From the sequence record NC_019401.1: a DNA stretch of 64,000 bases. One strand, given 5' to 3'. The position numbers were made by a program, and so were the translations under genes. Under the pieces are notes generated by a model. That model was not told the DNA's origin. It made no database searches and saw only the letters and a list, made by a program, of their open reading frames with translations. Shown here one piece after another: positions 1 to 64,000 of the stretch. The first letter of the stretch is position 1. Each line of letters begins with the position of its first letter.

Positions 1-36
1 TTCTAAATCAGACAATTTTAAATTTATCATTTTCAT
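1..36 (-). CDS. 5' end of a minus-strand gene running off the window
   Basis: Reverse complement GGGGGA-atact-ATG AAA ATG ATA AAT..., open to the window edge. Confidence 0.4.
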   Translation of the reverse strand, partial: MKMINLKLSDLE

Positions 37-104
37 AGTATTCCCCCATTAGATATTTTTATTTAATGGATTGAAAATGATAAAAATATATTAAATAAGA
101 ATTA

Positions 105-277
105 TGCCGCGAACAGGTTCGATTCCTGTTCATCACTGAGAGAACGTACTAGAAAGGTGCACAGAGTAAAGTACAAGTATCAATAACGGTATTGTGATAG
201 GGTGACAAGAAGATATTCTTGAACGTCTGGTTGGCGTGTTCACCTGAGATGGGATCGACACCCATCAGCGGCTCCTA
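105..277 (+). ncRNA. candidate tRNA-like structured RNA with two T-loop hairpins
   Basis: GCCGC(106-110)/GCGGC(268-272) closing helix; GAACAGG-TTCGATT-CCTGTTC; GATGGG-ATCGACA-CCCATC; several internal helices. Confidence 0.5.
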
Positions 278-444
278 TTAATTAAGGAATGAATAATGCT
301 TCAGTACTTAAAAGAACGTGCTTGTTTTATTTTGTTCGGAATATTATTCTTATGTGTCTGCGGAATTGTTACTAATGCAATTGCAGATGGTATTCAACGT
401 AGCATCACTCAAGAAATGATTGATGATACATATCGTATTCACAG

Positions 445-657
445 GTGATAATATTCATGACATTAACTGAGATTCAAAAAGAACTTCGTAGTTCATTTCG
501 AAACGGATTATATATCCGTCGCCCATCATTCAACTGCATTGAACTTTATATTTCTAAATCTGGTAAAGTGTGGCAGATTGAAAAAAGCAATGGTAATACT
601 TTTGAAACCGAATTCATGAAATATGAATTTAACCTTGATGATTGGGAGATTGTATAA
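445..657 (+). CDS. hypothetical protein
   Basis: ORF track; tiles with neighbours; ATG at 457 is the likely start. Confidence 0.6.
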   Translation: MIIFMTLTEIQKELRSSFRNGLYIRRPSFNCIELYISKSGKVWQIEKSNGNTFETEFMKYEFNLDDWEIV

Positions 658-863
658 TGTTTCCAGGATTCAAAGGTCAAATGGTTACATCAGTACTGAT
701 TGGTGCTTTAAGTTCTACTCTTTATCCTTTTTTACATAGTGGTAAAGTTAATAGTATTGGACTTACAGTAGTCATGATTTGTATCTTTTTGATTGGATAC
801 TGGCAAGGTGAAAAAGTATCTACAATAAAAAATTCTGACAATGACGATAAGAAGAAAATGTAA
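642..863 (+). CDS. small membrane protein
   Basis: Two hydrophobic segments; tiles with neighbours. Confidence 0.6.
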   Translation: MGDCIMFPGFKGQMVTSVLIGALSSTLYPFLHSGKVNSIGLTVVMICIFLIGYWQGEKVSTIKNSDNDDKKKM

Positions 864-1060
864 TGAGCCTTTTTTTAGTTTTTATTTTCCTTTGGAGTTT
901 GTTGATGGCAGTGTCTCAATGGTCACGTGCTGTAATTCAAATATTCAAAGGTGCATATGGTGAATGGTCACTATGTGCTGGTCATGCTGTAATGTATTCT
1001 GTAGTTTGTATTGATGCGTTTTTGCGTATTTTTAGTACTTCACACACAGGGTTATGGTGA
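863..1060 (+). CDS. small membrane protein
   Basis: Hydrophobic; stop/start overlap with the upstream ORF. Confidence 0.6.
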   Translation: MSLFLVFIFLWSLLMAVSQWSRAVIQIFKGAYGEWSLCAGHAVMYSVVCIDAFLRIFSTSHTGLW

Positions 1061-1503
1061 TGCAAATTATTTCATCTGATGAAGTTCCGGTACAGGAACT
1101 TGCACAACTGGCTTTAGATTCACATTTATATCATTCACCCGGCTGGACGATCATACGTTGTTTTGAAGATGTGATTTCAGAACCTGATATTGCAGATACA
1201 TCTAAAATTCTATTACTGCAAGATGATGAACAGAAAAATATCGGTACTGTATTTTTCAATGACGATTTCAACTATAACTATTGGGGTACTAACATTCAAA
1301 TGTATGTTAAACCTGAACATCGTGGAAATGGTTATGCTAAAAAGTTGTTCATCGAGTTGAATAATCGGTTGAAAAAATGTGGATGGGATGGTATAATCTA
1401 TAGTGGTTATGGTATAGGTGGTAGCGATACATTTTGGGGTCAGATGAATTCTTTGCACGAAGAAAAACCAGATGATTTTTATAAAGTAGTTTTAACTTAT
1501 TAA
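1054..1503 (+). CDS. GNAT-family acetyltransferase
   Basis: Acetyl-CoA motif A YVKPEHRGNGYAKKL. Confidence 0.8.
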   Translation: MVMQIISSDEVPVQELAQLALDSHLYHSPGWTIIRCFEDVISEPDIADTSKILLLQDDEQKNIGTVFFNDDFNYNYWGTNIQMYVKPEHRGNGYAKKLFIELNNRLKKCGWDGIIYSGYGIGGSDTFWGQMNSLHEEKPDDFYKVVLTY

Positions 1504-1511
1504 AAACAAAT

Positions 1512-1599
1512 GCGGGTGTGGCGGTATTGGCAGTACGCACAAGACTTAAAATCTTGTAGGGGTTTCCCCTTGTGAGTTCGAATCTCATCACCCGTACCA
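1512..1599 (+). tRNA. tRNA-Leu(TAA)
   Basis: GCGGGTG/CACCCGT acceptor; CAAGA-CTTAAAA-TCTTG; long variable arm; T-loop TTCGAAT; CCA encoded. Confidence 0.95.
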
Positions 1600-1615
1600 A
1601 TTACGAGAATTAAAA

Positions 1616-1810
1616 ATGGCAATTGTATCTAATGAATCACTTGAATACTTAAAAGACCGTAGAAGAAAAGCGAAAGAAACCACTCAATATGATAGTGGCT
1701 ATCGAATAGCAATTGAAGCACTTTCAGCAGCAATCGCCCAACTCGAACAGCTTAAAACAATAACTGATGGTTTTGAAGTTTCCATTTCAATCAAAAGTGA
1801 TATAAAATGA
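1616..1810 (+). CDS. hypothetical protein
   Basis: ORF track. Confidence 0.6.
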   Translation: MAIVSNESLEYLKDRRRKAKETTQYDSGYRIAIEALSAAIAQLEQLKTITDGFEVSISIKSDIK

Positions 1811-1949
1811 TGTGAATAGGTTAGAACTAAATTGACTTGGTTGAACCAAATAGTGGGTAGTTATTACAGTGTTGATGAAGATAATTTGATGAAGGGCAGC
1901 GAAAGTATTCGTATGCCAATTTACTACTACTAAAATAAGGATTAACTAT

Positions 1950-2402
1950 ATGTCAAAAGTACTAAAGCATGTATCATTAGTAACTGAAAACTGTGAAGTT
2001 TTCACATTAAATGGTTCAGACCTTATCTGGACAGATTATCAAAAACAAGATGATATTCGCAATCCGTTTGAACGTTCTATGTCTGAAGTATTAGGTCTTT
2101 GCTTCAGTAAAGATTCTCAAATCTTACTAGAAAAATCATTTATATCATCATTGCAATTCAACAAGCGAACTGATATTACATGGGTTGAATTCGTATTCGA
2201 TAACGATGAAACTGAAATTGTTACTATATGTTGGCCTGAAGGTGAAGAAAATCGTTATCTCACTGAACATCCAGGGCAACGCTGGTTTGTTACACCAGAG
2301 GGGAACTTTATGTTTCAATCATGGTATGCAACAGACAAAGAACGCATGATAAACTTAGATGAAAGTATCTATGATTTACGTGCAATGGATAAAAAAGCAT
2401 AA
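1950..2402 (+). CDS. hypothetical protein
   Basis: 150 aa ORF with AAGGA RBS. Confidence 0.75.
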   Translation: MSKVLKHVSLVTENCEVFTLNGSDLIWTDYQKQDDIRNPFERSMSEVLGLCFSKDSQILLEKSFISSLQFNKRTDITWVEFVFDNDETEIVTICWPEGEENRYLTEHPGQRWFVTPEGNFMFQSWYATDKERMINLDESIYDLRAMDKKA

Positions 2403-2476
2403 TTCGTACTTGACAGTACTGTAACTGTATGATATAGTACTGTTTATTAAGTGAGAGAATAAAAATTGAGGCTTAA

Positions 2477-3286
2477 ATGAACGAGTTCATCGAGAAGTTT
2501 ATCACAGGTTATACTGGTTTGAGTTCTAAAACTCGTAATCATATTCGCTGTTTTAATCGCCGAATCAGTAATTACAAATATGTAATGATTCATCCGGTAC
2601 TTATTAAAGATGACTATGAACTGATGATAGGTTTTGTTAATGACAATTCCAACATCTGGCCTTTGGGTGAAGAAGAACAACGTAACGCATTTAAATTCAT
2701 TGGAAATTATGGTCATGAATTCCTGCGTACCAATGATAAATTGGATACTGAAATTTTCAATCAAACGTTGTACATTGAAACTTCTCGTTTTTCTCCAATT
2801 GCATTGGAAACTGGTTCTTGGGAGCAACTTTTGAATGCTCCGAAAATTGAAGATGGTGAGTTTGGCCTTCTAGCTGAACCGTTTAGTACTTTCTTTAATC
2901 TGGATGAACATTACGACAATGATTTTGACGTATGGGGTTTCTTCCAGGAAAAAAATAAACCGGCTGATGTAGAACTGCGGGTTGTTTGGAAAGATGTTGA
3001 CAGTGGTCATAAGTATGGGAACATTAACACGCTAATCTTTTGGCAGGGTGAATTCATCGGTTGGGTGAATAGTGGTTGTAAATGGTTAGCAACACATGTG
3101 TATAATACAGTAAATGCTGAACGGTGGGAAGCATTCATGCAGTACTTGTATGAATGCTCAGGTCAAAAACCAAAGAATACCTTACGTGGGATTAATGTGA
3201 TTGACATGAACAGCGTAACTGACGTTGAGGGTGTTATCAGTATCCCCGGATTAACCGAACCTGATTACGGTGAATGTAATGAATGA
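2477..3286 (+). CDS. hypothetical protein
   Basis: 269 aa ORF, GAGG RBS, upstream TTGACA-N17-TATGAT promoter (2410-2438 region). Confidence 0.8.
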   Translation: MNEFIEKFITGYTGLSSKTRNHIRCFNRRISNYKYVMIHPVLIKDDYELMIGFVNDNSNIWPLGEEEQRNAFKFIGNYGHEFLRTNDKLDTEIFNQTLYIETSRFSPIALETGSWEQLLNAPKIEDGEFGLLAEPFSTFFNLDEHYDNDFDVWGFFQEKNKPADVELRVVWKDVDSGHKYGNINTLIFWQGEFIGWVNSGCKWLATHVYNTVNAERWEAFMQYLYECSGQKPKNTLRGINVIDMNSVTDVEGVISIPGLTEPDYGECNE

Positions 3287-3686
3287 ACTAATTGAAACGT
3301 GGATGCACAATGTGAAAGTGTATCCACCAGCAGAAATCTTTTTTGAAAAGTACGGTAATGAAGCAAAAGCACAAAAACGTATTGAAGATATTTGCGAAGA
3401 TGTTTATCGTTTTTGTTTTCCTGAAGGTACTAAAAACCCGTTGGGTGATCTTGGTCAATCGTATCGTGAATTTGAAGTTGCATATATTATGGGCTTTGAT
3501 GGTATGAAACCAGAGTACATCACAAAAGTTAAAGATGCGTTCCTTGCTGATGTGAAATACGCAATCACTGAACTTGAAAAGATGTTCAAAAAAGACCAAA
3601 TTCTTCAGAAGTATTATGCTCCGTGGAAAGTAAAATTCGCGGATATTAACTCAGCCGTATATGATATGACGAAGGATTATGTATAA
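3270..3686 (+). CDS. hypothetical protein
   Basis: ORF track; overlaps the upstream stop. Confidence 0.7.
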   Translation: MNVMNELIETWMHNVKVYPPAEIFFEKYGNEAKAQKRIEDICEDVYRFCFPEGTKNPLGDLGQSYREFEVAYIMGFDGMKPEYITKVKDAFLADVKYAITELEKMFKKDQILQKYYAPWKVKFADINSAVYDMTKDYV

Positions 3687-3724
3687 AAAATAAATTGGAT
3701 TGGTTCTACACATAAAAAATAATA

Positions 3725-3838
3725 GTGGAGTTCGTCTAGCGGCCCAGGACACGAAAAGCGATTCTTGACTAAGAATCTTACGGCATTTATAACTTTCATT
3801 TCACGAACGTAACATGGGTTCGAATCCCATACTCCACT
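3725..3838 (+). tRNA. tRNA-Glu(TTC) interrupted by a 41-nt insertion (3754-3794) at position 28/29
   Basis: GTGGAGT/ACTCCAC acceptor; Glu-type D arm; A26-C-G|insert|TTC-ATTTCAC-GAA-CG; T arm ATGGG-TTCGAAT-CCCAT. Confidence 0.85.
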
Positions 3839-3856
3839 CAAATTGAGGAAGGTACT

Positions 3857-4150
3857 ATGAAAAGTATTCTATTTTTCCAATACGCTGCCACTGGTGAAGG
3901 TTGGACAACAGAAATTCGTTTCTGTAATCAATCCAGAATTAGTGACGAACAAGCTATTGAAGAATTCAAACAGCGTCATCACGAGTACTTTCACTGTGGT
4001 ATAGAAATGCATAACATTGATGAAGCGAAGGAAGATAAACACTTCCTACAACATTTACAAGAACATGTACCTGCTTTACATCGTTATGTTTTGGGAAATC
4101 GTGATTGTTTAATTGATATTGACTACGTGCATTACGTCAATTTTTCATAA
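3857..4150 (+). CDS. hypothetical protein
   Basis: GAGG RBS; ORF track. Confidence 0.7.
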   Translation: MKSILFFQYAATGEGWTTEIRFCNQSRISDEQAIEEFKQRHHEYFHCGIEMHNIDEAKEDKHFLQHLQEHVPALHRYVLGNRDCLIDIDYVHYVNFS

Positions 4151-4227
4151 AAATCATTGACTTGTACCGTTTGGGATGATACAATATTTTAACTGGTTTG
4201 AAATAAAAAAGTTAATGAGAGGTTATC

Positions 4228-4506
4228 ATGAGAAACGGTATTGGTATGCGTATTCAGATTATGCCAGGCGGTATCGTTATTGGTCATGTAATACCTAGTG
4301 ACCATCCTGCAAACAACGGTGTAATTGAATTAATTGAAAATCATGTATATGAATTGCGTGGCGAATCAACTTTTGACACTACATCATTTCATGATATTGG
4401 CGAAGCCGATGTGAAAATGTTTGACATAGAATCTGGTGGTTGTAGTCTGGACAAATTCATTGCTTTGGCGGGCGGCAAACATCTTACTGTGAATAACGGA
4501 AAATAA
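4228..4506 (+). CDS. hypothetical protein
   Basis: GAGG RBS; TTGACT..TACAAT promoter upstream. Confidence 0.7.
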   Translation: MRNGIGMRIQIMPGGIVIGHVIPSDHPANNGVIELIENHVYELRGESTFDTTSFHDIGEADVKMFDIESGGCSLDKFIALAGGKHLTVNNGK

Positions 4507-4508
4507 CT

Positions 4509-4706
4509 ATGAAAGTACAGTGGATTAAAATTAAAAATCCAGATGATATGCAATTCTTCGCTGGAAAGATTTATCCAAAAGATAAAGATGACTATCAATA
4601 TATCGAAGATGAATTTGGTACGCAGTACTCGGTAAGTCCTGATGGACTTAAAGAACTTCAGAATTTCGGATGGGAAATTGAGGTACAATATGAAAGTATA
4701 CATTGA
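4509..4706 (+). CDS. hypothetical protein
   Basis: ORF track; tiles with neighbours. Confidence 0.6.
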   Translation: MKVQWIKIKNPDDMQFFAGKIYPKDKDDYQYIEDEFGTQYSVSPDGLKELQNFGWEIEVQYESIH

Positions 4707-5055
4707 TGATATTCGTGATCCTCAAAAGTACTTGACTGCTGAACAAGCTGAAGGTATTGTATGGCTCAAAGAATGGTGGGAAGCAAAACGTTTTTTGATT
4801 GAACATTCTTCTGAAATTGAAGTAATTCATTTCGATCATTATATGGATGAACCAACTTTAACTGGTACTGATCTGTTTATGATGGTTGCGGGTGATTGCA
4901 TGTGGGGTGATAAAGAACATTGGCCTAATGTGAAAACCATTTATCTTCATTCTTCGGATGAAGACCATATTGAAGAATTGATGGAAAACTATGCAGAACC
5001 TATGCATAAGGCTGGTGTAGAAGTTATCAATAATAGTCAGAGGAATAATTACTGA
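4690..5055 (+). CDS. cyclic-phosphate-processing receiver (cREC-like) domain protein, copy 1
   Basis: MKVYIDDIR...W...IHFDHYM...TGTD pattern; start moved to ATG 4690 (GAGG RBS). Confidence 0.7.
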   Translation: MKVYIDDIRDPQKYLTAEQAEGIVWLKEWWEAKRFLIEHSSEIEVIHFDHYMDEPTLTGTDLFMMVAGDCMWGDKEHWPNVKTIYLHSSDEDHIEELMENYAEPMHKAGVEVINNSQRNNY

Positions 5056-5411
5056 TGAAAGTATATGTTGATGATATTCGTAATCCAGAAAACCATCTCA
5101 GTGCTGAACAGGCCGAAGGAATCCACTGGAAAAAAGAATGGTGGGAAGCAAAGAACTTTATCTTCGATAACTGCGAAGAAATTGAAACTATTCATCTGGA
5201 TAATTTCTTAGGTGATAGTACACATACTGGTGCAGATATACTTCGTATGATAACTCGTAGTTTAAAACGAGGTATGTTCCCTAAACTGAAACAAATTTAT
5301 ATTCACAGTTCTGACAAAGAAGTTGTGAATAATTTATATAACTCTCAGATCGAGCGTTGTAAAGAAGCAGGTGTTGAGTTAATAAAAAACTCACGTCCTA
5401 ATCGTACTTAA
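5055..5411 (+). CDS. cyclic-phosphate-processing receiver (cREC-like) domain protein, copy 2
   Basis: MKVYVDDIR...IHLDNFLG...TGAD...IYIHS; tandem paralogue of 4690-5055. Confidence 0.7.
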   Translation: MKVYVDDIRNPENHLSAEQAEGIHWKKEWWEAKNFIFDNCEEIETIHLDNFLGDSTHTGADILRMITRSLKRGMFPKLKQIYIHSSDKEVVNNLYNSQIERCKEAGVELIKNSRPNRT

Positions 5412-5419
5412 TAAAATAT

Positions 5420-5546
5420 GGCGAGTTAGCTCAGTGGTAGAGCACGTATGAAACCCAGGATTCCTGTACTTGAATCCCGCAGCAACTATAACTCTCAAGC
5501 CTTTTAAGCTCGTGGTCGGGGCGTTCGAATCCCCCACTCGCCGCCA
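5420..5546 (+). tRNA. tRNA-Lys(TTT) interrupted by a 51-nt insertion (5447-5497) at position 28/29
   Basis: GGCGAGT/ACTCGCC acceptor; GCTC/GAGC D stem; ACG|insert|AGC-CTTTTAA-GCT-CGT; T-loop; CCA encoded. Confidence 0.85.
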
Positions 5547-5562
5547 AATACAGGATAAAAAT

Positions 5563-5796
5563 ATGTCAATTTTTTCTGAAATTAAAAATAGTTTTTTAAA
5601 TGCTGTTAAAACTGATGTTTCTTTCGTAGATCCAGCAATTGCACGTGAGCAATCATCTAAGTCAGTAAATCCTACTACTTATGATCGCTATCAGAAGTAT
5701 CATTTTACGTCTGGAGAAATGTCTAAAATGGACAAAGTACTTGGAAATTCCATTAATGCTGTAATTGATAATATTAAAAAGGGTATCATTAGCTGA
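5563..5796 (+). CDS. hypothetical protein
   Basis: The true start is probably ATG 5563 (AGGA RBS); the 5470 start lies inside the tRNA. Confidence 0.6.
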   Translation: MSIFSEIKNSFLNAVKTDVSFVDPAIAREQSSKSVNPTTYDRYQKYHFTSGEMSKMDKVLGNSINAVIDNIKKGIIS

Positions 5797-5997
5797 TTTC
5801 AGTTATATGGTGTGAAAAATTCGCGGGTAACGCTTGACAACTGCCAAACACCCCGCTATAATAGCTGGGTGAAAATATGAAATATTTTTATGAAATTTTA
5901 ATTACGATTACAATTATCCTTTCGATTGTTGCATTCGTATCTAAAAGCTATATAATCGCAAGCATAAGCATTATCTTTTTTATTGCTGGCTGCATAA

Positions 5998-6390
5998 TTG
6001 AATTCATTCTTAACCGGAATAATTAATATGAAAACCATCTTTGCCGTTTTATTTTTTGTCGCCGCTGTAGTTTCTGTTGTGTTTGGTCAGATCCCATTTG
6101 CAATTTTCGCAGCAATGTTTTTTGTTATTTTGTTGATGGCTCATAAATCGAAAGATACAAAAACATCAGAGGAACTTCTTGTAGAAGACAGTGGAATGAT
6201 TTTGGTAGAATATGCATTCTGCTCAAATGAAGATGAAAAATTCACTGCTGAAATTCCGCACAAAAGTACTGAATCTCTGACCGAAGAAAAAGTACTTTCA
6301 GAACTGGTTGAATATATCATTGAACGCACTGGTATTCCAACTGATAGTACACGATTGAAAGTACTTTGGTATCGTGAAGTTCATGCATAA
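5998..6390 (+). CDS. membrane-anchored hypothetical protein
   Basis: N-terminal hydrophobic hairpin. Confidence 0.7.
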   Translation: MNSFLTGIINMKTIFAVLFFVAAVVSVVFGQIPFAIFAAMFFVILLMAHKSKDTKTSEELLVEDSGMILVEYAFCSNEDEKFTAEIPHKSTESLTEEKVLSELVEYIIERTGIPTDSTRLKVLWYREVHA

Positions 6391-6402
6391 TTAAATCTTG
6401 TT

Positions 6403-6424
6403 AAGCCCTTATATAAGGGCTTTT
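6403..6424 (+). terminator. intrinsic terminator
   Basis: AAGCCCTT-ATAT-AAGGGCTT followed by T run. Confidence 0.7.
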
Positions 6425-6429
6425 AAAAC

Positions 6430-6517
6430 GGGGATATGGCGAAATTGGTAGCACGCAGGAGACTCAAAATCTCCCGCCAGAGATGGCGTGTCGGTTCGAG
6501 TCCGACTATCCCCACCA
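6430..6517 (+). tRNA. tRNA-Leu(CAA)
   Basis: GGGGATA/TATCCCC; GGAGA-CTCAAAA-TCTCC; long variable arm; CCA. Confidence 0.95.
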
Positions 6518-6545
6518 ATTTTAAGTAAGAAACCAAAAATTTACC

Positions 6546-6574
6546 TTGACTTACATTTACTGAAACTGTATGAT
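6546..6574 (+). promoter_or_regulatory. sigma70-type promoter for the autotransporter
   Basis: TTGACT-N17-TATGAT. Confidence 0.7.
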
Positions 6575-6641
6575 ATATTTCAAGGCGGTAAGATGGCCGA
6601 AGCGAAGAAGTTCAATTATAAATTTACCTGTTGGTGAAAAA

Positions 6642-8375
6642 ATGAAAAAGATTCTGATAGCTGTGACGTTTTTGGGATTGTCAAGTACTTCGTTTGGGGC
6701 AACCAGTCCAAATGACTATAAAGTTTCATGTGATTCAGTTAATAGTCACGCAAGTCAGCAACAATGGTCACAAGTTGCTGCTGAATTACCACGTCTGACA
6801 AATGCGTTGGGGCGTACTCCAACTGAAACTGAAATGAAAGCCTGCGTTGGTAAATCAAATTGGGATGGTTGGCAAAATTCTTCAAGTTATGTACCTACTA
6901 CCCCTGGTGGTACAGTTTCAGTAAGTAAAGATGATTTCAAAAAAGATCAGGATCGCCAAGATGCAAATCTTGATAAAGAAACTCAAGATCGCCAAGATTC
7001 CGACCAGAAAATCGTTGATGACCAGAAAAATGTTGACGATGCTCAGAACGTAGAAATCGGCAAAAAGGCAGATCAATCAGCATTGGATCAAGAAGTTCAG
7101 GATCGTAAAGACGGAGATAAAGCCCTGTCTGATACGATTGATAAGAACAAATCTGAACAGGCAACCAAAGATGGAGAACAGGATCAAGCTATTACTGACC
7201 TTGATAAAAACAAAGTCAATAAAGATGATCAAAAAGCCGTTGATAATGCACAAAACGCCGCCATCGGTGAAAAAGCAAATCAATCAGATCTGGATAAAGA
7301 AGTAGCTAATCGTACTGATGGTGACAAAGCATTGTCCGACAGTATTCAAAAATCCAAAGATGATCAGGCTGCTATTGATGCCGCCCAAAACGTGGTAATT
7401 GATAGTAAGGCGAATCAAGCCGACCTGGAAAAAGAAGTAGCTGATCGTCAATCAGGTGATGATAAACTTCATAGTCAGATTGATCAAAATAACGCACGTG
7501 ATGATGCTCAAGATGTAGCCATAAATGGCAAAGTAGATAAATCTACCTATTCAGTTGATAAAGCTAAACAAGCTGTTCATGATGCTGTTCAGGATGCTGC
7601 GATTGTTGGTCTTGTGGTAACTAAAGCTGACAAAGCTGTTCTGGATAAAGAAGTAACTGCTCGCAAAGATGCGGATAAAGTACTGCAATCAAATATTGAT
7701 TCTGAAGCCCAAACTCGTGTTAACGCCGATATTGCGTTGAAGAACAATATTGATCAGAACAAAGCAGACCAGGCTAAAACTGACGCTAAACAAGATAAGG
7801 CTCTCAGTACTGAAACTGATAACCGTATCGCTGGAGATAATGCACTGAAAGCTAACATTGATAAAAACAAAGCTGACCAAGCCGTAACCGATTCTAATCA
7901 GGATAAGGTTATCACAACTAAAGCAAGTAAGATCGAACTGACAAGTGAAACTGCGTCCCGCAAATCTGCTGATGCGAAGTTGTCCAACCGAATCGATTCT
8001 AACGATGCTACGTTAGTCCAACATGACCAACGCATTACCAGCAATACTCAACGTATTGGTTCTGTAGAAGGTCGTGTATCCAATCTGGAACAAAGTACTA
8101 ACAAGCGTTTCTCTGATATGGACAAACGTATCGGTGATAACCGTAAAGTTGCAAGTGCAGGTATTGCTGGTGCTGGTGCAATGGCGAACATTCCCCAGGT
8201 ATCACAGGGAAGTACGTTCTCAGTCGGTGCTGGTGTCGGTGGGTATGATTCTGAACAAGCGGTTGCCGTAGGGTTTAGTGCACGTGTGAATAACAATGTC
8301 GTCACTAAAATGTCTGTAAGCACTAATACTCAGTCTGAAGTACTTTGGGGTGCAGGTGTTGGTGTAGAGTGGTAA
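6642..8375 (+). CDS. YadA-like trimeric autotransporter adhesin
   Basis: Signal peptide MKKILIAVTFLGLSSTSFGA; coiled-coil stalk with repeated ExxxRxxxDxxL; C-terminal anchor ASAGIAGAGAMANIPQ...GAGVGVEW. Confidence 0.9.
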   Translation: MKKILIAVTFLGLSSTSFGATSPNDYKVSCDSVNSHASQQQWSQVAAELPRLTNALGRTPTETEMKACVGKSNWDGWQNSSSYVPTTPGGTVSVSKDDFKKDQDRQDANLDKETQDRQDSDQKIVDDQKNVDDAQNVEIGKKADQSALDQEVQDRKDGDKALSDTIDKNKSEQATKDGEQDQAITDLDKNKVNKDDQKAVDNAQNAAIGEKANQSDLDKEVANRTDGDKALSDSIQKSKDDQAAIDAAQNVVIDSKANQADLEKEVADRQSGDDKLHSQIDQNNARDDAQDVAINGKVDKSTYSVDKAKQAVHDAVQDAAIVGLVVTKADKAVLDKEVTARKDADKVLQSNIDSEAQTRVNADIALKNNIDQNKADQAKTDAKQDKALSTETDNRIAGDNALKANIDKNKADQAVTDSNQDKVITTKASKIELTSETASRKSADAKLSNRIDSNDATLVQHDQRITSNTQRIGSVEGRVSNLEQSTNKRFSDMDKRIGDNRKVASAGIAGAGAMANIPQVSQGSTFSVGAGVGGYDSEQAVAVGFSARVNNNVVTKMSVSTNTQSEVLWGAGVGVEW

Positions 8376-8430
8376 ACACTCAGAGGGATATTCGTATCCC
8401 TCATTTTAATTGAGCCTAAAAGAGTTTATT

Positions 8431-8940
8431 ATGAATAACGAAATGTTTCCATATATTAACAAGGGATGCTCGCGTGTAGTTTATGGCATCAATGACGATA
8501 TGGTTATCAAGATCGCCAGATATTTAAACACTGATTCCAATTCATCCAATATTGCACGTTGGGGAATTGATCAATGTAAAACTGAACTCGAAACTTATCT
8601 GCGTTACGGTGATAAATTTCCTTTGTGTAAAATTTTCATTGACTTATCCAATGAACAGCGTATAGTAATGGAAAGGGTAACACCTCTTACCGATTCTCAT
8701 TTGTGTCTAGAGTTGAGTAAGATAAATGATCTTATCTATCGCCTAGCGATGGAAGAAGAACGTGATGAGCCTGATTATCTGGAATCGCTTCATCCAATGT
8801 TACAGTCATTTGCTAAAAAAATATTAGAAAGTGGCTTGACACGGCAAGAGATTCATGATATACTCGATGACGTAGAGATGAATAACGTCGGTATAAAGAA
8901 CAATGAATTAGTTATTTTAGATTACGGTTTAGTCGGCTAA
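8431..8940 (+). CDS. minimal protein-kinase-like (PKL fold) enzyme
   Basis: GCSRVVY Gly loop, VIKIA Lys, helix-C Glu, DDVEMNNVG catalytic loop, LDYG (DFG equivalent). Confidence 0.75.
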   Translation: MNNEMFPYINKGCSRVVYGINDDMVIKIARYLNTDSNSSNIARWGIDQCKTELETYLRYGDKFPLCKIFIDLSNEQRIVMERVTPLTDSHLCLELSKINDLIYRLAMEEERDEPDYLESLHPMLQSFAKKILESGLTRQEIHDILDDVEMNNVGIKNNELVILDYGLVG

Positions 8941-9089
8941 AATAATTAAAAAAGTCCTTGACTTAAAATTTAAAGTTTGATAGTATAATCAACATCGACG
9001 GATGTAAAGCGTGAGTCTGGTATATAATTATAAAATAAAGATTATAATTAATACTTTTTGAAAAATAAAATATAAGGTTTAAAAAGAGA

Positions 9090-9305
9090 ATGGCTAAGAA
9101 TATTATTACTGATATTGGCGAAGTTGAACGTACTGTGAACTACATCCAGTTCCAGATTTCTCAGGCAGATGCAATGCTTGCACCATTCGCCAACAGCGAT
9201 AAATCCAAGATCTGCTATGCACATCTTCTGGACTGGAAGAAATCATTGCAGAACGAACTGCATGAGATCCGTAAAGCTCAGCAGAAAGCACGTTACCACA
9301 AGTAA
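9090..9305 (+). CDS. hypothetical protein
   Basis: ORF track. Confidence 0.6.
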   Translation: MAKNIITDIGEVERTVNYIQFQISQADAMLAPFANSDKSKICYAHLLDWKKSLQNELHEIRKAQQKARYHK

Positions 9306-9369
9306 TGTGAAGCCACGCCGCCAACATAGTTGGCGGTACTTTTAAGTTAGGTATAAAGGAACTGGAACC

Positions 9370-9612
9370 ATGAAAAGTGCAACGGAACTTAAAAACCTTC
9401 ATAAACGTATCCAGCAATTGAAAAGTCAGCAAAAGTTATTGAATGTTGAATATGCTGAACTGGATGCTAAAGAAAAGAAAACCAAAGATGAAACTAAACA
9501 TCTTGCCGCAGTACGCAATTTGCAGTGGTCTTTGATTTACAAAATTCGTGGTCTTGAATTAACGTTTAAAGACCTAAAAGAGCAAGTTATTCTCGAAATC
9601 ATCAATTCGTAA
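9370..9612 (+). CDS. coiled-coil hypothetical protein
   Basis: ORF track; heptad pattern. Confidence 0.6.
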   Translation: MKSATELKNLHKRIQQLKSQQKLLNVEYAELDAKEKKTKDETKHLAAVRNLQWSLIYKIRGLELTFKDLKEQVILEIINS

Positions 9613-9624
9613 CTGGAGATCATA

Positions 9625-10095
9625 ATGGGTACGATTATTTTGTACGGCGTGTTTATTGCATTGGGTTTATTCATCGTATACATGTTGGTGGTAACATCAG
9701 CAATGGGTACTGAACGCCTTAAAGTACCGCAATTTTTAATGTCTTCTTTGACTTACAGTGAAGAAGCAACTGCAAAGTTGAATCTCCTTCTGGATAAGTA
9801 TGAAGCAGGACTTTTGAAAATCAAACGTACTCAAACTTCATTGCTGTTTACTGACGCAGAAACAGGCTCAAAAGCTGGCGAAATCTGGATTAAGAACAAG
9901 TACTACTCGTATGGTATTCTCCATCGTTATGGTGCAAATGATGATCGACAGTTCGCATGTAATAAACCAAACATCAAAACGTTCAAGCGTATCGTGAAGC
10001 TTGAACAAGCAATCGACAAACACTTTAAAGAGCAGACTGCAAATGCAGCACCTGCAAAACCTGCGAAAGCTGGTGAAGAAGTTGTTCTAGATTAA
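9625..10095 (+). CDS. membrane-anchored hypothetical protein
   Basis: N-terminal TM; GGAG RBS; terminator AAGGGC-GAAA-GCCCTT follows. Confidence 0.75.
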   Translation: MGTIILYGVFIALGLFIVYMLVVTSAMGTERLKVPQFLMSSLTYSEEATAKLNLLLDKYEAGLLKIKRTQTSLLFTDAETGSKAGEIWIKNKYYSYGILHRYGANDDRQFACNKPNIKTFKRIVKLEQAIDKHFKEQTANAAPAKPAKAGEEVVLD

Positions 10096-10129
10096 GGGCG
10101 AAAGCCCTTTTTTAATTGAGAGAGTAATA

Positions 10130-10549
10130 ATGGCAAAAATTATTTGTGGTTTTCCTGGAATTGGAAAAAGTACTGTAGTAAAAAATGACAGTACTGTAAT
10201 TGATTTAGATAGTGCAGCGTATAGTAAGATTAAAACTTTCCCGTTGAATTATCTAACAGCTATTCTGCAAGCTGAAGCAGATGGTTATGAGTACATACTT
10301 ATCAGTACTCACAATTCAGTAAGAAATATGTTAAAAAACATGGGTATGAAATATACTAATGTTTATCCTGAAATTGATTTGGGTGAAGAATATATCGATC
10401 GATATAGAGAACGTGGTTCTCCAGAATCTTTTATTAACTTCCTTGAAGAAAATTGGGATGATTTTATTTTTGAGTTGCAGTATGATGAATCAGATTATAT
10501 TGAACTTGAGCCAGGTCAATTCCTTTCAGATGTGATTAAAAATATTTGA
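10130..10549 (+). CDS. P-loop nucleotide-kinase-like protein
   Basis: N-terminal Walker A GFPGIGKST followed by DLDS. Confidence 0.75.
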   Translation: MAKIICGFPGIGKSTVVKNDSTVIDLDSAAYSKIKTFPLNYLTAILQAEADGYEYILISTHNSVRNMLKNMGMKYTNVYPEIDLGEEYIDRYRERGSPESFINFLEENWDDFIFELQYDESDYIELEPGQFLSDVIKNI

Positions 10550-10556
10550 AAATAAA

Positions 10557-10585
10557 TGAAACGATAAAAATTTTTGTGGTATAAT
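10557..10585 (+). promoter_or_regulatory. TGAAAC-N17-TATAAT promoter (RNA-gene class)
   Basis: TGAAAC 10557-62; TGTGG-TATAAT 10575-85. Confidence 0.75.
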
Positions 10586-10602
10586 ATAGGACATAAGGCA
10601 TC

Positions 10603-10722
10603 GGAATCTTACAGCAAAAATAATTAATTTTTGATGAAAACAAAACGACGGCGGTTCGAATCCCCACCCACGATTTGCCTTATTTAAAGTGGGAGCATGG
10701 TGCTGGATAAACAAGAGATTCC
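10603..10722 (+). ncRNA. ACAGCAA element, permuted tRNA-like form
   Basis: GGAATCT/AGATTCC outer helix, ACAGCAA, T-loop GGTTCGAATCC, CCCAC/GTGGG acceptor-like helix. Confidence 0.75.
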
Positions 10723-10745
10723 AGATTTTAATTAAGCGATTAGTT

Positions 10746-11282
10746 ATGAACATATACAAAATTGCAAAAGAATTGATGAATAAGCACAATCTACAGGATT
10801 GGTCTTTCGAAATTTATGAAAGTTCAAATAAGCGTGTTCCTGGAACAACCAATACAATTGGAATGTGCATCTATCATGAAAAAGTTATCGCCATTTTAGA
10901 AGCGGTTGCTTATAGTCGTAGTGAAGAATATGTTCGTAGTTTAATATTGCATGAAATTGCACATGCATTAGCTGGTCATGAAAATGGTCATAATGAAGTA
11001 TGGCAGAAAATTGCAATAGAAATTGGTTCTAAACATATCACATCATGTGCAAACATGATTGAGTTTTTAAACCATAAAAATACAATCCGCAATTGTACTC
11101 ATCCGTATGTTTGGAAATTTATGAAGTATTTTTCAAATACTGATGAGTTAGTATTCAACTTAAACCGTATACACGGTAAAAGTACACAGTACTGGTATAA
11201 TGAATATCTAAGGATTTTAAAGTTTCAGGAACGTTTAAAAAAACGTAAAAAAATTGAAACGAATCAAAAATTTGTGGTATAA
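10746..11282 (+). CDS. SprT-like zinc metalloprotease
   Basis: LILHEIAHAL...GHNEVWQKIA (HExxH plus GH..W); start moved to ATG 10746. Confidence 0.8.
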   Translation: MNIYKIAKELMNKHNLQDWSFEIYESSNKRVPGTTNTIGMCIYHEKVIAILEAVAYSRSEEYVRSLILHEIAHALAGHENGHNEVWQKIAIEIGSKHITSCANMIEFLNHKNTIRNCTHPYVWKFMKYFSNTDELVFNLNRIHGKSTQYWYNEYLRILKFQERLKKRKKIETNQKFVV

Positions 11283-11283
11283 T
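11255..11283 (+). promoter_or_regulatory. TGAAAC-N17-TATAAT promoter (RNA-gene class)
   Basis: TGAAAC 11255-60; TGTGG-TATAAT to 11283. Confidence 0.75.
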
Positions 11284-11300
11284 AAAAGTATTAGCAACAC

Positions 11301-11418
11301 GAAATCTTACAGCAAACAATATCTTATATTTTTTATGCGAAAAAAACGATGTGGTTCGAATCCACAACAACCATGTTGCTATGTTGGTTGTGCATGGGGC
11401 TAGAAAACAACAGATTTC
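11301..11418 (+). ncRNA. ACAGCAA element, permuted tRNA-like form
   Basis: GAAATCT/AGATTTC helix; ACAGCAA; TGTGG-TTCGAAT-CCACA; ACAACCA/TGGTTGT. Confidence 0.75.
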
Positions 11419-11604
11419 AGTTCTTTAATTAAGACAAATAGGACAACGGTAATGACCGCAGAAGAAAATTTAGAAATCCTTAGCAAAATTCTTGATGGAA
11501 TTAGTAATGGTAAATTAAATGAAGTAATGTCCGAATTAGGTTTTGACGTATCCAAAAGTACAGATAAAAGTACCGAATGGGTAAACAAAAACCAATAACA
11601 ATTA

Positions 11605-11676
11605 GTTCCCATCGTCTAGCGGCTAGGACGCTTCCCTTTCAAGGAGGAAACCGGAGTTCGATTCTCCGTGGGAACG
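11605..11676 (+). tRNA. tRNA-Glu(TTC), uninterrupted
   Basis: GTTCCCA/TGGGAAC; CTTCC-CTTTCAA-GGAGG. Confidence 0.92.
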
Positions 11677-11688
11677 CAAAGTAGTTTT

Positions 11689-11770
11689 GGGGAGTTGGCA
11701 GAGCGGTCGAATGCACCTGACTGTAAATCAGGCACACCACACCCTGGTTCGAATCCAGGACGCCCCACCA
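11689..11770 (+). tRNA. tRNA-Tyr(GTA)
   Basis: CCTGA-CTGTAAA-TCAGG; T arm CCTGG/CCAGG; CCA. Confidence 0.92.
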
Positions 11771-11771
11771 A

Positions 11772-11878
11772 AAGAATCGCACAGCAAACATAAATCTTAT
11801 ATATTTCATTTGGCGAAAAACACCTTCGGTTCAATTCCGATTTACCACTGGTTGTGGGGATAGAAAAACACGATTCTT
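11772..11878 (+). ncRNA. ACAGCAA element with Gln-like anticodon arm and T arm (permuted)
   Basis: AAGAATCG/CGATTCTT; TTTC-ATTTGGC-GAAA; TCGG-TTCAATT-CCGA. Confidence 0.7.
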
Positions 11879-11905
11879 GTTTTTAATTTAGAAAATAAAA
11901 TGACG

Positions 11906-11985
11906 GAAGTGGGATTTAAACAGCAAACTAACCCTTTACTGAAAATCATATAGTAGATGGATTACTCGGAATTTCGATTCCCTTC
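11906..11985 (+). ncRNA. ACAGCAA element, degenerate
   Basis: GAAG(T)GGGA/TCCCTTC helix; ACAGCAA at 11920. Confidence 0.5.
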
Positions 11986-12106
11986 TTAATCATTACTCGC
12001 ACAGTATTAAAACAGTGTATTGTTTAAGTTCGTCAACTTATTCAATTATCCTTTTATTAAATCCCGTATAATAAAGTACTTAAATCCTATTGGACAGTAC
12101 TTTTAT

Positions 12107-12201
12107 GGAAGATTGGCAGAGTCTGGTTTATTGCACCGCACTTGAAATGCGGCGAACTAGTAACCCTAGTTCCTACGGTTCAAATCCGTAATCTTCCTCC
12201 A
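12107..12201 (+). tRNA. tRNA-Ser(TGA)
   Basis: GGAAGAT/ATCTTCC; CCGCA-CTTGAAA-TGCGG; long variable arm; CCA. Confidence 0.95.
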
Positions 12202-12207
12202 AATCTT

Positions 12208-12330
12208 GGGAAAGTAGCTCAGTTGGTAGAGCAGGTAAGAAAACCCAAATTACTGTATTGTAATTTCACAGCAACCATACTTCATCCACTTTTAATGGCC
12301 TGGTCGTTGGTTCAAATCCAACCTTTCCCA
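12208..12330 (+). tRNA. tRNA-Lys(TTT) interrupted by a 50-nt insertion (12236-12285) at position 28/29
   Basis: GGGAAAG/CTTTCCC; GCTC/GAGC; AGG|insert|CCA-CTTTTAA-TGG-CCT; GTTGG-TTCAAAT-CCAAC. Confidence 0.85.
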
Positions 12331-12333
12331 CAC

Positions 12334-12395
12334 AGAATCTAACAGCAAACCTTATTTTATCAAACTTTTACTTTGAAACCAAAATAATAGATTCT
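12334..12395 (+). ncRNA. minimal ACAGCAA element displaying a Lys(UUU) anticodon stem-loop
   Basis: AGAATCTA/TAGATTCT; CAAA-CTTTTAC-TTTG. Confidence 0.7.
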
Positions 12396-12422
12396 AGTAC
12401 TTTTAAATTCGAGAAGAATATA

Positions 12423-12824
12423 TTGGAAAATGATGAAATTGAAAATATGTTAGTTGAAGCATTGCGTAAAATCGACACTTCATCATATGAGTTTAAATCT
12501 TCCAAAGAGATTTCGAATTCGGAATTTGGTTCTGATGGAAAGCGACAATACTTAAAACTGTTTTTTGAAAAAAGTTCAGGGGAAGTAAGTATAGAATTCA
12601 TTTATCATTCTATAAAAGATACGTTAAAATTCAGAACTCAATATGTTGACCATTGTGATGAAGATGAAGACTTTGATGAAACTAGCATATCGCAAAAAAT
12701 ACCGCGAACTGAAGAAGAATATTTTCAGTACAGCACTATCCAAAATAATATTTTTAGTTTAGAGTTTTATACTTTATTAGAAAAGATAATGTCAGAATTG
12801 CTAGTAAAGTGGAAATCTAAATAA
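12423..12824 (+). CDS. EExxFQxST-family hypothetical protein
   Basis: C-terminal RTEEEYFQYSTIQ motif shared with eight other ORFs. Confidence 0.7.
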   Translation: MENDEIENMLVEALRKIDTSSYEFKSSKEISNSEFGSDGKRQYLKLFFEKSSGEVSIEFIYHSIKDTLKFRTQYVDHCDEDEDFDETSISQKIPRTEEEYFQYSTIQNNIFSLEFYTLLEKIMSELLVKWKSK

Positions 12825-12843
12825 AGATACACGAGGAAATACA

Positions 12844-13053
12844 ATGTTTTACGATTACTACTATAAAGTAGATGGTGTGCTTCGTCGTCATACATCTTCT
12901 GAAGAACTAAGCGATGAGCAAATCAGTAGTGTTTTCGGTTCACAAAAGAAAGTAGTACTACTAGAGCCTGTAGTTTTTGAACGCAGCGTTATTGTTGATG
13001 AAAAAGCAAAAACTATAAAAGAACACGTAGGATTTATTGGTTACGTGGAATAA
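12844..13053 (+). CDS. hypothetical protein
   Basis: GAGG RBS; ORF track. Confidence 0.65.
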   Translation: MFYDYYYKVDGVLRRHTSSEELSDEQISSVFGSQKKVVLLEPVVFERSVIVDEKAKTIKEHVGFIGYVE

Positions 13054-13076
13054 TAAAGAATAACGTAACAATAATA

Positions 13077-13122
13077 AAGAATCCATACAGCATTACTTTG
13101 GTCAATAATATATTGGATTCTT
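13077..13122 (+). ncRNA. minimal ACAGCA element (possible Gln-UUG loop)
   Basis: AAGAATCC/GGATTCTT; ACAGCA; CTTTGGT loop. Confidence 0.55.
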
Positions 13123-13147
13123 GTTTTAATTAAGGTGAGATTAAAAA

Positions 13148-13372
13148 ATGGATAATCAACATAAACAAATTAAAGGATACCGAGATTTATCTCAGAAAGA
13201 GATTAATCAAATGAATGCTATTAAAGATATCGCTGCTAAAGTGGGTGATATTATTGATGCATTACAAGATGACCCTGACGTTGATCAACGATGGCTTGCA
13301 ATTGCAAAAACTGACCTTCAAAAAGGTTTTATGTCAGCAGTGCGAAGCGTAGCTAAACCGGACTCTTTTTAA
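13148..13372 (+). CDS. acb2: anti-CBASS cyclic-nucleotide sponge Acb2
   Basis: MDNQHKQIKGYRDLSQKEI...RWLAIAKTDLQKGFMSAVRSVAKPDSF matches my recollection of Acb2 at both termini. Confidence 0.9.
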   Translation: MDNQHKQIKGYRDLSQKEINQMNAIKDIAAKVGDIIDALQDDPDVDQRWLAIAKTDLQKGFMSAVRSVAKPDSF

Positions 13373-13767
13373 TGGACAAATATAATCGTTTGTACGAAAT
13401 AGGTGAAGATCACTTAATAAGTCTGATGAAAATAGAATGCCCTCGATCAATATTAGGATTTTCAAAACACATTGTATTCAATAAAAATGATTCATTTACT
13501 ATGACTGATTGGGCAATCTTCTTTCATTTGGAAGACGGCATTAATACATTTAGTGTAATGATAGAACCAAATAATACATTCAAAGCATTGTACTATGAAA
13601 CCGAAGAAGAATTTGATGAAAATTACCACTTTACATTTTACAATGTTCCATATGACATTACTGAAGAATGGCACTTTCAGTTATGTACACAAAAGTATAT
13701 GCCATTCAGTTTTGAATTTCATACAAAATTAAAAGAATTTATTGAATTATGTATTAAAATAATGTAA
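13372..13767 (+). CDS. EExxFQxST-family hypothetical protein
   Basis: ITEEWHFQLCT motif. Confidence 0.7.
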   Translation: MDKYNRLYEIGEDHLISLMKIECPRSILGFSKHIVFNKNDSFTMTDWAIFFHLEDGINTFSVMIEPNNTFKALYYETEEEFDENYHFTFYNVPYDITEEWHFQLCTQKYMPFSFEFHTKLKEFIELCIKIM

Positions 13768-13772
13768 CAAAT

Positions 13773-13846
13773 GGGAATATAGCACAATTGGTCAGTGCAC
13801 TCGCCCGATAAGCGAGATGTTACGTGTTCGAGTCACGTTATTCCCA
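13773..13846 (+). tRNA. tRNA-Ile(GAT), with C33
   Basis: GGGAATA/TATTCCC; CTCGC-CCGATAA-GCGAG. Confidence 0.88.
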
Positions 13847-13850
13847 CTAA

Positions 13851-14045
13851 GTAGTACTGTGAAATTGTCCAACACAATAGGTAGCACTTTGGATGAATCA
13901 GTAAGCCTATATCGTACTACACCGAATATGTCTGACCACGGAAAAACGCCGATGACCGTGACAAAAAATATGAAGGGAACTTTATAAGTATTATCTACTA
14001 TCATTAAGTTGATGAAGGTATTATAAAGTGGCGTCCTTCCAGACA
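13851..14045 (+). ncRNA. candidate structured RNA (two domains, possible pseudoknot)
   Basis: GTAGTAC/GTACTAC, TCCAA/TTGGA, loop ATAGG with CCTAT; TGTCTG/CAGACA multibranch domain. Confidence 0.45.
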
Positions 14046-14053
14046 ACAAATTA

Positions 14054-14192
14054 AAGAATCTAACAGCAATTCAATTGTTAACTAAAAATAGCTGCCTCGC
14101 GGCATGTAGGTTCGAATCCTACGAACTATGTCAGTACTGAATAGTGATGGTGAAACAGGTAGACACGGCTATCAACACAAACATAGATTCTT
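14054..14192 (+). ncRNA. ACAGCAA element enclosing a circularly permuted tRNA-Leu-like sequence
   Basis: 3' half (ATAGC, variable arm, GTAGG-TTCGAAT-CCTAC) precedes 5' half (ATAGTGA-TG-GTG-AAACAGGTAGA-CAC-G-GCTAT). Confidence 0.8.
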
Positions 14193-14310
14193 GTATTAAT
14201 TAAATCTACAAGAGCATACGTATATTGATTCAATAAGCTATAGACTTTATACGATGGGTAGCAGATGGCTTATCATCTGTCGGTAGTTACGCTGCGGCTA
14301 CCAACAAATT

Positions 14311-14414
14311 TGGAATTCAACAGCAATTCATACTATCCCGCCGCATGTCGCAGTTTCGAGTCCTGCCTTCACTTCGGTATGGTAGATCAGCGGCCTAAAA
14401 AGAAATAAATTCCA
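14311..14414 (+). ncRNA. ACAGCAA element enclosing a degenerate permuted tRNA
   Basis: TGGAATT/AATTCCA; GCGGC/GCCGC anticodon stem; TTCG-capped acceptor remnant; paralogue of 15460-15580. Confidence 0.7.
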
Positions 14415-14428
14415 GTATTAATTAAAAA

Positions 14429-14436
14429 TATAAATA
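14429..14436 (+). promoter_or_regulatory. T4-type late promoter
   Basis: TATAAATA about 30 nt upstream of the ART gene. Confidence 0.55.
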
Positions 14437-14466
14437 TTCCTATATAACTTTTAATGGGGTATTGTT

Positions 14467-15066
14467 GTGGAAATGAAAAAGCTGATGGAAGATATTTCTG
14501 CCATCATGGAAGGACAAATGCCAGGATACTACTATCACGGCACTAAACAACCGATTCACACTTTTAGTGATGAATTTGTTGGAAAGGGTAATGACCAATA
14601 CGGTCCAGGAATTTACTTCACAAGTAATCCTAGTACTGCATTTGGTTATACTGATAAATCACCAAATGGTGTGGTTTATCAATGCACTCTGAATATTAGA
14701 AAAGAATTGTCCAAGAAACAAAGAATTAATAAAGCAGTACTTTTGAAGTTAATGAAAAGTACTCCAGACGATGAAGCATATACCAATTGGGGTGAACACC
14801 CAAACCGTGCATATCAAAATGCTTTAAATTCATATATGGATGCAGATGATAACATGTATGATGCATTAATGAATGTATGGTATGATTGGTATAGGTATCA
14901 CGGAACAGAATTTGTAAGAAAGCTTGTTGAATTGGGTTATGATGCTTTTACACATAAATTTGAAAGCGGTGAGTTATTTGTTATAGTATATAACCCTGCA
15001 AGTATTAATGTTGTTAAATCATATACTGTAGAACAAGCTAGAAATGAACTACTTCAATCTAAATAA
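14467..15066 (+). CDS. ADP-ribosyltransferase-fold protein (ART-PolyVal-like)
   Basis: YYHGT...G...GPGIYFTS..A..Y motif. Confidence 0.7.
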   Translation: MEMKKLMEDISAIMEGQMPGYYYHGTKQPIHTFSDEFVGKGNDQYGPGIYFTSNPSTAFGYTDKSPNGVVYQCTLNIRKELSKKQRINKAVLLKLMKSTPDDEAYTNWGEHPNRAYQNALNSYMDADDNMYDALMNVWYDWYRYHGTEFVRKLVELGYDAFTHKFESGELFVIVYNPASINVVKSYTVEQARNELLQSK

Positions 15067-15092
15067 TATAGTACTAACTATGTTATAAGGGA

Positions 15093-15452
15093 TTGGGAAT
15101 GTTCAAGACTCGTTTAAAAGTTGAATTAATCAACAACGAAGGAAAGAAGTGGAAACTTATTGAAGATTTGGTTTACGAAGATAAAAAGCACGGAAGAATC
15201 ACTATTCCTGCTGGATTCGAAACTGACTTTGCAAGTGTACCTAGAATACCAGTTGTGTTTGAATTGGTAGGGGATCGTGGTCATGCAGCAGCAACACTAC
15301 ATGATTGGTTATATCATAATGATAATCTATCACGCAAAGAAGTTGATAAGATTCTACTTCAAGCTTTAAGAGATACGAATGTAGGTAAAGTTCGTTCATA
15401 TTTGATGTACTTTGGTGTACGAGGATTTGGTTGGATGTTTTTTAAGAAATAA
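15093..15452 (+). CDS. DUF1353 family protein
   Basis: IPAGFETDFASVPR...AAATLHDWLY...MYFGVRGFG. Confidence 0.85.
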   Translation: MGMFKTRLKVELINNEGKKWKLIEDLVYEDKKHGRITIPAGFETDFASVPRIPVVFELVGDRGHAAATLHDWLYHNDNLSRKEVDKILLQALRDTNVGKVRSYLMYFGVRGFGWMFFKK

Positions 15453-15459
15453 AAGAATT

Positions 15460-15580
15460 TGGAATTCAACAGCAAATCAATTCTATCCACGCAACATGTC
15501 GCAGGTTCAAGTCCTGCCAGTACTTTCGAGTACTGTAGCTCAGTTGGTAGAGCAGTCGCCTATAAAAGAAATGAATTCCA
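15460..15580 (+). ncRNA. ACAGCAA element enclosing a near-perfect circularly permuted tRNA
   Basis: GCAGG-TTCAAGT-CCTGC, CAGTACT-TTCG-AGTACTG, TA-GCTC-AGTTGGTA-GAGC; TGGAATTCA/TGAATTCCA outer helix. Confidence 0.85.
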
Positions 15581-15871
15581 GTTTTAATTTATATTGGAGA
15601 AAAATATGTCAAAAATTATTAAGTCTATTAAAAGTGATTTGGAAAAGATGGTATCTTTAGGATTAGCATCAACTGAAACGGTTAATAAAGTTATTCCAAT
15701 TTCTAATGTTTCTTCGAAGAAGAATTCTAAAAAGAAATAAATTCAAGTTTTAATCAAATTCACCAGTCGTACTATGGTTTGACACGGATAGCATGTTATC
15801 CTATTAAGGTCAGAATAGAATACGTATTAGTTCCTTGGTCGGAACTTATGTAAACTCAATTTGTACTAATT

Positions 15872-15925
15872 TAGAATCTAACAGCAATTAAAACTTCTCG
15901 GATATAGAAAAAACAATAGATTCTA
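15872..15925 (+). ncRNA. minimal ACAGCAA element
   Basis: TAGAATCTA/TAGATTCTA; TTCT-CGGATAT-AGAA hairpin. Confidence 0.7.
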
Positions 15926-15951
15926 GCTTTGATTAAACTAAAAGGTTTGAT

Positions 15952-16185
15952 ATGAAAAATATAAAAATGTATTTGTTACAGCGTGAAAATAGAGATGATG
16001 ATTACGTAGGAGTACTTAACGGTACTAACGTTATGGTCGTATCTGATTTACTAAAACATATTTGGACTAATCCTGACCGATTTATAGCAGAAAACTTAAC
16101 ATTCCCATATACATTAGAAACATATTATGGTGATGTAAATATTCTTGACACGGCTACTCTTGTATGGGAACGTGACATAGAATAA
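15952..16185 (+). CDS. hypothetical protein
   Basis: ORF track. Confidence 0.6.
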   Translation: MKNIKMYLLQRENRDDDYVGVLNGTNVMVVSDLLKHIWTNPDRFIAENLTFPYTLETYYGDVNILDTATLVWERDIE

Positions 16186-16198
16186 AAAAAAAGAATTT

Positions 16199-16262
16199 GG
16201 AATCTAACAGCAACCATATATTGAACTCAACTGTTAATTGAAAACCTCAAAAAATGGATTCC
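16199..16262 (+). ncRNA. minimal ACAGCAA element displaying an Asn(GUU) anticodon stem-loop
   Basis: GGAATCTA/TGGATTCC; TCAA-CTGTTAA-TTGA. Confidence 0.75.
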
Positions 16263-16279
16263 CGCCTTTTTAAAATAAA

Positions 16280-16308
16280 TGAAACACCACAAAAAAATGT
16301 GGTATAAT
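16280..16308 (+). promoter_or_regulatory. TGAAAC-N17-TATAAT promoter (RNA-gene class)
   Basis: Directly upstream of tRNA-Asn. Confidence 0.75.
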
Positions 16309-16324
16309 ATAAGTATAAACAAAT

Positions 16325-16397
16325 GGTTACGTAGCTCAGCGGTTAGAGCGTTCGCCTGTTAAGCGAAGGGTCGCTGGTTCAAATCCAGCCGTGATCG
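16325..16397 (+). tRNA. tRNA-Asn(GTT)
   Basis: GGTTACG/CGTGATC; TTCGC-CTGTTAA-GCGAA. Confidence 0.93.
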
Positions 16398-16401
16398 CAA
16401 A

Positions 16402-16465
16402 AAGAATCTTGCAGCAAACATATTAAACATATTTTTTGGGTAAATAAACGTTAAAACGGATTCTT
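16402..16465 (+). ncRNA. minimal GCAGCAA element displaying a Pro(UGG) anticodon stem-loop
   Basis: AAGAATCT/GGATTCTT; ATTT-TTTGGGT-AAAT. Confidence 0.7.
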
Positions 16466-16473
16466 GTTTTTTT

Positions 16474-16546
16474 AGGGGATTAGCCAAGTTGGTAAGGCAC
16501 ATGGTTTTGATCCATGTATGCGGAGGTTCGAGTCCTCCATCCCCTG
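16474..16546 (+). tRNA. tRNA-Gln(TTG)
   Basis: AGGGGAT/ATCCCCT; CATGG-TTTTGAT-CCATG. Confidence 0.93.
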
Positions 16547-16682
16547 CTAAATCACTTCCTTTGTGATTTAAGCTGGTATGATTCCCCTAGCTTGTAAAAT
16601 TATATAACGGGAACCGCGTTGCACCTGAATGGGTCGGGTCGTAAAGATCAAGTACATTCAATACTGAGAGCGGCAGTACACT

Positions 16683-16754
16683 GCATCCATCGTATATCGG
16701 CTATTATAATTGGCTTCCACCCAATAGAACGGAGTTCGACCCTCCGTGGATGCT
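16683..16754 (+). tRNA. tRNA-Gly(TCC)
   Basis: GCATCCA/TGGATGC; ATTGG-CTTCCAC-CCAAT; U73. Confidence 0.93.
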
Positions 16755-16874
16755 CAAAATTTAACAAAACAATATAAGGTAAATTATATGCTATAGAATC
16801 CTAGTACTGGTCCTCCTGATAAGTTTAATTCAGAACAAACTACTAAATTAAACAATATCAAAAAGGAACATATT

Positions 16875-17201
16875 ATGTTAAACAAAGAACAATACATTAC
16901 TGTAAAAACAACCTGGAAAAAAGTTAAAGAGCACACTGTACACGAACACATTATCTATAATGTACTTCGGGGTAAAGATGCTGATGAAGGGTTTGTAGCC
17001 TTAACCGATTGGGGTCGTTTGAACGCAAGTGATAACAATCCGTGGTTTAACTATGATAACGCAGTACGCGAAATTCATTATCAGTTGAATGCAAAGCGTT
17101 ATAGCTATGAAAATACAGTAAAACATTATTCCGATGTTTTCGGCATTGATTTAACTCCTGAACTAGTTGCAGAAGTACTACAAGCAATTAAGTTCAAGTA
17201 A
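16875..17201 (+). CDS. hypothetical protein
   Basis: AAGGA RBS. Confidence 0.75.
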   Translation: MLNKEQYITVKTTWKKVKEHTVHEHIIYNVLRGKDADEGFVALTDWGRLNASDNNPWFNYDNAVREIHYQLNAKRYSYENTVKHYSDVFGIDLTPELVAEVLQAIKFK

Positions 17202-17208
17202 CAGAATT

Positions 17209-17264
17209 TAGAATCTAACAGCAATTAAAACTCATTTGGATAATATGAAAAACAATAGATTCTA
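17209..17264 (+). ncRNA. minimal ACAGCAA element (near-copy of 15872-15925)
   Basis: TAGAATCTAACAGCAATTAAAACT...GAAAAACAATAGATTCTAG. Confidence 0.7.
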
Positions 17265-17289
17265 GTACTTTTTTAGCTAAGAGACAAAT

Positions 17290-17526
17290 ATGAAACGTGA
17301 ATTCATGCATTTTATGCCTGATCCAAAAGCGAAAGAACCAAAGAAAACAATGACTCCTGAAGAATTTGCTGATATGTTTGAAGAACAACTCAGAAAGATG
17401 ATAGAAGATGGTGAAGAATATTGTGAACTTCGAATTGATATTCCAGATAATTTAACACCTGAACAAGCGGCAACGTTTGTTGAAGAAATCATTAAACGTC
17501 TCAATGATGAGGGTGATGATGAGTAA
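17290..17526 (+). CDS. hypothetical protein
   Basis: ORF track. Confidence 0.65.
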   Translation: MKREFMHFMPDPKAKEPKKTMTPEEFADMFEEQLRKMIEDGEEYCELRIDIPDNLTPEQAATFVEEIIKRLNDEGDDE

Positions 17527-18004
17527 TACTACTGAAAGAACTTTACAGGTATTACGCATGTTCTTCAATAACAAAGAACAACTACAATCAATGGTTGACA
17601 ATGATACATTAAAATGTCATCCTTCATTAAAGTTCTATGTTAAGCATGTACTTGACGGTACTGTTGATAGTTTGGATATGCAACTATATTCACGTGACAT
17701 TAACGAGTATCACAAAATTTACTTAGACTTGAAAGAAAAGAGTAAACCAATTCACGGCAACTTCTACAATGACTTGCGTCAGCGTTATTTTGATTTGCTG
17801 AATTGTACCCCAATTGAAAACTCAAGTGAACCATTAAGTGACACTCATATTGCATGGATGTTAACTAAACTCTCAGATGATACAATGTCTGAAACTAAGA
17901 AGCATCGTTGGTTGGGATATATTCAAGGTTGCATGGCGTACCGTGGATTTATTACAGTGAATGAAGAACGCGATAACACACGTGAAGTATTCAAAGGAAA
18001 ATAA
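17519..18004 (+). CDS. hypothetical protein (C-terminal KHRWLGYIQG motif)
   Basis: Start moved to ATG 17519 (GAGGG RBS). Confidence 0.7.
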   Translation: MSNTTERTLQVLRMFFNNKEQLQSMVDNDTLKCHPSLKFYVKHVLDGTVDSLDMQLYSRDINEYHKIYLDLKEKSKPIHGNFYNDLRQRYFDLLNCTPIENSSEPLSDTHIAWMLTKLSDDTMSETKKHRWLGYIQGCMAYRGFITVNEERDNTREVFKGK

Positions 18005-18005
18005 T

Positions 18006-18209
18006 ATGAAGTACTTTGTACGATACACATACAAAGCTGATTATAACAATGAAATTCATGATTATGATCGAATCGAAGAAAGTGATATTATTAGTACTGA
18101 AGAAGAATTTGAAGATATTTACGATGTGAAAACAGTACTGAAAGGTATGTTCACATGGAAAAATCTTCAAGAAACAGATTTTGATATTATAGCTTTAACC
18201 AAGCTGTAA
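18006..18209 (+). CDS. hypothetical protein
   Basis: ATG 18006 with AAGGA RBS. Confidence 0.65.
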   Translation: MKYFVRYTYKADYNNEIHDYDRIEESDIISTEEEFEDIYDVKTVLKGMFTWKNLQETDFDIIALTKL

Positions 18210-18216
18210 TATTTTT

Positions 18217-18288
18217 GGAGCCATCGTTCAACGGTTAGGATACGGCACTGTCACTGCTGAGATGGGGTTTCGATTACCCCTGGTTCCG
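18217..18288 (+). tRNA. tRNA-Asp(GTC)
   Basis: GGAGCCA/TGGTTCC; CGGCA-CTGTCAC-TGCTG. Confidence 0.9.
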
Positions 18289-18306
18289 CAAAAAATAAAA
18301 TAATTA

Positions 18307-18537
18307 TTGGAAATTACAATGCATAAAGCAGTATTAATTTTTGAACATACCTGGTATCAATATGATGGTGATTACTCACGTACTGAAACTGAAGTACTAA
18401 CTTCTGATACCGAGCAAGGCTTAGACAAGCTGATTAAAAAAATAACTGAAAAAACTGTTCGTAATGACTATGGCGATTTTGGTTTAATGACTCATACATG
18501 CGTACTAAAAAGTACTGAAAGGTTTGAGACTAAATGA
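18307..18537 (+). CDS. hypothetical protein
   Basis: ORF track. Confidence 0.55.
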   Translation: MEITMHKAVLIFEHTWYQYDGDYSRTETEVLTSDTEQGLDKLIKKITEKTVRNDYGDFGLMTHTCVLKSTERFETK

Positions 18538-18794
18538 ACAAAAAAGCTAAGCAACGAATAATGAATAAATTAATCGAAGCTGAACCATCATTGAGTACCG
18601 ATTATAAAAGACAGAATCGTTTTAAAAAGATTATTCTGATGAGTAGTAAATGTACTGGTGATAAAATGAATGAAGAACGTATACTTAATATGTTACTTCA
18701 TAATATTGAAAACGCAAAACAGTTTCACGCAGCAATTGCGAAAAGTGCTCTCAGTAATGAAAGTTACTATGGATTGTTGTGTGGCAAACCATAA
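18534..18794 (+). CDS. hypothetical protein
   Basis: ATGA-type overlap with the upstream ORF. Confidence 0.6.
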   Translation: MNKKAKQRIMNKLIEAEPSLSTDYKRQNRFKKIILMSSKCTGDKMNEERILNMLLHNIENAKQFHAAIAKSALSNESYYGLLCGKP

Positions 18795-18872
18795 TTTCCC
18801 GAAAGGGTGACGATGTGAATAGTGCATATCACTGCTGTATGTGACAATACAGTACTATTAAAAATAATAAAA

Positions 18873-18948
18873 GTTCGTGTAGCTCAACTGGAATTAGAGC
18901 GTTCGTCTACGAAGCGAAAGGTTATAGGTTCGATCCCTATCATGAACA
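18873..18948 (+). tRNA. tRNA-Arg(ACG)
   Basis: GTTCGTG/CATGAAC; TTCGT-CTACGAA-GCGAA. Confidence 0.92.
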
Positions 18949-18970
18949 CAAAATCTAAAGGATTAAAGAA

Positions 18971-19192
18971 ATGAGTAAACTACTACATATGGTTAAAGAC
19001 AAGAACGTCAAGTTTAGCCATTATAAAGAAAATGAGTTATGGTACAGTACTGAATGCGGCTTTATGTTTCCCGTTCCCGTAGCTGATACTGGTAACGCAG
19101 AATTTAAAAATGAAGATAAAGCCACTTTCTTCATGCGTTGGATTCGTAAACACCTTGATATGATCGAGGCTGAAAGAGTTCAAGCTGAATGA
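18971..19192 (+). CDS. conserved phage hypothetical protein
   Basis: LWYSTECGFMFPVPVADTGNAEF..EDKA.FFMRWIRK pattern typical of large myophages. Confidence 0.7.
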   Translation: MSKLLHMVKDKNVKFSHYKENELWYSTECGFMFPVPVADTGNAEFKNEDKATFFMRWIRKHLDMIEAERVQAE

Positions 19193-19506
19193 GAGAACCA
19201 ATGACTGATGAGAATTGGAAAGAAGTTCATACGATAATTGAAAATTATATAAACAATGGTGTTGATACCATATTTGGATATATAACGTATGATTACTTTC
19301 CAAAGTACTGTTATATTATTGCGACTGGCTTTAGTTTTACAAATGAATATATTCATTTTAACGGAACCCGCCGTAATATAGATAAAGTGCATTCTGAAGA
19401 GTCATATTTTCAGCAAAGTACATGCCATGATTTTGGTGAAATATCACTAGAAGAAATACTGGCATTAAAAGAAATCTATGAATTTATGATAGGGGATTTT
19501 CCGTAA
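19189..19506 (+). CDS. EExxFQxST-family protein
   Basis: HSEESYFQQSTCHDFG. Confidence 0.7.
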   Translation: MREPMTDENWKEVHTIIENYINNGVDTIFGYITYDYFPKYCYIIATGFSFTNEYIHFNGTRRNIDKVHSEESYFQQSTCHDFGEISLEEILALKEIYEFMIGDFP

Positions 19507-19536
19507 GGTTAATCCCTTTTTTCGTTTAGGGATTAT

Positions 19537-19932
19537 ATGGCAAGTCTAGTACAAAAATTTAAAGCATTTACTGATTTATCAGAACATAACATATCACAGG
19601 TTTATACATCGTTGTATGTAGAAAAAAGAGTTGTGAACTTTCATCCGAACTTTGCCCTGTTCGCTGATATGGAAGATGTTCTTGTACTTGAAGTAACGCA
19701 GAAAGAAGTACTAACATTCGTTGAATTTCATGAAGAATACATGCATGTTTCAGTATCGCGAAATTTTACTGAACATGAAATTGAAGATGCTGAAGATTTT
19801 GATTTGAAATATGATGCAACACCAGAATGGTTGTTTCAATTGAGTACTGTTCATGATATGGGGTTCATAGAAGGAAGATATATGAAACACTTGAATAAGT
19901 TACATGAACTTTATAGCACGGAGTGTGAGTAA
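19537..19932 (+). CDS. EExxFQxST-family protein
   Basis: TPEWLFQLSTVHDMG. Confidence 0.7.
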   Translation: MASLVQKFKAFTDLSEHNISQVYTSLYVEKRVVNFHPNFALFADMEDVLVLEVTQKEVLTFVEFHEEYMHVSVSRNFTEHEIEDAEDFDLKYDATPEWLFQLSTVHDMGFIEGRYMKHLNKLHELYSTECE

Positions 19933-19935
19933 TTT

Positions 19936-20346
19936 ATGTTTAAAGAAATTATTGAGCAAATAGATTACAATTTAGGTAAAAAATCATTAGTTGTAGAAAA
20001 AAAGATTATAAAATATGAATTATCTGAAGTAAAAACTAATAATAAGGAATCTGATTTTCTTTTTAGAGTTAGAATATTGATGGATTTTTCACCCTCTGAC
20101 CCTGAACAGTTGATTTATTATAATTTTTATATAACTCCAAATGATGGAATTAATGTAATAGTACATGGTGGGGCTTGTAGTTTTATTTGTAGGCAGTACG
20201 TTGAAAATATTGATGATTTTGAGAGTACTGTATTACAATTTAGTACAATTATTAATATGTATGATTTAGATAAAACATATTATTCAGTACTATTAAAAAT
20301 TAGAGATGATTTCCTTGAAAAAAGAACTAAATCTAAAAATATTTGA
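19936..20346 (+). CDS. EExxFQxST-family protein
   Basis: FESTVLQFSTIINMYDLD; tandem paralogue of the next ORF. Confidence 0.65.
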   Translation: MFKEIIEQIDYNLGKKSLVVEKKIIKYELSEVKTNNKESDFLFRVRILMDFSPSDPEQLIYYNFYITPNDGINVIVHGGACSFICRQYVENIDDFESTVLQFSTIINMYDLDKTYYSVLLKIRDDFLEKRTKSKNI

Positions 20347-20734
20347 ATTATGCTCTTTACGTGCAACGTATAATTGGTTCTCAAATAAAAATTCAGTACA
20401 AGACACTAATATTAGTTTTCAATTTGAAACTAAAAAGTACCAAGGACAGGGGTTGTTAATTTTCTCTATCTATATATACGATGGAAATAGTTGCAGTATA
20501 TTTAATTTTTCATATGATGAATCTGATATACTAGGAATTTCAATTATAGAAAAGGAAAATGTAATTCATTGCTCAGAAGTTTTAAATGAAGAAGAATTTG
20601 AGGCCAGATTATTTCAAATTCAAACAATAATTGATACTTACGATTTGGATACTAATATGTATCAAACAATGCGAGACTTGTACCGCATATATTTCAGAGA
20701 GAAATATGAAACAGTTCATCAAAATATGGTATAA
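20306..20734 (+). CDS. EExxFQxST-family protein
   Basis: FEARLFQIQTIIDTYDLD. Confidence 0.65.
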   Translation: MISLKKELNLKIFELCSLRATYNWFSNKNSVQDTNISFQFETKKYQGQGLLIFSIYIYDGNSCSIFNFSYDESDILGISIIEKENVIHCSEVLNEEEFEARLFQIQTIIDTYDLDTNMYQTMRDLYRIYFREKYETVHQNMV

Positions 20735-20735
20735 T
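20707..20735 (+). promoter_or_regulatory. TGAAAC-N17-TATAAT promoter (RNA-gene class)
   Basis: Directly upstream of tRNA-Pro. Confidence 0.7.
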
Positions 20736-20754
20736 ACCATAAGAAATAAAATTT

Positions 20755-20829
20755 CGGAGTGTGGGCTAATTGGTTAGCCGCCTAGTTTGGGACTAGGAGT
20801 TTATGCAGGTTCGAGTCCTGTCTCTCCGA
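20755..20829 (+). tRNA. tRNA-Pro(TGG)
   Basis: CGGAGTG/CTCTCCG; CCTAG-TTTGGGA-CTAGG. Confidence 0.93.
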
Positions 20830-20848
20830 CAAATATAAAGGAATTGTC

Positions 20849-21049
20849 ATGAAAAACGAAAAAGTAACATTACAATTATCAGTTGAAGAATTTAAATGGT
20901 TGGAAAAGATTTGGTCAAGTCGAGTTCGCCTTGGTGAAAATATTCTTACTCGCTACGAAGAATCAGACCTTCCACCAAATTTTCATGATAATTTTGATAT
21001 TGATAAATCTATCCTAAATGAGATAGAGCGGATTAAAAATGAAACGTAA
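20849..21049 (+). CDS. hypothetical protein
   Basis: AAGGA RBS. Confidence 0.65.
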   Translation: MKNEKVTLQLSVEEFKWLEKIWSSRVRLGENILTRYEESDLPPNFHDNFDIDKSILNEIERIKNET

Positions 21050-21353
21050 CAGACAAATGATCCTCAGTACTGAATCAGAAACCGATATTAAAGTTACAAG
21101 AATAAACAATCGTTATCATGCAAGATTATTTGTGAACGGTATATTTTCTGATGAAATGGCGTGTGAATTACGTTCAGATGTTGGGTGGATATGCAGAGAA
21201 ATGTTGCGTTGGTGCGATAAATTAGGTGCAGGTAATAAACATACTGCAAGTGCTCGCCGTCGCCATAATAAAGATGATGCACCTCGCGGTAAAGTACTTT
21301 ATTACGGTGAAATCCAAAACAATATTGCTAAACACAAGGCTAAAAAGAAATGA
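21039..21353 (+). CDS. hypothetical protein
   Basis: ORF track; tiles with neighbours. Confidence 0.7.
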   Translation: MKRNRQMILSTESETDIKVTRINNRYHARLFVNGIFSDEMACELRSDVGWICREMLRWCDKLGAGNKHTASARRRHNKDDAPRGKVLYYGEIQNNIAKHKAKKK

Positions 21354-21790
21354 GATTATCCGATAAGGATCTCGAAACATTAAAAATCATGAACGAAATT
21401 GAATTTGATTTTGAGTCATGGAATTATAGTCAATATAATTTTGGGTGTTTCTTTACAAAAGATACTACTGATTTAACAATCAGCGTAAGCTTTCACAATA
21501 TGGGATCTCAAATTGATATATCTTCTCCTGGATCTGGATATAGATTGGGTGTAAGAACTTATGAACCATATCTAGGCAATAATAATGAAGTACTTTTCAG
21601 GAATAAAGTTTATGGTCTAGTATTCGGTAATATAATCATTACAGAAAATTCAGTATCTGAAATTGAATATGAATTACTTAGTAAAGTACTATCTAAACTT
21701 GATCAACATAAAGATGCATGGAAACTGTTTTGGAGAGAAGATAATGATTCTCCTGATTCGGGTTCAAGCCCAGATAGTCACACCATTTAA
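21350..21790 (+). CDS. hypothetical protein
   Basis: ATGA overlap. Confidence 0.65.
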   Translation: MRLSDKDLETLKIMNEIEFDFESWNYSQYNFGCFFTKDTTDLTISVSFHNMGSQIDISSPGSGYRLGVRTYEPYLGNNNEVLFRNKVYGLVFGNIIITENSVSEIEYELLSKVLSKLDQHKDAWKLFWREDNDSPDSGSSPDSHTI

Positions 21791-21801
21791 GAATAAAATA
21801 C

Positions 21802-22254
21802 ATGATTAACTATTTCGTTAAAGAAATTATAAATTCAATTGTTCTTTCAGTCATTCAATATGATTCAGATAGAATAATTATAAATGAAAGCTATAAATGT
21901 CCTTTACCTTTTAGTTCAATAATTAATCCTGATGGTCATTTTTGTGTAGGTGATTATATATTTGGTATATACCACGACAATATCAGTACATGTGCTGCTC
22001 GGTTGACTTACATAGAACCGTTATTTGATGGTGGTGGATGGTATAATTTAGTACCGCAAATAGTTATTGGTAATGATGAAATATGGACACCAGAATATGG
22101 AACATTACCAATTTGTACCACAGAAGAAAAGCACTTTCAAGAGATGACTCGTACTGATTTTAAAGGTTTAGAAATTGAAGACTTCCAAGAAATAAAACAT
22201 TTCAATGATATAATTTTAAGGTGGGTTTGTGAGTGTAGAAAAAATTCTAAGTAA
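21802..22254 (+). CDS. EExxFQxST-family protein
   Basis: TTEEKHFQEMT. Confidence 0.65.
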   Translation: MINYFVKEIINSIVLSVIQYDSDRIIINESYKCPLPFSSIINPDGHFCVGDYIFGIYHDNISTCAARLTYIEPLFDGGGWYNLVPQIVIGNDEIWTPEYGTLPICTTEEKHFQEMTRTDFKGLEIEDFQEIKHFNDIILRWVCECRKNSK

Positions 22255-22477
22255 AATGAGACAGAACAAAAGAGATTGGTCAATACAAAGTTTACTCACT
22301 GTAGCAAGAAAACTTAATATACCATTTTCAAACCATAGATCAAGTCATTACATATTTAAATACGAAGGTATAATTGAGAACCTGAGTATCCCGGAAAACA
22401 AAAAAGATATCCACCCGGACTACATTACAAAGTTTCTTAGATTTGTGGATAGAGTTCAGGAATTGCAAAGCGGTTGA
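22229..22477 (+). CDS. HicA-like toxin (dsRBD-fold RNase)
   Basis: EKILSKM...DWSIQSL...SSHYIF...LSIP...IHPDYITKF HicA pattern. Confidence 0.65.
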   Translation: MSVEKILSKMRQNKRDWSIQSLLTVARKLNIPFSNHRSSHYIFKYEGIIENLSIPENKKDIHPDYITKFLRFVDRVQELQSG

Positions 22478-22491
22478 TAAGCCGCTAAAAT

Positions 22492-22565
22492 GGGTCGGTA
22501 ACTCAGTTGGTCAGAGTGATACACTGAAAATGTATTGGTCGCGAGTTCGAATCTCGCCCGTCCCA
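22492..22565 (+). tRNA. tRNA-Phe(GAA)
   Basis: GGGTCGG/CCGTCCC; ATACA-CTGAAAA-TGTAT. Confidence 0.93.
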
Positions 22566-22599
22566 CAAAAAGTACTTGACATGAAATGATTTATCTGCT

Positions 22600-23085
22600 A
22601 TGATAGCACTGTTAACCTTCAAACAGGAAATAAACTTTATGCTTTGTAAAATTAAGAGTACTTTGAATTTCGTAAAAATCTGGCCCACCGAGGGTCGCCG
22701 TGAAGACACGCCCTTCGTGATCCTAAGTGACAGCCAGGAAAACGCGAATGCTGAGGTTTCTAAAGTTGTAGAAACCTGGAACAGCATCGAAAAAGATAAT
22801 GCTGGTAATATCGTATACCAATGTTATCTTAAAAACGTAAAAACTGAAGCAATCTACATTGCGTCTTCATTTAAGCCCGCACCAGGCGATGTTGTACTTG
22901 ATGATGATGCAGTACTTCGTTTTATCACCACCAACAAAGTGTATCTTGTTCCTGATGATTCATGTTGGGTAGATGAAAATGGAAATGAAGTAAATTGGGT
23001 TACCCACAAAGTTATGCTTAACAATGATGTATATAGTGGTATGTCTGTACAAGATTGTATTAACACACATATCAATAAAAAATAA
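22600..23085 (+). CDS. hypothetical protein
   Basis: ORF track; TTGACA-N17-TATGAT promoter upstream; real start probably about 22639. Confidence 0.7.
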   Translation: MIALLTFKQEINFMLCKIKSTLNFVKIWPTEGRREDTPFVILSDSQENANAEVSKVVETWNSIEKDNAGNIVYQCYLKNVKTEAIYIASSFKPAPGDVVLDDDAVLRFITTNKVYLVPDDSCWVDENGNEVNWVTHKVMLNNDVYSGMSVQDCINTHINKK

Positions 23086-23241
23086 GAACAATGGGGATAA
23101 CAAGATTTATCCCCTAACGGAAGCTTATGTTTAGCTTTTTAAAACAACTTTTTTGTAATCATTACGAGAAGAAAGAAGTTTGTAAGATACATTACTTACC
23201 TGGAATTACTGAACTCATTTATAGTAATATATGTAAAGAGT

Positions 23242-23535
23242 GTGGAAAAAAATTGGGAAAAAGTACAACTAAGCAGGTTGGTACAAATGAAAAAGAATAA
23301 AGGTCTGTCAGACTTCATTCAAAAAGCCATGAATACTCCTGATATGATTCAGCGTGGTAAGATTCATGGTTCTGATTCACCAATGCATCATAATTTATCT
23401 CGTAAAGAGATAATGAAACTTCTCGATGCTGGTGATAAAGGTACTGATACAGAGATAACTGGCAGTACTCCAGAAGAAAGAAAATCAAGTTTACGCAGTA
23501 TTCTTGATGAACAAAAAAAGAAAAAAGGTACTTAG
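23242..23535 (+). CDS. hypothetical protein
   Basis: ORF track. Confidence 0.55.
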   Translation: MEKNWEKVQLSRLVQMKKNKGLSDFIQKAMNTPDMIQRGKIHGSDSPMHHNLSRKEIMKLLDAGDKGTDTEITGSTPEERKSSLRSILDEQKKKKGT

Positions 23536-23546
23536 TACCTTTCAAT

Positions 23547-23619
23547 ACCTCGTTAACTCAGTTGGTAGAGTAACGGTCTTTTAAACCGTGAGTCGCTGGT
23601 TCGAACCCAGCACGAGGTA
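23547..23619 (+). tRNA. tRNA-Lys(TTT), uninterrupted
   Basis: ACCTCGT/ACGAGGT; ACGGT-CTTTTAA-ACCGT. Confidence 0.93.
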
Positions 23620-23637
23620 CTAATATTAAGGAATATA

Positions 23638-23820
23638 ATGAAAAGTACTGAAGAACAATTCTTAGATTTTCTATCTAAAGATACTGATGAGCATCCTGAA
23701 AATGTTCATCCAGTATCAAAAGAGTTATGGGGACACGTTAAACAATTAGTTCAGGGTGTTGAAGTTGATTTAGACGAACCATTGGAAGATGAAGATGAAA
23801 CCAGAACAATGGATAATTGA
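23638..23820 (+). CDS. hypothetical protein
   Basis: AAGGA RBS. Confidence 0.6.
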   Translation: MKSTEEQFLDFLSKDTDEHPENVHPVSKELWGHVKQLVQGVEVDLDEPLEDEDETRTMDN

Positions 23821-23889
23821 TGATATGCGAGCGATGCGAGCTATCAAAGAACGCACATATGAACAACAAGCATACCTTGATTTGCTTCA

Positions 23890-24237
23890 ATGGTACTGCT
23901 CAGTACTGAACGGGAAAGCATAATGAGTACTAATTCGGTTCTATTAATTATTGCTGGTATGCTATTAGTTACATTGATCATTATGTATTTTATTAGTAAG
24001 CGTTTAGCTAAGGATCTTTTTCTTAAAACCTTTGATCAAAATGAAAAAGAATCTACTACCCCAAGCCCTTATACGATACGTCGCGAATATATTACTTATA
24101 GTGGTCGTGATTATTATTATATCTATAAAGGCAATCAACGGGTTGACACTCAAACATTCGTAACTGCCAAAGCTGCTCAAATTTCAATGAATGAGCTTGA
24201 ACAACTTGGCGGGTATAAAAAGACGAAGGTGGTATAA
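23890..24237 (+). CDS. membrane-anchored paralogue 1 (SPY...GYK family)
   Basis: N-terminal TM; PSPY..; ELEQLGGYKKT. Confidence 0.7.
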   Translation: MVLLSTERESIMSTNSVLLIIAGMLLVTLIIMYFISKRLAKDLFLKTFDQNEKESTTPSPYTIRREYITYSGRDYYYIYKGNQRVDTQTFVTAKAAQISMNELEQLGGYKKTKVV

Positions 24238-24590
24238 TGACTGACGTACAAATTATAATTATTTGCACAGCAATTGTAGCATTTTGTGCATGGTCAATTC
24301 ATAACAGTACTAAAACAATTGCTGCTCGTTTACATTGTCGGGTAATGGGAATTCCTTACGAGGAACCTAAACAGAGCAAACCCTTACCATCAAGTCCTTA
24401 TAGTATTATTCATACGTGCTCAAATAAAGGTACTTGGGGTTTTTGTGTAACGAAGCATGGTGAGATTTACCGTTCCAGTACATATGCATCAGCACCCGTA
24501 TATCCAAAACTCGAAGCTGCTATTCAAGTAATGAATGCATACGAAAAAATCGAAGGATATAAAATAACAACTATTGAGGATGTTGAATGA
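24237..24590 (+). CDS. membrane-anchored paralogue 2
   Basis: SSPYSI; GFCVTKHGEI; EKIEGYK. Confidence 0.75.
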   Translation: MTDVQIIIICTAIVAFCAWSIHNSTKTIAARLHCRVMGIPYEEPKQSKPLPSSPYSIIHTCSNKGTWGFCVTKHGEIYRSSTYASAPVYPKLEAAIQVMNAYEKIEGYKITTIEDVE

Positions 24591-24901
24591 GTACTTTAAT
24601 CATTTGCTGTACGGTAGCTTTCTGTGTATTGTGTCTCACCGTATACAATATAAAGAAAGTATCTGCCGACCTTTATAAAAAAGTCTGCATCGATGATAAT
24701 CTACCAAAAAGTCCATATGGATTAATACGTACTAAAAATTATTTAGGAAATATGGGATATACAATCACAAAAAATGGCGAAATAATTTATATCCCTGGTA
24801 CTGATAATAAACAATATGAAGTTTATTCAAGTCTTTCAAGTGCAATTGACCATATAAACATCCTCGAAAAAATTGATGGTTATAAATTAACAGAACTATA
24901 A
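24587..24901 (+). CDS. membrane-anchored paralogue 3
   Basis: KSPYGL; GYTITKNGEI; EKIDGYK. Confidence 0.75.
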   Translation: MSTLIICCTVAFCVLCLTVYNIKKVSADLYKKVCIDDNLPKSPYGLIRTKNYLGNMGYTITKNGEIIYIPGTDNKQYEVYSSLSSAIDHINILEKIDGYKLTEL

Positions 24902-24912
24902 GGCTAAACAAA

Positions 24913-25209
24913 ATGAATGTTTTAATTTGTGTTGTAATTTGTTTTGTATCTGTTTGTATTACTATTTTCCTGAACAAAAGAACAGCGGCTAAGCTTTATC
25001 AAAGTTTAGTACTTGAAGCTGATAAACCAGAAAGCCCATACAGCGTTTCGCGTGAACATGGGCCAGGTGGTTGGGGTTACTGCATTACCAAGAATGGCGA
25101 AGTTATGTACAGTGATAATAAGTCACGTGTATTTCGTAAAATCGAAGATGCTGTAACCGAAATTAATAAGCTTGAAGGTGTACAAGGATACAAAAAAACT
25201 CGTGTCTAA
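24913..25209 (+). CDS. membrane-anchored paralogue 4
   Basis: ESPYSV; GYCITKNGEV; EGVQGYKKT. Confidence 0.75.
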   Translation: MNVLICVVICFVSVCITIFLNKRTAAKLYQSLVLEADKPESPYSVSREHGPGGWGYCITKNGEVMYSDNKSRVFRKIEDAVTEINKLEGVQGYKKTRV

Positions 25210-25396
25210 GTTATCAAAATTTTTAAACAGTTCTAAATGCTCTAAATGTGGCTGTACTGGAATTCATGCTTGCATGGGTGATATTAATCAGCCAGGGCTT
25301 GACAATCGCAATCTTGGGATTTATAATACTCTGGAAGAAGCCATCGATCACGTTCGGCGGTCAGAGGCGAAAACCAGAAGGAAGCGAAAAAAATGA
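25172..25396 (+). CDS. hypothetical protein
   Basis: ORF track; CxxCxC motif. Confidence 0.5.
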   Translation: MKVYKDTKKLVSKLSKFLNSSKCSKCGCTGIHACMGDINQPGLDNRNLGIYNTLEEAIDHVRRSEAKTRRKRKK

Positions 25397-25605
25397 CTGG
25401 AACTCTTGTAGTTGTTGAAAATTTCGAAATCGAATTTGGTGTTGAACAGAAACGTTTGTTCAAAGCATTCGAAAATATTGAAACCTTTGAAAACTATTGT
25501 CTGAACAATGGTATTCGCATTTTAAAAGGTGCATTTGGTACTAAGTACTATGACGATACCTACGGGTATATTGTAAATCACGTGGAGCTTATTAGTGAAA
25601 GTTGA
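25393..25605 (+). CDS. hypothetical protein
   Basis: ATGA overlap. Confidence 0.6.
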   Translation: MTGTLVVVENFEIEFGVEQKRLFKAFENIETFENYCLNNGIRILKGAFGTKYYDDTYGYIVNHVELISES

Positions 25606-26077
25606 AACAGGTACAGTTATTAAAAAAGGTTTTATCGTAGAAATTGAATCTTGGGAAAACGATGCAGACAATTATGGTACTGTAATTACTTCTGGCTTAA
25701 CAAAAGTAGAAGCTGATTTTCTAGTAACTATTGCTCGTGCTTTTGTATCAAAGAATGGTTCTTATAAAAATCGTTCTGCATCGGGATTTGGTAATGATGA
25801 AATCAATACTCGTGTTATTACCTTTCTGGTTAAAACAATTTGTGAACTTAACGAAGAAAGTAAAGCATCAGTACTTGAACGCTTTTCACTCACCAATTAT
25901 GAAGAATTTGATAAAGGTGACTGGATTTCGTTCTTGAATGATTTCGTAACTGGCGATCCTGTTGAATACGATTGGGATTTCTGTCGCGTAGTTGAGACGA
26001 TCACGGTGAAATATTTGGAAAACGATTTTGTTGTTCCACATATTGATATTAAAGAAATTTCGAACGAAACTATTTAA
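25595..26077 (+). CDS. hypothetical protein
   Basis: 160 aa ORF. Confidence 0.7.
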   Translation: MKVETGTVIKKGFIVEIESWENDADNYGTVITSGLTKVEADFLVTIARAFVSKNGSYKNRSASGFGNDEINTRVITFLVKTICELNEESKASVLERFSLTNYEEFDKGDWISFLNDFVTGDPVEYDWDFCRVVETITVKYLENDFVVPHIDIKEISNETI

Positions 26078-26115
26078 TATACTTAGTACTTATAACTTAA
26101 ACACTGGTAAGATAT

Positions 26116-26502
26116 ATGAAAAAAGTTCTACTACTTTTAGGGATACTGGTACTTGTAGGTTGTGAACCGTTTCCCGATAAACCTTCATCATCAAGTACTG
26201 ATTCATCTGCAAGTACTGAAAGTACGCAAAGTGCACCTGAAAGTGAAAGCGAATCCTCTGATATTTCTTATAAAGCACAGAAAAACATTCGTATTTCAGA
26301 TAACGAAGTTGTGATCTATCAAGGTTCAATGAACAATGTTCAAACAGTAAAACGTGTTGAAGATAAAGATGCGGTTTGCTGGGTTACAATGAACAGTAAA
26401 GACTGGACAAGTTCAATCAGTTGCTTACCACGTTCACAGCTATCTACGCCAGTTGAGCCAGAAACAACCAATACTGATACGAAACCAGAAGTACAACACT
26501 AA
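26116..26502 (+). CDS. lipoprotein
   Basis: MKKVLLLLGILVLVG-C lipobox; Ser-rich linker. Confidence 0.75.
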   Translation: MKKVLLLLGILVLVGCEPFPDKPSSSSTDSSASTESTQSAPESESESSDISYKAQKNIRISDNEVVIYQGSMNNVQTVKRVEDKDAVCWVTMNSKDWTSSISCLPRSQLSTPVEPETTNTDTKPEVQH

Positions 26503-26722
26503 AAGCGTAAAGTACTCCTAAATAATTAGTACAGAATAGGAGTACTTTATGTTTATTTTAAGTAAAATTTGGTCTGCCCTAAAATGTTTATGGACTGCTC
26601 TATGCGAAGAACCTGCCAATAATGTTTTAGGACAGGATTTACCACCTGATGAACCTTCAGATAATGACCAACCACCACAATAAAAACAAGGGAGCTTATG
26701 CTCCCTATTTTATAGGCACATA

Positions 26723-27226
26723 ATGAAAACAGTTTCTAATATCGAAGAAATGACAATTGAGATTATTAATCAATTTGCCAGTACTTTTAAACATGGTTTT
26801 GAACCATATAAGTATGTCTTTGAAAACGATACTATAAAAATCAATAATAATGATGGTGTAACAGTACTGTTAATAACCAAAGAATCCATAACTATCCGAG
26901 ACGTTATTCAGGATGCTATTGACGATATAAAGTATCAGCAAGATCTACAAATTGCTCAGGTGAGAAATAAAGCGTTGTTAGAAGAATTCAAAAAATATAA
27001 TTTTGATCCACTAGTATTTCAAGTATTGCAGAATAATGCAATTTATATTAGTAAACCTGAACCAAATTATAAAACATTTAAGTACTTTAATACGGAAGAA
27101 CAATGGTTTCAACAAAGTACTGTACATGAAAATGTATTACCGTATGAATCATCAAAACAAATAAACAAAATAAAGCAAGCCGTTATGAAGGACTTGTCAA
27201 TACAGTGGATAGTATACAGTGAGTGA
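26723..27226 (+). CDS. EExxFQxST-family protein
   Basis: NTEEQWFQQSTVHEN. Confidence 0.7.
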   Translation: MKTVSNIEEMTIEIINQFASTFKHGFEPYKYVFENDTIKINNNDGVTVLLITKESITIRDVIQDAIDDIKYQQDLQIAQVRNKALLEEFKKYNFDPLVFQVLQNNAIYISKPEPNYKTFKYFNTEEQWFQQSTVHENVLPYESSKQINKIKQAVMKDLSIQWIVYSE

Positions 27227-27848
27227 TTTGATTAACAGACATAATATAGTACAATTTTTTTATGATTCATTATCTGATTTAAAAATCAGTGATCAAAGTA
27301 CTGATAGTTGTATGGTATATACCATAGAAGACATTATAAAAATAGAAAGATATGTAAAAGAAAACAGATTTGTTTTTTATATGCACCTTCATGGTTTTGC
27401 AACCGAAGACGAATTTGATGTTCAATCTCATGTATATAATCCAGCCACCGGCGTAATCCATAAAGTAGAAACTGAAATCATTGGATTAGCCAAAGTTATG
27501 GAATACCATAATGGAAAACTTGATATGGTAAGTGCTGCTGAAAATGATAACTGGATTACTTACATTAAAAAACAGGTGAGTTTTCGACAACCTAATTCAT
27601 GGCAATGGGAACCAAAACTTGTTAAGGAATTTGAAACTAAATTAAATTTATCTTTCAAAAAATTACCATTGTCTGAAGAAGCACACTTTCAGCAGATAAC
27701 AATTGACCCACTTGTTCTTGAATTAGATTATTGTTTAATGGTTGATGACATTATCAACTTCTTAAATGGAACTGGATCTATCGTACAGGTTAATCCTAAT
27801 TTGAAAGTACATTTATTGTTTAACGGGAAATTTCGCAGGGATGCCTGA
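27219..27848 (+). CDS. EExxFQxST-family protein
   Basis: LSEEAHFQQIT; 3' end overlaps tRNA-Cys. Confidence 0.65.
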   Translation: MSDLINRHNIVQFFYDSLSDLKISDQSTDSCMVYTIEDIIKIERYVKENRFVFYMHLHGFATEDEFDVQSHVYNPATGVIHKVETEIIGLAKVMEYHNGKLDMVSAAENDNWITYIKKQVSFRQPNSWQWEPKLVKEFETKLNLSFKKLPLSEEAHFQQITIDPLVLELDYCLMVDDIINFLNGTGSIVQVNPNLKVHLLFNGKFRRDA

Positions 27849-27912
27849 GATGGCTTAAAGGAGCGGATTGCAAATCCGATGTTCGGGGGTTCGAATCCCC
27901 CTCCCTGCTCCA
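27835..27912 (+). tRNA. tRNA-Cys(GCA)
   Basis: GCAGGGA/TCCCTGC; CGGA-TTGCAAA-TCCG; U73 and CCA. Confidence 0.93.
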
Positions 27913-27931
27913 ATTTTATAAAGGAACGCAT

Positions 27932-28291
27932 ATGCACCATTTTAATAGTTTAAAAGAAATAGCAAAGTTTTTTGACATTAACTACTGTCATTTTCTTAGA
28001 TATGATGACCATACAATTGAATATAATGGCATTACTTATCTAATGGAACTTGATGAAACTGCTCCAGTACCGTTAGTGAAACTCGGCTATTATGATGATG
28101 AAGGTGATCTAAATCTACTACTATGCATTGTTGATTTTGGTCTTTTAATCAATACTGACATGACAGAAGATGATAAGCCAGCTATCTATGAGTACGTTGA
28201 TATTATCAAAAATGATCTATTTGATTTAGGTCTGTATGATATTGCTAGATTCAACTTTATTCTGCACCGTGCCAAGAAAGATATGGTGTAG
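27932..28291 (+). CDS. hypothetical protein
   Basis: AAGGA RBS. Confidence 0.7.
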   Translation: MHHFNSLKEIAKFFDINYCHFLRYDDHTIEYNGITYLMELDETAPVPLVKLGYYDDEGDLNLLLCIVDFGLLINTDMTEDDKPAIYEYVDIIKNDLFDLGLYDIARFNFILHRAKKDMV

Positions 28292-28406
28292 TGTGTTTTT
28301 ATACAGTGCTAATGTACTGATATAGAAGAAAAAATTTATAAAAAACGTCTTGACAGCGTGATCCATCCATGACAAAATGAATTCAACTTGATTTAGAGGA
28401 CATATC

Positions 28407-28595
28407 ATGATGATCACGCAGAAGCGATTGGGTGAAATCGAGCAAGAACTGCTGAAAATACAGCAAGAGTTGCAGCAAGTGATTGTTACCGATAAAGACG
28501 AAAATCGATTTGGTATTACTTTATTTCAAAATGATTCAGTCTTTAGCATTAGTCGTGCAAGACAACGTGTAAGAAATCTTTCAAAATTAATCTGA
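28407..28595 (+). CDS. small helical protein, tandem paralogue A
   Basis: RLGEIEQEL..QQELQQVI..QN..SI..AR shared with the next ORF. Confidence 0.7.
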   Translation: MMITQKRLGEIEQELLKIQQELQQVIVTDKDENRFGITLFQNDSVFSISRARQRVRNLSKLI

Positions 28596-28602
28596 GGTTC
28601 AT

Positions 28603-28806
28603 ATGTCCAAATTAACACCAGAACGTTTAAGTCAGATTGAAAACCAATTAATGAATCTTCAACATGAGTTACAAACTGTAATAATTGTTGATGATTCAAT
28701 TAAAAAATCAGCTTATGCATCACAAAATCATATTGTTGGGAGCATCGCTGAAGCACGTAATGAATTAAATTATTTGATTAAGTCAATCAAGGCGACATAC
28801 AATTAA
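28603..28806 (+). CDS. small helical protein, tandem paralogue B
   Basis: RLSQIENQL..QHELQTVI..QN..SI..AR. Confidence 0.7.
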   Translation: MSKLTPERLSQIENQLMNLQHELQTVIIVDDSIKKSAYASQNHIVGSIAEARNELNYLIKSIKATYN

Positions 28807-28812
28807 TTTAAT

Positions 28813-28887
28813 GGTCAGTTAGTTCAGTTGGTAGAACGTTTCACTCATAATGGAGAGGCTTCACTGGTTCAAGTCCAGTACTGACCA
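28813..28887 (+). tRNA. tRNA-Met/Ile2(CAT)
   Basis: GGTCAGT/ACTGACC; TTTCA-CTCATAA-TGGAG. Confidence 0.9.
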
Positions 28888-29628
28888 CTAATTATATTTT
28901 TCATCCCAAATACGAATTCGTTCTAAGAGTTCTTCATATGTAATACTAGATGTACTATGTTTTATAGTATTATCAGTTTGAAGCATTATAGAACAATTTG
29001 CTGGATGTTTAAGAATTGACGGGTCAACTTTATTGTAGTATCCGTCATATACTGAATACATATGATCACGAGAAACTCCTTTTGGATTTTTCTTTGGGTG
29101 GAACATGCCATGTTCTTCCAATAAAGATAAATCATATTCATCTGGATAATTTCTCAAATCATGTGTAAAATTACAGAGTCCACGGTATTCTGTTATGGTT
29201 CTACATGATGGACAAAATTCATGCTTGAAGCACCCTAATGAAATTTCTTTAATGCCACATTTAGGACAATTTCTAGTATTAACAAATTTTCGTGGGCGAT
29301 GTGGCGATATTTTAGTACTACAATCTTCACACAATTTTCTTTTTTTATCAGTGGTTGTTTTTTCATTTTCACACACTTGACAAATATAAGTATAAGTCGA
29401 TGATAAAGATTTGGAAATTGAAAGTGCTTTGGCTTGTAATTGTTCTTTAGTTCTGTTAGAATTATTGTACTTTGCTGCACACGAACTATTACAAAATTTT
29501 TTACTAGAGTGAATTAATTTTTTGCATGTTAGACATGAATTGGTTTGACACTTCTCATAATGAGATTTAATATTGCATGTAGATATTTCTTCATGACATT
29601 TTAAGCAAGAACATTTTTTATGAATCAT
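28888..29628 (-). mobile_element. free-standing HNH-type homing endonuclease with Zn-ribbon repeats
   Basis: Several CxxC pairs; C-terminal SRDHM...HPANC...DN; AGGAG RBS; lies between two CAT tRNAs. Confidence 0.75.
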
Positions 29629-29647
29629 TTTATTTTCTCCTTTTTGA

Positions 29648-29655
29648 TATTTATA
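29648..29655 (-). promoter_or_regulatory. T4-type late promoter for the endonuclease
   Basis: TATAAATA on the minus strand 20 nt upstream of ATG. Confidence 0.65.
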
Positions 29656-29710
29656 AAAAGATTGGCGATGAAGGTTCGAAATCGGTATCTAAAAAAAAAT
29701 TAAAAATTTT

Positions 29711-29739
29711 TGAAACGGTTCTAAAAAATGTGGTATAAT
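29711..29739 (+). promoter_or_regulatory. TGAAAC-N17-TATAAT promoter (RNA-gene class)
   Basis: Directly upstream of tRNA-Met. Confidence 0.75.
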
Positions 29740-29755
29740 ATACACATAAAGAAAT

Positions 29756-29835
29756 TGCGGAGTAGAGCAGTCTGGTAGCTTGCAAGGCTCATAACCTTGA
29801 GGTCGTGTTTGGTTCGAATCCCACCTCCGCATCCA
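29756..29835 (+). tRNA. tRNA-Met(CAT), initiator-like D arm
   Basis: TGCGGAG/CTCCGCA; GAGC-AGTCTGGTA-GCTT; CAAGG-CTCATAA-CCTTG; TTT bulge in T stem; CCA. Confidence 0.88.
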
Positions 29836-29851
29836 ATTTTAAGAAGTATAT

Positions 29852-29924
29852 GGGGCTATAGCTCAGTTGGGAGAGCGTCTGCCTTGCACGTAGAAGGTCA
29901 ACGGTTCGAACCCGTTTAGCTCCA
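29852..29924 (+). tRNA. tRNA-Ala(TGC)
   Basis: GGGGCTA/TAGCTCC with G3:U70; TCTGC-CTTGCAC-GTAGA. Confidence 0.95.
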
Positions 29925-30105
29925 CAAAGTACTATATACTTATCGTCTAACGTTTAACTTGCATGACAGACATTACTTGTTGTAATAGTTGAATAGGATA
30001 CTGTACTACCCGCAGATGGTAGTAAGAGATACAAGTGAAAGTCTTGTTAAGTATGCCAGTTTAAAGAAACAAAAAGTAAGTAACTAAGAAACCAATCAAA
30101 AACCA

Positions 30106-30795
30106 ATGAGGTATATCATGCAAGTTCAATTTAAAAACGCACTATTCGGTCTTAAAGATTACGATTTCGCTGTTGTTAATGATACAACTTTGAACATCGT
30201 TCTCAAAAAACGTGTTATCGAACTCGAATTCGATTCTCATGAAGAAGCAATGGCTGCACAAACCGAACTCGGTGAAGTTCTTTCTGCTGCTGAAGGTAAA
30301 TCTTTCTCTGTAACTGATCTTATCGAAGATGCCGCTGATGTTGTTAATGGTGTTCTCGGCGGTCTGTTTGGTTCAGTGAAAGCAAAAGCGTCCAAAGCTT
30401 CTACCAGCTTCGAAGAACGTGCTCAGCAAATGGCTTCTGACCTTGAAGAAGTTATCAAAACTGTAACTACTGCTGCTGAACGTACCACCAGTGCTACAGC
30501 ATCTGAAGCAAATGATGTTTTCGGTACTACTCGCAGTACTAAAGCGGCAACGGATACCGTAATTGCTGATCTATCCGACGATGCACTTCGTGCTGCAATC
30601 AACACCAAAGTTGAACAACTAATTGCAAATGATGCACGTGTTCAAGCACTTGTTGAAGAACTTCGTAGCTTCTACAGTGATGCACAGGTACAAGAAATCA
30701 TCGATCTTCGCAAAGAGCAAGTGTTTGATATTGCTCGTCAGAACGATGACCTAACTGTTACCGAAGTACTTGCTCGTATTCTTCGTAGCATCTAA
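30106..30795 (+). CDS. helical hypothetical protein
   Basis: 229 aa; highly biased codon use; GAGG RBS before ATG 30118. Confidence 0.8.
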   Translation: MRYIMQVQFKNALFGLKDYDFAVVNDTTLNIVLKKRVIELEFDSHEEAMAAQTELGEVLSAAEGKSFSVTDLIEDAADVVNGVLGGLFGSVKAKASKASTSFEERAQQMASDLEEVIKTVTTAAERTTSATASEANDVFGTTRSTKAATDTVIADLSDDALRAAINTKVEQLIANDARVQALVEELRSFYSDAQVQEIIDLRKEQVFDIARQNDDLTVTEVLARILRSI

Positions 30796-30850
30796 GTTAA
30801 AGTTTTAAAATTAAGGCAGCCATTGGCTGCCTTTTGTCGTTTGGAGTTAT

Positions 30851-31393
30851 ATGAAAGTAACAGAACAGTACCGAAAGATCGGTGTACAAGAATACTATAA
30901 AGATAGAAATACTCAACAAAACTATATCAATCCACATGCTGAATATGTTAATGAAAGCCTCCTGAATGCATTCTATGGGTACTTTACAGAAGATGCTACC
31001 GTACTGGATTTGTGCTGCGGTAATGGCCTGGTAAGCTCTGTATTGAAGTCTTGTGGAGTATTGAATATAGAAGGTGCTGACAAATATATGTTCGAACGGT
31101 ACACCGAAGAAACAGGATTTAACTGTTACCATTATTCATTCGAAGATATAGCAGACTTTAATTGTATGTTTGATAAGTATTATGATGTTATCATTTGTAG
31201 CTATGCATTTGATATAGTTCCTGAATCTTACAGAAACAAGTTGCTATACGCTTTAAGTACTTATACTGATACGTTGATACTAATAAGACCTAACTCACAT
31301 GAAATCAATTCTGAACTATGGGAGTTGATGTATAAGAATAAAGTACATAAAAGTACTGCTACAATATATAAGAAAAAAGAAAGGCACTCATAA
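30851..31393 (+). CDS. class I SAM-dependent methyltransferase
   Basis: VLDLCCGNG motif I; GAD acidic motif II. Confidence 0.8.
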   Translation: MKVTEQYRKIGVQEYYKDRNTQQNYINPHAEYVNESLLNAFYGYFTEDATVLDLCCGNGLVSSVLKSCGVLNIEGADKYMFERYTEETGFNCYHYSFEDIADFNCMFDKYYDVIICSYAFDIVPESYRNKLLYALSTYTDTLILIRPNSHEINSELWELMYKNKVHKSTATIYKKKERHS

Positions 31394-31405
31394 GAGTGCC
31401 TTTTT
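31381..31405. terminator. bidirectional terminator
   Basis: AAGGCACTC-ATAA-GAGTGCCTT with A and T runs between convergent genes. Confidence 0.75.
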
Positions 31406-31407
31406 AA

Positions 31408-32541
31408 TTATATTTTACCTGCTATAACAACTTTACCAGTAAAATTATCATTACTAACTAACGTTATATTATCAGAGTCATCAATTATAATCATTATAGA
31501 TACAAGTTTAGTTGTATCATAAACGGATAATGATGGATTAATCTTATTATGAGTACTGAATGGTATTACCATTTTATACGCGGAACCATCCAACACCCAA
31601 GCTAGTGGAGAACTGTAAACAGTATTTTGATTGGTTGGACCAATAATAACTACATCCATATCTTGTGCAGAATCTTGTGTAATTGTTATATTACCATTTG
31701 AATCTACAGATACATCTGGATTATAAATTACCCCATTTGGATTCTGAATTTGAATTACTAAGTCAGTGCCGCGATTATGCTCTGTTTCGGTTAATGTATA
31801 GCTAAAAGTACCGTCACCATTGGCTACGAACTGACTAGCAGATACTGGAACATTAGTCGCGAAATCCGTTTCTTCTCCTGCTGGATGTACTTCGAATGGT
31901 ACAGTTGCAGTATTATAATGCGGAGACGTTATAGTGATTGTTCCCATACCAGGTTCAACAAACTGAACGTTAGTAAATCTAAAGACTCTATTAAGAACTG
32001 TAGTTGTATACTCAGTACCGTCAGGAGTAGTTAAAGTTACTATCATCCCATCTTCATTTAGAACACCACTTATAGCACTTACAGAACCAGTGACAGTTGT
32101 ACTATCAACAGTTACTGTATTAACTACAATGGTTCCTAAATCTGGTGTAGGGATATTACATTCAGGTGTATACATATCATATAGATATATACCGTTACTA
32201 AGAACGACTTTATTATACAAGAAACGGATCACGAACCCGTACTGAGACATAACATCATTATATCCACGAACGAAAAATGAATTGACAGGAATAACTTCCA
32301 GCAATTCATCATTCGAAAGACTATAATCTAATACTCTGTTATTTGTGTTATAACCAGTTAATTGTACTTTCTGATATATCACATTGGAAACAGGATCAAT
32401 GAGGTCGAATACATTTATAGAACGTTGTTTATAGATTCTTACATTCTTCAACTTAGTTCCATTTTTAAGTAATGCACCGTCCACAACAAACCCACATACA
32501 CCATATGGATAATCATTTGTACCAGCGATTGGTTTTGCCAT
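31408..32541 (-). CDS. probable virion structural protein (beta-rich, Ig-like)
   Basis: 377 aa, Thr/Val-rich beta pattern; minus-strand late-type orientation; GGGAG RBS. Confidence 0.6.
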   Translation of the reverse strand: MAKPIAGTNDYPYGVCGFVVDGALLKNGTKLKNVRIYKQRSINVFDLIDPVSNVIYQKVQLTGYNTNNRVLDYSLSNDELLEVIPVNSFFVRGYNDVMSQYGFVIRFLYNKVVLSNGIYLYDMYTPECNIPTPDLGTIVVNTVTVDSTTVTGSVSAISGVLNEDGMIVTLTTPDGTEYTTTVLNRVFRFTNVQFVEPGMGTITITSPHYNTATVPFEVHPAGEETDFATNVPVSASQFVANGDGTFSYTLTETEHNRGTDLVIQIQNPNGVIYNPDVSVDSNGNITITQDSAQDMDVVIIGPTNQNTVYSSPLAWVLDGSAYKMVIPFSTHNKINPSLSVYDTTKLVSIMIIIDDSDNITLVSNDNFTGKVVIAGKI

Positions 32542-32718
32542 ATATCACTCCCTAGTTATTTCTAGTATTTATTTTAACATCTCTAATTTTCCTTGACTTT
32601 TTCCGCATGTTCCAGTACTCTATTAGTTGAGGAAAAACAAGCTCCTAGAGAAGATTTTTATTTGACAGAGAGCAAAAATTTTGATACAATGAAGTACAAT
32701 TTAATTGAGGTATTTTTT

Positions 32719-33297
32719 ATGACACGTCTAGTTATTCGTGAAGACAAAATGAAGATTCGTTTGCACCAGGATGAGGCAGAATCTTTTATGGCGAAGGCCG
32801 CAGCAAAAGCTGAAAAATACAATAAACTCGCTCCAGGCAATCAGTCACCTTATGGCTTTAATCATGCTCACTCTCACTTAGTTGGTATGGCAGCAGAACA
32901 TGCTTCATGGATACTCTTTAATGAGATTGAAGCATTGACCGGAACTCATCTGAATATAGATCCCGCATATCAAGATGACCGTCGCGAAGGTGAATGTGAT
33001 CTTTATGTTGCGGGAATGCGAATTGAAGTTAAAGGCATCAAGTATGGCTCGTGGTTACGTTTCGGGCCGTGCATCAGTGCTCGCCAGCTTCCAAAAATTA
33101 AAAAGAAAGCTGACATTGTACTGTGGGCGTTGTATAATGAACGGGTTCAGGAATTTACGTTCGAGGGTTATAATTTCGTACATGAAATTGAAACTCTGGA
33201 AACAGTACTGACTGGTGCAGAAGGTCGCCCGAAGATTGAAAACTATCCCGTTATGTCAATCATCAAACCACTGCAAGATCTTAAACTCGCAAGCTAA
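32719..33297 (+). CDS. PD-(D/E)XK nuclease-like protein
   Basis: GMAAEHA helix, D...D, IEVK; start moved to ATG 32719 (GAGG RBS). Confidence 0.55.
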   Translation: MTRLVIREDKMKIRLHQDEAESFMAKAAAKAEKYNKLAPGNQSPYGFNHAHSHLVGMAAEHASWILFNEIEALTGTHLNIDPAYQDDRREGECDLYVAGMRIEVKGIKYGSWLRFGPCISARQLPKIKKKADIVLWALYNERVQEFTFEGYNFVHEIETLETVLTGAEGRPKIENYPVMSIIKPLQDLKLAS

Positions 33298-33307
33298 GAG
33301 GCGTAAA

Positions 33308-33610
33308 ATGAAATTAATTGGTATTATTTTTCTGGCATTCGTGGGATATATTGTGTTTATCGCATATGCAGAAGGAAGTACTTTACCAACTAATAAATTT
33401 GCATATTGTTCAGGTTATGCAGGTAAGATGCATGAAATATATCGGTTAAAACATTATCAAAAGATGCAAGATTTTTTTGAGAAACAAATCGGTAATAATA
33501 AAGATGAATTCACATCTGAGTACTATCAGTCTGGTGCGGAGTTTGTTAAAACTGGCGTAGCCATTAAACAAAACATCAACGATAAGTGCGAGGTTCTTTT
33601 TAAAGGCTAA
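33308..33610 (+). CDS. secreted or membrane-anchored hypothetical protein
   Basis: ATG 33308 with GAGG RBS; N-terminal hydrophobic segment. Confidence 0.65.
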   Translation: MKLIGIIFLAFVGYIVFIAYAEGSTLPTNKFAYCSGYAGKMHEIYRLKHYQKMQDFFEKQIGNNKDEFTSEYYQSGAEFVKTGVAIKQNINDKCEVLFKG

Positions 33611-33613
33611 ACT

Positions 33614-34096
33614 ATGTTCTTATTTGTAGTGTTTTTTATCGCATTCCAACTATTTTTTGCAGTTGCCAGTGGTGGGGTTGCTCCACGACTGATGTATGCT
33701 TTGACAGTATCTAATGGGTTTTTAAACTTCTTACAGAACTATGCGTTATCATATCAAGTTTCGTATGATCAAATTCATAGTACTGAAAAGTTTCTTCCTG
33801 AAGTTAATTCAAAGCTGGAAAGACTTTTATCACTGGTATTAATTGGTAAAGCAAATGTTGGTATAAGTGTAGATTATCGTTTCAGTATTAATGGAAGGAT
33901 ACTCCGCATTGAAAAACCACATTTCTTTGATGGAAGTCGTAGCACCGTTCATTTTCATATGGATACTGGTACTATAGACGGAACAAAAAAATATGCATTG
34001 TCACCGACTGTCTTTATACTTGCAGAAAAAGTGTACAAAATGCAGACAATGAAAGAAAGTCAAAAAGAACTTGAACAGAAAAGAAATATAATTTAA
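33614..34096 (+). CDS. membrane-anchored hypothetical protein
   Basis: ORF track. Confidence 0.65.
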   Translation: MFLFVVFFIAFQLFFAVASGGVAPRLMYALTVSNGFLNFLQNYALSYQVSYDQIHSTEKFLPEVNSKLERLLSLVLIGKANVGISVDYRFSINGRILRIEKPHFFDGSRSTVHFHMDTGTIDGTKKYALSPTVFILAEKVYKMQTMKESQKELEQKRNII

Positions 34097-34141
34097 TTGA
34101 CTTCTTTTTATTTTCAAGTAAAATGCTTTTAAAATATAAAC

Positions 34142-34684
34142 ATGCGAGAGGTTTACATGTCATCAGTACTAGCAACTAAAATCACCAAATCAATGATTAA
34201 CCGTGCAGGTTATATTCCAATTGAAAGTACTATGGAAGACGGTGGTTTTCTGGGGATCATGGATGATGACTTTATGTATTATACTTTTAAAGATTGTCTG
34301 AAAGTTAATACAACAGATTTCCATAAGTGGATCTGTTATTGGGATAATTACCCCTTCGCAATTATCTGTGATGTAAAAGCAGACAAACTTGCAAATGGTT
34401 ATACTAAAGTTGCAGTTCTAAGTAAAACTGTAGTACCTGTGTCTGAAGTAGGTGAATATCCGTCTAAACGTAATCACTTCTTCGGTTATCTGGTAAACGG
34501 AAAACTACGAACTTCCCAGGGTTTACAGCAGTTTGTAACTGACAGTATGGGTAATGTCGATGTGGCAGTATCACGTCCGGTCGCTCGCAGTACAGATAAA
34601 AAAGAAAAGACTGTACTTTCAAATGAGCAGATCAAAAACCTTAAAGAAGAAATGCAACGTAATTGGGGCGTTACTTTAAAATAA
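34142..34684 (+). CDS. hypothetical protein
   Basis: Own TTGACT-N17-TAAAAT promoter; GAGG RBS. Confidence 0.75.
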   Translation: MREVYMSSVLATKITKSMINRAGYIPIESTMEDGGFLGIMDDDFMYYTFKDCLKVNTTDFHKWICYWDNYPFAIICDVKADKLANGYTKVAVLSKTVVPVSEVGEYPSKRNHFFGYLVNGKLRTSQGLQQFVTDSMGNVDVAVSRPVARSTDKKEKTVLSNEQIKNLKEEMQRNWGVTLK

Positions 34685-34731
34685 AAACAAGGGGAGTTAT
34701 TATATTCCCCTAATACTTTAAAGAGATAATT

Positions 34732-35190
34732 ATGAAACGTTCTACCTTTGCTGGAATTACATTTGTACTGGTATTGATTGAGATTGTATATGCAATTGCT
34801 CAATTAAATGAAATGCATCATTGGTTCAATGGTGTATTACAACAGAAGTACTATGTATTATGCTTAATACTTTATATTGCTTTTGTAGTTTCTAGTTTTT
34901 GTTATTTTATGTTCAGTGTTCCAGAACTACAATACAAAAGATCTATACATATTCACTTCGGTGAAATATACGGAGAAAAACATTTCAACTTGTTATATTC
35001 GTATCATTTTCTAGCATTCGCCGCCGTCTGTTTTTATGTTGATTCATGGCATTATTTCTTTATGTCAGTTGGTGCTTGGGTATTATGGAATTGGGTTCGT
35101 ACTAAGCAAAATTCTTTTGCTGATGAGTATCAGTTAGAACGTAAAAAAGAAGAAGCAAAGAAAAAAACTACAGTAGTACTTGATGACTGA
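34732..35190 (+). CDS. multi-pass membrane protein
   Basis: Three to four hydrophobic segments. Confidence 0.7.
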   Translation: MKRSTFAGITFVLVLIEIVYAIAQLNEMHHWFNGVLQQKYYVLCLILYIAFVVSSFCYFMFSVPELQYKRSIHIHFGEIYGEKHFNLLYSYHFLAFAAVCFYVDSWHYFFMSVGAWVLWNWVRTKQNSFADEYQLERKKEEAKKKTTVVLDD

Positions 35191-35211
35191 TGAACTTTAA
35201 GAAAATATCAG

Positions 35212-35514
35212 TTGACACGCCTCGTGTTAACTGATATACTTACATTAATTCGGGATGGAGTAATAAAAATGAACCAGCAAGAAATTGTACAAAACATCAA
35301 AGATAAAGAAGTATTAGTAGAAGAACATCGTATTCGTATTAACGATCTATACGAACAAATCACTTCTGGATTGCAACATTCAGGCGGTGTACGTACTTCC
35401 GAAGTAGATGAAAAGTACAAAAAGATCGATGCTGCATTTGGTGCTAAAGCAAAACTCGAAGGTGAAGTTCGCAACCTCAAAAAAGAATTGCTGGGGATGT
35501 TACTTGATGAATAA
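35212..35514 (+). CDS. coiled-coil hypothetical protein
   Basis: Likely start ATG about 35269 (GGAG RBS). Confidence 0.65.
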   Translation: MTRLVLTDILTLIRDGVIKMNQQEIVQNIKDKEVLVEEHRIRINDLYEQITSGLQHSGGVRTSEVDEKYKKIDAAFGAKAKLEGEVRNLKKELLGMLLDE

Positions 35515-36235
35515 TGGCAACATTGAAACAGTACTGTATAACCTTAGTGCTGTAAAATATAGTTTCGCATTGGTGTGTGAAACTTCTTTAGAACAACTGA
35601 ACCATTATTTTTGTACAATAGGTAATGGAATTGATTATGACAGTGTTCACGGTTTACTGGATACTGATTATTCAAGGAACCATTTTTTCATTACCAAAGA
35701 ACACAACTTCGATTTTACGCCTATCCAGGATAAGTATAAAAAATCATGCGATGTACTACAAAAACAATATGACAGCATGAAAGAAATTTTTGGTGAAAAT
35801 GTTCCTGACCAAATTAAATCTTTATATGTGGATGAGATTGAAAAACTGAAAAAACCGTTCGAAGTTATGGACGAATCATATTTTTTCAGTTATAATGATA
35901 TTGCACACGAGATGATTGAAGCAGTACGTAAAAGTACTCGGTCAGATCGACACAACCGATTGCAGATCCGTACACCTTCAATGATTGATGAGCAGTACTC
36001 AATCATTTATAAAGTGAAAAGTTCTGACAATCCGGTGATGGTAAAGTTAGCTCTTGCCATGTGTAAAGCCTGGATTGTAGTACTGGAATATTATGTGCAA
36101 GCTGAATGGTACTTTACTGAAGAAGAAGTTCAAAAGTATCAAGGTGCATCGCACTGTTATTCACTAAATTACATCAATACATGTATTGATACATTTAAAA
36201 GCATCATTGAAGCTCTGGAGATTCATCATGATTAA
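35408..36235 (+). CDS. hypothetical protein
   Basis: Likely start about 35507. Confidence 0.7.
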   Translation: MKSTKRSMLHLVLKQNSKVKFATSKKNCWGCYLMNNGNIETVLYNLSAVKYSFALVCETSLEQLNHYFCTIGNGIDYDSVHGLLDTDYSRNHFFITKEHNFDFTPIQDKYKKSCDVLQKQYDSMKEIFGENVPDQIKSLYVDEIEKLKKPFEVMDESYFFSYNDIAHEMIEAVRKSTRSDRHNRLQIRTPSMIDEQYSIIYKVKSSDNPVMVKLALAMCKAWIVVLEYYVQAEWYFTEEEVQKYQGASHCYSLNYINTCIDTFKSIIEALEIHHD

Positions 36236-36279
36236 GCCAATTATTCTTCTGATCGTAGTACTCGGTATTGGTGCAGTAG

Positions 36280-36795
36280 GTGGTTATTTCGTTGGTACAA
36301 AACACCCGTCCGTTGGTGATTGTGTCAATTCGGTTATCGGGAGCTAAAATGAAAGTTACCATCAGTCGCAGTTCATGGCATTACCGTATGACCGAAGGTG
36401 TATGGGGAGTGTTCAATAAAGATCCTGGTAATTCCCTGTGCACCTATTTCTGGCAAGCAGTACTTTCACCAGTAATTGCATTAGGATTGACCATTTTTGC
36501 GTTAATATTTATTGTTAGCCTTATCTCTTTTCTTTTCTATGCGATAGGTGATTTTATCAGTCACGGATTATGGTATTTAAACATACTTCCTGATACGTTT
36601 AATACTGAGAAGGTTTTCAACTGGCGGTTTATCATTGTATCAGTTTTGTTTGATGCAGCAGTGATGGCGTTGATAGCATTCAATGAACTGGTATTGAAAA
36701 GTAAAAGTACTAAAACTAAAAGCACAAACGTGGTCGTGGCATTCGTCAAAGCAAAGAAAAATAAAATTTGTCCAATCATTGAGTATAAAGATTAA
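36280..36795 (+). CDS. membrane protein
   Basis: Two TM segments; likely start about 36349. Confidence 0.65.
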   Translation: MVISLVQNTRPLVIVSIRLSGAKMKVTISRSSWHYRMTEGVWGVFNKDPGNSLCTYFWQAVLSPVIALGLTIFALIFIVSLISFLFYAIGDFISHGLWYLNILPDTFNTEKVFNWRFIIVSVLFDAAVMALIAFNELVLKSKSTKTKSTNVVVAFVKAKKNKICPIIEYKD

Positions 36796-36809
36796 GAAAG
36801 GGTGTTATT

Positions 36810-37346
36810 ATGTTTGATGTAGATGACTGGATAATTCTTGTGAACGAATCCGCATTTGTTGAAATGCATAATCAAAATGGTGATATTGCTCGCCGGATTC
36901 GCAATAAAAAACTAAGGATTGTGGAATCAACATCTGATGGTTCTGTTCGTAAACTGGTTGATAAGAACGGCGATTATTATGAAGTGGGTTTGTACGCACG
37001 TGAACTAAGTCGCTGTTTTGAAAAAACAGACCATCCTGATAGTACACCAAAATTTGGTGCTTTTAAAATCATCATCACTTATGTTGAAAATGGTGAAACG
37101 ATTGAAGAAGAAGGTGTAACTAATATTCATATTACGGATAGTACTGTAGAATACAAATACAATCGTAAGAAGCTTGGCTTCCTGAAGTATAGTGGTGAAG
37201 TTAAATTGGAGATTGCTGATCTGAAACAAATCACTATCAGTACTCCACAAAATGAGCGTGTGTACCATATTCAAAATGGCGTCATTGTACGTGAACATAT
37301 CATGTATGATGAAGAACGTAAGTTTACAAACTTTAAAATCGGATAA
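36810..37346 (+). CDS. hypothetical protein
   Basis: 178 aa ORF. Confidence 0.75.
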   Translation: MFDVDDWIILVNESAFVEMHNQNGDIARRIRNKKLRIVESTSDGSVRKLVDKNGDYYEVGLYARELSRCFEKTDHPDSTPKFGAFKIIITYVENGETIEEEGVTNIHITDSTVEYKYNRKKLGFLKYSGEVKLEIADLKQITISTPQNERVYHIQNGVIVREHIMYDEERKFTNFKIG

Positions 37347-37351
37347 TAAAA

Positions 37352-37657
37352 ATGAATTCTCTTTCTAATAAAACACCATTACAACAATACTTTGTTGTAC
37401 AAATGGGTTCTGAATATATGGCTATCGATCAACAAAGCGGTGGTTATCCGTATAGTACTTCATTAGACCGTGCTCAACGCTATTCGACGTTAGAAAAAGC
37501 AATTGAAGCTCGCGGCATCAGTAATGACAGTACTGGTATTATTCATTGTAAAGTTTATGGTGAAGCCGTTATGCCTGAAGAAATTAAAAATCAGCTTCGC
37601 CGTTCTGCTATGGCTAAACTGAGCCGTGAGGAATTACGTGCATTAGGGTTAATCTAA
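37352..37657 (+). CDS. hypothetical protein
   Basis: ORF track. Confidence 0.7.
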   Translation: MNSLSNKTPLQQYFVVQMGSEYMAIDQQSGGYPYSTSLDRAQRYSTLEKAIEARGISNDSTGIIHCKVYGEAVMPEEIKNQLRRSAMAKLSREELRALGLI

Positions 37658-38040
37658 TGTTGGGTTCATTGGGATTGTTCTGGAGTGATGAAGATGGTAC
37701 TATGATCCTAGCACCATGCGATGAATCACCCCAGGAGCAACAGGTGGCATATTTTTATATCCAAGTTGAAACAGATTCTGAATATAAACATATCCGAATG
37801 GATAAGTGGGATACACCAGTACGAACTAATGATCATTTCAAATGTACACGGTTCAATACATATGAAGAAGCATTAGAAGTAGTTAATAAGTTCAATCTTG
37901 TCAGTACTGGTCACGTACATAAAATCCGTCTCGCTCGCGTCACTGGTACGCATATGTGGGATGATATTGTGTACGCTCATTGCTCCTTGAAAAATCTAGG
38001 GAATGGCAAATTTGGCCTTGCAGTCAGCGAACGCATGTGA
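37657..38040 (+). CDS. hypothetical protein
   Basis: TAATG overlap. Confidence 0.65.
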   Translation: MLGSLGLFWSDEDGTMILAPCDESPQEQQVAYFYIQVETDSEYKHIRMDKWDTPVRTNDHFKCTRFNTYEEALEVVNKFNLVSTGHVHKIRLARVTGTHMWDDIVYAHCSLKNLGNGKFGLAVSERM

Positions 38041-38116
38041 TACAGTGTTTGCATAGAGAGGGGATAATGGCTCCCCTCATATTAAGTGAGAAAGTTAAAA
38101 TAGTTTCAAAAAATTC

Positions 38117-38233
38117 TTGACAGTACTAAGTAGTGTGTTATACTGATAAGGTTCAAGCGGAAAGACAAGTTTAAAAAATCTTCTCGCTAAAAGTTAAAAA
38201 GTACTTGACAGCCACTTCGCTAGATAGTAAAAT
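38117..38233 (+). promoter_or_regulatory. tandem sigma70-type promoters
   Basis: TTGACA(38117)-N16-TATACT and TTGACA(38205)-N17-TAAAAT. Confidence 0.8.
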
Positions 38234-38239
38234 GTAATC

Positions 38240-39280
38240 TCTTGATAAGGAACGTAATGTTCCGAACTGCTGATAAAGAATACAGTGTGTTTAACAGATT
38301 ATGAGGATTGAACGCAAATGTAACAGATTAATTTAAATTTTATAATTATTGATCTTAAACTAAATGAATTTGCGGCTCTGAATGAGCAAAAAGTACAGTA
38401 CTACAGCGTGTAGACTGTTGTGTAGAACCTAGCGGGAGCTGCGTTGCCCCGCGAACCGGAACTATAGGAGAACGCCATCATGAAGTAATTAATTGATTCA
38501 AACCTTTTACTTATAAAATGATGCGAGTTCTTTACTACCGAGGTGCGTTAAGCAAATACGTATGACTCTGAAAGTAGTAAGAACTGACAAATTGCAAATG
38601 AACGTTGGACACTATGAGATCCAAGGTGGAGATGAAGTTGGGCGATGCCCGATATAGAATCTGTGAAACCTGTTCATGTCTGACTTGACCCTGGAATAGT
38701 AAGGGCTTAGGAGTTCCGAGAAGTGGAGAATATTTCCGGTATAATTGGGGTGACTGATTATGGCGTCGATACCACAACTCGGATATACAATACCCCACCA
38801 GATCGGGAACGGGGAATTGCGAAATCTGTAGTAACATTGCGGGAAGTGTACGCTTGGTCGGAATCGCATTATGGGCTTAGTGCCAATTGATGGTTCCGAA
38901 GGGGTTTACCAATCGCATTATGGAGTAGAAACACGACTAACTGAGCACGGTTAGATGAAGCTGAAGTAAAAGCTTTCCCTTCAATTGGGTACGGTCGATT
39001 TTTTTATCAAGCCGTGAGTGTTTCAAACATGCATTATCTGTATAGCGTAGATACAGAACTCTTTCGAGAGAAGCTTGATTAGCGGTGCATGTGGAACTTT
39101 CCGAACAAAGTTCAGATCGAATTGCAGTACTACGAAGTTGTGTGTTATAATCAGTTCGGTGATGACTAACACACAGCGAATCATTATTAACCTTTAGTTA
39201 AGGTAGGTATCCTCCGGGATGTGCAAAGACACAGGATGCCGTAACATGGGTAAGAGTCATGTTATCTCCCGGATCTTTTA
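38240..39280 (+). ncRNA. candidate large (about 1 kb) structured non-coding RNA
   Basis: No credible ORF; raised GC; many long helices; tandem promoters at the 5' end; hairpin plus T tract at the 3' end. Confidence 0.75.
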
Positions 39281-39310
39281 ATTGAGCCTAATTGTTAAGT
39301 GAGAATTATA

Positions 39311-39541
39311 ATGAACGATTCAATCAAGAAACAACTTTTCAGTACTATCAAAGGTGTAGTTGCAGAAAAAAACATGTCTCAACGTGACTTGGCTAAAACA
39401 TTGCAAGTCTCTCAGCCTCGTGTGTCTAACCTGATGGATGAACGTAAAGATCTGTTCAGCATCGATAAACTGCTTGAATTCGTTGATACTCTAGGGTATG
39501 ATGTTCAAATCAAAGCAGAGAAAAAGGAAGAAGCACTATGA
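39311..39541 (+). CDS. XRE/HigA-like helix-turn-helix regulator
   Basis: MSQRDLAKTLQVSQPRVSNLM...FSIDKLLEFVDTLGYDVQI. Confidence 0.85.
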   Translation: MNDSIKKQLFSTIKGVVAEKNMSQRDLAKTLQVSQPRVSNLMDERKDLFSIDKLLEFVDTLGYDVQIKAEKKEEAL

Positions 39542-39781
39542 AAGAGTATATCGTAGAGTACTTCATGAAAGGTGGTTCGAACCCCTTAGCGACTCGCCAG
39601 TTCGCTCACAATGAAGCGATGGCACGTAAAAACGCACAACTCGAAAAAGGTCAGGATATTGTTATCCGCAGCGTTCGACCAGCATAATTTTAAGTTAGTT
39701 GAAAATTGAAAAAAGCCAGCCTAAGCTCTGGCTTTTTTTATTGGTAAATTTTGGTTGTTGTTAATTTGTACGGAGATAAAT

Positions 39782-40777
39782 GTGAGTCCAAAGAAATTAA
39801 ACTTAGATGCAATTCAGGACGAAATTCTTGATGAATGTTTTGAAGCAGAAGAAAAAACAATTGAATCACTTGATGTTGATGATTCAGAATTAGAAGAAGA
39901 TTCTGCTAGTACTGATGATGTACATCACGGTTTAACAATGGATAAAATAAAAACTACTATCAAATCTGATCAGTACATTAGCAACGAAGAATTAGTTCGT
40001 AAAGTACAATCTGGTATTGACGTAGAAGAATCCAAAAAACTACTAGTAATGTACAACAGCGGATTAGTTTACAACGAAGCAAAAAACTGTACTTGTAATA
40101 TCCCATTCCAGGATAAAGTACAATATGGTTTCGAAGGTCTAATGAAAGCTATCTACGGATTTAACACTTCATTCCGTACATTGTTTAGTACTTACGCTAC
40201 TACAACAATTCGTCAGCATATGTACCGAAATGGTAATAATGACGTTCGTATGGTTGCCCTACCTGAACATCTGTCTGTTAACAATATTCGTATACAATCT
40301 TTTATTGAACGTTATATGAATGATAATACTGGTTATCCAAGTAATGAACAAATTGCAGAAGCTACTGGTATTGATATTCGTTCAGTAAAACGTATCATGA
40401 ACTACAACAGTAATACTTTTAGTATCGATACACCAATGAACAAAGGTGACGAAGGTTCTGAACAAACACTAAAAGATATTATCGCTGGTGAAAGTGCTGA
40501 TTATGTGGTTGATGAACGTTGTGTTGCAAAAGACTTTGTAAGTACAATGGAAGAAATCATGAATGAACTTGAAGAACATGAACGTGTTCTACTTGGGTTA
40601 GTTCACGGTTTAGATGGTTATCGTATTCATACGTTTGATGAAATTATTAACACTGGATACATTGATGGTAAAGGAAAGTTCGTAACTTCTAAAGCTACAC
40701 TATCTCGTCGTTACAATGATATGATGGATAAAGTACGTCGTATTGTTGAACGTAAACAAATCAACTTTGATCTTTAA
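39782..40777 (+). CDS. sigma70-like RNA polymerase sigma factor
   Basis: Region 2 (DKVQYGFEGLMKAIYGF...FSTYATTTIRQ) and region 3 (PSNEQIAEATG, SIDTP); GTG start with GGAG RBS. Confidence 0.85.
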   Translation: MSPKKLNLDAIQDEILDECFEAEEKTIESLDVDDSELEEDSASTDDVHHGLTMDKIKTTIKSDQYISNEELVRKVQSGIDVEESKKLLVMYNSGLVYNEAKNCTCNIPFQDKVQYGFEGLMKAIYGFNTSFRTLFSTYATTTIRQHMYRNGNNDVRMVALPEHLSVNNIRIQSFIERYMNDNTGYPSNEQIAEATGIDIRSVKRIMNYNSNTFSIDTPMNKGDEGSEQTLKDIIAGESADYVVDERCVAKDFVSTMEEIMNELEEHERVLLGLVHGLDGYRIHTFDEIINTGYIDGKGKFVTSKATLSRRYNDMMDKVRRIVERKQINFDL

Positions 40778-40789
40778 AGGGTATACATA

Positions 40790-41299
40790 GTGCTTCCATC
40801 ACAAGAAGAATTAAAACGTATATTTGATTATGATGAAAGTACTGGTGCTTTAACGTGGAAGTACCGTGAAGATGCAGAACCTGAATGGAACACCCGTTAT
40901 GCAGGTAAGCCAGCATTAACAACGGTTCACGCCAAAGGTTATCTTTATGGTACACTTTTAAATAAATCGGTACGTGCACATCGTGTTATATGGAAATTGT
41001 TGTATGGCGTTGAACCAAACAAAATTGATCATATAAACGGAGTACGTGATGATAATAGAAAGGAAAATTTAAGAAGCGTTACTACCCAGGAAAATCAAAA
41101 AAATTTAAAGAAACGTTCCGATAACAAATCTGGTTATTCAGGAGTTCAATACAGAAAAGATATTGGAAAATATCGTGCTTATATCACCGTTGATAAAAAG
41201 CAAGTTAGCTTAGGTGTATTTGAAACAATTGAAGAAGCTATAAAAATTCGGAAAGAAGCAGAAATTAAATATAACTTTCATCCTAATCATGGTAGGTAA
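40790..41299 (+). mobile_element. HNH-AP2 homing endonuclease
   Basis: AHRVIW...DHINGVRDDNRKENLR...EN; C-terminal AP2 domain SGYSGVQY...YRAYI...LGVF. Confidence 0.9.
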
Positions 41300-41301
41300 T
41301 T

Positions 41302-42009
41302 ATGTCAGCAGATAAACGTTCAGTAACAACAGATGCATTACATTCACTTGGAATGATTCATTGGCAAGAAGAAAAACGTGATGCAATTCACTTGGGTGTA
41401 GAACCGGTTGTAGCAGGTGAGGATATTGCAGTTGGTGCAAATATTGGTATTGATAAGGATGGCTTTGCATATGCTACCGATTATCGTACAGATATTAAAC
41501 CAGTTGGTATTTCTGATCCGTTCCTCAAAGAACGAATCCAAAAAGGTGAGTCTTTCTGGTTAGTAGTATATCCACGACAGATTACTTCGTTACGCCATTG
41601 TTGGGAACATCCTGATTTTGATAATACAGAAGAACCGAAAGTACTTGACATTTCAGAAATTTCTAGTGATGATCTGATGGTGGAGATCCAACGCCGTTTA
41701 GCTACTAACAACGTTGTACAAACGGTTCAGGAACCGAGCCAGGATGCTACTGAAGCAGCCAAAAAAAGTAAGGCGTGGCAGTGGATTCATAATTACGCAG
41801 ACGGCTTAGGGCTTGATGTAGACGAGCTAATGGAGTACGCCGATATGTGGGTTTCATCTGAACGTCGCGGTGGATACGGTGAGTATCTATGTAAAGGCGG
41901 CGATCTCGAAGGTGAATATGTATCCGACGAGTTTTGGGATAATTATGATATTGTCCGTGATGAACGTACTGATAATGAACGTGGATCGTTCTTTACCTGT
42001 TCATGCTAA
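41302..42009 (+). CDS. conserved phage hypothetical protein
   Basis: 235 aa; RDAIHLGVEPV motif. Confidence 0.75.
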   Translation: MSADKRSVTTDALHSLGMIHWQEEKRDAIHLGVEPVVAGEDIAVGANIGIDKDGFAYATDYRTDIKPVGISDPFLKERIQKGESFWLVVYPRQITSLRHCWEHPDFDNTEEPKVLDISEISSDDLMVEIQRRLATNNVVQTVQEPSQDATEAAKKSKAWQWIHNYADGLGLDVDELMEYADMWVSSERRGGYGEYLCKGGDLEGEYVSDEFWDNYDIVRDERTDNERGSFFTCSC

Positions 42010-42017
42010 GGTGAAGA

Positions 42018-42209
42018 ATGAAAAAAGAACATAAAGGCATAGTTTCTGCTGGTAAGATTTTAAATCGTAATCTATTTGGTTTAAAAGGTAGTCGTCAAGG
42101 TTTTGGTAGTATTGGTTTAGAGAACTTCAAAACTGAAACTATCGTCGATACTACAAAGATGACATCAGAAGAAAAGAAAGAATACTTAAAAAATTTCAAT
42201 AAACAATAA
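42018..42209 (+). CDS. hypothetical protein
   Basis: ORF track. Confidence 0.6.
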   Translation: MKKEHKGIVSAGKILNRNLFGLKGSRQGFGSIGLENFKTETIVDTTKMTSEEKKEYLKNFNKQ

Positions 42210-42264
42210 ATTTAAGGGTTGACTTAGGTCAGCCCTTTATTTTAATTAAAATTTTATAATTGTC

Positions 42265-43239
42265 ATGGCTGCCAAGTTTACGCAAAAAGAAGTTGAAAAG
42301 AAAGTTAAAAATAAATGTAAAAAAATGAATTATAAAGTTGAAAAGTTTGTATATACAACTGCGAAGAAAACTAAACTATTACTTACATGCGAGCATGGAC
42401 ATACTTGGAATAGTACTTCTGTTGAAAACTTTTTAAGAACTTCTACTGGATGCCCCAAATGTAGTGGTACTAAGAAGTTGACTCAAGATGAAGCAGTAGA
42501 GAATGTTACCTCAAAATGTTTAGAACTTAACTATAAATTTGAGCCATTCATTTATATATGTGCTAAAAAAACTTTATTGACATTGACTTGTAATAATGGT
42601 CATACTTGGAATACTACCACATATCATAAATTACTCCAGGCTAACAAAAATTATGGCTGTTGCAAAAAATGTGGTTCTATGAAGGCTTCTGAAAAACAAA
42701 GATTCCCATCAGAAGAAGTTATAGAAAAAGTTCAATTACGGTGTGAAGAATTGAATTATAAATGCGAACCATTTGAATATATCAGCAGCGTTAAAACAAA
42801 ACTACATTTGACCTGCGATAAAGGGCATTCATGGAATACTACAATATGTAGAGACTTCTTAAATGGTTCATCATGTCCTATTTGTAAAGGACATTCACAA
42901 ACGATTGCATACATTAATCTAATAAATGATGGTGATATTTCTATAGGATTAAAATATGGAATTGAAAGCACAAAAGGTCGCCGTTCCAAACAGCAAAATT
43001 ATAGTACTGCTTTTGAAATAAAAAGAATTAAGAGTTTCAAATTTGGTTCAGTCGATTCTTGTAAAAATGCAGAAAGCGAATGTAAAAAGATTTTTCAAGA
43101 AGAAAATATAAGGTGTTGTAAAAAGAAAGGAATTCTATCAAAAAAAGAACTTCCTGATGGATATACAGAAACTACTTATATTAAAAATATAGACAAGATT
43201 ATAGAAATATATAAAAAACATGGTGGTGTTGAAATATGA
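42265..43239 (+). mobile_element. putative homing endonuclease with three Zn-ribbon repeats and a GIY-YIG-like C-terminus
   Basis: 3x C..GHxW...GC..C repeats; AYINLI...LKYGI...RR..Q. Confidence 0.65.
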
Positions 43240-43466
43240 AATATTTCCAATGGTTTCTTATTGCAGTGATGAGTATACTATGTGTACTTTTGATTTGTGC
43301 ATTGTTTCTTGAAGAACCTCAACCAAAGGTAACTGAGTATAAGCCACAAAGTACTAGCACTGTAAAACAAGAATATGAAGACGATTGTACATATACTATG
43401 TGTAATGCGTTTGGTGGTGGCATTGCTGGTGATACCTTAGCAATACAATTTATGAATGGTGATTAA
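43236..43466 (+). CDS. small membrane protein
   Basis: N-terminal TM. Confidence 0.6.
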   Translation: MKYFQWFLIAVMSILCVLLICALFLEEPQPKVTEYKPQSTSTVKQEYEDDCTYTMCNAFGGGIAGDTLAIQFMNGD

Positions 43467-43641
43467 TATGAAAGATAAAGAAGTTAAAAAAGGTTTAGTA
43501 GTTTCTATTAGTGTAGTAGTTAGTATTGACCCCATCAAAACGAAAGTCAAAACAGTACTATTTGAAGATGTTGAAGAAGGTCGTGAGTTCGCAAAGAATC
43601 ACACCACTATTAGTAAAGAGATTGTACAGTTCGTTAAATGA
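43456..43641 (+). CDS. hypothetical protein
   Basis: ORF track. Confidence 0.5.
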   Translation: MVINMKDKEVKKGLVVSISVVVSIDPIKTKVKTVLFEDVEEGREFAKNHTTISKEIVQFVK

Positions 43642-43645
43642 AAAA

Positions 43646-43679
43646 AAGGCTTGACTTCGGTCAGCCTTTTTAGTATCAT
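43646..43679 (+). promoter_or_regulatory. composite terminator/promoter
   Basis: AAGGCTTGAC-TTCG-GTCAGCCTTTTT; TTGACT-N17-TATCAT. Confidence 0.75.
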
Positions 43680-43696
43680 AGCACCATATTAATTAA

Positions 43697-43951
43697 ATGA
43701 AGGTAAATTATATGACCATGCAGGAAATTAAATGGAAAAGCTTTAACGGTACTGAATCAGCATGTGATTCACTGTATTCCAATCCTTCTTATGAAGATTC
43801 TTTCAAGTTTAAAACAATTAACGATGATATATTCACTGGAAATATAGCATGGGAACAAGGCCGTAATAACAATTATCGGTTCTACGCAGGAGAACATGGT
43901 TCATCCCAAATCTATTTCCCTGATCAAGTTACACACATCGAAGAAAAATAA
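43697..43951 (+). CDS. hypothetical protein
   Basis: ORF track. Confidence 0.6.
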
Positions 43952-43955
43952 AACC

Positions 43956-44396
43956 ATGACACGTATTAATTTAGTACCAGTACAAGAATTAGCTGATCAG
44001 CATTTGATGGCAGAATACCGTGAATTGCCACGTGTATTTGGTGCAGTACAAAAACACATCGATGCAGGGAAAAAGATTAAAGATTTTAAAATCAGCCCAA
44101 CGTACATTCTCGGTACTGGTCATGTGACTTTCTTCTACGACAAATTACTGTACCTTAGTAACAGGCATGAACAAATAGTACTTGAATGTCTAAAACGTGG
44201 AATCAATATAAGTAATATCGAAAAGTACAATATTTCACATTTTCCGTCAGTATGGTGTAATGATTATGAACCATCTGAACAAGAGATTGAAATTTCTCGT
44301 GCACGTTTGATTGAAAAACTTATTTTGAAACCAAAATGGTATAAGTTTAGTACTGACTCCGTTCCAAAGTACTACGAAGATATGCTGAATTTTTGA
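43956..44396 (+). CDS. denV: pyrimidine-dimer DNA glycosylase / endonuclease V
   Basis: MTRINL...[21 protein letters not shown]...[13 protein letters not shown], closely matching T4 DenV. Confidence 0.95.
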
Positions 44397-44452
44397 CATT
44401 TCGTTAACACGGTCTACTATATAATTTCCTTACATAAAACAGTAGGTGAATT

Positions 44453-44638
44453 ATGATAAGCCAGTATATGGTAGACCGTCTGAAGGAGAAAGGATTTCAC
44501 ATTATCAGCCATGATGATAGTGAAGTAGTGGTTAAAGGTACACGTAAAAGTATTAACGAACGTGACTGGACAGCAGAAGATGATGTACCTTTGTACAGTG
44601 ATCGCGAAATACGCAGGTTCCTGGAAGTACACGGTTAA
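44453..44638 (+). CDS. hypothetical protein
   Basis: ORF track. Confidence 0.6.
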   Translation: MISQYMVDRLKEKGFHIISHDDSEVVVKGTRKSINERDWTAEDDVPLYSDREIRRFLEVHG

Positions 44639-44648
44639 TTTCAAAAAA

Positions 44649-44681
44649 GGGTTGACTTGGGTCAACCCTTTTTGCTATCAT
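44649..44681 (+). promoter_or_regulatory. composite terminator/promoter
   Basis: GGGTTGAC-TTGG-GTCAACCC-TTTTT; TTGACT-N18-TATCAT. Confidence 0.7.
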
Positions 44682-45115
44682 TAGAGCATACCGAAACTGT
44701 AGAGATGAACAAAATGGAAAATGCTTATCCTGAGAACTTATTGAAAATTCGTGCAGTAATTACTATTAATTATATTCCTACACAGCCTGAAAGCGAACTG
44801 TTTAATGAAGTTCAGGATGCACTTCGCATTTTAATTGAGAGTTACGCTAAGCGTAACAATTCGGAAAAAGATCATGAATATTATGCATTCATGACAGAAA
44901 CATTTTTAACAGATTTTCAAAAGTACGACGATGATGTTTTTATATGGTTCATCCGTGAACTTACTGCTTCGAATGTTTGCATCAAGTATAAAGATGTTCC
45001 AATGTTCAAATCTGTTGTACAGCATTATGGACCGATTTTGCGTAGTGCTCGGTGCATGAATATTAAACCGCACGAGTTAGAAGAATACATGTTCCGGCGG
45101 AATCTTATGCAATGA
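44657..45115 (+). CDS. hypothetical protein
   Basis: Real start probably ATG about 44705. Confidence 0.65.
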   Translation: MGQPFLLSLEHTETVEMNKMENAYPENLLKIRAVITINYIPTQPESELFNEVQDALRILIESYAKRNNSEKDHEYYAFMTETFLTDFQKYDDDVFIWFIRELTASNVCIKYKDVPMFKSVVQHYGPILRSARCMNIKPHELEEYMFRRNLMQ

Positions 45116-45309
45116 CCGCCACACAACGACAAGATTTGTGTTTCTTTGGTGGTTTAGCTATTGCAGTACTAATTCTGTTAATCGGTGCGGTTCTTACAGT
45201 ACTGTATAACAAGGAATGGATACTTCCAGTAACGGGAATCATTGCAATAGCATTATCTTTCCTGTATATTGAACTGATATTAAAATTCGTAAAGGTGAAG
45301 CTAAAATGA
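45112..45309 (+). CDS. small two-TM protein
   Basis: Hydrophobic; ATGA overlap. Confidence 0.6.
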   Translation: MTATQRQDLCFFGGLAIAVLILLIGAVLTVLYNKEWILPVTGIIAIALSFLYIELILKFVKVKLK

Positions 45310-45539
45310 TTTATCAATACGCAATTGTTGACGAAGAATCAGAAGAAGTAATCGGTAAGTATGTGAACACTATCAAACCGTTCAAAATGCGTAATATCGA
45401 ATACACGTTGAAATCGCCCGATGGCGAAATACTGGCACATGGTAAAGCCTTTCTTTCTCGGACTCAGCGTTTTTGGGATGAAGTGAAAGATCCTTTATTC
45501 AGTGCTAAACTTGAAAACAACTTGGTAATTGAGGGATAA
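45306..45539 (+). CDS. hypothetical protein
   Basis: ATGA overlap. Confidence 0.6.
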   Translation: MIYQYAIVDEESEEVIGKYVNTIKPFKMRNIEYTLKSPDGEILAHGKAFLSRTQRFWDEVKDPLFSAKLENNLVIEG

Positions 45540-46002
45540 AATGAACACACCTCAGCAACATACGTTGGAACAAGCAAAAGCCCTGCTGGATAGTGCAGAT
45601 CATGGTGATCCACTTCATTGGGAACTCGCAAAATATCTGTTCCGTAACATGAATTCAGTTGAATTCGCAATCAAATCTGGATGGCTTCAGAATTCATCAG
45701 ACGATGACAAAGAATTCTCTGAAAAATTTGTTTCGTTGCGTGACCAATACCAACAGTTGTTCGAAGATGAATCGGGTACTGCATCTGTACCAGAATATTG
45801 CACTGAAGTAATTCCAGATATTCTGGATTACTACGACTTTAGTACTGAAGCGGGTCAAATCATTCTCAACATGATTAAGACACATGTCGCTCAGAACTAT
45901 GCGGCTGGTATGGAAAACAATCCAGATGAGTACGCTAAACTGAATCAGGAGATTCAGGGAAAGATCGAAAAAATTGACCAAAATATGAAACCACAAAATT
46001 AA
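45529..46002 (+). CDS. hypothetical protein
   Basis: GAGGG RBS before ATG 45541. Confidence 0.7.
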   Translation: MRDKMNTPQQHTLEQAKALLDSADHGDPLHWELAKYLFRNMNSVEFAIKSGWLQNSSDDDKEFSEKFVSLRDQYQQLFEDESGTASVPEYCTEVIPDILDYYDFSTEAGQIILNMIKTHVAQNYAAGMENNPDEYAKLNQEIQGKIEKIDQNMKPQN

Positions 46003-46014
46003 TTGTGGTATAAT
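45986..46014 (+). promoter_or_regulatory. TGAAAC-N17-TATAAT promoter (RNA-gene class)
   Basis: Directly upstream of an ORF-less structured region. Confidence 0.75.
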
Positions 46015-46020
46015 CATATA

Positions 46021-46500
46021 GACAATCCTGTTTGATAGGGAGGGTTAAACCTCCCTAATGATTTGCACCCACTTCAATGAAAATGTAATTGATGGATGAG
46101 AAGTTCAAGCAGTTCGCAGAGCAAAAGAAACCCGTCAGGATTCGGCATAGTTTGTACCGACCACGGCAATGCGGCTCTATAAAGAAGTACATCTAATCGT
46201 TATCAGTACTTCCTCGATAGACATATAAGTGCAACCTTACCAAAACGATAAGGGAGAATATGCACCGATTTTGTACAATATAGATCCGTCCAAAATTTGT
46301 GAATCATATTCAAGTACTTTGTTTGATTGTATAGACAAGTATTAAGTGAGCTAAGACCTCGACCGTTGTTAGAACTGAAATAGGAAGAAACAGGACAACC
46401 CGCTTCCGTGCTGCAAAGCAATTTTCAATACAATTGCCGACGACTATCATCGTCAGTTTTCATCCTCCAGCGGGGGGATGAAAATGCCTCAACAAATCTC
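46021..46500 (+). ncRNA. candidate structured non-coding RNA (about 0.48 kb)
   Basis: RNA-class promoter; helices AATCCTG/CAGGATT, TAGGGAGG/CCTCCCTA, GAAGTAC/GTACTTC, TTTTCATCC/GGATGAAAA. Confidence 0.65.
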
Positions 46501-46653
46501 GTCAGTAATAAATGTGTTTAACGTGGTACAGTTGAATTTTAAATAAATGATTTTCTTGCGGCGAAGCGTAAGAAAATCCTTGACTTGCGACAGCAAGGCG
46601 AGTACGATACATTCATTCACACAGAATAACTACTTTTCATTTAGGGGTATTAC

Positions 46654-47454
46654 ATGGGTACTATCTATCTTGCTGCGGATCTCAGTGACGTTACTGAAGA
46701 TAATGTTTCAGACTTTTGTTTTGATAAAATTGAATGTTCTGAACTTGAGAATATTCCCAACATTGATGCTGTTCGTGCAGTTCTTGTAAAATCTAATATC
46801 TCTCGCGAGATGCAAGATCACCTGAACAGTCTTCGCCAATTAAGTAAGGAAGAATGTCTTTCTATTTTAGAACATTCTGATAGGGTATATACCTCTCGCA
46901 TTTTACAACACCAGTACGATCTCGATGTGATTTATAAGTACCTCGATAAACTGGACATTTGTTACGTAGAAACACAAGATTCTCTTGACGCTCAATTCGT
47001 TGAGAAGTACTATGACGATATGGATATGTCTGGTTTTGTCAAGTACCGTGCACAGCTTGGCGACATTGATAAGTTCATGAACATTCCAATGGTGTGGAAT
47101 TATTATGCGAAACGTGTGTTGAACTATGATACACCGATTGAAGAAGTTGAACAGTACATTCGTCGTCTGAATCCGAATGTGAACGTTGATGTAATGCACA
47201 CTGTACTTAATAAATTGTACTTAACTCCAGTTAACGCTACTACGTTAGCAGCGGCATATTCTAATCGTAATCGTTCGAGCCATTCTGTCGATACAGTTGT
47301 TAATTATTACAACCGTAATCATGGCAACTCGTATGAAAACTGGTTCGCATATGTTGCTGATGGGGAGCGTCAAAATGAAACTGCGTTGATTGATGTGTGG
47401 TTCAAAGATCATTTCATGCCTGAACTTCGCGAACTGGCTAACGTTCAAAACTAA
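46654..47454 (+). CDS. helical-repeat family protein 1
   Basis: FVEKYYDDMD repeat motif. Confidence 0.8.
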   Translation: MGTIYLAADLSDVTEDNVSDFCFDKIECSELENIPNIDAVRAVLVKSNISREMQDHLNSLRQLSKEECLSILEHSDRVYTSRILQHQYDLDVIYKYLDKLDICYVETQDSLDAQFVEKYYDDMDMSGFVKYRAQLGDIDKFMNIPMVWNYYAKRVLNYDTPIEEVEQYIRRLNPNVNVDVMHTVLNKLYLTPVNATTLAAAYSNRNRSSHSVDTVVNYYNRNHGNSYENWFAYVADGERQNETALIDVWFKDHFMPELRELANVQN

Positions 47455-47513
47455 TTTTAACTGTGTGGTACATGTTACCACACATTACATACTTTAAAAT
47501 AAGGTATTAAAAA

Positions 47514-48512
47514 ATGTTAACTATTAAGTCCGATAAAACTTCTCTGCTGGATTTGAGCATTGCAGAACTTCGTCGTGTTGCATGGAAACATATTGACGTT
47601 CGTGAATTTTTGGATGAGTTGGCTGATCCAAAACTACTTACTCGTTTGATGTATGGTTCTGGTAAACAAATCCTGGTAGAAATGACTTCTTACGATCAAT
47701 ATCTTCGGTATTGTCATGAAGATACCATTGCTAAAATGATCGATGCTATGATTGCATTAGGTAATACCTATATCATCGACTCGTCCATGTTCTATGACGG
47801 TAAACAGTACTCGATTGAATTTCTGACAAAATATGCAGATTATATTGCATTGAATTATGTTGAACGTCAGAAATCATTGACTCCAGAATTTGTCGCAAAA
47901 TATAGCCATAAAATGGATATGGAAGATTTCTGGATGCGTTTTGATCGTACCATTGGTATTTCTAATATCAAGCAATTCATCGATTACAATAACGGTATGT
48001 TCCGCGACGAAATTATGGACAGCGAGATTCTACAGTACTGTACTCGTTCGGATCTTATTTCTCTTGATATGGAAGTGCCGGATTTTTATGATACGGTAAT
48101 GACTGAACAGCGTGTGATGAGTGGTGATCCATGTAATGATGGTCAGCGGTCATATGCTATCTGGTTACGCAAATATCGCCGTGTGTTTAATGATCCAGAA
48201 GGTTTCCCAACTTGGAATAATTTACTGGAACTTTATAAAAAGTATCCAAGTATGAATAAAAATTCATATGTTGATTGGCTTTACAGTCGTGCAGTTCATA
48301 ATAGTGAAGAATATGTTTCTGAGTTCGACGAACATTTGTCTTATAATGTTGGAGAAATTTCAGTACATACATATCAGAATATTACTGATACTGAAAATAG
48401 TAATGAAGCACAAGAAGCATTCTTGGTTGAATTTAGTGATGTTCTTACGCCTACACCACGCCGCACACCCGCACGTGATCCGGCAACAGGTCGCTTCGTA
48501 TCGAGCAACTAA
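47514..48512 (+). CDS. helical-repeat family protein 2
   Basis: FVAKYSHKMD repeats; C-terminal DPCNDG domain. Confidence 0.8.
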   Translation: MLTIKSDKTSLLDLSIAELRRVAWKHIDVREFLDELADPKLLTRLMYGSGKQILVEMTSYDQYLRYCHEDTIAKMIDAMIALGNTYIIDSSMFYDGKQYSIEFLTKYADYIALNYVERQKSLTPEFVAKYSHKMDMEDFWMRFDRTIGISNIKQFIDYNNGMFRDEIMDSEILQYCTRSDLISLDMEVPDFYDTVMTEQRVMSGDPCNDGQRSYAIWLRKYRRVFNDPEGFPTWNNLLELYKKYPSMNKNSYVDWLYSRAVHNSEEYVSEFDEHLSYNVGEISVHTYQNITDTENSNEAQEAFLVEFSDVLTPTPRRTPARDPATGRFVSSN

Positions 48513-48577
48513 AGTTAAAAAATTATACTTCCTAATGCCAAACAACTAGTTTGGCATTTTTTATTAAAAGGTAATAT

Positions 48578-49102
48578 ATGTCTACTGTTAAAGCTTCAAA
48601 GCGAGTTTCAATTAATAGCGTTTCAGAACTAATTGCAGCAATTCATACTTATGGCTCTGAGAATGTACGAACTCACGATTCATATGAAATAATTTCATAT
48701 GCATATTGTAATGGTGTTAATACTTCAGAGTGGGTTGAACTTATCAATATTGCTGATGATAGTATCGTTACTAATGCTATTTCTACGTTGTTTTCTGTAG
48801 AAAACTATCTGGATGCGTTTGTTAAAGCGTTTGGTGTATCCAAAGAACAATTCGTACATCATATGAATAACATTGCACTTGAACGGAAGTTATCATTATC
48901 TCGTCTGCACGAAAGTACTTCTCTTGAACAGTTAAACGCACTTGCTGATGCTGGTCTAGCACCTTTGTATTATGTTGAAGTAGTATCTTCAATTGATACT
49001 GATTTCGTTCGTAAGTATTACGACCGAATGGACTTATGTGCACTAGCTCGCCATACATCAAGTCAAGCAGTTCGTGAACTTGCAAATCAACTTAACGATT
49101 AA
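48578..49102 (+). CDS. helical-repeat family protein 3
   Basis: FVRKYYDRMD motif. Confidence 0.75.
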   Translation: MSTVKASKRVSINSVSELIAAIHTYGSENVRTHDSYEIISYAYCNGVNTSEWVELINIADDSIVTNAISTLFSVENYLDAFVKAFGVSKEQFVHHMNNIALERKLSLSRLHESTSLEQLNALADAGLAPLYYVEVVSSIDTDFVRKYYDRMDLCALARHTSSQAVRELANQLND

Positions 49103-49111
49103 GGATTATAA

Positions 49112-49915
49112 ATGGCTGTTATCCATATTACTAATAATTACGATGTGAAAGAAGTAGCTCGTGAACTAAACGATTTCAACTTTAATGATGATATTAGTTT
49201 AAATGATTTTTCTGCTTTAGTCGAAGAAGTTGATCCAAGCGAATATCGTAAATTGCTGTATGCTGGAGTACTATCTTGTGTTAAAGAAGAAGTACCACAA
49301 GAACTGGCAGAAGTACTGGTATCATCCAATATTTCATACGATGAAATTATTCGTTCATTAACTTTGTCTGATTCAATGATTAATAACATCATTACCAATC
49401 ACTTGGATAAAGTAGATGGTGAAGTCTTAATGCGTCAACAAGGAATTACTGATGAACAGTTCGTACATATCATAAACTATGGTTATCAAATTTATCCTGG
49501 TTCTCTAGGTGAATGTATTGGTGAATTGCGTAACGTTGAATATGCTAAGTACATTATCAATAACTGGAATTCAATTCCAAGTTTGTGTGATAATGATATT
49601 AATGACTTCCGCTATGCACTATTCAATCGTTTTGGTTCAGTACTGTTATCGAACGATGAATCTATGACCTTGTTTGGACAAGTTCGTCCTGAACTTAGCT
49701 CAGAAGAATTGCGTAACTATGAACCATGTGCAGAAGGTTGGAAACGCACTTACAAATGGGCGGGTCGTTCTGATAAGAAATACTCCTGGAATGAATTCAT
49801 TGCAAGGCATGTTCTTGCAAATCAGGATAATGTCGATGGTGCAAAATCTGATCTCGAATGGTTAGCAGAAACTCTTTCTGATGAACACGATTATTTTTAC
49901 CATACTAACTGGTAA
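49112..49915 (+). CDS. helical-repeat family protein 4
   Basis: C-terminal LRNYEPCAEGW domain. Confidence 0.75.
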   Translation: MAVIHITNNYDVKEVARELNDFNFNDDISLNDFSALVEEVDPSEYRKLLYAGVLSCVKEEVPQELAEVLVSSNISYDEIIRSLTLSDSMINNIITNHLDKVDGEVLMRQQGITDEQFVHIINYGYQIYPGSLGECIGELRNVEYAKYIINNWNSIPSLCDNDINDFRYALFNRFGSVLLSNDESMTLFGQVRPELSSEELRNYEPCAEGWKRTYKWAGRSDKKYSWNEFIARHVLANQDNVDGAKSDLEWLAETLSDEHDYFYHTNW

Positions 49916-49982
49916 TAATTTTAGGGTTGACTTTTTGTACAGCCCTTGATAAAATGGACTCTTACAATAGAATGGAGTCCAT

Positions 49983-50480
49983 ATGATTAAGTCAGAAGAA
50001 GCTTACCGCAATACATGTTGTATGTGTTGTGGTATTCCTTTAAAAAATGGGAAGTACTTTGAAAAAGAAGATGGTACGTTAGTGCGTTGCACCGTTGACC
50101 ACGTATTACTTAGATCTCTTAACGGTCCAAATACCATCGATAATTTAGTACTTATGTGTCATGATTGTAACCAGCTTCGTGGTAATTTATTTGCTGAATT
50201 GGATCAATTTATTGAATGGTACTGGAGCGATGAACCTTTACCAAAAGAAAAGAATTTTTCATATATACGCAAACAACAACGCCACAAATATACATTTTGT
50301 GATAATAACTTTGTAAAGTCATCATCTAAAGTTAAACAAAATGTTTACAAAGAAGTAATTCCAGTACTTGAACCAACAAGTTCAAAATCAATCTTACTTG
50401 GTACGGTTGAACTTAATGGCTATAAGTACAATCAATATAAACATCCATTATTTGGTACAAGTCTGGTAAAGGTGGAATAA
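49983..50480 (+). CDS. HNH endonuclease
   Basis: CxxC...VDHVLLRSLNGPNTIDNLVLMCHDCNQLRGN. Confidence 0.85.
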   Translation: MIKSEEAYRNTCCMCCGIPLKNGKYFEKEDGTLVRCTVDHVLLRSLNGPNTIDNLVLMCHDCNQLRGNLFAELDQFIEWYWSDEPLPKEKNFSYIRKQQRHKYTFCDNNFVKSSSKVKQNVYKEVIPVLEPTSSKSILLGTVELNGYKYNQYKHPLFGTSLVKVE

Positions 50481-50482
50481 AC

Positions 50483-50800
50483 ATGACTATGTTCGGTTTT
50501 ATGGTTGGTACAGTATTAGTTAACACATTGTTTGCATTCGATGTGTTTATTTCCAAATACCAACGCCGGGCTTCTCTGTGGGGAAGTACTATGATTTTTG
50601 TTGTTGAAAATTATAGTGTTTATACTGTAACACCACTGTGGACACTTGTTTGTCTGTGGCTCGGTGGGTTATTGTTTGGAAATACCGTTAACCCTTTCCA
50701 GATACTTATTTGTGCATGTTTTTGGGCATATATGATTTCTTTGTATATCACAAGCACGTACTATTACTATAAGTGGAAAGTGCCGGAGATGAAAAAATAG
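50483..50800 (+). CDS. membrane protein
   Basis: Three hydrophobic segments. Confidence 0.65.
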   Translation: MTMFGFMVGTVLVNTLFAFDVFISKYQRRASLWGSTMIFVVENYSVYTVTPLWTLVCLWLGGLLFGNTVNPFQILICACFWAYMISLYITSTYYYYKWKVPEMKK

Positions 50801-52011
50801 TGAATGCTTTTACATTCATGGGTCAAACAGTTACATTCAGAGGTCAAACATTTAAATTTACCACATCAATTAAAGTAGATCCTGATGCAACAAAAAATCA
50901 TGTCGTAGATACCACACCAATACCTGTAATTAAAAGGAATAATATGATTGTTTCAGAAGAAGTACGTGAGCAAATCTCTGATATAGCACGTGCAAGTTTA
51001 AAATATGCTAATAGCTTACATTTCCGTGATGTGGTTCGCTATAAGCTCGCAGAGCAGTTGATCAATACTCATAGTGATACCGAATACTATGTTAATGATA
51101 ATGAAAAAGAAGGAAAGAAAACCTTCAAACAAGTAGTTAGTTCTTTCTGTGAAAAACACAATCTCGGTACTATCAGTATGGGATTCCAGGAACTAATTTT
51201 CAACGAAAAACACGTTGTTGGTTCAGCTACGTTTATTCATTATACTGATAAAACATTCGGTTTTAGTTTTGTACTGGATGAAACATTAGTTGAAGATTTT
51301 AAAGAATGTATTAAGAACCGTGAGAATTGTAACAACACTCCGATTCTTAGTCGTTTAAGTCTAGATGGTATGGGTCGCATGAATGAGAATAATATTCTGT
51401 TCAATGCACCTAAAATTAATATGCCATCTAATATCATGTATCCGTGGTTTGAATTCAGTCCTGAAGAACTTGCACAACAGTTCATGGATAGTACTGCAAA
51501 CGTATTAGTACTGTACGGCGATCCAGGTACTGGTAAAACTACATTCATTAAGCGTATGCTAATGGGTGTTGGCTTCGCTGATAATCGCTCTATCAGTGTG
51601 GTGGATACACCAGCAGTAATGCAATCACCAGAACTGGTGAATAACATTTATACATCTAAACATAAAGATATTTTTATCTTTGAAGATGTTGATCGTCATC
51701 TTTATTCCCGCGAAGAAGGTAACGATATTATGGCTGGTCTACTTAACGCAGCAGAAGGTTTAGCTTCACCTGATGTTAAAATCATTATCAGTACTAACAT
51801 CAAAAATCTTTCTGATATTGATAGTGCGTTGATTCGTCCTGGCCGCTGTTTCAAAACTCTTGAGTTCGTTAAACTCAATAAAGAACAGCAGATCGATGTT
51901 CGTGAGTTCTTACAGATGGAAACTGATTCCTGTACTGATGATGAAAAATCTCTTGCAGAAGTTATGAATGATACTGTAACTGATGGTATGAGCGGTTCTG
52001 GCTTTTTATAA
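50773..52011 (+). CDS. AAA+ ATPase
   Basis: Walker A GDPGTGKT, Walker B FIFEDVD, STN sensor, IDSALIRPGR SRH. Confidence 0.9.
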   Translation: MESAGDEKIVNAFTFMGQTVTFRGQTFKFTTSIKVDPDATKNHVVDTTPIPVIKRNNMIVSEEVREQISDIARASLKYANSLHFRDVVRYKLAEQLINTHSDTEYYVNDNEKEGKKTFKQVVSSFCEKHNLGTISMGFQELIFNEKHVVGSATFIHYTDKTFGFSFVLDETLVEDFKECIKNRENCNNTPILSRLSLDGMGRMNENNILFNAPKINMPSNIMYPWFEFSPEELAQQFMDSTANVLVLYGDPGTGKTTFIKRMLMGVGFADNRSISVVDTPAVMQSPELVNNIYTSKHKDIFIFEDVDRHLYSREEGNDIMAGLLNAAEGLASPDVKIIISTNIKNLSDIDSALIRPGRCFKTLEFVKLNKEQQIDVREFLQMETDSCTDDEKSLAEVMNDTVTDGMSGSGFL

Positions 52012-52063
52012 TAATTAGGGATGCTACGGCATCCCTTTTTCACTTGACATTAGGGATTATTTT

Positions 52064-52249
52064 ATGGTACAGTATAAAGTAGTACTCAAAGGTTTGAAAG
52101 ATGGTGAAGATGTATATGAAACTATCGAACTAAATATTGAAGGGAAAACTGAATCAGATGTTGATGCATTGATCCAAGATGCAATCTATCAGGTTCGTCT
52201 GGATAATATGTATTATAAAATGAAATACGTATCGAAGGTAAAATGCTAA
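52064..52249 (+). CDS. hypothetical protein
   Basis: ORF track. Confidence 0.6.
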   Translation: MVQYKVVLKGLKDGEDVYETIELNIEGKTESDVDALIQDAIYQVRLDNMYYKMKYVSKVKC

Positions 52250-52515
52250 TGAGTATGAGTATCCAATCTTATTTGAACCGTTGTAAAGCATCATGGAAAA
52301 CACGTCAGGATGTTAACAGTACCATCAAACAATTACAAGATAAATTGAACTGTCTGATGAAGACTCGCTCAAAAGATTTAAGGAACTCTAAGAATCTGGA
52401 CGAGAAGGTTGTAGTACGTAATCGATACGATAATGATATTAAGTTCTATGATTACCTTCTGTACGTTATTAAGTTAGAGTATTACGATATTATTGGGAAG
52501 CTTAAAAATGTTTAG
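52243..52515 (+). CDS. hypothetical protein
   Basis: ORF track. Confidence 0.55.
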   Translation: MLMSMSIQSYLNRCKASWKTRQDVNSTIKQLQDKLNCLMKTRSKDLRNSKNLDEKVVVRNRYDNDIKFYDYLLYVIKLEYYDIIGKLKNV

Positions 52516-52684
52516 TAAAGAAACATTCAATGAATTAAATCGCATTCTGGAAGAAGATGATTTCTTCGAAATGCCGTCTGGTTTGTCCAGAGAAGAAATG
52601 CGACAGTTCATAATTGATTGTGCTGAAGGTAAAATTGAACCATCGACGAAAGGAAGTAAGCGTGATTTATCAAATGATTGTTAA
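52493..52684 (+). CDS. hypothetical protein
   Basis: ORF track. Confidence 0.5.
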   Translation: MGSLKMFSKETFNELNRILEEDDFFEMPSGLSREEMRQFIIDCAEGKIEPSTKGSKRDLSNDC

Positions 52685-52829
52685 GGCATTAAAAGAGATG
52701 CAGGAATACGGTACTGATATTGGTAACGCAGTGAAGTACTGTTCAGAGAATGCATTTGATTTGGTTCAGAAATACGAAGAAGGCACAGCATTGGAAGAAT
52801 TGTTAAGCATTTGTTTGGATAATAAATAA
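52614..52829 (+). CDS. hypothetical protein
   Basis: ORF track; true start probably downstream. Confidence 0.45.
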   Translation: MIVLKVKLNHRRKEVSVIYQMIVKALKEMQEYGTDIGNAVKYCSENAFDLVQKYEEGTALEELLSICLDNK

Positions 52830-52862
52830 ATGAAAGGAAATCATTCAATAAGGATATAAATC

Positions 52863-53135
52863 ATGATTCATCCAAATATGAACGTCATAAAGAAATGGAA
52901 TTCTATCAAGATTTCTAAACTTGGTGACTTGCTTAAATCACAAGGTTTTCACTTTGTTAAAGCTTTTAGTACTGATGAGCACAGAATTTTCGTCAGCGAG
53001 GACAACTCACTGATGATTATTTTTGAACGCAATGTTGGTAAAGTATACAACACAAAAGACCGCAAAAGTCCTTTACATTCTTTCAGCGTCATCGCTGAGG
53101 GGCCAAAGTTAAATGACGTAAAGCGTGGAATTTAA
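52863..53135 (+). CDS. hypothetical protein
   Basis: AAGGA RBS; terminator follows. Confidence 0.65.
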   Translation: MIHPNMNVIKKWNSIKISKLGDLLKSQGFHFVKAFSTDEHRIFVSEDNSLMIIFERNVGKVYNTKDRKSPLHSFSVIAEGPKLNDVKRGI

Positions 53136-53180
53136 ACAATAAAGCTCAACTATGTTGGGCTTTTATTTTAACTAAAAATA

Positions 53181-53960
53181 ATGAATACAAAAATCTGCTC
53201 CACTTGTAAACTTTCTAAAAGTATTGATGAATTCTATTATTTGAAATCTGAAAATCGTTACCGAAGTAATTGCAAAAAATGCTCTAATATTTCTTCTAAA
53301 TTAACTCGTAAAGTAAAAGATAAAACAAACTTTAATACGTTGTTAGAGAAAAAAGAATATAATAGAAAATTAATACATCGAATAAAAGTACTGAAAGGAT
53401 GCTATGTTTGTGGTGTCAAGTTCAGTGAGTGCTTAGATCTACATCACGTCAATAAAGACGAAAAGGAAATGACTCCATCTGCAATGACATCTAAAAGTAC
53501 TGAATTTGTTAGAAGTGAATTACGTAAATGTGTTGTGTTATGCACTAATCATCATCGTATGGTTCATTCAGGTAGGATTGAAATATATAAAAAATGGTTG
53601 ACTTGGGTCAGCCATTTTGCTATTGTAGAAGTAATGAAATGTCTGACTGAGGTCAATAAAATGAACGTTAAAATCGAACTGAACCAGATCTTTACAAAAG
53701 AACGCCTTATCAAAGAGCTTAAACATATCGTTGAAAATATCGAACGTTTCGACCGTTATGACCCAATTCGCCATGTTCCAATTCAAGGTACTGTTACAGT
53801 GGCGAAGGAAGGTGAATTCGCCAAGTACGCATTGTTAGATCGCCGGAATGATCGGGTCATTCGTTACTACTCTGACGACGAATATAAAAATGGCTCAATT
53901 GAACAATACGATCATGTTACCCAATGTTTGATTGAAATCGAAACCAACACGATAGTATAA
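53181..53960 (+). CDS. HNH endonuclease reading in frame into a separate downstream gene (ATG 53661)
   Basis: CxxC..CxxC, CYVCG..LDLHH..C..LC.NHHRMVH; internal terminator/promoter at 53595-53626 and GAGG-ATG at 53661. Confidence 0.7.
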   Translation: MNTKICSTCKLSKSIDEFYYLKSENRYRSNCKKCSNISSKLTRKVKDKTNFNTLLEKKEYNRKLIHRIKVLKGCYVCGVKFSECLDLHHVNKDEKEMTPSAMTSKSTEFVRSELRKCVVLCTNHHRMVHSGRIEIYKKWLTWVSHFAIVEVMKCLTEVNKMNVKIELNQIFTKERLIKELKHIVENIERFDRYDPIRHVPIQGTVTVAKEGEFAKYALLDRRNDRVIRYYSDDEYKNGSIEQYDHVTQCLIEIETNTIV

Positions 53961-54015
53961 AAATCTATTTTGAACCTTCAACATCACGTTTAAAAGTTTA
54001 AAGAATAAAGAAAAA

Positions 54016-54048
54016 GGGGTTGACTTCGGTCAGCCCTTTTGATATTCT
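54016..54048 (+). promoter_or_regulatory. composite terminator/promoter
   Basis: GGGGTTGAC-TTCG-GTCAGCCC-TTTT; TTGACT-N17-TATTCT. Confidence 0.75.
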
Positions 54049-54100
54049 TCTGTCATTGAATAGAGCTAATACTTAACACTTTAATGTAGGAACGAAAAAC

Positions 54101-54559
54101 ATGACTCATATCGTCTATAACACCCTTTTTAATAGTTTAAACAAACCGTTGGTTAACATTACTGTAGAAGATGAAGCTCTACAATATGCACTCGAAACAA
54201 ATTCAGCAATTGGTGGGATGGCTCCTTTTGTTTTCAGTAAACTACTTTTAAAAGATAAAAATCCATCGATTGTTGAACATGGAAAAGGTCTATGCATTAC
54301 TATTCCGGGTGATAATAAAAAGTATAAATGCATCATCTATTCAAATGAATCTGGTTCTTTGAATGATACTAAGATGCGTAGTAAATTGATCAATCAGGGT
54401 TTTCATAAACTTAATATTGATGGTGATACTTCATCTCTTTCACCTATTAAAGACGGTGATGTTTTCTTAATTGCACATTATACATCGAAAGATAAAAATT
54501 TAAAATACGCTGGTGAATTTTCAGTGGAATCTATTTTAAAGGTTGTTGATAAAAAATGA
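54101..54559 (+). CDS. hypothetical protein, first gene of the DUF262 operon (possibly PUA/SRA-like)
   Basis: AGGA RBS; ATGA overlap with DUF262; C-terminal KYAGEFSV. Confidence 0.65.
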   Translation: MTHIVYNTLFNSLNKPLVNITVEDEALQYALETNSAIGGMAPFVFSKLLLKDKNPSIVEHGKGLCITIPGDNKKYKCIIYSNESGSLNDTKMRSKLINQGFHKLNIDGDTSSLSPIKDGDVFLIAHYTSKDKNLKYAGEFSVESILKVVDKK

Positions 54560-55740
54560 AAAACATTGTTCAAGATTGTAAAATGGTGAGTATTCGTGAA
54601 TTAATGGATATTAAACTTACAATTCCTCACTATCAGCGTGAAAACACATGGAGTATTAAACAGAAGCAGTTCTTGTTAGATTCAATAATTAAAGGTTATC
54701 CAATAACTTCGTTTCTTTTATGTAAATCTAATGAAGAACTAAGTTTTGATTTAGTTGATGCGAAGCATCGTTATCAGACTATTTGTGAATTTAAAAATAA
54801 TAAACTACCATACACATTTTATAACGATGATGGTAAGCGTATAAACCTGTTTTATGGGACTGATGATGAATCTGAAAAAGAGATTATATACAATTCGTAT
54901 AATAATGTATCTATCATGAGTTCTGATATGCGGGCGGCGTTTGATTCTTACAATATTATTTTACAAATATTCAGTTCCGAAGATTACGAAGTTAATGCGG
55001 AAATTTTCAAGCGTGTAAACACATCAGGTAAAAAAGCAAATAAAGCTGAAATCAAAGCCAGCCAAACATCTGGATCTGACTATCATGTAATGCTAAACAG
55101 CATTTTAAAAGCTTCTGAAAATATTTCACCTAACCTTAAATTGAAAGTATTAAACTTCTTTGAGTGTTTAGATAAAGAAAAAACTGGAACAACTGACCTA
55201 CGTTATAGTCGTTTAACTAACGATAAAAGTATTAAAAGTTTGAAATATAGCAATATTTTTCATAAAATTGAAGTGTATTGTAGTATTGCTAAGAATATCG
55301 TGGAACACATCTCTGAACCATATGATAAATTGATTTTTAAAATACCGAATATTAATTTGGCAATCGATGAAATTATTGATTCAAAGTTTGAATTATCTGA
55401 AATGGACGCGATCCATGATTTTAATACTATGTACAATGATTTATTAAAGGCTGTTGGATATTTCGGAGGGAAGTTTTCCATTAATAAGAAAACTTTCAAT
55501 GAAACAATGATGTGTGTGTTTACTGCTTTGGTCAAAGAACGTTCAAGTGAAATTGGTCCAATGTTTAGTTCTTATTGGATAAAGAACCTTGATACTATGT
55601 GCAAACAGGCAGAGACTTATTTTCCGCATAAATCACTTGACAGTGCTGGTAGTATAGTTCGTGCATTTAAATTCGTAAACGAATATTTTGATTATGCAAT
55701 TAATAAAGTTGAAATCGGCGGTGACGAGGTGGGAAAGTAG
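54556..55740 (+). CDS. DUF262 (GmrS/ParB-like) domain protein
   Basis: IPHYQR..W...LLDSIIKGYPI...VDAKHR (variant of DGQQR). Confidence 0.8.
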   Translation: MKNIVQDCKMVSIRELMDIKLTIPHYQRENTWSIKQKQFLLDSIIKGYPITSFLLCKSNEELSFDLVDAKHRYQTICEFKNNKLPYTFYNDDGKRINLFYGTDDESEKEIIYNSYNNVSIMSSDMRAAFDSYNIILQIFSSEDYEVNAEIFKRVNTSGKKANKAEIKASQTSGSDYHVMLNSILKASENISPNLKLKVLNFFECLDKEKTGTTDLRYSRLTNDKSIKSLKYSNIFHKIEVYCSIAKNIVEHISEPYDKLIFKIPNINLAIDEIIDSKFELSEMDAIHDFNTMYNDLLKAVGYFGGKFSINKKTFNETMMCVFTALVKERSSEIGPMFSSYWIKNLDTMCKQAETYFPHKSLDSAGSIVRAFKFVNEYFDYAINKVEIGGDEVGK

Positions 55741-55964
55741 AAAAGAGGCGTTCACTTTATAACTTAAAATCGTTGCTGTTATTGAGTCATAAATATTGTT
55801 ATCTGTGTGATTTAAAATTCAAACCCACTGATTCAATAAATGTTGACCACTTTATTTCTCTTGCAATTGGTGGTTCAAACAAAATAACGAACTTGCGACC
55901 TACACATGAACGATGTAATAAAATAAAAGGAATTAGGATAATCAATTTAAAGGGAATTATATGA
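55725..55964 (+). CDS. HNH domain in the -1 frame (no good independent start)
   Basis: CYLC...VDHFISLAIGGSNKITNLRPTHERCNKIKG; frame opens after TGA at 55722-24. Confidence 0.75.
   Translation, partial: RGGKVEKRRSLYNLKSLLLLSHKYCYLCDLKFKPTDSINVDHFISLAIGGSNKITNLRPTHERCNKIKGIRIINLKGII
55731..55737 (+). promoter_or_regulatory. candidate -1 ribosomal frameshift heptamer G-GGA-AAG
   Basis: In the correct register immediately before TAG; the -1 frame is open into the HNH domain. Confidence 0.6.
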
Positions 55965-56794
55965 GTATTAAAAATAAGTTGGATCAGTACTACACAAATC
56001 CAGATTATGCAAAATATTGTTTCGATATAAGTCAATCAATTATATCTGAAAAGATGAATGTTGAATCATGTTTCTATTTGGAACCTTGTGTCGGTACTGG
56101 TTCTTTTTATAAACTCTTTCCAGAGGGTAGAAAATTTGGGTTCGATATTGAACCTGTTTATGTTGACGATAATGTGATAAAAGCTGACTTTTTAGAAGAA
56201 ATGTTTGTGAACCAGAAATGTCCAAACTCTGATATGATTGTTATTAGTAACCCACCATTCGGGCGGCTATCATCGCTTGCAGTTAAATTCTTTAATAAAT
56301 GTGCAAATATTAAAGAAGTAAAATATATTTCATTCATAGTACCTATGACTTTTAGAAAGGTTGCAACTCAGAATAAATTACATGAGAATTTTCATTTAAT
56401 CTACGATGAGATTTCACCGCATGATTCGTTTATACTACATGGAGAACCTCATCATGTACCATGTGTTCTACAAATTTGGGAACGCAGGGATCATGAAATT
56501 CGTGCTAAACATAAAATAAAAAATGAATCCGAATATTTCACATACTGTACAAAAGATGAAGCGGATTTATACATTAAGCGTGTCGGAACTAAAGCGGGAG
56601 AAATAGCAGAACCAGGAACAGAACATAAAGACGCTAGTATGTACTACATAAAAACAGATCATAAAGATAAAATATATCAAATTATGAACAGTGCATCTTA
56701 CTTAACTGATATTAAAGCTATTCGCCAAACGACTGCTGGCGTATACTGTGTTTCAAAGTCTGAACTTGTTATAAACATTGAAAAATACTGGTAA
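55961..56794 (+). CDS. N6-adenine DNA methyltransferase
   Basis: DQYYT, LEPCVGTG motif I, DFL, NPPF motif IV; ATGA overlap with HNH. Confidence 0.85.
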   Translation: MSIKNKLDQYYTNPDYAKYCFDISQSIISEKMNVESCFYLEPCVGTGSFYKLFPEGRKFGFDIEPVYVDDNVIKADFLEEMFVNQKCPNSDMIVISNPPFGRLSSLAVKFFNKCANIKEVKYISFIVPMTFRKVATQNKLHENFHLIYDEISPHDSFILHGEPHHVPCVLQIWERRDHEIRAKHKIKNESEYFTYCTKDEADLYIKRVGTKAGEIAEPGTEHKDASMYYIKTDHKDKIYQIMNSASYLTDIKAIRQTTAGVYCVSKSELVINIEKYW

Positions 56795-56805
56795 TTTAGA
56801 AAAAA

Positions 56806-56838
56806 GGGGTTGACTTCGGTCAGCCCTTTTGTTATTAT
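56806..56838 (+). promoter_or_regulatory. composite terminator/promoter
   Basis: GGGGTTGAC-TTCG-GTCAGCCC-TTTT; TTGACT-N17-TATTAT. Confidence 0.75.
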
Positions 56839-56880
56839 GGAAGGACTGAAGCAAAAAATAACTTTTAAGAGAGAAAAAAG

Positions 56881-57795
56881 ATGAAAGTGCTGAACTGTCG
56901 TAATGTTAAATTCAAAGGTGAATTCGTTCTGAATAACATCACTTCATTACGTAAGAATTATAAATTTAATTCTGGAGTTTTGGCTTTGATCGAAGTAGCT
57001 AAACGTGATGGATTGAAATGTGATACCTGTGGGAACTGCGACATACACTTTAAATTAATTCCCGAATCCGGTATGGCTATGTTTATGGGTAAGGTTCGTA
57101 TGACACGTGACCATGACCTTCTGAATTCTCTGAATGGCTCAGATGATGTTGATAACCAGCATCTTCTTTGTGAGGACTGCAATCAACTACGTGGCAATCG
57201 ATTTGCTCAGTATAAAGAATTTAAAGACTGGTATGAAAGCGTCATTGCTGAAGGAAAAGATCCTAAAAAAGTAGTTAATAAATTAAATCGTAATTTTTCA
57301 TATACAGATTATGAAAAGAATGGTTACTCTAATAAAAACCCAATTCAAATAGTTCAAAAAGATGTTATGCCTGATTATCTTAAAGAAGGATTAACTAAAC
57401 ACTTCTTAAAACATAATGCATTTCGTGTAACAAAAGATTTTTATAGTCTCAGTACTATGTATTCATATACAGAAAAAGCCTGGGATGACTTTCTTAACGA
57501 ACTTATGGTACTTGTAGTTAAACATCGTACTAATAAAATTACACCAGTAAACAACAATAAATTTAGTGTTTATAAGTACAAGAAGTCTAATAAGTCTTTA
57601 GAAACATTCCTGCTCCATCTTAACACTGCGTTTAAAAAAGAATATCAAGAACGCAAAAAGGTAGCAGTCGATGTTACTGAACAGAGTTTTACTGTAATTC
57701 CAGTTCAAGAAGAACAATCAATCGCTAAGGTATCAGTATTCAGTAATATACTGCAACGGTTTAAAAATATGTTCCAGACATTTGTGGCAGCATAA
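56881..57795 (+). CDS. HNH-domain protein (paralogue of 49983-50480)
   Basis: CDTCG...RDHDLLNSLNGSDDVDNQHLLCEDCNQLRGN. Confidence 0.8.
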   Translation: MKVLNCRNVKFKGEFVLNNITSLRKNYKFNSGVLALIEVAKRDGLKCDTCGNCDIHFKLIPESGMAMFMGKVRMTRDHDLLNSLNGSDDVDNQHLLCEDCNQLRGNRFAQYKEFKDWYESVIAEGKDPKKVVNKLNRNFSYTDYEKNGYSNKNPIQIVQKDVMPDYLKEGLTKHFLKHNAFRVTKDFYSLSTMYSYTEKAWDDFLNELMVLVVKHRTNKITPVNNNKFSVYKYKKSNKSLETFLLHLNTAFKKEYQERKKVAVDVTEQSFTVIPVQEEQSIAKVSVFSNILQRFKNMFQTFVAA

Positions 57796-58061
57796 TAACA
57801 AAGGAACCGCAGATGCGTTACGACAAATTTTAAACGATTGATTCACCATATTAACAGTTTTAGGTGTGTCAATTTACGTAAACTTTGGTTCCAGTAGTTT
57901 TTACATCTATTTGATAAGTTACTGAATACTGATTGAGTTAATGCTTTGTTGTATACAAATAGACGTGGAAGCGGTAGCATGTATTAACTCCTAATATTTT
58001 TGGTTTACCCCTTGACTTCACTCATTTTTTTTGGTATTCTATGGGTGTTGAGTAGGAGGGG

Positions 58062-58850
58062 TTGTGTATGATTAATCGACGTGATGTACTAAAACTGCGT
58101 ATCGCTGAAAACTTCGAAGCGATGATGGATACATTAGAATGTATCCTTGATCCATTGAACCCTATCAAGGCTATGACCGTGACAGGAGCGAGTGGTATTG
58201 GTAAATCGTATAACCTGATTAAACGGTTAGAAGATGCACATGATCGTGGATATTGTAACTACCACTACCTGAACGGTAAATGTACTGGCTTAGGTTTATA
58301 TCAGGCATTGTATAATGCACGTGAATTAGGCTCAGTACTGTTAATGGATGACGTTGATGTATTCGATACAGAAGATAAACTGAACCTTCTGAAAGCATCA
58401 CTGGAATCTGATGATACTCGTATCATTACCTATATGAGTTCATCACGCCATTTGGCTGACAATGGCATACCTACACAATTTGAATTCTGCGGCAAAGTTA
58501 TTTTCATCACTAACAAAGACCTGGTGAAAATCTCTGATGCGAATTCAGCATTGTCTCCACATGTCGATGCATTGATGACTCGTGGTGTGTTCATCGATCT
58601 GGAAATCCATGATAACGAAAGTATTATGATTCATATCGAAAACATCATGCGTAATACTAATATTGTTAAAGGTCTTGGTGTTCCTTCTGACGGGGCAGAA
58701 CAGATCCTCAACTTTATGCTGAAAAATAGTGCGAACCTGCGAAAGCCATCACTACGTATGCCAGTACAGTTAGCAGGGCTGTACTTACAATTTCCCGAAA
58801 AATGGGAGCAACATGCAATGAAAGTATGCGTAAAATCAAATAAGGTATAA
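58062..58850 (+). CDS. P-loop AAA-type ATPase
   Basis: GASGIGKS Walker A; LLMDDVD Walker B; IFITN. Confidence 0.85.
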   Translation: MCMINRRDVLKLRIAENFEAMMDTLECILDPLNPIKAMTVTGASGIGKSYNLIKRLEDAHDRGYCNYHYLNGKCTGLGLYQALYNARELGSVLLMDDVDVFDTEDKLNLLKASLESDDTRIITYMSSSRHLADNGIPTQFEFCGKVIFITNKDLVKISDANSALSPHVDALMTRGVFIDLEIHDNESIMIHIENIMRNTNIVKGLGVPSDGAEQILNFMLKNSANLRKPSLRMPVQLAGLYLQFPEKWEQHAMKVCVKSNKV

Positions 58851-58851
58851 T

Positions 58852-59175
58852 ATGGTAGAAATGATAATTCAAATCCTGGCAGTGGTGAACATTATTACCA
58901 TTCTTGTAATGTTTATCGGGTACTGGACGTATGCTGATTACTACACGAATATGGATGGTAGTAACCGCTATTTGTACTGGCTGATTACTGGATTCACCCT
59001 TGGTATCTGTATAGAATGTGCTATCATCGCAGACCACGAAAGGCTGTTAACAATACTTACGCGAATTTTTGCAATACAAGCTGCATTAATTATTTCGTAC
59101 TTTGTATTATCAGTAATTATTATTAATTTCGTTAAGTCCAGAAAGTACTTCGGGCAAAAACGAAATAAACTATGA
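58852..59175 (+). CDS. three-TM family protein 1
   Basis: W.YADYY...YFGQKRNK. Confidence 0.7.
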   Translation: MVEMIIQILAVVNIITILVMFIGYWTYADYYTNMDGSNRYLYWLITGFTLGICIECAIIADHERLLTILTRIFAIQAALIISYFVLSVIIINFVKSRKYFGQKRNKL

Positions 59176-59186
59176 GATATTAATTT

Positions 59187-59546
59187 ATGATTGATATTTT
59201 CGTATACACAAATGCAATAATCTGGTTCGTCGGTGGTGTAGTACTTCTTGTCGGCAATCTTACATACGCGAATTACTATACTAAAATCAAATCCTCAAGT
59301 ATGGAAGCTTTTTGGATGGTTTATACAATCGCAGTTGGTCTTGCGTTGTTCAACTTCTTGATTGCATTTACTGTTAATCACTTTGCTGAAGCAAGTGTAC
59401 CACAAAAACCATCTGCATCCTATTATGGTATGGCTATACTTGCGGGTGAATCAGTAATTATATACTTTGTACTTTCTTGTATGATGCTAATTTCTGGATT
59501 CATTAAACTAAAACAATATTTCGGTCGCAAACGTAATAAAATTTAA
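59187..59546 (+). CDS. three-TM family protein 2
   Basis: TYANYY...YFGRKRNK. Confidence 0.7.
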   Translation: MIDIFVYTNAIIWFVGGVVLLVGNLTYANYYTKIKSSSMEAFWMVYTIAVGLALFNFLIAFTVNHFAEASVPQKPSASYYGMAILAGESVIIYFVLSCMMLISGFIKLKQYFGRKRNKI

Positions 59547-59557
59547 GGTACATAAAA

Positions 59558-60322
59558 ATGATCAAACTCTGCTTCGAAGATAAAACTCTGAAAGACCTGG
59601 ATGCTAACCTTCTTCCGTTTGTCCAGTGGAAATCTGTAACAGTTGCTGATACCGAAGGCGTACCAACTGAAGTACTGTCAAAGTATGTGTTCGAAATGGC
59701 TAAACCAGTAATGAAATCACTGGTTAAAAATAATCGCATCGATCTGTCAAATCTGAATACTAAACAGTGGATTGACCTGATTGATGAGGCAAACCGCGAC
59801 GGGTACAGTATTTTTGATTTAGTCCAGGTTCCGTATGGTGTTATTATGGAAATTATGAATGATGGCACACGTCGCCGCCGTCATGCATCGAAAATCGCAC
59901 GTACTCAAAACCAAATGCCAGTAGAGCTTGCACTTAAACACCTTGATACGTATAGTATCAAAGACGTTATGCGTACTGGATCTAATATGGCATTGCTGGA
60001 TTATATGTTCAGCGATGAAGGTGTTTCCATTCTTAAACTGGAACACAATGTGAATCACTTTACTTATGTGACTTCAGCAGAAGCGGCGAAACTCGGTTTA
60101 AAAATTAAAAATCGTACAATCAGTACTGGAGTTCTTCGCCGTGCTGGTGCGTGTAGTAATGGTATGTCGTACTGTACTAAAATTCTTAAAGAACTGAACG
60201 TCGATTCAATCACGTGGGATGATGCAATTAAAACAATTCGCAGTAATCCTAAACTTCAAAACCGTGCATCATTGTTTGAGTATATGGATTGGATCGTTGC
60301 TCACTCCCGCCGCATGGATTAA
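59558..60322 (+). CDS. protein with C-terminal LRRAGACSNG domain
   Basis: Shares the PC/AC..G domain with 47514-48512 and 49112-49915. Confidence 0.75.
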   Translation: MIKLCFEDKTLKDLDANLLPFVQWKSVTVADTEGVPTEVLSKYVFEMAKPVMKSLVKNNRIDLSNLNTKQWIDLIDEANRDGYSIFDLVQVPYGVIMEIMNDGTRRRRHASKIARTQNQMPVELALKHLDTYSIKDVMRTGSNMALLDYMFSDEGVSILKLEHNVNHFTYVTSAEAAKLGLKIKNRTISTGVLRRAGACSNGMSYCTKILKELNVDSITWDDAIKTIRSNPKLQNRASLFEYMDWIVAHSRRMD

Positions 60323-60367
60323 TAACATTATACTTTAAACTCCCTTCGGGGAGTTTTTGAGGTTTAT

Positions 60368-60721
60368 ATGATACCTGATTGGCTATATTATGTAGCATTC
60401 ACTTGCTATTTGTTGAACGCTTCTTCAGTAATAGTACTTTTTATCGGTTGGTTAACACACGCTGGGTACTACTATAAATTAATGAACAAGGTAGATGAAA
60501 TACTTTTTTCTGCGTTAATGATCACTAATCTTTGTGTAATTTTCGCTGGAGTCATCGTGTACATAATCGATAATAGTTATGACAAAACAGAATTCAAGAT
60601 GATATGCATGATGAACGCTTTTATAGTTTTATGCGTCCTTGTATGTATCGTGGTCAAATATGTTATCGGATTTGTGCTAAAATTACACAACTATTTCGGA
60701 GAAAAACGGGGAATTAAATGA
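60368..60721 (+). CDS. three-TM family protein 3
   Basis: WLTHAGYY...YFGEKRG. Confidence 0.7.
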   Translation: MIPDWLYYVAFTCYLLNASSVIVLFIGWLTHAGYYYKLMNKVDEILFSALMITNLCVIFAGVIVYIIDNSYDKTEFKMICMMNAFIVLCVLVCIVVKYVIGFVLKLHNYFGEKRGIK

Positions 60722-61056
60722 GCGAAATTATTGACTTCATCAAAGAGTATGCAGTATTTTATGCCATTCCATTTTATGCAGTATGTATATTTTATGTAAT
60801 GCTCTTGCTGGGATGGTTTTTCAGTACTGATTATTATGATAGCATTTATGAAGCATTTGATACAGGTGATGATGATTTTCATGCTGTCCATATTGCATGT
60901 TTAATCATTATCGCGATTGAATCCTGTGCTATATACTTTGGTGGTATTCAATGCAATGGTTCAATACTATTGAATAGTTTTCTATGGGCTTTTCTTGGAG
61001 CACCAGCATTGTATACATTAAGGTTATATCTGCGTCAGAAACGAGGTAAGTTATGA
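60718..61056 (+). CDS. three-TM family protein 4
   Basis: WFFSTDYY...YLRQKRGK. Confidence 0.7.
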   Translation: MSEIIDFIKEYAVFYAIPFYAVCIFYVMLLLGWFFSTDYYDSIYEAFDTGDDDFHAVHIACLIIIAIESCAIYFGGIQCNGSILLNSFLWAFLGAPALYTLRLYLRQKRGKL

Positions 61057-61400
61057 ATTCATGGGATAAGTTTATGAGCTTCGCGTTTTATATTTCATTC
61101 CCTACGCAAGCTTATATCGTGTTTTACATTTTTATGCTTGTTATGTGGTTGTTTGCAACGGATTTATATGATAAGTTCCGAGATGCCTTTTTAAATGATG
61201 ACTCTAAGTTTCTTTTTTTGGTATTTTTAGGGTTGTCGGTTATCAACGTTATACTCGGATATTTCATCACATGGGAAAATCCAATTAACTACATACTGAA
61301 TATTGTTATGGTAATATATCTAACAATACTCATTGGTATATTCATTTACGAAAAACTACAAACATTCCACAACTATTGTCGAAGGAAACGCGGAAAATGA
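61053..61400 (+). CDS. three-TM family protein 5
   Basis: WLFATDLY...YCRRKRGK. Confidence 0.7.
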   Translation: MNSWDKFMSFAFYISFPTQAYIVFYIFMLVMWLFATDLYDKFRDAFLNDDSKFLFLVFLGLSVINVILGYFITWENPINYILNIVMVIYLTILIGIFIYEKLQTFHNYCRRKRGK

Positions 61401-61741
61401 CATTCACAATTTTATGCCATATAGTCAATGGCCTTGTATTACTTTTAGCAGTACTGTGTGTACTGGACTGGACACTTGCTAAGGATAAACTAAATCCTGC
61501 AATTGAAAAATTCTGTGAAAAACATATCAGTCCAGAATATGCATGTCCAATCTTTGGCTGTATTTTCATAGCACTATTATCAGCTATTGGGTATCTTGTA
61601 TTCGGTGGGTTATTTTTCAGTACAATGTACCTAGTCAGTACTGGTACTGCAATGGTAATGGTAGTGATCGTATTAGTGTTTATGGCACTAACAAAAGGGC
61701 TATCCAGTATCCGAAAATATATTCTTTCCAAGAAAAAATAA
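61376..61741 (+). CDS. membrane protein
   Basis: Three hydrophobic segments; likely start ATG 61397. Confidence 0.65.
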   Translation: MSKETRKMTFTILCHIVNGLVLLLAVLCVLDWTLAKDKLNPAIEKFCEKHISPEYACPIFGCIFIALLSAIGYLVFGGLFFSTMYLVSTGTAMVMVVIVLVFMALTKGLSSIRKYILSKKK

Positions 61742-61810
61742 TAATTTTCCTTGACTTATACTTACAAATACCTCATAATAGTGGTATCAAATAAACAATA
61801 AGGTTTAAAA

Positions 61811-62089
61811 ATGAAAAAAGATATTGTTGTTACAATCGCTAAACGTACTATGACTGAAGTCAAAGAACAACTGTCCGAAGTTCCATTTATTGCTCAGTGT
61901 TGGGCTATTATGGGATTGCTTCTCGTAAGCTGGGGTGTGATGTTTCTTTGCGTAGTACTACAACTTTTCTTTATCGCGTATGAACAGTACAAAGAAGTAC
62001 TTTCTGAAATCGAAGATGGTACTGAAGAATTCGAAACTCAGAAAAAAGTTAATACTTCTGTACCTGAAGAAGAAAAGAAAGAACAATAA
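61811..62089 (+). CDS. single-TM protein
   Basis: Own promoter; central TM. Confidence 0.65.
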   Translation: MKKDIVVTIAKRTMTEVKEQLSEVPFIAQCWAIMGLLLVSWGVMFLCVVLQLFFIAYEQYKEVLSEIEDGTEEFETQKKVNTSVPEEEKKEQ

Positions 62090-62142
62090 TACAGTACTTA
62101 CCCACGTTTAATTAGGTGGGTTTTTAATTGCGAGGAAAACAA

Positions 62143-62766
62143 ATGAAACGTACTAAGAACATTAATAAAGATCGTTTCCGCAAAGTACATTCATTCTGGA
62201 AATACAGTGCACTGTTCGTTGCAATGAGTGCCGCTTCAATGTTCCTGACTGGATGTGATGAACCGGAAAATGTATCCGTGTACCAAACTATCCAGGACTG
62301 CGAACGTTCAGCAGAAAACGATGCAGCTAAGCAAAAATGTGCTCTCGATTACCAGAACGCATTAGCTCAGAATAAAAGTACTGCACCCAAATACAGTTCA
62401 CAACGTGATTGTGAAGATGAATTCGGCGTAAATCAATGTACCACAACTAACAGTACTCATAGCTCTTTGATGTGGTTCCCATTGATGAGCGGCTATAGTT
62501 CTTCTCATTCGAACTATCAAAGCCAGCCATTGTATTCCAGTACTCGCTATAACTCACCGTTCCACGGTAAGTTCGTTGATGCAAATGGTAATTCATTCGG
62601 TTCATTTAAACCATCTGGAACTGCTTCTGTATCTAAGTCTGCATTAGCAAGTAAGCCAGCAGTAACCACTACTACAACTCGTGGTGGATTTGGCAGTACT
62701 GTATCATCCCATGCAGCAAAAAGTTCTTCCTTCCATTCATCAGGCAGTCGTAGCTTCGGTGGATAA
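62143..62766 (+). CDS. DUF1190/UPF0441 lipoprotein (YgiB-like)
   Basis: MKRTKNI...FRK, LTGC lipobox, TAPKY...DC..EFG..QC, W.PLM.GY, TTTRGGFG, SRSFGG all parallel enterobacterial YgiB. Confidence 0.9.
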   Translation: MKRTKNINKDRFRKVHSFWKYSALFVAMSAASMFLTGCDEPENVSVYQTIQDCERSAENDAAKQKCALDYQNALAQNKSTAPKYSSQRDCEDEFGVNQCTTTNSTHSSLMWFPLMSGYSSSHSNYQSQPLYSSTRYNSPFHGKFVDANGNSFGSFKPSGTASVSKSALASKPAVTTTTTRGGFGSTVSSHAAKSSSFHSSGSRSFGG

Positions 62767-62770
62767 AACA

Positions 62771-62792
62771 AAAGCCCCTATATAGGGGCTTT
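62771..62792. terminator. bidirectional terminator
   Basis: AAAGCCCCTA-TA-TAGGGGCTTT between convergent genes. Confidence 0.8.
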
Positions 62793-62794
62793 TA

Positions 62795-63448
62795 TTATTG
62801 TGATATTGGAGAAAGCGGTGCTGTCGGTACTGTGATAGTACTTGTGGCTGGATTATATAATGCCATGTTCGTAATACGTATCTGGTCAATGTACGATAAC
62901 GAACTAGATTCATATCCGCCTATGCGTAATGGCGTATTTAAATCACCCCATATATCTCCTGTAAGAGTTATACGTTTTGTTCCACCAATGTAAAAATAAA
63001 CATTACCACCAGTTTGCATTATACAAAAATGTGTCCACGTATTTAATGGTATCAATGAACTCGCAACTAGGCCACCTTTGGTTCTTCCCTGTAAATATAA
63101 GCTCCCACTGTAAATTTTTAAACCACTTGTAGTACCAGTACCTGAACTTACATACCAGTTGTTAGAACTGTTGTTAGTACAATATCCGTACCATTCAAAT
63201 GTGAAATCCGAACTAGTACCAATGTTTGTCTTTGCACGATCAGCAGCAGAAATAATCAAATATCCCGATCTGCAATCATAACTTTTATTAACTAATGCTG
63301 GTGTTGATGCTAGTGGTACAACGCCCGATGTAGTAATTGGCGTTTGACTTGCTAAATCAACAATTCCATTTTCAGCATGAAGTAATATTTTTGTGACGTA
63401 ATTTACAATCACAACACCAAATTTTATAATCCTTGCGAAAGGTAACAT
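62795..63448 (-). CDS. LamG/concanavalin-A-like virion protein
   Basis: DFTFEWY...NTWTHFCI...GNVYFYIGG...LRIGG...YIDQIRIT; N-terminus MLPFAR. Confidence 0.75.
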   Translation of the reverse strand: MLPFARIIKFGVVIVNYVTKILLHAENGIVDLASQTPITTSGVVPLASTPALVNKSYDCRSGYLIISAADRAKTNIGTSSDFTFEWYGYCTNNSSNNWYVSSGTGTTSGLKIYSGSLYLQGRTKGGLVASSLIPLNTWTHFCIMQTGGNVYFYIGGTKRITLTGDIWGDLNTPLRIGGYESSSLSYIDQIRITNMALYNPATSTITVPTAPLSPISQ

Positions 63449-63457
63449 AATACATCC

Positions 63458-64000
63458 TTATTTTATTTCAGTTATTTTTAATTTAGCAAGTGACCCCGTA
63501 AAATAAAAAGGTGCACCACCAACTTCAGCACTAACGTATGAACCACCAATAGAAAGATTTGTACCCATACCAAATCCATATGCAGGAAATGTTTGAGTAC
63601 TATTATAGTACTGACTCTTTACTGTAATACCTGAGTTTTTAATGTAAGTAATTGTCACCGTGTCCCATGCTAATGGGTTTACACCATTCATTAGTACTCT
63701 ATTATAATTACCATTGTCCATAAACCACTGAAAATATGTTGATGGGTATTGGTTAATTGAATTGTTAATACCATATATTCTACGAGAACTCCAGTTTCCT
63801 GTTTCCCAAATATCTTGTATCTGTGATGTTGTAGTGGCCTTAAACTGTAACACTACCTCAAAACTTTTATTCGTTAAATCTAATCTAGTTCCAGAATAAA
63901 TTGGTGGTGACTTATAATATCCAGCACCACTAAATTTGAAAACATTCTTACCTAATGTTGAATCGTATTGCACTATTCCCGCTGTACCAATTAAACTAAA
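63458..64000 (-). CDS. LamG-like virion protein, 5' truncated by the window
   Basis: Frame open to 64000; SFEVVLQFK...IWETG...LSIGGSY...FTGSL jellyroll pattern. Confidence 0.7.
   Translation of the reverse strand, partial: FSLIGTAGIVQYDSTLGKNVFKFSGAGYYKSPPIYSGTRLDLTNKSFEVVLQFKATTTSQIQDIWETGNWSSRRIYGINNSINQYPSTYFQWFMDNGNYNRVLMNGVNPLAWDTVTITYIKNSGITVKSQYYNSTQTFPAYGFGMGTNLSIGGSYVSAEVGGAPFYFTGSLAKLKITEIK

Follow-up and report, generated by a model that had tools for sequence, protein, structure and literature searches.

The region analyzed in this work lies in a window of 64,000 nucleotides, the whole stretch of sequence record NC_019401.1 that was studied, which derives from the jumbo Cronobacter phage vB_CsaM_GAP32 (hereafter GAP32). 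Three genes follow one another on the plus strand: GAP32_517 (gene 1, 54101..54559), whose 152-aa product has no known domain; GAP32_518 (54556..55740), which encodes a 394-aa protein with a DUF262 domain; and GAP32_519 (55961..56794), which encodes a 277-aa N6-adenine-type DNA methyltransferase (MTase). Between the last two, GenBank leaves a gap of 220 nt without annotation, where a piece of 75 codons plus a TGA stop (plus strand, 55737..55964) encodes an HNH domain in the −1 frame relative to GAP32_518. The translational overlaps claimed in the original prediction are real: the start of the DUF262 gene overlaps gene 1 through the sequence ATGA at 54556-59, and the ATG of the MTase gene overlaps the stop codon of the HNH frame in the same manner at 55961-64. 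Free-standing HNH endonuclease genes flank the cassette formed by these genes.

The cassette is bracketed by two elements on the plus strand that resemble the PeSL (promoter-early stem-loop) sequences of T4-type phages, mobile regulatory cassettes in which a terminator hairpin is combined with an early promoter and which flank accessory genes as direct repeats (PMC2839356; PMC4122927); in GAP32, the repeats likewise combine a hairpin with a putative promoter. The upstream element (54013..54048) includes a terminator-like 12-pair hairpin and a promoter-like sequence at 54020-54048, and its second copy (56803..56838), also with a 12-pair hairpin, is an exact repeat, with 25-nt identical stretches at 54016-40 and 56806-30. 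In each copy the hexamer TTGACT is located within the stem, and a −10-like hexamer (TATTCT in the upstream copy) is found 17 nt downstream. The upstream element is likely the promoter of the cassette, and the downstream element is likely its terminator.

Direct reading of the 3' end of GAP32_518 gives GTG GGA AAG TAG, as had been reported, which places G GGA AAG (plus strand, 55731..55737) in the X-XXY-YYZ register with its 3' side abutting the 0-frame stop TAG (55738..55740). The −1 frame opens at 55725 after a TGA (55722-24) and is closed by the TGA at 55962-64; in agreement with the early description, the HNH domain that ends at 55964 is intact (Pfam PF01844, E 1.7e-9). A −1 tandem slip at the heptamer would join the final GK of the DUF262 protein to VEKRR..., and the following 75 codons would bring the product from 394 to 469 aa, the length that had been anticipated. 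In the junction peptide, ...GDEVGKVEKRR, trypsin would cleave at the junction lysine. The window contains 7 copies of the bare sequence GGGAAAG against an expectation of 4.4, which does not represent an enrichment. When the 93 mechanically defined ORFs of the window with a length of 100 aa or more were screened for a slippery heptamer within the last 15 codons and a −1 extension of 50 codons or more, GAP32_518 was the sole ORF with a terminal in-register slippery heptamer and such an extension.

The DUF262 ORF and the −1 HNH piece were analyzed separately with all the tools. GAP32_518 matches PF03235 (GmrSD_N/DUF262) in Pfam along residues 20-167 (E 1.8e-17) and phrog_1583 with an E value of 7e-141; it includes a ParB/Srx-like DUF262 N-domain and an α-helical C-domain, without a nuclease domain. 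Residues Q27 and R28 of the QR-containing NTP-binding motif are invariant in an alignment of 7 variants, as are D68, H71 and R72. The AlphaFold model of this protein has a pLDDT of 78, with values below 50 for the last 6 residues. Its best matches by fold and sequence, all of them weak, are BrxU, SspE and ParB; the best match in the PDB is BrxU (7p9k), and in this case sequence similarity is confined to residues 20-63. A Foldseek search with the whole model gave weak matches (best E 2e-3, TM ~0.2), a result that supports the domain family rather than the detailed architecture. In PADLOC, the gene matches NsnA, PD-T4-2_A and HEC-05.

The −1 piece starts with a basic helical linker (VEKRR...), which is followed by an HNH (ββα-Me) nuclease domain that also matches the PF14279 HNH family; no Pfam match to PF07510 (DUF1524, GmrSD_C) was obtained with either the DUF262 ORF or the −1 piece. 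The structural model of the HNH domain (pLDDT 80) has as its best fold match the Gme HNH nicking endonuclease 4h9d (TM 0.60, prob 1.0), which is also matched at the profile level (E 3.6e-8).

The junction was compared in 12 distinct gene variants (GAP32, L004, L006/L008, ph0011, L020, L022, L025, L036, L037, L038, L039/40 and L041) that belong to 7 lineages with 16-30% pairwise amino-acid identity between them, and that come from 12 independent assemblies of isolates and metagenomes; given that the lineages are of common ancestry, the 12 variants do not represent 12 independent events. In all of them the HNH domain is encoded in the −1 frame, and without exception the break between DUF262 and HNH is of the −1 type and falls on the same slippery codon. 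The heptamer G GGA AAG is present in register in 10 of the 12 variants and A AAG in all 12; in the two exceptions, L039/40 and L041, the full heptamer is gone, with A AAG remaining in register just before the stop. A stop codon, which can be TAG, TAA or TGA, is directly 3' of the heptamer in 8 of the 10 variants that carry it, and CCC follows in the other two; the 0-frame stop changes its identity among variants, or is displaced 1 or 6 codons downstream. The codon that precedes the heptamer also varies (GTG, TTG, TCG, GAG), with a constant final G. Among the 24 invariant amino-acid columns with degenerate codons in the 10 heptamer-bearing genes, a single codon is used throughout only at GGA and AAG, and AAG is the only codon identical in the 12 variants, while overall third-position invariance is 1.4%. 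Moreover, GGGAAAG is the only invariant block of 7 nt in the junction alignment of 7 variants. The check for conservation of the heptamer that had been proposed thus gave a clear answer, since it is kept at synonymous positions in homologues down to ~20% identity.

These data bear on the view that an error of sequencing or assembly introduced an indel at the junction in the GAP32 record. This is a generic possibility for any single genome and has nothing specific in its favor; the same arrangement of frames in 12 independent assemblies, from isolates and from metagenomes, and the absence of homopolymers longer than 3 nt at the site, effectively refute it, and we assign it a negligible probability.

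It could also be argued that the gene is decaying, i.e. that a 1-nt indel disrupted an ancestral in-frame DUF262-HNH gene and left the HNH sequence as a non-functional remnant. The lack of a GenBank annotation for the HNH piece would agree with this view, and so would the in-frame fusions that, as the original prediction had suggested should be checked, were found among more distant relatives: 12 of the best 150 representatives are in-frame DUF262-HNH proteins of 411-481 aa, among the relatives being L012, in which an ORF of 421 aa adjoins a PCNA-like gene. Nevertheless, the HNH frame is open in the 12 variants and its catalytic and zinc-binding residues (C..C, DH, GG, N, H..CN) are invariant in all of them, even though synonymous sites are saturated between lineages. 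Its dN/dS values are 0.14-0.31, which, at the level of sequence, indicates that this frame is under purifying selection, and the break occurs invariably in the same direction and at the same slippery codon. We consider decay very improbable.

A third view is that GGGAAAG has been retained for a different reason, such as a C-terminal Gly-Lys combined with codon preference, or a DNA or RNA motif (for instance a nuclease or MTase site, or a processing signal), and that the HNH domain is made in some other way. A Gly-Lys pair is found at or near the C-terminus in 10 of the 12 variants, so some constraint at the protein level is possible. However, codon usage is mixed in the remaining invariant columns of Gly and Lys, and fixation extends to the wobble G of the variable preceding codon. 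In addition, L025 and L022 retain the heptamer even though in these variants GK is not C-terminal, and L039/40 and L041, without the heptamer, still hold the in-register A AAG before the stop. The chances of this explanation seem to us very slim.

A further possibility regarding the synthesis of the HNH domain is that it is made alone, as a protein of ~60-75 aa that would work in trans with DUF262, its translation starting internally (at TTG 55773 in GAP32) or by termination-reinitiation at the stop codon of the DUF262 gene. The stop codon of ph0011 and L020 is overlapped by a GTG (AAGTGA), and the gene caller gave there an HNH protein of 70 aa; L040 has an ATG, and an HNH of 68 aa was called in this case. 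For these reasons independent initiation is possible in these three genomes. GAP32 offers TTG 55773 and TTG 55782. Against this idea, no start codon for HNH is conserved across the variants. The original prediction had considered translation from TTG 55773 as a refutation of its proposal; this codon exists, but it is CTG in L004 and GTA in L006. In addition, L004 has no ATG, GTG or TTG ahead of its first zinc-binding Cys (the CxxC motif), and L039 shows ATT at the position of the ATG of its near-identical sister L040. No candidate start, TTG 55773 included, is preceded by an SD-like sequence, which bears out the early remark that the HNH frame is devoid of good start signals. Independent synthesis also leaves unexplained why synonymous positions are invariant nowhere in the gene but at GGA, AAG and the G before them, and why conservation of the linker, with an invariant Arg and a predicted helix, begins right after the slip site. 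We regard separate synthesis of HNH as improbable.

In E. coli, the heptamer G_GG.A_AA.G ranks in the top three −1 heptamers by efficiency (PMC4066793; PMC5009743), and reporters carrying V_VV.A_AA.G without stimulators shift at ~0.3%, a value that reaches ~3.7% with a favorable 3' context (PMC4066793). Regarding possible stimulators, the fold of the GAP32 sequence downstream of the heptamer was no better than those of shuffled sequences (z = +0.8) when a hairpin or pseudoknot was sought, and folding of the alignment of 7 sequences predicted 0 conserved pairs. An SD-like sequence, GGCGGTGA, had been noticed upstream of the slip site and is indeed present in GAP32 (55717-24), but it did not hold as a conserved stimulator: the motif (GGCGGTGA or GAGGTG) is found in GAP32 and partly in L004, and is missing from the other lineages. 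Transcriptional slippage was also discarded, as the longest homopolymer in the conserved site has 3 nt and the adjoining A-runs are not conserved. The overlap between the 0 and −1 frames spans only 2-7 codons, and the sole recurrent feature in the context of the slip site is the adjacent stop or CCC codon; in GAP32 the TAG that follows the heptamer is a candidate for a slowly decoded A-site codon that would favor slippage.

The comparative tests that had been named for the central claim, i.e. that a lambda-type −1 frameshift at G GGA AAG fuses DUF262 to HNH, all came out in its favor, and from the sequence data it is very probable that the two frames are joined by programmed −1 ribosomal frameshifting, in such a way that one mRNA directs the synthesis of two proteins and HNH is present only in the long form. 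According to this model, standard decoding of GAP32_518 would yield the 394-aa DUF262 protein without nuclease domain. At G GGA AAG, some ribosomes would move back one base onto GGG AAA, a tandem slippage that would involve tRNA-Gly UCC and tRNA-Lys UUU, and then GUA GAA AAG AGG CGU... would be read through to 55961, giving the DUF262-linker-HNH protein of 469 aa as the sole form that bears the nuclease. A slow A-site codon after the heptamer, a stop in 8 variants and CCC in 2, may aid slippage, which would proceed without an RNA structure; its efficiency probably lies somewhere between less than 1% and a few per cent. The short form would be the major product, and it could act as a partner of the rare long form or restrain it, keeping the nuclease dosage low, a relationship that may be similar to that of OrfA with OrfAB in the IS3 family.

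Gene 1 gave no informative match in Pfam, NCBIfam, PHROGs or PADLOC, but it is homologous to the upstream ORF of ph0011 (20% identity, E 2e-7) and in several lineages it has been conserved at this position, ahead of DUF262 (6 lineage members were aligned). GAP32_519 has the motifs EPCVGTGSF and NPPF, matches MTase_II in PADLOC (E 3.7e-30) and phrog_5172 in PHROGs, and is 69% identical to the MTase of ph0011. An MTase gene adjoins DUF262/HNH in 3 of the 7 lineages (the GAP32 clade, the ph0011 clade, and L036, where it is located upstream); none was found within 2.5 kb in L037 and L041, or within the short available flanks of L038 and L039. The same MTase family occurs as an orphan gene in ~220 other phages and in enterobacterial chromosomes, and no linked DUF262/HNH was found beside the MTase homologues of ~60% identity in the chromosomes of Citrobacter and Pseudescherichia. 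The cassette (gene 1, DUF262/HNH and often an adenine MTase) may be an early-expressed accessory module directed against the DNA of the host or of competing phages, in which the MTase, where present, would mark the DNA of the phage itself.

The cassette is present in only two of 50,697 phage records, those of GAP32 and ph0011; at the corresponding site, 121Q, UE-S1 and other Asteriusvirus phages lack it. A megablast search against phages retrieved GAP32 itself and nothing else, a scan of genome contigs gave no relatives, and scans of viral contigs with A3 and P0010 yielded nothing beyond the relatives already found. This sporadic distribution, together with the exact repeats at the cassette boundaries and the HNH endonuclease genes at its sides, could suggest a selfish element of the homing type, and not a module for defense or offense. 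In that case HNH would cut cassette-less sister genomes in mixed infections, the MTase or DUF262 would shield the carrier, and the PeSL-like repeats would mediate movement. Nonetheless, DUF262 is typical of defense nucleases (as reflected in the PADLOC matches) and not of homing enzymes, and no target site or empty-site pair is defined for GAP32. We consider the homing function rather unlikely; it could in any case coexist with the frameshift mechanism, of which it is not a rival.

The frameshift proposed here has its closest precedent in the G/GT tail assembly chaperone of phage lambda, where the same heptamer promotes a −1 shift that adds a C-terminal extension, where the short product predominates over the long one, and where, as in GAP32, no strong RNA stimulator is known. 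In contrast with lambda G/GT, the GAP32 gene belongs to an accessory nuclease module unrelated to the tail gene, the stop usually abuts the heptamer in the GAP32 family, and the extension is a catalytic domain. In this last respect the system is reminiscent of OrfA/OrfAB of IS3/IS911 (A AAA AAG or similar), in which a −1 shift also adds a DNA-cleaving domain to a DNA-handling module, regulation of the long product by the short one is assumed, and mobile DNA is involved as well; IS elements make use of G GGA AAG and also of the tetramer A AAG (PMC4066793). However, a stimulator (pseudoknot, hairpin or SD) together with a long overlap between ORFs is the usual arrangement in these elements, whereas the GAP32 family has no conserved structure and a very short overlap, and the protein families are unrelated.

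Regarding domain architecture, GmrSD, BrxU and SspE show, as GAP32, an N-terminal DUF262 (PF03235), a helical region and a C-terminal nuclease of the His-Me-finger type, and among type IV enzymes BrxU (7p9k) and SspE (6jiv) provide the closest, though weak, matches in structure and sequence. These are, however, single in-frame bacterial polypeptides of ~560-600 aa or more, while the GAP32 protein is encoded by a phage, would have 469 aa and is split by the frameshift. The original prediction had taken DUF262 plus HNH as the hallmark of the GmrSD/SspE type; DUF262 is common to both, but GmrSD and SspE carry DUF1524 (PF07510) where GAP32 has a PF01844 HNH domain. The in-frame DUF262-HNH proteins from metagenomes (P0075, P0158, P0183, P0060 and L012) have the domain order predicted for the GAP32 fusion, with HNH at the extreme C-terminus, and their sizes bracket the predicted 469 aa; they differ in that no recoding is involved, in their distance (DUF262 profile E ~1e-11 to 1e-14) and in their genetic contexts. 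Type II restriction-modification operons also have a nuclease gene linked to, and translationally overlapped with, an adenine MTase gene, although in the GAP32 family this linkage is not universal.

To our knowledge, well-supported programmed −1 frameshifts in phages are rare beyond tail-assembly chaperones, a few capsid or polymerase genes, and IS transposases. No report of a programmed −1 frameshift for a DUF262/GmrSD-like or an HNH nuclease was found in the searchable literature, and the dosing of a phage nuclease by frameshifting is apparently previously unreported. On the basis of the sequence comparisons, we propose that DUF262/HNH is a new recoded gene family. As a more speculative idea, to which we give a low probability, the frameshift could be a device for stoichiometry and safety: mixed complexes of abundant DUF262-only subunits and rare DUF262-HNH subunits would contain at most one single-strand-cutting HNH each, and, given that shifted ribosomes would end on the MTase start in the GAP32 clade, synthesis of the MTase would be translationally coupled to that of the nuclease. 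If true, this would represent a new recoding-based control logic for a restriction-modification-like module.

The comparative support for this slip site is unusually clean, and its minimal composition, i.e. a heptamer and an adjacent stop without RNA structure, makes the GAP32 site a convenient model for stop-adjacent slippage. In every genome examined, gene callers overlooked HNH or called a spurious small ORF in its place; for this reason, the real domain architecture of the phrog_1583 family would be hidden in the databases. For the biology of phage defense, the proposed mechanism would mean that recoding can separate a DUF262 sensor from its nuclease, from which it follows that the form lacking the nuclease would have its own role and that selection would act on nuclease dosage.

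A sequence search placed positions 54000-56900 of the window, with 100% identity, in Cronobacter phage vB_CsaM_GAP32, a jumbo myovirus of 358 kb that belongs to the genus Mimasvirus. Both GenBank records of this phage annotate three genes at the cassette, GAP32_517 (hypothetical), GAP32_518 (DUF262) and GAP32_519 (putative N6-adenine methyltransferase), and in either record the 220-nt gap between the last two is devoid of annotation. The original prediction proposed that a -1 ribosomal frameshift fuses the DUF262 product (394 aa) to an HNH domain encoded there, and its reading of the DNA was confirmed: the DUF262 ORF (54556-55740) closes with GTG GGA AAG TAG, the heptamer G GGA AAG (55731-37) has the X XXY YYZ register, the -1 frame stays open between 55725 and the TGA at 55962-64, and the DUF262/HNH pair has an ATGA overlap at each end. 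In Pfam, the 394-aa product matches PF03235 (GmrSD_N/DUF262; E 1.8e-17) and the -1 piece PF01844 (HNH; E 1.7e-9). As a bare sequence the heptamer shows no enrichment in the window (7 copies observed, 4.4 expected); of the 93 ORFs with 100 aa or more, only one, the DUF262 ORF, has an in-register slippery heptamer near its end followed by a -1 extension of at least 50 codons.

Relatives were gathered by tblastn against phage records, two word-indexed protein searches, scans of viral and metagenome contigs, and a profile search covering 1.84 billion representative proteins, and the DNA of every relative was read at the junction. Twelve distinct variants of the gene pair were obtained, mostly from unverified metagenome assemblies, in seven lineages that share descent and show an amino-acid identity of only 16-30% between them. 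The 0 frame ends with GTG GGA AAG TAG in GAP32, TTG GGA AAG TAG in locus L004 (91% identical to GAP32) and TCG GGA AAG TAA in L006/L008 (61%; an uncultured phage of 355 kb). In Escherichia phage ph0011 (Asteriusvirus, 22%) the end is GTG GGA AAG TGA, as in L020 of the same clade, and two further members carry GTG GGA AAG CCC TAA (L022) and GTG GGA AAG CCC followed by five codons and TAA (L025). The remaining loci are separate lineages, ending with GTG GGA AAG TAA (L036 and L037), GAG GGA AAG TAG (L038), GTA AAG AAC TAA (L039/L040) and GCA AAG TAA (L041); instead of the full heptamer, the last two carry just the weaker A AAG tetramer. In all 12 variants the -1 frame, and only this one, has an intact HNH domain downstream, and it reads without interruption from the slip site on. 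Like all the evidence here, this junction test was computational and comparative; it was the decisive one, and its result was strongly positive.

The slip site is conserved in its nucleotides. When the ten genes with the heptamer are aligned by codon, there are 24 invariant degenerate amino-acid columns, and the codon is the same in every gene at only two of them, the heptamer's GGA and AAG; AAG is the sole codon identical across all twelve genes, and only 1.4% of columns have an invariant third position. The codon 5' of the heptamer varies at positions 1 and 2 and keeps its wobble G, the 0-frame stop takes all three forms or is shifted downstream, and the heptamer is the sole invariant 7-nt block of the junction alignment. 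In the ph0011 clade, AGCGTGGGAAA recurs a few codons 3' of the slip site (L025 3688-3724; L022 3399-3420), apparently as a short tandem duplication of it; in L025 the repeat makes a second in-register heptamer, G GGA AAC, immediately 5' of the stop.

The HNH frame shows dN/dS values of 0.14-0.31 in seven pairwise comparisons, and the residues C..C, DH, GG, N and H..CN are invariant in the 12 variants. An AlphaFold model of the domain, with a pLDDT of 80, resembles the Gme HNH nicking endonuclease and the HNH domains of Cas9. Conservation begins immediately 3' of the slip site and includes an invariant Arg; a helix is confidently predicted at residues 4-17 of the -1 piece, upstream of the GAP32 TTG at 55773. 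Independent translation of the HNH from this TTG, the alternative foreseen in the original prediction, is unlikely; the codon is CTG in L004 and GTA in L006. No HNH start codon is conserved among the variants, L004 has no candidate start 5' of the zinc-binding CxxC, the ATG candidate of L040 is ATT in L039, and none of the candidate starts is preceded by an SD-like sequence. A GTG overlapping the 0-frame stop is found only in ph0011 and L020, as a by-product of AAG followed by TGA. The -1 ORF is thus a real coding region and very probably depends on the upstream frame.

The heptamer G GGA AAG is among the three most efficient for -1 frameshifting in E. coli; reporter constructs with such heptamers but no stimulator yield about 0.3%, a value that can reach about 3.7% in a favourable 3' context (PMC4066793, PMC5009743). 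Neither a conserved RNA structure 3' of the heptamer nor a conserved SD-like stimulator was found at the junction. The recurrent feature of the context is the codon that follows the heptamer, a stop in eight of the ten variants with the heptamer and CCC in L022 and L025, whose slow decoding may give time for the slip. The tRNA cluster of GAP32 (18 genes at 1512-29925) encodes tRNA-Gly(UCC) (16683-16755) and tRNA-Lys(UUU) (23547-23620), which would decode and re-pair on GGA and AAG; their presence is consistent with, not diagnostic of, the frameshift. No earlier report of a DUF262/HNH recoding event was found in the searchable literature, subscription-only papers lying outside this coverage.

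The core of the module is gene 1 (GAP32_517), DUF262 and the -1 HNH; the product of gene 1 is an unknown protein (136-155 aa), and at least five lineages keep this gene upstream. An adenine methyltransferase with an NPPF motif adjoins in three settings: the GAP32 clade, the ph0011 clade, whose enzyme is 69% identical to that of GAP32 whereas the DUF262 proteins share only 22%, and L036, where it lies upstream and shows 28% identity. L037 and L041 have none up to 2.5 kb from the gene, and the short available flanks of L038 and L039 likewise lack one. In the GAP32 clade the HNH stop and the methyltransferase start overlap as ATGA (55961-55964), whereas in the ph0011 clade they are about 50 nt apart, with a GC-rich hairpin CTCCCCAAAGATGGGGAG (L003, the ph0011 locus, 4384-4401); therefore any translational coupling of the methyltransferase to frameshifted ribosomes would be specific to one clade. 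The methyltransferase family also occurs as a solitary gene, in about 220 further phage records and in chromosomes of enterobacteria. Homologues with about 60% identity in Citrobacter farmeri (L032/L033 5001-5804) and Pseudescherichia (L034/L035 5001-5822) adjoin serine recombinase genes or small phage-like ORFs, have no DUF262/HNH partner beside them, and are probably orphan methyltransferases of prophages or integrative elements.

The cassette is an accessory one: a search of 50,697 phage records found it in GAP32 and ph0011 only, and the corresponding site is without it in phages closely related to ph0011. Two exact copies (54016-54040 and 56806-56830) of a hairpin/promoter motif of the PeSL (promoter-early stem-loop) type enclose the GAP32 cassette. 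This hairpin, GGGGTTGACTTCGGTCAGCCCTTTT, has a -35-like TTGAC inside the stem followed by a -10-like hexamer, and it is similar to the PeSL promoter-terminator cassettes known from T4-type phages. Further copies, with 3 mismatches each, lie at 42215-39, 43647-71 and 44648-72, and near-identical copies of 34-47 nt occur in RaK2, Munch, 7t3, Muenster and even Brochothrix phage A9. On either side of the cassette is a free-standing HNH endonuclease gene, GAP32_516 (53181-53960) and GAP32_520 (56881-57795); the former is missing from the corresponding place in L005, a 61%-related phage contig, as expected of mobile homing-type genes.

Among the best 150 representatives of the DUF262 profile, 12 carry a C-terminal match to the HMM of the -1 HNH pieces, and 8 of these are 411-481 aa long; an in-frame DUF262 plus PF01844 protein of 421 aa is also encoded on a 207-kb viral contig (L012). 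The predicted 469-aa transframe protein thus matches natural single-ORF proteins in architecture and size. In L012 (4143-5288) a PCNA-like sliding clamp gene lies directly 3', which suggests that the host range of this relative is archaeal or unusual in some other way. In Ralstonia phage YO101_3 (Peduoviridae; L031 1318-3328) the gene for a distant DUF262 protein (413 aa) overlaps by 8 nt the next gene, which encodes a RiboL-PSP HEPN protein (258 aa); the HEPN protein is another effector partner for the same sensor domain, and the site is probably a P2-type defence hotspot. Through its DUF262 domain the GAP32 protein is tied to BrxU, SspE and GmrSD, which are defence nucleases. Its C-terminal nuclease is PF01844, in contrast to the DUF1524 of GmrSD, SspE and BrxU, and for this reason the protein is not filed as a member of the GmrSD family. 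It probably works in a GmrSD-like manner, with a predicted NTP-binding sensor coupled to a His-Me-finger nuclease.
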